Assembly: GCA_001818705.1 (NCBI GenBank)
Contig: MHJM01000010.1
Coordinates: 1 to 25,426, forward strand
Length of the DNA: 25,426 nucleotides
Reading direction: 5' to 3'
From: Candidatus Harrisonbacteria bacterium RIFCSPLOWO2_02_FULL_45_10c
GTDB lineage: Bacteria; Patescibacteriota; Minisyncoccia; UBA6257; 02-FULL-45-10c
Of the stretch, positions 1-25,426 are shown piece after piece (the stretch's first letter is position 1; the number at the start of each line of letters is the position of its first letter). The notes beneath the pieces are model-generated. The model worked only from the letters and a program-made list of their open reading frames with translations. It was not told the origin of the DNA and did not search any database. The translations under genes and the position numbers were made by a program.

Positions 1-2
1 CT

Positions 3-449
3 TTTTTATCGGAAGTTACCAAAATTCCGATCATTAATTCCGGAAAAACCGGCGATACCACTTCGGATGCCTTAATCCGGCTTAACCAGGATGCGTTGGA
101 TTACCGTCCGGATGTCGTATTAGTGCTTTTGGGCGGGAACGATTTTTTGGCCGGTTACAGCGAAGAAGTTGTCCGCGCCAATCTTCAGGTGATAATCCGT
201 AAAATTAAGCAATCCGGTTCAAAGATTGTTCTGGTCGGCGTTTATAACGGCATCAGCCCCCAATATGAAAAAGTTTTTGAAAAATTGGCGCGCGATGAAA
301 AGGCGGACGGCTACGTGCCTAACGTTTTAAGCGGCATTTTATTCCGAAAGGATTTATTATATGATACCTTGCACCCGAATGAGCGCGGGCATGAAATTAT
401 CGCCGACCGGATCTTGCCGGTGCTTGAAAAAGTGCTGCGGGAAGAATAA
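3..449 (+). CDS. SGNH/GDSL-family esterase (TesA/arylesterase-like), 5'-truncated at the window edge
   Basis: Frame is open from nt 3 (FLSEVTKIPIINSGKTGDTTSDAL...). Contains block II NSGKTGDTT, block III GGND and block V DTLHPN. Confidence 0.85.
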   Translation, partial: FLSEVTKIPIINSGKTGDTTSDALIRLNQDALDYRPDVVLVLLGGNDFLAGYSEEVVRANLQVIIRKIKQSGSKIVLVGVYNGISPQYEKVFEKLARDEKADGYVPNVLSGILFRKDLLYDTLHPNERGHEIIADRILPVLEKVLREE

Positions 450-468
450 TAATATATATGTAATCTTC

Positions 469-539
469 GCCCCCATAGCTCAATGGTAGAGCAGCTGCCT
501 TTTAAGCAGTTGATCTTGGTTCGATTCCAAGTGGAGGCA
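469..539 (+). tRNA. tRNA-Lys (anticodon TTT), CCA not encoded
   Basis: Cloverleaf: acceptor GCCCCCA/TGGAGGC (one C-A mismatch), D stem GCTC/GAGC, anticodon stem GCTGC/GCAGT with loop CTTTTAA, T arm CTTGG-TTCGATT-CCAAG. Confidence 0.95.
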
Positions 540-548
540 CAAGAATTC

Positions 549-734
549 GGATTTTCTTTTTTAGAACGCGGGCTCCGGCATAGACAAAATTAATTCGCTC
601 GTAGCGTAAAAATTTCACCCTAGTCACCCAGCACCTTTGTCCAAAGGTGCTGGGTTCCTGGGTATCCCGAAATTTTTACTGCTCACTCAAAGTTTTGTAG
701 CTATGCCTCCGCAATGTTCTAAAAAAGAAAATCC
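549..734. repeat. Palindromic element family A, copy A1
   Basis: Perfect 19-bp outer inverted repeat 549-567/716-734, inner 11-bp stem 606-616/669-679 and a 28-nt hairpin 627-654. Shares CACCCTAGTC and CTCCGCAATGTT with A2 and A3. Confidence 0.9.
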
Positions 735-796
735 TCATTTACTGGTTAATTTGTTTACGCTTTGATATTATAATTTTAATAGCCAATTTGATTTTA

Positions 797-1510
797 ATGG
801 AAAATCCGATTTTAAAAGTTTCAAATCTTACGGTTGCTTTCGGAAAAGAAATTGTAATTGACAATCTTGATTTTGAAATTCAGAAAGGCGATGTGCTGGC
901 GGTTATCGGCCCGAATGGCGCCGGCAAAACCACGCTTTTTAAGGCCTTGCTCGGAATGATTCCTTATCGGGGAACGGTTGCTTGGGCGGCTGGCGTGCGA
1001 ATCGGCTACGTGCCCCAGCGGATGGAAATTGAAACCGATGTTCCATTGACTGTTTATGAGTTTTTAGCTTTGCGGCAGAGCGCTGGTTTTTCCAGAGAAA
1101 AAGCCGAAGAAGCGGTGGCATCGGTATTGCTGCCGAAAGAAATTTTAAATTCCGGCCTCGGCTCCGTATCGGTCGGCCAGCGGCAAAGGATTTTAATCGC
1201 CTGGGCGCTGCTCGGCAAACCATCGGTGCTTCTGTTTGACGAACCGACGGCAGATATCGATATCCGCGGCCAGGAATCCATTTATCAGCTGCTTCACCAT
1301 CTTCAGGATAAATATAATTTTACGGTTATTTTGATTTCCCATGATTTGAATATCGTTTATAAATACGCGGAGCAGGTCTTGTGCCTGAACCGGCAGAAAA
1401 TTTGTTTTGGGCCGCCGGCGGAAGTATTAAGCCCGGAGCAGATGCAGCATTTATACGGCGGCGAGCACGCGTTTTACCATCATTTAGGCCAGCACGGGCA
1501 TCAGCATTAA
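797..1510 (+). CDS. znuC: Zn/Mn ABC transporter ATP-binding protein
   Basis: Walker A GPNGAGKT, signature-like SVGQRQR, Walker B LLFDEPT, and a His-rich C-terminal tail. ATG at 797 preferred over the TTG at 788. Confidence 0.85.
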   Translation: MENPILKVSNLTVAFGKEIVIDNLDFEIQKGDVLAVIGPNGAGKTTLFKALLGMIPYRGTVAWAAGVRIGYVPQRMEIETDVPLTVYEFLALRQSAGFSREKAEEAVASVLLPKEILNSGLGSVSVGQRQRILIAWALLGKPSVLLFDEPTADIDIRGQESIYQLLHHLQDKYNFTVILISHDLNIVYKYAEQVLCLNRQKICFGPPAEVLSPEQMQHLYGGEHAFYHHLGQHGHQH

Positions 1511-1514
1511 TATT

Positions 1515-2282
1515 ATGATTACCGGACAACTGATTGTGGGGGTCTCTATCGCGGTGGCAGCGAGCCTCTTAGGCGTCTTTGCGATTTTAAAGCGGATGTC
1601 GCTGGTAGGAGACGCGCTTTCCCATGTGGCGTTGCCGGGCATCGCGCTGGCGCTATTTTTCAAAATTAATCCGTTTGTCGGGGCGCTGGCGATTCTTTTA
1701 TTGGCGGTTATCGGCATCTGGTTTTTGGAGTACCGGAGCCAGCTTTCCGTGGATACGATTGTCGGAGTTTTTTTTACCGCCTCCTTGGCGCTCGGCGCGC
1801 TTTTTATTCCGGAATTTGAATTGCTGGAAGCGCTGTTTGGCGATATTTCCCAAGTGAGTAATTTCGATGTGATATTGTCGGTTATTTTTTCGTTATTCCT
1901 GATTATCGTGCTGATTGCCGTTCATAAAAAATTGGCGCTGCACATGGTTTCGCAGGAAATGGCCTATTCAGCCGGAGTGCGGCCAAAAACACTGGAGTTT
2001 ATTTATTTAATGCTTTTTGCCTTAGGCGTTGCATTAGGCATCCGTTTCGTCGGCGCCTTACTGATGGGCGCGCTGATCATTATTCCGGCCGCCGCGGCTA
2101 AAAATGTGGCCAAAAGCCTGCAGGGTTTCATGGTTTTAAGTTCGCTGTTCGGGGCGGTATCCGCCGTTTCCGGAATTTACCTGGCGCAAATTTTTCATTC
2201 CGCTCCCGGACCGATATTTATTTTAGCCGGCTCCGTAATTTTTATTATTTCCCTCGGGTGGAGGATTTTAGTAAAAAGGTGA
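1515..2282 (+). CDS. znuB: Zn/Mn ABC transporter permease (ABC-3 family)
   Basis: DALSHVALPG motif, LFGDI motif and VGALLMGALIIIPAAAA motif; multiple transmembrane helices; directly follows the ATPase gene. Confidence 0.88.
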   Translation: MITGQLIVGVSIAVAASLLGVFAILKRMSLVGDALSHVALPGIALALFFKINPFVGALAILLLAVIGIWFLEYRSQLSVDTIVGVFFTASLALGALFIPEFELLEALFGDISQVSNFDVILSVIFSLFLIIVLIAVHKKLALHMVSQEMAYSAGVRPKTLEFIYLMLFALGVALGIRFVGALLMGALIIIPAAAAKNVAKSLQGFMVLSSLFGAVSAVSGIYLAQIFHSAPGPIFILAGSVIFIISLGWRILVKR

Positions 2283-2342
2283 TTTCTTTTATTTAGTGGC
2301 CGGTATACAATAAAAATAGTCATTTGAACTCGGGAGGTTTCA

Positions 2343-2720
2343 TTGGCCGAACCGGAAGATTATAAGGATAAGATTTATCGCATAGTCGTACGCCGCCTTC
2401 CTAGGCAAGAGCGGGTTTGGGAGATTAGCACCAGATTTCGATTTACTGATTGTTACGAAGTATACGACCGGAAGTCCGATCTGGGAGAAACGGGCTATGA
2501 TTATCAGAATGATATGTCTTTTGACCGCCAGGCAAATCAACTTGCTGAGATTTTGTATAAAATCCATGGCATTCAGCGGGTAGTGATTGACCAGTACGAC
2601 GTTGATATCACCATCGGCCGCGCTTTTGACGATAAAGATAAGATTGTTGAGCAGGCTATCAATACCATTAAGATTTATATCCGCAGCAAAATAAGTAGTC
2701 CGTACGATAAAAGCCAATAA
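2343..2720 (+). CDS. Hypothetical protein, possible Nfu/NifU N-terminal-like domain
   Basis: GGAGG upstream of the TTG start. C-terminal half LAEILYKIHGIQRVVIDQYDVDITI resembles the Nfu_N pattern (recalled, not searched). Confidence 0.5.
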   Translation: MAEPEDYKDKIYRIVVRRLPRQERVWEISTRFRFTDCYEVYDRKSDLGETGYDYQNDMSFDRQANQLAEILYKIHGIQRVVIDQYDVDITIGRAFDDKDKIVEQAINTIKIYIRSKISSPYDKSQ

Positions 2721-2721
2721 T

Positions 2722-2750
2722 AAACAGCGTTGCTTCCCAACGCTGTTTTT
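2722..2750 (+). terminator. Intrinsic terminator
   Basis: 11-bp stem AAACAGCGTTG/CAACGCTGTTT with a 5-nt loop, followed by a T run. Confidence 0.75.
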
Positions 2751-2786
2751 GTTATTATTTTAGAACCTATCTAGGTTTTAATCATT

Positions 2787-3347
2787 ATGAAAAAGACTCT
2801 TCTGATTATTGGAATAGCGGCAGTATTTTTAGGAGGAATGTACTGGTGGCAGCAGGCAATTTTTTCCAGCCATTCTTCGGCGGTGGTAAAGACTAATTTC
2901 GGTGACATCACGATAGAATTTTTTGACCGCAAAGCGCCGAAGACGGTTGCTAATTTTCTTAATCTTGCCGGCAGCGGTTTTTACGATGGCACCGCTTTTC
3001 ACCGGGTGATTCCCGATTTTATGATCCAGGGCGGCGATCCTCTGAGCAAGGGCACTGATTGGTCGGATGACGGCGCCGGCGGTCCGGGGTATGCTTTTGA
3101 AGATGAGATTAACCAACATAAGCTGGTGCGCGGCACAATAGCGATGGCTAATGCCGGACCAAATACCAATGGCAGCCAGTTTTTTATCGTGACTGCGGAG
3201 GCAACGCCTTGGCTGGACGGCAAACATACGGTATTCGGCCGGGTGGTATCCGGAATGGAGGTGGTGGAAACAATAGAAAATTTGCCACGCAATCCAAATG
3301 ACCATCCGCTGCAGGCCGCTTTGATTAATAGCGTGGAGGTGAAATAA
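2787..3347 (+). CDS. Cyclophilin-type peptidyl-prolyl isomerase with an N-terminal membrane anchor or signal peptide
   Basis: [34 protein letters not shown] and LDGKHTVFG motifs; hydrophobic N-terminus. Confidence 0.93.
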
Positions 3348-3352
3348 TTTTT

Positions 3353-4597
3353 ATGAAAGCCCGTTCAATCATCTTGTTAATGATTTTGGTTATCGTTACC
3401 ATTATCGGCGGATTTTTTGTTTATCCGAAAGGGCCGGCGGCGGAGCAATTTGCCAATAAAATATTGCCCTGGAAATTAGGGCTGGATTTAGTAGGCGGCA
3501 GTTATTTGGTTTATAAAGTGGATATGGCCAGCGTGGCGCCGGCGGACCGCGATGCGGTAATGAACGGCCTTCGGGACGTGATTGAAAAACGGGTTAATTT
3601 GTTCGGCGTCAGCGAGCCGAGAGTATCGGCTTCCCAGGTAAGCGGCGAATATCGTTTGAACGTGGAGCTGGCCGGCATAAAAGATTTGAATGAAGCGATC
3701 CGGCAGATCGGCGAAACGCCGTTTCTGCAATTTTCCGAGGTGGAATTTAAAGAAGGGCAGGAAATTCCGGTATTCCGGACGACCGAACTGACCGGCCGCT
3801 ACGTAAAGGGTTCGCAGCTGGTTTTTGGACAGGCCAATCTTCCGGTGGTCAGCTTGGAGTTTAGCGGCGAAGGCGCAACGCTTTTTGAAGATATTACCAA
3901 GCGCAATGTCGGCAAAGAACTGGCGATTTTTCTGGACGGAAATCTCATTGAGGTGGCGCGGGTGAATGAACCGATTGCCGGCGGCCGGGCGCAGATTACC
4001 GGCATCCAAGATATTCAATCCGCCAAACAGCTGGTGGAAAGATTAAATGCCGGAGCGTTGCCGGCTCCGATCTCGCTCATTAATCAGCAGACTGTGAGCG
4101 CTTCGCTCGGACAAGATTCGTTGTTTAAAACAATTTGGGCCGGCATGTGGGGAACCATAGCGGTGATGCTGTTTATGCTGATATATTATCGGGGACTGGG
4201 ATTTTTTTCGGCCGTGGCGCTGCTTATATATGTAGTGCTGACTCTCGTAATTTTTAAGCTTTTTTCGGTAACTATGACGCTTGCCGGCATTGCCGGTTTT
4301 GTCTTATCCATTGGCATGGCGGTAGATGCCAATGTGCTTATTTTTGAAAGGACTAAAGAGGAAATCCGCCGCGGCTTGTCTAAAGTTGATGCCTTAGAGG
4401 AAGGATTTAAGCGGGCCTGGACGTCCATCCGCGATTCTAATCTGAGCACTATTTTGACGGCGCTGATTTTATATAATTTTACCTCCGGTTTCGTGAAAGG
4501 TTTTGCGCTGACGCTTTTTATCGGAGTGCTGGTCAGCATGTTTACGGCCATTACGGCGACCAGGAATTTATTGCGGGTATTTTATATTCGTTCTTAA
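3353..4597 (+). CDS. secD: Protein translocase subunit SecD
   Basis: LGLDLVGG, LNAGALP, IGMAVDANVLIFER and GFALTL motifs. Confidence 0.96.
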   Translation: MKARSIILLMILVIVTIIGGFFVYPKGPAAEQFANKILPWKLGLDLVGGSYLVYKVDMASVAPADRDAVMNGLRDVIEKRVNLFGVSEPRVSASQVSGEYRLNVELAGIKDLNEAIRQIGETPFLQFSEVEFKEGQEIPVFRTTELTGRYVKGSQLVFGQANLPVVSLEFSGEGATLFEDITKRNVGKELAIFLDGNLIEVARVNEPIAGGRAQITGIQDIQSAKQLVERLNAGALPAPISLINQQTVSASLGQDSLFKTIWAGMWGTIAVMLFMLIYYRGLGFFSAVALLIYVVLTLVIFKLFSVTMTLAGIAGFVLSIGMAVDANVLIFERTKEEIRRGLSKVDALEEGFKRAWTSIRDSNLSTILTALILYNFTSGFVKGFALTLFIGVLVSMFTAITATRNLLRVFYIRS

Positions 4598-4600
4598 GAT

Positions 4601-5488
4601 ATGTTTGACCTTATTAAATACAAAAATGTTTTTATCGGATTTTCCTTGATTCTGGTAATTGCGGCAGTGGCGGCAATGGCCGTATTTGGTTTCCGGCTGG
4701 GCATTGATTTTACCGGCGGCACGCTTTGGCAATTCCGTTTTAACGGCGATTCAGTAACTGTGCCGGCATTGGAAGATTTTTTTAAGGCTTCCGCCGGTTT
4801 GGAAAATATCAGCCTTAATACTGATTCGGACCAGAAGCTATTTTTGCTTCGAACTAATGAAATGAAAGAAGCCGACCATCAGCGGATTTCGGATTTACTG
4901 AAATCCCGTTTTCCGGGAATGGAGGAATTGCGTTTTGAGAGTATCGGACCGACGGTCGGAGACGAACTTCGCCGTAAAGCAGTATTAGCTTTTGTTTTGG
5001 TGTTAGTCGGAATTTCTCTGTATATTGCGTTTGCGTTCCGGAAAGTTTCCGAACCGGTAAGTTCCTGGAAATATGGCTTGATAACTTTAGTGACGCTTTT
5101 TCACGACGCTCTGATTCCAGCCGGTTTGTATGCCGTATTAAGCCATTGGCAGGGGGTAGAAATTGACACTAATTTTATTGTGGCGCTATTGGTGATTATG
5201 GGTTTTTCGGTCCATGATACGATTGTGGTTTTTGACCGGATCCGGGAAAATCTTCGCGTCCAGAAAAATAAGAAATTGCCAGAAATTATTAATATGAGCG
5301 TTAACCAGACTTTCGCCCGGTCAATCAATACGTCCTTAACTTTAATATTGGTATTGCTGGCTTTGTATTTTTTAGGGTCCGCCACGCTGCAATATTTTGT
5401 TTTGATTATTTTAATCGGTACGGTTATCGGCACTTACTCCTCAATTTTTGTTGCCAGTCCACTGCTGACGTTTTTTACTAAGGAATAA
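4601..5488 (+). CDS. secF: Protein translocase subunit SecF
   Basis: LGIDFTGG, IGPTVG, GFSVHDTIVVFDRIREN and GTYSSIFVA motifs. Confidence 0.96.
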   Translation: MFDLIKYKNVFIGFSLILVIAAVAAMAVFGFRLGIDFTGGTLWQFRFNGDSVTVPALEDFFKASAGLENISLNTDSDQKLFLLRTNEMKEADHQRISDLLKSRFPGMEELRFESIGPTVGDELRRKAVLAFVLVLVGISLYIAFAFRKVSEPVSSWKYGLITLVTLFHDALIPAGLYAVLSHWQGVEIDTNFIVALLVIMGFSVHDTIVVFDRIRENLRVQKNKKLPEIINMSVNQTFARSINTSLTLILVLLALYFLGSATLQYFVLIILIGTVIGTYSSIFVASPLLTFFTKE

Positions 5489-5494
5489 ACGCTC

Positions 5495-5669
5495 AACCAA
5501 CTATCTCGCCAACCGCTGCTCCGGCACAGACAAAATAGATTCGCTCGCTTAACGGAATATTTCCACCCTAGTCGCCCAGCACCTTTGTCTAAAGGTGTTG
5601 GGCGGAAATATTCCTACTCGCTCATCATTTTGTAGCTATGTCTCCGCAATGTTGGCTCAATAGTTAGTT
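5495..5669. repeat. Palindromic element family A, copy A2
   Basis: Begins 6 nt after the secF stop. Stems GCCAAC/GTTGGC and GGAATATTTCC/GGAAATATTCC (5554-5564/5604-5614). Same 28-nt hairpin as A1 with 2 substitutions. Confidence 0.9.
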
Positions 5670-5689
5670 TCGCGTATTAATCTAAACGA

Positions 5690-5825
5690 GCTACCTATCT
5701 TTCGTGCGGCAATTTCGGAGCTCGGAAAAGCATGGTCTCCGCAAAGCGGAGTTTTCCGAGCGAGATATAGGAACGCCCCACCGCAGGAGTGGGGCGATTC
5801 CGGTGCCGGTAGGAAGATAAGTAGC
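5690..5825 (+). repeat. Structured element family B, copy B1
   Basis: Closing stem 5690-5703/5812-5825; conserved GTGCGGCAA, GCATGGT, GAGATATAG and CCGGTGCC. A 52-nt block matches B4 with 2 mismatches. Confidence 0.92.
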
Positions 5826-5834
5826 GAGCGACTA

Positions 5835-5863
5835 TTGACCTTAATTTTGAATTGTGGTATTCT
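5835..5863 (+). promoter_or_regulatory. Sigma70-type promoter
   Basis: TTGACC-17 nt-TATTCT with TG upstream of the -10 box; 10 nt before the ATG at 5874. Confidence 0.65.
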
Positions 5864-5873
5864 TTTATCAATT

Positions 5874-6923
5874 ATGAATGTCAGTGTTTCCAAGATAATT
5901 ACCAGCCTCCTTGCGGGACTTGATGCTAAAAAGCGTGAGGTTATCGAAGGCCGCTACGGGCTAAGGGATGGCGAGCAGAAAACCCTCGCTGAATTGGGAT
6001 CAAAATATGCCGTAACCAGAGAGCGGATCCGCCAGATTGAGGCAGGCGCTTTTGAAGACTTGCAGGCGGTCGCCGGCAAGAGCGCCGAAATCGGCCAATT
6101 CGTTAATTTGGTGAAGACCCATATTAAAAATATCGGCGGCGTTCGCCGGGAAGTTTTGCTTTTGAGCGATCTTAGAGCGATGATTGGCGATCCGAATACC
6201 GCTAATTTGAGCAGCAAGGTCAAGCTGATTTTGGAGGTGGCGGGAGAGCCGAAGTTTTGCTCGGATGGCCGGGAATTTCATTCTTACTGGTATTTAAACG
6301 AAGAGGACCGGAAAAAGGCGACTACTTTAGTGGCTAAATTAGCCAATTGGCTAAATGGCCGGAAAGACCAAGAAACCATCAGCCATGAAAAAGTAGACTC
6401 CTTTTTCAATGAGGCGATCAAGCCGCATAATTTGAAAGATCTGGTGGCCCTTAATTACGTTTCCATGTCCAAGCTTTTCCACGTCAATCACTTCGGAGAT
6501 TTCGGGCTTTCGGAATGGCCGAGCGTGAATCCGCGGACCGTCCGGGACTGGGTATATTTGGTTTTGAAAAAGCACGCCAAGCCGGCGCATTTTGAAAATA
6601 TCGCGGCGATGATCAATAAAGTCCGGAAAGATTCCAAAGTGGCCCATCCGCAAACTGTTCATAATGAACTTATTAAAGACCAGCGGTTTATTTTAGTGGG
6701 CCGGGGAATGTACGGTTTGAAAGAATTCGGGCTAATGCCCGGGACTGCCCGGGAAGTGATGTCCCGGCTATTAAAACAGCACGGTCCGCTTACTCCGAAA
6801 GAGCTTTTGGGATTGGTTCTGAAAGAACGCCTTTTGAAAAAGAATACGATTCTTATTAATCTGCAGAACAAGAAATATTTTAAACGCCTGGAAGACGGGC
6901 GCTATACTTTGCACCTCGTCTAA
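5874..6923 (+). CDS. Sigma70 region-4 HTH protein with C-terminal winged-helix (HARE-HTH/RNAP delta-like) repeats
   Basis: N-terminal RYGL...KTLAELG...VTRERIRQIE is a sigma 4.2 helix-turn-helix. No region 2 seen. C-terminal TVHNELIKDQRFILVGRGMYGL and FKRLEDGRYTL. Start moved to the ATG at 5874. Confidence 0.75.
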   Translation: MNVSVSKIITSLLAGLDAKKREVIEGRYGLRDGEQKTLAELGSKYAVTRERIRQIEAGAFEDLQAVAGKSAEIGQFVNLVKTHIKNIGGVRREVLLLSDLRAMIGDPNTANLSSKVKLILEVAGEPKFCSDGREFHSYWYLNEEDRKKATTLVAKLANWLNGRKDQETISHEKVDSFFNEAIKPHNLKDLVALNYVSMSKLFHVNHFGDFGLSEWPSVNPRTVRDWVYLVLKKHAKPAHFENIAAMINKVRKDSKVAHPQTVHNELIKDQRFILVGRGMYGLKEFGLMPGTAREVMSRLLKQHGPLTPKELLGLVLKERLLKKNTILINLQNKKYFKRLEDGRYTLHLV

Positions 6924-6990
6924 TCTCGGCGGCAACAGTCGGTCGTCTAGTTCATTTTGTTCTTTTAATAATTAGCCTTAAAATAAGTAT

Positions 6991-8277
6991 ATGGAGTTCG
7001 GGGATTTTGCTTTAGGAGTCGGCAGAATAGTAGTCCAGATCTTTTCTATCAGCTGGTGGGTGCTTTTGCCTGTCGGTTTGTTTTTTATTTGGCATCATTT
7101 TTGGTTTTGGGGCTTAAACCGCCTGTGGCGGAAAAAACAGTCCTGGGTGCTTTTAGAGATTAAGATCCCGAGAAATATATTGAAAACTCCGAAAGCGATG
7201 GAAAACGTCTTTTCGGCCCTGCACGCGATGTATATCCGTCCGATGGGATTTGAAGATATTTATTTTAAAGGCGAAGAATTGTTTTGGTTTACCTGCGAAC
7301 TGGTCGGCTATGCCGGCGGAGTCAGTTTTTACATCCGCTGCTTGAAGGGATTCCGGAACCTTGTTGAGTCCGCCGTTTACGCGGAATATCCGGATGCCGA
7401 ATTGCACGAAGCGGAAGATTATACCGAACTGATGCCTAACGTGCTGCCGAACGATATTTATGATTTGTGGGGAAATGATTTTATATTGGCAAAAGAAAAT
7501 CCGTATCCGATCCGCACCTATCCATTTTTTGAAGCGAATGTTGACGAACAGCGGCTGGACCCGGTAGCTGCGATTACCGAAGTGATGTCCCGCCTTAAAG
7601 AAGGCGAGGCGATTTGGCTTCAATATTTATTGCGTCCGGTGCCGGGCGACTGGAAAAAAGAGGGAGAGGAACTGAGGGATAAAATGATGGAACGGAAAAA
7701 AGAGAAGCCAAAAGGATTGCTGGAAGGAATAGTTGAAGGATTAGTCCAATTTCTGAAGAATCTTTCCTTGGCAACCGTAGAATCTCCAAATTGGCCGGGA
7801 CAGGAAAAAAAAGAGGAAAAATTTAAGATGTTGCATCAATCTCCGGGAGAAAAACTGATACTTGAGGGGATTGACAATAAAATATCCAAACTCGGTTTTG
7901 AAGCGGCAATCCGGTTTATCTATATTGACCGGCAGGATAGTTTTTCGCCGGCTAATATTTCGGCAGTCTTCGGCGCGATCCGGCAGTGGAATACTTTAGA
8001 CATGAATGCGTTTAAACAATTAAGCGATACGGTGACATTTGTCACGTCCAGGAAATTGACCATTCAAAGCTGGTTCCGGAAAAGCCGGGTGTACCTAAAA
8101 AAACGATTGATATATGAGATGTACAAGTTACGTTGGTTTCCGCCGAAACATTCGGTTTTGAATACGGAAGAATTGGCGACGATTTTCCATTTTCCGCTGG
8201 TGACCGTGGAGGCGCCGCTTTTGCGCCGGTTAGATAGCAAGAAAGGTGAGCCGCCGTCTAATTTACCCATAGAATAA
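6991..8277 (+). CDS. Conserved membrane-anchored hypothetical protein, partner of the downstream ATPase
   Basis: N-terminal Trp-rich TM helix, LLEIKIP motif and C-terminal LNTEELATIFHFP; 2-nt gap to the ATPase gene. Confidence 0.75.
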   Translation: MEFGDFALGVGRIVVQIFSISWWVLLPVGLFFIWHHFWFWGLNRLWRKKQSWVLLEIKIPRNILKTPKAMENVFSALHAMYIRPMGFEDIYFKGEELFWFTCELVGYAGGVSFYIRCLKGFRNLVESAVYAEYPDAELHEAEDYTELMPNVLPNDIYDLWGNDFILAKENPYPIRTYPFFEANVDEQRLDPVAAITEVMSRLKEGEAIWLQYLLRPVPGDWKKEGEELRDKMMERKKEKPKGLLEGIVEGLVQFLKNLSLATVESPNWPGQEKKEEKFKMLHQSPGEKLILEGIDNKISKLGFEAAIRFIYIDRQDSFSPANISAVFGAIRQWNTLDMNAFKQLSDTVTFVTSRKLTIQSWFRKSRVYLKKRLIYEMYKLRWFPPKHSVLNTEELATIFHFPLVTVEAPLLRRLDSKKGEPPSNLPIE

Positions 8278-8279
8278 CT

Positions 8280-9884
8280 ATGATTATTGATAAAGAAGAA
8301 AAAACATTATTTGGGGTCATTAATTTCCGGAATCAGCAAAAAAAGTTCGGCATTAAGGTTGATGACCGTCGCCGGCATATGTATGTAATCGGAAAAACCG
8401 GTTCGGGTAAGACTACCTTGCTGGAAAATATAGCGATTGCCGATATTTTAGCCGGTCGGGGACTGGCTTTCGTAGACCCGCACGGCGATTCGGCTGAAAA
8501 ATTGCTTAATTTTATTCCGGCAGAACGCGTTAAAGACGTGGTGTATTTTAATCCGTCGGATATGGATTTTCCGATCGCCTTTAATCCGCTGGAACAAGTG
8601 GGTACCGAGTTCCGCCATTTGGTGGCATCCGGAATTATGGGAGTTTTTAAAAAGATCTGGGTGGATATGTGGTCAGCTCGGATGGAATACATCCTGAATA
8701 ACGCCTTGTTAGCGTTATTGGAATACCCAGGTTCAACCTTGCTGGGCATCATGCGGATGCTTTCGGACAAGGATTACCGAAAAAAAGTGGTTGATAACAT
8801 GAAAGATCCGGTGGTGAAAAGCTTTTGGTTGAATGAGTTTGCCCGTTACAGCCAGAAGTTTGAGACAGAGGCTACCGCGGCAATTCAAAATAAAGTCGGC
8901 CAGCTGGTCACTAACCCGCTGATCCGCAATATCTTGGGCCAGCCTCGGTCAGCCATTGATATGCGCAAAATTATGGATGACCAGAAGATTTTGATCGTTA
9001 ATTTATCCAAGGGCAGGATCGGCGAGGATAATTCCGCATTGCTAGGCGCCATGATTATTACGAAATTGCAGCTAGCGGCCATGTCGCGGGTGGATATTCC
9101 GGAGTCACAGCGCAAAGATTTTTATTTATTTGTTGATGAGTTCCAAAATTTCGCTACCGATTCATTTGCCAATATTTTATCGGAGGCCCGGAAATATCGT
9201 TTATGCTTAATTCTTGCCCATCAATATGTCGGCCAGCTGATCCACGATTCCAATAATAAGATGCGCGATGCGGTGTTTGGTAATGTGGGCACGATGGCGG
9301 CATTCCGGGTAGGCGCCGATGATGCGGAGTTTCTGGAAAAAGAGTTTCAGCCGGATTTTATGCAGACCGATTTGGTAAATCTCGCCAAATATAATTTCTA
9401 TATCAAGTTAATGATTGACGGTATTTCTTCCCGGCCGTTTTCCGCTCAGAATATTGAGCCCGCAGCGCCTCCCGCGGAAATATACCGAGACGTGATTATT
9501 GAAAATAGCCGGAAATCATACGGAACACCGCGCGAAATTGTTGATCGGAAAATATCCGGCGAGTGGCTTACTGATAGCGGAAAATTAATGGATGACCAAA
9601 TCATGCGCCAGAGCGAAAAGCCGCTTTCCCAAATACTGAAGCCAAAAGAGCATTATCAGGAAGAAAGAGTTTTTATTCCGCGCCCGCCAAAAGACCGGCT
9701 GGCTGAAGGCGGCCCACCGAGATCAAAATTCGCCGAAAGCAATCCGCCGCGGCCGCCGATAGGCCGGGAAAAAAGCAAAGTAGATGTTGCGGGATTGAGG
9801 AGTATTTTGGATAAATCAATGCATTCCGGAAACTCTAGCGGAAATTCTGATAACGATGCCGACGAAACAAAAAATCCCGCTTAA
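8280..9884 (+). CDS. TraD/VirD4/HerA-like P-loop ATPase (type IV coupling-protein-like)
   Basis: Walker A GKTGSGKT, VDPHGD, Walker B LFVDEFQNF, EARKY and AHQY motifs. Confidence 0.88.
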   Translation: MIIDKEEKTLFGVINFRNQQKKFGIKVDDRRRHMYVIGKTGSGKTTLLENIAIADILAGRGLAFVDPHGDSAEKLLNFIPAERVKDVVYFNPSDMDFPIAFNPLEQVGTEFRHLVASGIMGVFKKIWVDMWSARMEYILNNALLALLEYPGSTLLGIMRMLSDKDYRKKVVDNMKDPVVKSFWLNEFARYSQKFETEATAAIQNKVGQLVTNPLIRNILGQPRSAIDMRKIMDDQKILIVNLSKGRIGEDNSALLGAMIITKLQLAAMSRVDIPESQRKDFYLFVDEFQNFATDSFANILSEARKYRLCLILAHQYVGQLIHDSNNKMRDAVFGNVGTMAAFRVGADDAEFLEKEFQPDFMQTDLVNLAKYNFYIKLMIDGISSRPFSAQNIEPAAPPAEIYRDVIIENSRKSYGTPREIVDRKISGEWLTDSGKLMDDQIMRQSEKPLSQILKPKEHYQEERVFIPRPPKDRLAEGGPPRSKFAESNPPRPPIGREKSKVDVAGLRSILDKSMHSGNSSGNSDNDADETKNPA

Positions 9885-9900
9885 GCGGGATTTTTTGTTT
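9865..9900. terminator. Bidirectional terminator-like perfect 36-bp palindrome
   Basis: AAACAAAAAATCCCGC-TTAA-GCGGGATTTTTTGTTT, overlapping the ATPase stop and lying between convergent genes. Confidence 0.8.
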
Positions 9901-9927
9901 TAATTCAAATATTTCTAACCAAACGAG

Positions 9928-10088
9928 ACTAATCTTGAGCCAACATTGCGGAGGCTTTATTACAAATAAATGAGTGAGTAGAGAATTTATCGGGATACCC
10001 AGGAGCGAAGGCGACTAGGGTGATAAATTCTCGTTACGAACGAATATTATTTGTTAAAGCTGGAGCAGCGGTTGGCGAAAGAATTAGT
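9928..10088. repeat. Palindromic element family A, copy A3 (inverted relative to A1 and A2)
   Basis: Reverse complement shares CACCCTAGTC, TCCTGGGTATCCCGA (with A1), CTCCGCAATGTTGGCTCAA and TCGCCAACCGCTGCTCC (with A2). 11-bp stem 9981-9991/10022-10032. Lies immediately 3' of the efp stop. Confidence 0.9.
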
Positions 10089-10095
10089 TGAGTGA

Positions 10096-10668
10096 TTATT
10101 TTGATTTTTCAACCCGTTCCGTATATTGGCCGGTTTCGGTGTTAACCCGGACAACATCGCCGGTATTGACGAAGAGGGGAACGGCAACTTGGGCGCCGGT
10201 TTCCAAGATGGCCATTTTACTGCCGCCCTGGGCGGTGTTGCCGCGTTCTCCCGGGGGAGCTTCGGTAACTTTCAGGTCGGCTTTAATCGGCCCTTTAATG
10301 CTGAGTATTTGCTCATCTAATTTCATAGCGGTGACGTCGCTATTCGGTTTTAAGAACTTGCTTTGCGGGCCGATTTTTTCTTCCGGGATTTTGAACCGAT
10401 TTTTAGGATTGCCTTTTTCACAGAACCAAAACTCGCCCCGATGATTGTAGAGATAGGTGATCGGTATCTTATCTACTTCAATGGATTCCAACGCTTCGTT
10501 TTGGTGGAAGTTCCGTTCCAAGATCTGGCCGGTAAAGAGATTCCGGATCTTGGTTTTCGCCACCGGCTTGCGCTGCTGCATGCGGAGGAACTCATATTCA
10601 ACAACTTCATAAGGAGTGCCTTCAAATTTGAACATCGTCCCGATTTTCAGTTCGTTGTAACTTAACAT
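10096..10668 (-). CDS. efp: Translation elongation factor P
   Basis: Ungapped match to the EF-P pattern (PYEVVEYEF..., RGNTAQGGSK, LETGAQVAVPLFVNTGD, NTETGQYTERV). Confidence 0.95.
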   Translation of the reverse strand: MLSYNELKIGTMFKFEGTPYEVVEYEFLRMQQRKPVAKTKIRNLFTGQILERNFHQNEALESIEVDKIPITYLYNHRGEFWFCEKGNPKNRFKIPEEKIGPQSKFLKPNSDVTAMKLDEQILSIKGPIKADLKVTEAPPGERGNTAQGGSKMAILETGAQVAVPLFVNTGDVVRVNTETGQYTERVEKSK

Positions 10669-10672
10669 AGTA

Positions 10673-10941
10673 GAACCTATCCCAATAATAGCTCCCGAAA
10701 GCGATACTAGCCAATTTTATTCAGAACCAGGAACGAGGAGAAAATCGTAGCTTGAGCTACCTTTCCGACGAGTGACGCCGTTATGAATAAAATTGATTGT
10801 ATCCCGAAGGGTTGTTATTAAAATGAATTATCTCGTTGTCATTCCTCCTAGGAGTATCCAAAGATACACCCTCGTCGTCATTTCTTGATATAATTCATTT
10901 TAACTAACAACGCGTTTAGGGATTATTATTGGGATAGGTTC
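10673..10941. repeat. Three-armed palindromic element C upstream of efp
   Basis: Perfect 18-bp terminal inverted repeat 10673-10690/10924-10941. It encloses two long hairpins (12-bp stem 10712-10723/10784-10795; 14-bp stem 10818-10831/10890-10903) whose cores are related in opposite orientation. Confidence 0.85.
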
Positions 10942-10946
10942 AAAAT

Positions 10947-10976
10947 ATTCTATAACGCAACCCAGTATTTTTGCAA
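10947..10976 (-). promoter_or_regulatory. Putative efp promoter
   Basis: Minus strand TTGCAA-18 nt-TAGAAT. The predicted start site falls at the edge of element C (about 10941). Confidence 0.5.
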
Positions 10977-11186
10977 CATTCGGGCTGGCGGTGGGATCAT
11001 TCAGAAATTACCAGAGAGTATCCTCCTGACGGCACCGGCGTTCGCCGATTCCAGCGATCGGCGCCGCCTACACCTCGTCCCGATTCTCCTAATGGAACCA
11101 AGCAAATCGGGATTCCGGAGTTGCCGCACGGAGGATACTCTCTGGTTATAAATGGAGGCGATGTTGCAAAAATACTGGGTTGCGTT
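10954..11186 (+). repeat. Element family D, copy D1 (contains nested B2)
   Basis: Perfect 26-bp inverted repeat 10954-10979/11161-11186, enclosing TCGGGCTGGCGGTGGGA (10980-10996) and AATGGAGGCG (11151-11160). Both motifs are identical in D2. Confidence 0.88.
11010..11146 (-). repeat. Structured element family B, copy B2
   Basis: Perfect 17-bp closing stem 11010-11026/11130-11146. Minus strand carries GTGCGGCAA, GCTTGGT, GAGGTGTAG and CCGGTGCC. Confidence 0.92.
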
Positions 11187-11194
11187 GTTATATT
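11164..11194 (+). promoter_or_regulatory. Putative promoter of the nucleotidyltransferase gene
   Basis: TTGCAA (11164-11169) and TATATT (11189-11194), a long 19-nt spacer; ATG 7 nt downstream. Confidence 0.4.
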
Positions 11195-11201
11195 GAATGA
11201 T

Positions 11202-11930
11202 ATGGCTATAGTCAAAAAAGCAATAATTTTAGCGGGAGGAAAAGGCACTCGGCTTTATCCGGTGACTTTGGAAACTCCAAAGCCGCTTTTAACCGTGAAT
11301 AAAAAACCGATTATCAATTACCTGATTGACATGTTCCGCCGGCACGGCGTTACGGAAATAGCCGTTACCGTCCGGGAAAGCGATTTTGATGATTTTTCCT
11401 GGTGGCTTCGCCGCTGGCAGAATAATCTGGTCAATCTGATAGTGGAAAAAGAGCCGATGGGGACGTTCGGGCTTTGGGCGCACCAGCTCCATACCTGGAC
11501 CGGCAACGAACCGTTTTTCCTGACTAATGGTGATGAGTTAAAAGATATTAATCTATTCGAGATGACAGCGCATCATGAAAAAATAGGCGGCTTAGCGACT
11601 ATTGCGGCAGTGGAAGTTCCGAATCCGAATGAATATGGAGTAATTGTTTTTGACGGCCAGCGCATTAAAGAATTTTTGGAAAAACCGGAGCATCCGCCGA
11701 CTAAATTCATTTCTTCCGGCTTATATATTTTAGAGCCGGGAATCCGGGAAATGATTGCCGATAAAGTTAAATCTGGAGAAAAATTTTTGATGATAGAAAA
11801 AGATTTATTTCCGAAATTGGCAGCGGAAAAGAAATTGGCCGCCTATCGGTCAAAAGGGAAGTGGTTTGATTGCGGCAATCTCGAGCGTTGGGAAAAAGCG
11901 ATTAAGGAGTGGGGTCCGGAAACAAAATAA
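11202..11930 (+). CDS. Nucleotidyltransferase (NTP_transferase family, sugar-1-phosphate nucleotidylyltransferase-like)
   Basis: KAIILAGGKGTRLYP, PKPLL, EKEPMGT, NGD, FLEKP and WFDCG motifs. Start reassigned to the ATG at 11202. Confidence 0.9.
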   Translation: MAIVKKAIILAGGKGTRLYPVTLETPKPLLTVNKKPIINYLIDMFRRHGVTEIAVTVRESDFDDFSWWLRRWQNNLVNLIVEKEPMGTFGLWAHQLHTWTGNEPFFLTNGDELKDINLFEMTAHHEKIGGLATIAAVEVPNPNEYGVIVFDGQRIKEFLEKPEHPPTKFISSGLYILEPGIREMIADKVKSGEKFLMIEKDLFPKLAAEKKLAAYRSKGKWFDCGNLERWEKAIKEWGPETK

Positions 11931-11958
11931 TGCCTTTGGATATCCAAAGGCATTATTT
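11925..11958. terminator. Bidirectional terminator-like perfect 34-bp palindrome
   Basis: AAATAATGCCTTTGGATATCCAAAGGCATTATTT, between convergent genes. Confidence 0.75.
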
Positions 11959-11989
11959 ATTCCACTTTCTTAATTTCCGGAAACTATTC

Positions 11990-12370
11990 CTACTCAAACC
12001 ATTCTTTTAAGGTCTTTGGCCAGCCGACTAATAAAAGCAGAGCTAGCGGGGCTCCCCAGTTAGCGGAACGCTCAATCAGATCCCAAACCGGCATTCCGAC
12101 TAATGGCCGGATCAGCGCGGTCCAAAATCCCCAAAATGCCATCCAAAGAAGCGCGATGCGAACCGGTTTTATTAAAATCAGGAGCGCCAGCGCAATATCT
12201 AAAACCCCGACTAAGAACAATAATTGGGTCGCTAAACCGGCATCGGAAATTCCGAAGTTAGCAAACCAGCCGACCCAATCTTTTTTACCTTGCAAAGCGA
12301 AGACGCCGTGGCCGATGAATTCTCCTGCCACGGAAATCCGCAATACCCATCCAATTAATTTAGCATTCAT
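11990..12370 (-). CDS. DoxX-like small membrane protein
   Basis: Four hydrophobic segments, LRISVAGEFIGHG motif and IERSANWGAPLALL motif. Confidence 0.6.
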   Translation of the reverse strand: MNAKLIGWVLRISVAGEFIGHGVFALQGKKDWVGWFANFGISDAGLATQLLFLVGVLDIALALLILIKPVRIALLWMAFWGFWTALIRPLVGMPVWDLIERSANWGAPLALLLLVGWPKTLKEWFE

Positions 12371-12426
12371 ATTTTAAGTTATAAAATTTATCCGACCTTT
12401 TCAAAATCTGTTTCAATATAATTATA

Positions 12427-14781
12427 TCAAATTTTTAACCGCTTTAACCGCAAAGAGTTTAAAACTACGGACAAAGAAGAAAAAGCCATCGCGCCGCCGG
12501 CTAAAATCGGATTAAGTAATATTTCCCACTGCGGCCAAAGCAAACCAGCCGCTACCGGAATTAAAAGAATATTGTAAATAAATGCCCAAAACAAATTCTG
12601 TTTAATGTTAATGAGAGTTTTCCGACTAATCAGAATGGCATTAGCTACCCCCAACGGATCTCCCGCCACTAGAGTAATATCGGCGGACTCAATCGCAATA
12701 TCCGTGCCGGTACCAATGGCGATTCCCACATCTGCCTGCGTAAGCGCCGGCGCGTCATTGATGCCGTCGCCGACCATTGCCACCCTTTTCCCCAAAGCTT
12801 GCAATTTTTTTACTTTCTCCGCCTTGTCTTGCGGTAAAACCCGCGCCATTACCTTATCAATTCCGACAATACGCGAAATCGCGTTGGCCGTCCGCTCATT
12901 ATCGCCGGTAATAAGCCACACTTCTAAGCCCAGAGATTGCAATCGCTGAACGGCTTCTTTGGCGGTTGATTTAATAGTATCCGCTACGGCGATAATCCCA
13001 ATAAGCATCCGGTCATCAGCAAGAAGCAAAAGAGTTTTGCCATCATTTTCCAATTTTTCAATTAATTCCTGATTAGTCGAAAGATCAATTTTTTTTGATT
13101 CCATCAAAGCCGCATTGCCAAAATAAAGTTTTTTATTGCCTTTTTCTGTTATAACATCTCCTTCAATGCCTTGTCCGGGAATGGCCTTAAAATTTTTCAC
13201 TTCGTAAAGCCGGGTTTTTTCCGCGGCGGCTTTTACCGCCTTATCCAACGGATGAGATGAAAGAGAGCCTAAGCTTGCCGCGTAAGCAACAATAGATTGC
13301 GCAATCGGGTGTTCGGATAATTTTTCCAGAGATGCGGCATAACGCACGACCTTATTCCCATCATCTTTAAAAAATGCAACTACATCGGTCACTGCCGGTT
13401 CGCCTTTAGTTAAAGTTCCGGTTTTGTCTAAAATAACCGCATTTATTTTACCGGCTAGTTCCAGCGCTTCCGCGTCACGGATAATTACTCCATGCTCCGC
13501 CGCCTTACCGGTGCCGACCATGATAGAAGTCGGAGTCGCCAGTCCCATGGCGCATGGGCAAGCTACTACCAGCACCGCAATAGAATTAACGAGCGCGAAA
13601 AAAAACGCCGGAGCCGGTCCGAAAACAAGCCAAACAACAAAAGCAGCCGCGGCTATTATCAGCACCACCGGAACAAAATAAGAAACTACCAAATCGGCGA
13701 ACTTTTGAATCGGCGCTCGGCTGGCCTGAGCCGCTTCCACCATGGCAACTATTTGCGCCAAAAAAGAATCTTTGCCGACTTTTGTCGCTTTCATTTTAAA
13801 ACTGGAAGTTTTATTGATAGTTGCCCCAATAACCGCGTCGCCTTCTTTCTTGTCAACCGGCAAGGATTCACCGGTCACCATTGATTCATCAAGGGTCGCC
13901 GTTCCTTCAATAATCACCCCATCCACCGGAATTTTTTCTCCCGGCTTTACGATAAGAATATCATCGGACACCACTTTTTCAATCGGAACTTCCATTTCAT
14001 GTTTCCCTTCGTGTAAAAGATGGGCGGTTTTTGCCTGCAATTTCAAAAGTTTTTTTATCGCTTCCGATGCCGATCCCTTGGCTTTTGCTTCCAGATACTT
14101 TCCTAAAATAACCAATGTCGTTACCACCGCCGCCACATCGAAAAAAACATCTAATTTAATTCCTAATTTCCAATTACTAATTTCTAAAAAAGTTACAGCC
14201 AAACCGGAAAAATACGCCGCGCCGGTGCCAAGCGCCACCAGCGTATCCATATTAACATCCCGGCGCTTAAGCGATGCCCAACTGCTGGTCCAAAATTGCT
14301 TTCCCACCCAAAATTCTACCGGCGTGGTTAAAATTAAAAGCAAGAAAAATCTTGCGCCCTTCGGAAAAATTTCTCCTATAAAAGAGAAATAATCCGGTAA
14401 ACTTAAAAATATGATAATGCCGGATAAAATCGCCCCCCATAAAAATTTAGTCCAAAGCTTTTTAATTTCTTCCTCCTTTAACATTTTGGCATGATCATGC
14501 CCCTCCATTTCTCCGGGCATTTGCACCCTATTCATTTGATGGCCTTCGTGGCCAGGCGGCAAAGTTCGTTCCTCAATTAATTCATAGCCGGTTTTTTCCT
14601 TGACGGCGCTTTGGAGCCGAAAACTATCAATCGGTCCGTCGCTTTCAACTACCGCTTTCTCGGTCGCGTAATTGACATTTGCCGATGATAATTCCGGTAT
14701 TTCTTTTAATGCCTTTTCAATTGTAAGGGCGCAAGATGCGCAATCCATACCTCTTACTATGAATATCTTTTTTTGTTTCAT
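12427..14781 (-). CDS. copA: Cu(+)-exporting P1B-type ATPase
   Basis: N-terminal GMDCASC heavy-metal domain, His/Met linker, TGES, CPC, DKTGT, HP, GDGIND, and YN and MxxSS Cu(I) signature motifs. Confidence 0.95.
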
Positions 14782-14787
14782 AATTTT

Positions 14788-15561
14788 TTATTCAGATTTT
14801 TTATGCAGTAAGGCGTAATATAATGAAACAGCAACTGATCCCAATACTATCCAGAAAATAAATTCTTCCAACGGAAAACGCACAATGCCAAAACTTACAT
14901 AACCGATAAATTGACGTTCCGCCGGAAATGTCCATTGTCCTAATAATAAAGCGGTAATTTCGTAGATTAAAGAGAGCGAGAGCAAATAGATGCCGGTCCA
15001 GAAAAATTTTAGGTAGAAATCAGGAAACTTAAACAAGGAAAAAATAATTGGCGGCAATACCAACAAAAAACCGATTTTGAGGTAAAAATAATTGATTTCT
15101 AAAATCTTGGGAGCTGTCAGTAAAGCCACTAAAAATAAAGCAAAAATCACGAAAAAGACTGCGGCAAAATATTTCACTGCTGGCCTGTATAGTTGATGGG
15201 TGCAGCTTTGGTCCAAAAAATTTTCATAAAACATCGCTACTAAATAAAGATAGAGGAAAAGCCAGATTATCTGTTCTAAGGTCACGTATCCGAAAAGCCG
15301 GAAATCCCCAAAAACCGAGTACGGCAGAAACCAGCCGCCAGTCAATTCCATCACATAATCAATAACGATTGCCAGCGGCACGCTGGCGATTACGGAAAAA
15401 AGCGCCGCCATCTTAATGCAGGACGGTTTGCGGGCAGAAAGATAAATAGCCGGCACCCCTAAGAAAAGCAGCATAGAAATCATAACGTCTGCGCGAACCA
15501 AAAAAGAAATCGCCGAAGCTATTATTGGCCAAATTATTAATGGTAGAAAAATTTTAATCAT
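14788..15561 (-). CDS. Multi-pass membrane protein with two lycopene-cyclase-like (PxEE/TLEQ) repeats
   Basis: Two repeats of the pattern G.W.(F/L)P...G.....(T/P)LE(Q/E)..(W/F), ending in TLEQIIW and PLEEFIFW. Confidence 0.65.
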   Translation of the reverse strand: MIKIFLPLIIWPIIASAISFLVRADVMISMLLFLGVPAIYLSARKPSCIKMAALFSVIASVPLAIVIDYVMELTGGWFLPYSVFGDFRLFGYVTLEQIIWLFLYLYLVAMFYENFLDQSCTHQLYRPAVKYFAAVFFVIFALFLVALLTAPKILEINYFYLKIGFLLVLPPIIFSLFKFPDFYLKFFWTGIYLLSLSLIYEITALLLGQWTFPAERQFIGYVSFGIVRFPLEEFIFWIVLGSVAVSLYYALLHKKSE

Positions 15562-15820
15562 AATCCCTTAGTTTATATATTATTCGTTTTTAACTTTTTT
15601 AAACATAAGCCACAGAGAAACTATTGTACCGGCGCCGCCTCAAGCATAGCCATTGCAATTGCGTACGCCAAAAGCGCAGGAATAATTTTTTATTGATTTA
15701 TTCGAGGTTATTCTTTTTATGATTTCCATTATGTTTATGCCCCCGTTTTATTGATTTGGCAATAATGTTTTTCGTTATCCATAGATTTATTATTTCACTA
15801 AATTATTTTTTTTCAGACTT

Positions 15821-16021
15821 TTATTGATTCTTATTATCTATGCCAAACAGGCGATGAAGCCAGCACCAACCAAGAAAACTTTCTAAAAGAGCAATCCATC
15901 CTACGGCAGCAATAAGCCAATTCGCCCATTCGGCACTAAATTGCGGAGCCAGCGGACTAAGCCACCAGACTGCCAGCGCAAAACGCAAAATTCTGTCTAA
16001 TTTTCCTAAATTTTGATTCAT
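15821..16021 (-). CDS. DUF2892/YgaP-like inner membrane protein
   Basis: NLGKLDRILR N-terminus, two TM helices, and GWCWLHRLFGI tail. Confidence 0.8.
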   Translation of the reverse strand: MNQNLGKLDRILRFALAVWWLSPLAPQFSAEWANWLIAAVGWIALLESFLGWCWLHRLFGIDNKNQ

Positions 16022-16060
16022 ATATTTTTTTAAAAATTGTTAAATGATATCTTCGACCTT

Positions 16061-16234
16061 TTAATGGCAACAGCCACCGTGAGGATGCTGCGATTGTTCT
16101 TCAACTGTTTGTTTCCGATATTCCTCTTTGCAGTTTTCGGAACAAAACTTTTTTCCGAACTCTTCGGGATAATTTCTTCCTTTTTCCAGTTCCATTTTAC
16201 AAACTGGACATTTTTGTTTGAAAAATTTAAACAT
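16061..16234 (-). CDS. YHS/TRASH-domain metal-binding protein (57 aa, not in the ORF track)
   Basis: Translated by hand: MFKFFKQKCPVCKMELEKGRNYPEEFGKKFCSENCKEEYRKQTVEEQSQHPHGGCCH. Confidence 0.85.
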   Translation of the reverse strand: MFKFFKQKCPVCKMELEKGRNYPEEFGKKFCSENCKEEYRKQTVEEQSQHPHGGCCH

Positions 16235-16247
16235 ATTTTTTTATTAA

Positions 16248-16517
16248 TTATCTTCGTTTTGAAAGTTTAAAAACTGCGAGAATTTCTTTTACCGCCTGCT
16301 TGCCCCTGCCTCGTTGCGCCTGATCAATCGCATGAACTTCCAGATGATGTTCTAAGAGCAAATCTTCTACTTTCGAAAGCGCTTCTTTGGCAGCCGACGA
16401 TTGCCGAAGAATATCAATGCAATACACTTCTTGCTTCACCAGGCGCTGGAGCCCCCGAATCTGCCCCTCCGCAATCCGAAGGCGCCGCAATACTTTTTGC
16501 TGGATATTTTTTTTCAT
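16248..16517 (-). CDS. csoR: CsoR/RcnR-family metal-sensing repressor
   Basis: RRLRIAEGQIRGL, YCIDIL and HHLEVH motifs. ATG at 16517 lies directly downstream of the promoter and operator. Confidence 0.88.
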   Translation of the reverse strand: MKKNIQQKVLRRLRIAEGQIRGLQRLVKQEVYCIDILRQSSAAKEALSKVEDLLLEHHLEVHAIDQAQRGRGKQAVKEILAVFKLSKRR

Positions 16518-16523
16518 ATCCTT

Positions 16524-16552
16524 ATAATACCCCCTCGGGGTATTGCTGTCAA
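16524..16552 (-). promoter_or_regulatory. Sigma70 promoter with an overlapping CsoR-type operator
   Basis: Minus strand TTGACA-17 nt-TATTAT. Palindrome AATACCCC-CTC-GGGGTATT (16526-16544) sits in the spacer and matches the TAC-C/G-tract-GTA pattern of CsoR/RcnR operators. Confidence 0.85.
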
Positions 16553-16555
16553 ATG

Positions 16556-24244: not shown

Positions 24245-25288
24245 ATGGACATTTTTTCAGTAATTCTTTTAATTATTGTGGTAATCGGTTTTGGGGTAGT
24301 TTTTTGGACGTTGCGGAGCAGGAAAGAAGAGCCGAAGACCGACGACCGGGCTTTTCAAATGCTTCAGAATCAGATGAATGAAATTACCCGTACCCTGGAT
24401 ACCAAGCTCGGAGAATCAACGAGCGCGATGCAGCGGCAATTCAGTGAAAGCCACCGGATTGTCCGAGACGTGACTGAACGGCTGACTAAGCTCGATGAAA
24501 CGAATAAACAGGTCGTCAGCTTTGCCGACCAGTTGAAAAATCTTCAGGATATTCTGAAGAATCCGAAACAGCGCGGCATTCTGGGGGAATATTATCTAGA
24601 AACGGTTCTGAAAAATGTTTTGCCGCCGGATTCGTATCAGATGCAATATGCCTTTAAAGACGGGGTAATTGTGGACGCGGCAGTTTTTATTGATAAGCGG
24701 ATTATCCCGATTGATTCCAAGTTCAGTCTGGAAAATTACAACCGGATTTTGGAGGCGCGGGACGCAACGGAGAGAAAACGATACGAAAGCGCGCTGGTGG
24801 CGGATATTAAAACCCGGATTGATGAAACTTCCAAATACGTGAAACCGGAAGAGGATACGATGGATTTTGCTTTTATGTTCATTCCTTCCGAAGCGATTTA
24901 TTACGACCTTCTTATTAATAAGGTTGGGGCGGTAACCGACGATACGAACAGCTTGGTGCAGTACGCCGCGAAAAAACGCGTAATTATCGTGTCACCGACG
25001 TCGTTTCTGGCGTATTTACAGACGGTATTGCAGGGATTGCGGAATCAGAAAATTTCCGAGCAGGCGAAAGACATTATCAAACAGGTGGAAAATCTCAGCA
25101 AGCATCTCGGCGCCTATGACGGTTACATGCAAAAGTTGGGGAAAAATTTAAGCACTTCCGTCAACATGTATAACAGCACCTATAAAGAGTTCGGGAAAAT
25201 AGACAAGGATGTTTTGAAAATCAGCGGCGAGGCCATTGGCATTGAACCGGAACTTTTAGAGAAGCCCGAAATTGCAGAGATAGAATGA
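24245..25288 (+). CDS. rmuC: DNA recombination protein RmuC
   Basis: N-terminal TM helix and coiled coil; NPKQRGILGE, IDSKF, DFAFMFIPSEAIY and VSPTSF motifs. Confidence 0.92.
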   Translation: MDIFSVILLIIVVIGFGVVFWTLRSRKEEPKTDDRAFQMLQNQMNEITRTLDTKLGESTSAMQRQFSESHRIVRDVTERLTKLDETNKQVVSFADQLKNLQDILKNPKQRGILGEYYLETVLKNVLPPDSYQMQYAFKDGVIVDAAVFIDKRIIPIDSKFSLENYNRILEARDATERKRYESALVADIKTRIDETSKYVKPEEDTMDFAFMFIPSEAIYYDLLINKVGAVTDDTNSLVQYAAKKRVIIVSPTSFLAYLQTVLQGLRNQKISEQAKDIIKQVENLSKHLGAYDGYMQKLGKNLSTSVNMYNSTYKEFGKIDKDVLKISGEAIGIEPELLEKPEIAEIE

Positions 25289-25426
25289 ATCTTTTTGATA
25301 AAAAATGGGCTGTGTTCCAGAAACGGCTGTGGCCGTTCCGTTTTATTCCGTTTATAGATTTCGTGCTGGCGGCCGGTTCTTTGGCAACCGGCAATATGAA
25401 TGAAGATTCGGATTTTGACGTGATTG
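25285..25426 (+). CDS. Nucleotidyltransferase-domain protein, 3'-truncated
   Basis: ATGA overlap with the rmuC stop. Translates as MNLFDKKWAVFQKRLWPFRFIPFIDFVLAAGSLATGNMNEDSDFDVI, which contains a GS...DxD motif. Confidence 0.7.
   Translation, partial: MNLFDKKWAVFQKRLWPFRFIPFIDFVLAAGSLATGNMNEDSDFDVI

What the first reader, a model, noticed from the sequence alone, without database searches (positions are those of the whole stretch)
10673..10941. A 269-nt three-armed structure fills the whole predicted efp 5' leader
Seen: an 18-bp perfect terminal inverted repeat. One end coincides with the predicted efp transcription start (5 nt after TAGAAT) and the other ends 4 nt before the ATG. Inside are two arms with AT-rich 12-bp and 14-bp stems. 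Their cores are homologous but inverted: CCAGGAACGAGGAG..GTAGC-TTGA-GCTAC..GACGAGTGACGCCG versus CAAGAAATGACGAC..GTATC-TTTG-GATAC..GAGGAATGACAACG. Inference: either two copies of a further element inserted head-to-head in a leader hairpin, or a regulatory/processed leader. Folding would bring the 5' end next to the start codon and so mimic a leaderless mRNA.
Basis: partly seen in the sequence, partly recalled or inferred. Interest (0 to 1): 0.65.

Follow-up and report, generated by a model that had tools for sequence, protein, structure and literature searches.

The report
Folded repeat element splitting efp's promoter
The 269-base folded structure before efp is not a dedicated efp control region. 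It is one copy of a widespread, strongly structure-conserved repeat element of these tiny groundwater bacteria, and it repeatedly sits exactly between a promoter's -10 box and the first base of the gene.

Summary
The structure is real: a perfect 18-bp closing repeat, with z about -9 on either strand. It is not an efp-specific leader.

- **Copies:** it is one of 7 full copies in this 546-kb CPR genome. It occurs in 20 of 22 genomes of the same family (Ca. Harrisonbacteria-type MAGs).
- **Fold:** 41 aligned copies form a perfect four-way junction. It has a closing helix P1, two long arms with GA-rich or CU-rich internal loops, and a 3-bp central hairpin. 72 of 90 pairs covary.
- **efp elsewhere:** none of 20 relatives has it before efp. 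Of 80 metagenomic efp loci, one has a truncated copy there. In these relatives efp looks leaderless, with a -10 box 6-9 nt before the ATG.
- **Position here:** the element lies exactly between that -10 box (TAGAAT) and the ATG. The same sandwich recurs at unrelated genes: -10 box, 2-5 nt, element, 0-15 nt, then an ATG or a tRNA 5' end. One copy splits the coupled rplB-rpsS junction.

My reading is a MITE/REPIN-like structured repeat that occupies transcription-start windows. I infer it is tolerated because its closing helix re-joins the flanks in the RNA. Processing of the RNA and an outward promoter are both unproven. I found no target duplication, no transposase partner and no Rfam match. 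First readers of this scan noted look-alike 269-271-bp elements in two other genomes.

The parts
10673..10941 (-). One copy of the about 270-bp four-way-junction repeat element. Strand given as efp sense.
   Evidence: Family copies.
10673..10702 (-). P1 closing helix, 3' strand in efp sense. It contains the 18-bp terminal repeat 10673-10690, a TATTAT hexamer (10685-10690) and AGGT.
   Evidence: Helices 1-2 of A1: 22 of 26 pairs have changes on both sides, about 98% of cells paired.
10912..10941 (-). P1 closing helix, 5' strand in efp sense. The predicted transcript from the TAGAAT promoter would start at about its first bases.
10811..10911 (-). P2, the 5' arm in efp sense: a long hairpin whose internal loops are purine-rich (GACGACGA facing GAGGAGGA). 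These can be read as C-G pairs alternating with tandem G.A pairs.
   Evidence: Helices 3-5 of A1, 26 of 31 pairs covary. Loop reading is my inference from the alignment.
10804..10810 (-). P3, a central 2-3-bp mini hairpin (CC-loop-GG) at the symmetry centre. Nearly invariant stem, variable loop.
10703..10803 (-). P4, the 3' arm in efp sense: a long hairpin with pyrimidine-rich loops (CUCGUCGG, UUUCCUCCUCG) complementary to those of P2.
   Evidence: Helices 7-11 of A1, 23 of 31 pairs covary.
10947..10976 (-). Old efp promoter: TTGCAA (10971-10976), 18 nt, TAGAAT (10947-10952). Its -35 box and spacer lie inside the left arm of the neighbouring 26-bp inverted repeat (10954-10979).
   Evidence: The same TTGAAA/TTGCAA-N17-TAnnnT-N7-ATG layout occurs at efp in relatives.
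10685..10714 (-). Candidate outward promoter inside the element: TTGGCT (10709-10714), 18 nt, TATTAT (10685-10690). It would give an efp mRNA with a leader of about 10 nt containing AGGU.
   Evidence: 9 of 12 consensus matches. Conserved in the alignment but also constrained by pairing.
10096..10668 (-). efp (elongation factor P, 190 aa).
10954..11186 (+). Neighbouring repeat element closed by a perfect 26-bp inverted repeat. Each arm carries an outward TTGCAA -35 box.
11202..11930 (+). Divergent nucleotidyltransferase gene, with TATATT (11189-11194) 7 nt before its ATG.

Best explanation
**What it is.** The stretch is one copy of a family of about 270-bp, non-coding, self-complementary repeat elements. 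The family is specific to this CPR family (MAG titles: Candidatus Harrisonbacteria / Patescibacteria). Either strand folds into a perfect four-way junction: a 26-30-bp closing helix, two inverted homologous long arms and a tiny central hairpin.

**How it got here.** In this lineage a copy landed in the 7-9-nt window between the -10 box and the ATG of an efp gene that is leaderless in relatives.

**How it works (inferred).** Transcription from the old promoter (TTGCAA-18-TAGAAT) should start at about the element's first base. The whole element then becomes a 5' leader whose closing helix pairs the RNA 5' end with the bases just before the AUG.

**Why it is tolerated (inferred).** The closing helix re-juxtaposes what the insertion separated. 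This would apply to promoter/5' end and start codon, to an upstream stop and a coupled start, and to a leader and a tRNA 5' end. Most likely the long perfect helix is cut by RNase III, which the genome encodes. The cut would leave a short-leader or near-leaderless efp mRNA.

**Possible second route.** A promoter-like TTGGCT-18-TATTAT plus AGGU at the efp-proximal end may add or replace this with a transcript carrying a leader of about 10 nt.

**Spread.** How the element spreads is unknown. I found no target duplication and no transposase partner.

**Shown:** family membership, structure and covariation, lineage-specific presence at efp, and the positional rule.
**Inferred:** the transcription start, the processing, the promoter activity and mobility itself.
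For: **Multi-copy**
- 7 full and 4 partial copies in the own genome, at 68-86% identity.
- Present in 20 of 22 genomes of the family against 1 of 18 genomes from other families of the order.

**Structure**
- 41 copies give 96.4% of cells paired.
- 72 of 90 pairs have changes on both sides. 0 of 500 shuffles reach this, and slid controls give 22-28 such pairs.

**Insertion at efp**
- 20 of 20 relatives lack the element. They show TTGAAA/TTGCAA-N17-TAnnnT about 7 nt before the ATG.
- Across 67 metagenomic efp loci, TAnnnT hexamers pile up 6-9 nt before the ATG: 53 hits at those four distances, against 0-10 at any other distance from 0 to 29 nt.

**Positional rule**
- Near-consensus -10 hexamers point into the element 2-5 nt from its end: 14 on one side and 5 on the other. 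Background is about 0.5 per position.
- 15-17 protein genes start 0-15 nt beyond the opposite end.
- 4 tRNA genes start 4-5 nt beyond that same end.
- The pattern is seen again in 5 of 14 further copies.

**Other observations**
- Downstream genes are unrelated in function.
- One copy separates the rplB stop from the rpsS ATG. In 20 of 21 relatives these are 0-14 nt apart, without the element.
- Wobble bias consistent with RNA-level selection on the transcribed strand: in 18 gene-abutting copies GU 39 against AC 18 (p 0.0075, and in all three helices). In the other copies the counts are about equal.
- An RNase III gene is present.
- A promoter-like site lies inside the element.
Against: - No RNA data could be found, so the start site, leader folding and cleavage are unobserved.
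- Overall GU (84) barely exceeds AC (63). That pattern is more like constraint on both strands or at the DNA level.
- About 20 copies that do not abut a gene start keep the structure equally well. Tolerance at gene starts therefore cannot be the only force.
- The junction-flanking base pairs are nearly invariant in sequence. Mere folding does not explain this.
- No target-site duplication was seen.
- No IS630, IS110 or rve transposase in five copy-rich genomes. The Y1/RAYT-like gene does not track the element.
- No pair of copies is more than 93% identical, so recent movement is not shown.
- -10-like hexamers are common in AT-rich flanks. The looser motif TAnnnT alone was not clearly enriched.
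Confidence: 0.6

Rival explanations
1. Portable promoter/RBS cassette. The element's main effect is to drive the abutting gene from its own outward promoter. The -35 box TTGGCT lies in the base of P4 and the -10 box TATTAT lies in the terminal repeat, with AGGU acting as a Shine-Dalgarno sequence. The fold and the old upstream promoter would be irrelevant to expression.
For: - The site scores as well as the old promoter.
- Within P1, the TATTAT block and the terminal ATAGGTTC block are the conserved parts and the middle varies.
- Genes and tRNAs abut the end with the better -35 box about 20 times, against 3-4 for the other end.
- In L083 the start codon of a UvrD-like gene lies inside the terminal repeat, 4 nt after TATTGT (my reading).
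- Correia elements create promoters at their ends (PMC2649163).
Against: - The third base of the -35 box is not conserved and covaries with its pairing partner.
- The motif is equally intact in copies with no adjacent gene.
- The copies at rpsS, L018 and L073 abut the end that lacks a -35 box.
- It explains neither the -10 boxes pointing into the far end nor the strand-specific wobble bias across all helices.
Confidence: 0.25
2. Invertible DNA switch. The closing inverted repeat mediates inversion of the asymmetric interior, moving the single good -35 box from one flanking gene to the other.
For: - At three shared loci the element is inverted relative to orthologous flanks: L004 against L062, L029 against L026/L060, and L064 against L074.
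- L029 and L060 are mutual best matches.
- Many copies lie between divergent genes.
Against: - No recombinase is associated with the element.
- No strand-changing joints appear in the four DNA runs, though contigs hide rare variants.
- The elaborate conserved arms and junction are not needed for an inverton.
- Independent insertions in either orientation explain the same data.
Confidence: 0.07
3. Host-domesticated structured RNA gene. An RNA of about 270 nt is released from 5' leaders and has a trans-acting or protein-binding role, for example its GGA/GGAGG-rich arm titrating a protein or the ribosome.
For: - Covariation is very strong and the junction sequence is invariant.
- The element persists in 0.5-0.9-Mb streamlined genomes across at least 12 genera.
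- Copies at shared loci differ by 7-25 compensated pairs.
Against: - Copy number varies from 1 to 23 hits per genome and locations differ between genomes.
- GU is about equal to AC overall.
- Truncated and decayed copies exist.
- No Rfam family matches.
Confidence: 0.06
4. Dedicated efp riboregulator.
For: It fills the leader and would mask the region before the AUG.
Against: - It is absent before efp in 20 of 20 relatives. It is absent in intact form from all 80 metagenomic efp loci searched, one of which has a truncated copy.
- The same element precedes unrelated genes and tRNAs.
Confidence: 0.02

Closest known systems
Correia repeat-enclosed elements (CREE/NEMIS) of Neisseria
   Same: - Small non-coding multi-copy element closed by terminal inverted repeats.
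- Often lies next to gene starts and is co-transcribed.
- Can form promoters at its ends.
- Its RNA hairpin is bound or cut by RNase III (abstract of PMC2649163).
   Different: - CREE is 100-155 bp and folds as a simple hairpin. It carries an IHF site and a TA duplication (the last from my own knowledge).
- This element is about 270 bp and forms a four-way junction.
- It shows no duplication.
- Its terminal repeats covary rather than keep one sequence.
- It sits specifically between the -10 box and +1.
REPINs / REP-BIME elements mobilised by RAYT (Y1 HUH) transposases
   Same: - Two inverted hairpin-forming units make a larger hairpin.
- Long-lived, diverged populations of copies within a genome.
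- No target duplication (own knowledge).
   Different: - The GTAG tetranucleotide is not conserved.
- The only RAYT-like gene (C22:4934-5614) is flanked by a different small hairpin and is found in 7 of 23 genomes, against 20 of 22 for the element.
- The units here are about 100 bp each and carry an extra closing helix.
bcr1-type repeats of the Bacillus cereus group (recalled from memory, not checked here)
   Same: Repeats of about 155 bp that are transcribed with neighbouring genes. Their predicted RNA structure is supported by compensatory changes.
   Different: - They have a TTTAT target duplication and a simpler fold.
- No link to the -10/+1 window has been reported.
Rickettsia palindromic elements (RPE), as reviewed in PMC10969869
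   Same: Palindromic selfish repeats tolerated at sensitive places in reduced genomes.
   Different: RPEs are tolerated by in-frame translation inside genes. This family is non-coding and sits at transcript starts.
rRNA processing stems and 23S intervening sequences removed by RNase III (textbook knowledge)
   Same: A long-range perfect helix joins the two ends of an inserted or enclosed RNA and is the site where it is cut out without ligation.
   Different: Here the downstream product would be an mRNA or tRNA. Cleavage is only inferred.

Membership tests
MITE (non-autonomous DNA transposon) | Short non-coding multi-copy element with terminal inverted repeats | tested here: met
   About 270 bp with an 18-19-bp terminal repeat. 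7 full copies here and 58 full copies collected in all. No ORF of 40 aa or more lies within 10673-10941.
MITE (non-autonomous DNA transposon) | Target-site duplication flanking each copy | tested here: not met
   Flanks of 41 copies show only A at -1 and T at +1 (about 73% each). These pair with each other and extend P1. Positions -2 and +2 are at background frequencies, so there is no direct repeat.
MITE (non-autonomous DNA transposon) | Autonomous partner with matching ends, or a transposase in the genome | tested here: not met
   Terminal repeats pair only at about 269 bp in the own genome. No DDE_3, IS110 or rve hits in five copy-rich genomes. Y1_Tnp does not correlate with the element. 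No viral contig carries the core pattern.
MITE (non-autonomous DNA transposon) | Presence/absence differences at orthologous sites | tested here: met
   The efp and rplB-rpsS sites are occupied only in this genome among 20-21 relatives. The nearest relatives are other genera, so the empty site cannot be aligned base by base.
REPIN / RAYT system | Conserved GTAG next to the palindrome, and a RAYT gene flanked by the repeats | tested here: not met
   Apical stems vary (GTAGC, GTGGC, GTATC, GCAGC). The flanks of the RAYT-like gene are not family copies.
Cis-regulatory leader / riboswitch class | Conserved before orthologous genes, or before a functionally coherent gene set | tested here: not met
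   (efp). M23 peptidase, LigT, phosphoglucomutase, TrmD, UvrD, DoxX, RpiB, a PD-(D/E)XK nuclease, an ABC ATPase, S19 and a CDP-alcohol transferase. tRNAs.
Inverton (invertible promoter) | Both orientations present within one population, and an invertase | tested here: inconclusive
   Opposite orientations are seen only between genera. Contigs of four runs show no strand-changing joint, but contigs drop rare variants. No invertase search was done.
Any Rfam 15 family, including self-cleaving ribozymes and group I/II introns | Covariance-model match | tested here: not met
   Nothing at gathering score in the window. Only two chance-level hits at E of 2.8 or more in 10600-11250. Nothing in seven other copies' loci except tRNAs and unrelated weak hits.
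RNase III substrate | Perfect duplex of about 20 bp or more, with the enzyme present | tested here: met
   P1 is 26 predicted pairs, about 98% paired. An RNase III gene lies at C18:11033-11428. Cleavage itself cannot be tested with these tools.

The most novel reading that the evidence does not exclude
The family is a 'topologically transparent' mobile element that integrates specifically into the melted -10/+1 window of promoters. After transcription its closing helix undoes the insertion at the RNA level without splicing. This happens either through a cut at the base of the helix, or simply by bringing the 5' end (or an upstream stop codon) next to the start codon. Leaderless initiation, translational coupling (rplB-rpsS) and tRNA maturation then go on as before.
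Probability: 0.2. Interest if true: 0.85.

Novelty: new variant of a known kind. Interest (0 to 1): 0.6.

Why it matters
- **Transcription starts in CPR bacteria.** These are among the smallest free-standing genomes, yet this family keeps several to about 20 copies of a 270-bp element whose base pairs are maintained by compensatory change. Knowing why would show how these uncultured bacteria start transcription and translation. Here many genes look leaderless.
- **Selfish or host-used.** It would also show whether structured repeats in CPR genomes are selfish DNA, host tools or both.
- **A new insertion mode.** The position rule (-10 box, element, first base of the gene) is unusually sharp. 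If it reflects targeting, that would be a new insertion mode. If it reflects tolerance, it is a natural experiment on how a ribosome finds an AUG at the foot of a large RNA structure.
- **Annotation.** Such elements can be mistaken for riboswitch-like leaders of whichever gene they precede.

Tried and rejected
- **tRNA intron.** The C26 copy follows the first 47 nt of a tRNA-Ile(GAU). However, the 3' part is truncated and an intact tRNA-Ile lies about 60 nt downstream. Splicing is therefore not required.
- **Known RNA families and ribozymes.** A four-way junction with two looped arms recalls the hairpin and twister-sister ribozymes, but there is no Rfam match.
- **TA duplication of IS630/mariner type.** Not supported by the flank statistics.
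- **RAYT as partner.** A 226-aa Y1 protein with an HUH motif exists, but it is neither flanked by the element nor co-distributed with it.
- **Other transposases.** None in five genomes. No phage or viral copy.
- **Regulon idea.** The downstream genes are unrelated.
- **Transcript evidence.** No RNA run was listed. The DNA runs only showed that the arm at 10684-10815 is several-fold to more than 20-fold deeper than the flanks. That means many copies exist in the community. They also showed joints from relatives whose efp-nucleotidyltransferase spacer differs.
- **A near-identical strain with an empty site.** The best metagenomic EF-P is 82% identical.
- **Looser motif.** TAnnnT alone did not separate the two ends. 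Only the near-consensus hexamers did.
- **Genome-wide leaderless estimate.** Using the first ATG of each ORF is crude. It shows only a modest TAnnnT peak 6-8 nt upstream and a weak GGAG peak.

Full report
**1.

Window 10673-10941 is closed by an exact 18-bp inverted repeat and contains two further inverted repeats of 16 and 17 nt. Either strand folds far better than shuffled sequence. As RNA the values are -98.4 kcal/mol (z -9.3) in efp sense and -94.3 kcal/mol (z -8.7) on the other strand. As DNA, z is -9.6.

efp (EF-P domains) runs 10668 to 10096 on the minus strand, and its ATG is 4 nt from the element. On the far side, 5 nt away, lies TAGAAT (10947-10952), preceded at 18 nt by TTGCAA. The two arms are inverted homologues: the element matches its own reverse complement at 61%.

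**2. It is a repeat family, not a one-off**

- The own assembly is 546 kb in 35 contigs and 85% complete. It has 7 full copies at 68-86% identity plus 4 fragments.
- 20 of 22 genomes of the same family carry it, with 1 to 23 hits each. Only 1 of 18 genomes from other families of the order does.
- A core pattern scanned over one genome per species returned mostly MAGs titled Candidatus Harrisonbacteria, Paceibacterota or Patescibacteria, plus scattered chance hits elsewhere. No viral contig matched.
- In four groundwater and soil DNA runs, the arm at 10684-10815 is several-fold to more than 20-fold deeper than the flanking genes. The community therefore holds very many copies.
- Rfam has nothing for it.
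- Two first-reader notes of this scan describe 269-271-bp elements closed by inverted repeats in other genomes that share a few words with this one. I did not test them.

**3. Structure**

I aligned 41 full copies from about 20 genomes in efp sense (A1). RNAalifold gives a perfect four-way junction with four helices:
- **P1:** 21 + 5 pairs, the outer 18 being the terminal repeat.
- **P2:** a long arm.
- **P3:** a 2-3-bp hairpin at the centre.
- **P4:** a second long arm.

No unpaired bases lie at the junction. 96.4% of cells are standard pairs, and 72 of 90 pairs show changes on both sides. 0 of 500 shuffles reach this. Sliding the partners by 1-3 columns drops pairing to 33-45% and double changes to 22-28 pairs.

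The terminal repeat itself covaries. Some copies differ from the consensus at six positions of the repeat, all compensated. That is unlike the ends of ordinary transposons, which keep one sequence.

The 'loops' of P2 are purine-rich, GACGACGA facing GAGGAGGA. By my reading these can form C-G pairs alternating with tandem G.A pairs. Those of P4 are the pyrimidine complement and include UUUCCUCCUCG. Because the halves are inverted homologues, RNA from either strand would have a purine-rich 5' arm and a pyrimidine-rich 3' arm.

The base pairs next to the junction (ACGCGTTG, GCAACCC, GGGATAC, GTATCGCG) are nearly invariant. Folding alone does not explain this.

**4. It is a lineage-specific insertion into a leaderless-type efp promoter**

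efp was found in 20 relatives of the family, and none has the element in the 700 nt upstream. Most show TTGAAA or TTGCAA, about 17 nt, TAnnnT, about 7 nt, then ATG. Across 67 metagenomic efp loci, TAnnnT hexamers pile up 6-9 nt before the start codon: 53 hits at those four distances.

One locus (L147, EF-P 82% identical) has a truncated copy lacking the 5' strand of P1. There a TATAAT box lies 6 nt before the ATG, downstream of the copy.

In the window the layout is: -35 box, 18 nt, TAGAAT, ATTTT, element, TACT, ATG. Without the element, 9 nt would separate the -10 box from the ATG. The divergent nucleotidyltransferase gene keeps the symmetrical arrangement, TATATT then 7 nt then ATG at 11202. 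Both -35 boxes lie in the arms of the neighbouring 26-bp inverted repeat.

**5. The same position recurs elsewhere**

I oriented 44 copies by the family profile, where the two orientations score about 280 and about 96 bits.

- **-10 boxes pointing inward.** Hexamers within one mismatch of TATAAT that point into the element pile up 2-5 nt from its ends. There are 14 at the end that is 5' in efp sense and 5 at the other end. Background is about 0.5 per position further out. Seven are perfect TATAAT.
- **Protein genes.** Beyond the opposite end, an ATG opening a long ORF lies within 0-15 nt in 15-17 copies. The count is 3-4 for the other polarity.
- **tRNA genes.** Four tRNA genes (Gly-GCC, Glu, Gln, Gly-UCC) begin 4-5 nt beyond that same end in the same polarity.
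- **Replication.** Fourteen further copies from other MAGs repeat the pattern in at least five cases.
- **Gene functions.** The genes concerned are unrelated: M23 peptidase, LigT, phosphoglucomutase, TrmD, UvrD, DoxX, RpiB, a PD-(D/E)XK nuclease, an ABC ATPase and a CDP-alcohol transferase.
- **rplB-rpsS.** In this genome a copy also lies between rplB and rpsS, 8 nt before the S19 ATG. In 20 of 21 relatives the rplB stop is 0-14 nt from that ATG, with no Shine-Dalgarno sequence visible by eye and no element.

The element therefore sits where the continuity of its flanks matters most.

**6. Which strand matters**

Over all copies, G-U pairs (84) barely exceed A-C (63). That is closer to a two-strand or DNA-level constraint than to a typical RNA.

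In the 18 copies with a gene or tRNA abutting the 3' end, G-U exceeds A-C 39 to 18. The split is 17:7 in P1, 11:6 in P2 and 11:5 in P4. 12 copies against 3 show the bias (pooled p 0.0075, sign test 0.035). The other copies give 36:36 and 9:9.

This modest bias suggests that where the element is a leader, the whole fold is under selection as RNA. The copies are related, so the p-values are optimistic.

**7. Mobility**

- I see no target duplication. A at -1 and T at +1 simply extend P1.
- The terminal repeats in the own genome pair only at about 269 bp.
- Five copy-rich genomes lack IS630-, IS110- and rve-type transposases.
- A 226-aa Y1/HUH (RAYT-like) gene at C22:4934-5614 is flanked by a different small hairpin. 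It occurs in 7 of 23 genomes, so it is not the obvious partner.
- Copies within one genome tend to resemble each other (up to 93%). Others are closest to copies in other genera.
- Five sets of copies share orthologous flanks across genera. In three sets the element is inverted relative to the flanks. L029 and L060 are mutual best matches.
- Copies at shared loci differ by 7-25 compensated pairs.
- Fragments and a truncated copy show that decay happens.

**8. How it most likely works**

Shown: the family, the fold, the insertion at efp and the position rule. Inferred: the rest.

The old promoter should start RNA at about the element's first bases, 7 nt after TAGAAT. The leader then closes on itself and the AUG emerges 4 nt from the foot of a helix of about 26 bp. 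There is no Shine-Dalgarno sequence between the helix and the AUG.

A helix of that length is a standard RNase III substrate, and the genome has the enzyme. A cut there would give a short-leader mRNA. The same logic serves the tRNAs, where RNase P would trim the rest, and the rpsS copy.

Alternatively or additionally, TTGGCT-18-TATTAT inside the element could start a transcript with a leader of about 10 nt, AGGUUCUACU. This matches the conservation pattern of P1 and the polarity bias. It does not explain the inward-pointing -10 boxes, the wobble bias or the three copies used from the other end.

I put about 0.6 on the combined reading: a structured repeat inserted at the start window, transcribed as a leader, and tolerated through its closing helix. 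I put about 0.25 on the promoter-cassette reading as the main effect.

**9. Comparison and novelty**

In behaviour it is closest to Correia elements of Neisseria. These have promoters at their ends, and their RNA hairpin is bound or cut by RNase III (PMC2649163). In architecture it is closest to REPINs, two inverted hairpin units.

It fails two defining MITE tests (duplication, partner) and the REPIN tests (GTAG, RAYT association). A search of the held papers for miniature inverted-repeat elements together with Candidate Phyla Radiation found only one unrelated paper.

New here are four things:
- the four-way-junction design;
- covarying termini;
- persistence in very small genomes;
- the sharp placement between the -10 box and +1.

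I class it as a new variant of a known kind.

Noticed in passing
G000:C26:5118-5440 (L017:419-740, minus strand): A copy of the element follows the first 47 nt of a tRNA-Ile(GAU), at the boundary between the variable loop and the T stem. After the element come a 14-nt T-loop fragment and a run of T. An intact tRNA-Ile and a tRNA-Val lie just downstream. This copy's terminal pairs are GACCCC/GGGGTC instead of GAACC/GGTTC.
   Followed up: partly
G000:C22:4934-5614 (minus strand): A 226-aa Y1/HUH (RAYT- or IS200-like) protein gene, bracketed on both sides by the same 22-nt sequence containing the hairpin GAGATC-G-GATCTC. Similar genes of about 230 aa occur in 5-6 other genomes of the family.
   Followed up: partly
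window 10954-11186 and 11189-11204: The neighbouring element's perfect 26-bp inverted repeat carries TTGCAA in each arm, facing outward. The boxes serve TAGAAT (efp side) and TATATT, which lies 7 nt before the nucleotidyltransferase ATG at 11202. The inner part (about 11010-11146) has relatives at several other places in the genome.
   Followed up: partly
L147:880-1203: In the metagenomic locus with the most similar EF-P (82%), a copy lacks the 5' strand of P1, carries an extra nested hairpin in one arm and lies next to an antisense tRNA-like stretch. efp there has its own TATAAT 6 nt before the ATG.
   Followed up: partly
L083, right end of the copy found: The terminal repeat variant GAAATGGATTT appears to supply the ATG of a UvrD-like gene (MDFLNPQQREA...), 4 nt after the TATTGT hexamer of the repeat.
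   Followed up: no
L225-L245 (rplB-rpsS junctions of relatives): Across the family, rpsS has no visible Shine-Dalgarno sequence and starts 0-14 nt after the rplB stop. This suggests termination-reinitiation coupling.
   Followed up: no
It misses the tRNA that Rfam finds at window 469-539 and the tRNAs on C26.
   Followed up: no
G021:C5:2097-2367; G005:C4:18820-19104; G016:C7:284-575: Variants of about 270-290 bp share the closing helix and one arm with this family, but the other arm does not match. The arm core alone (query 46-113) also hits many further places.
   Followed up: no
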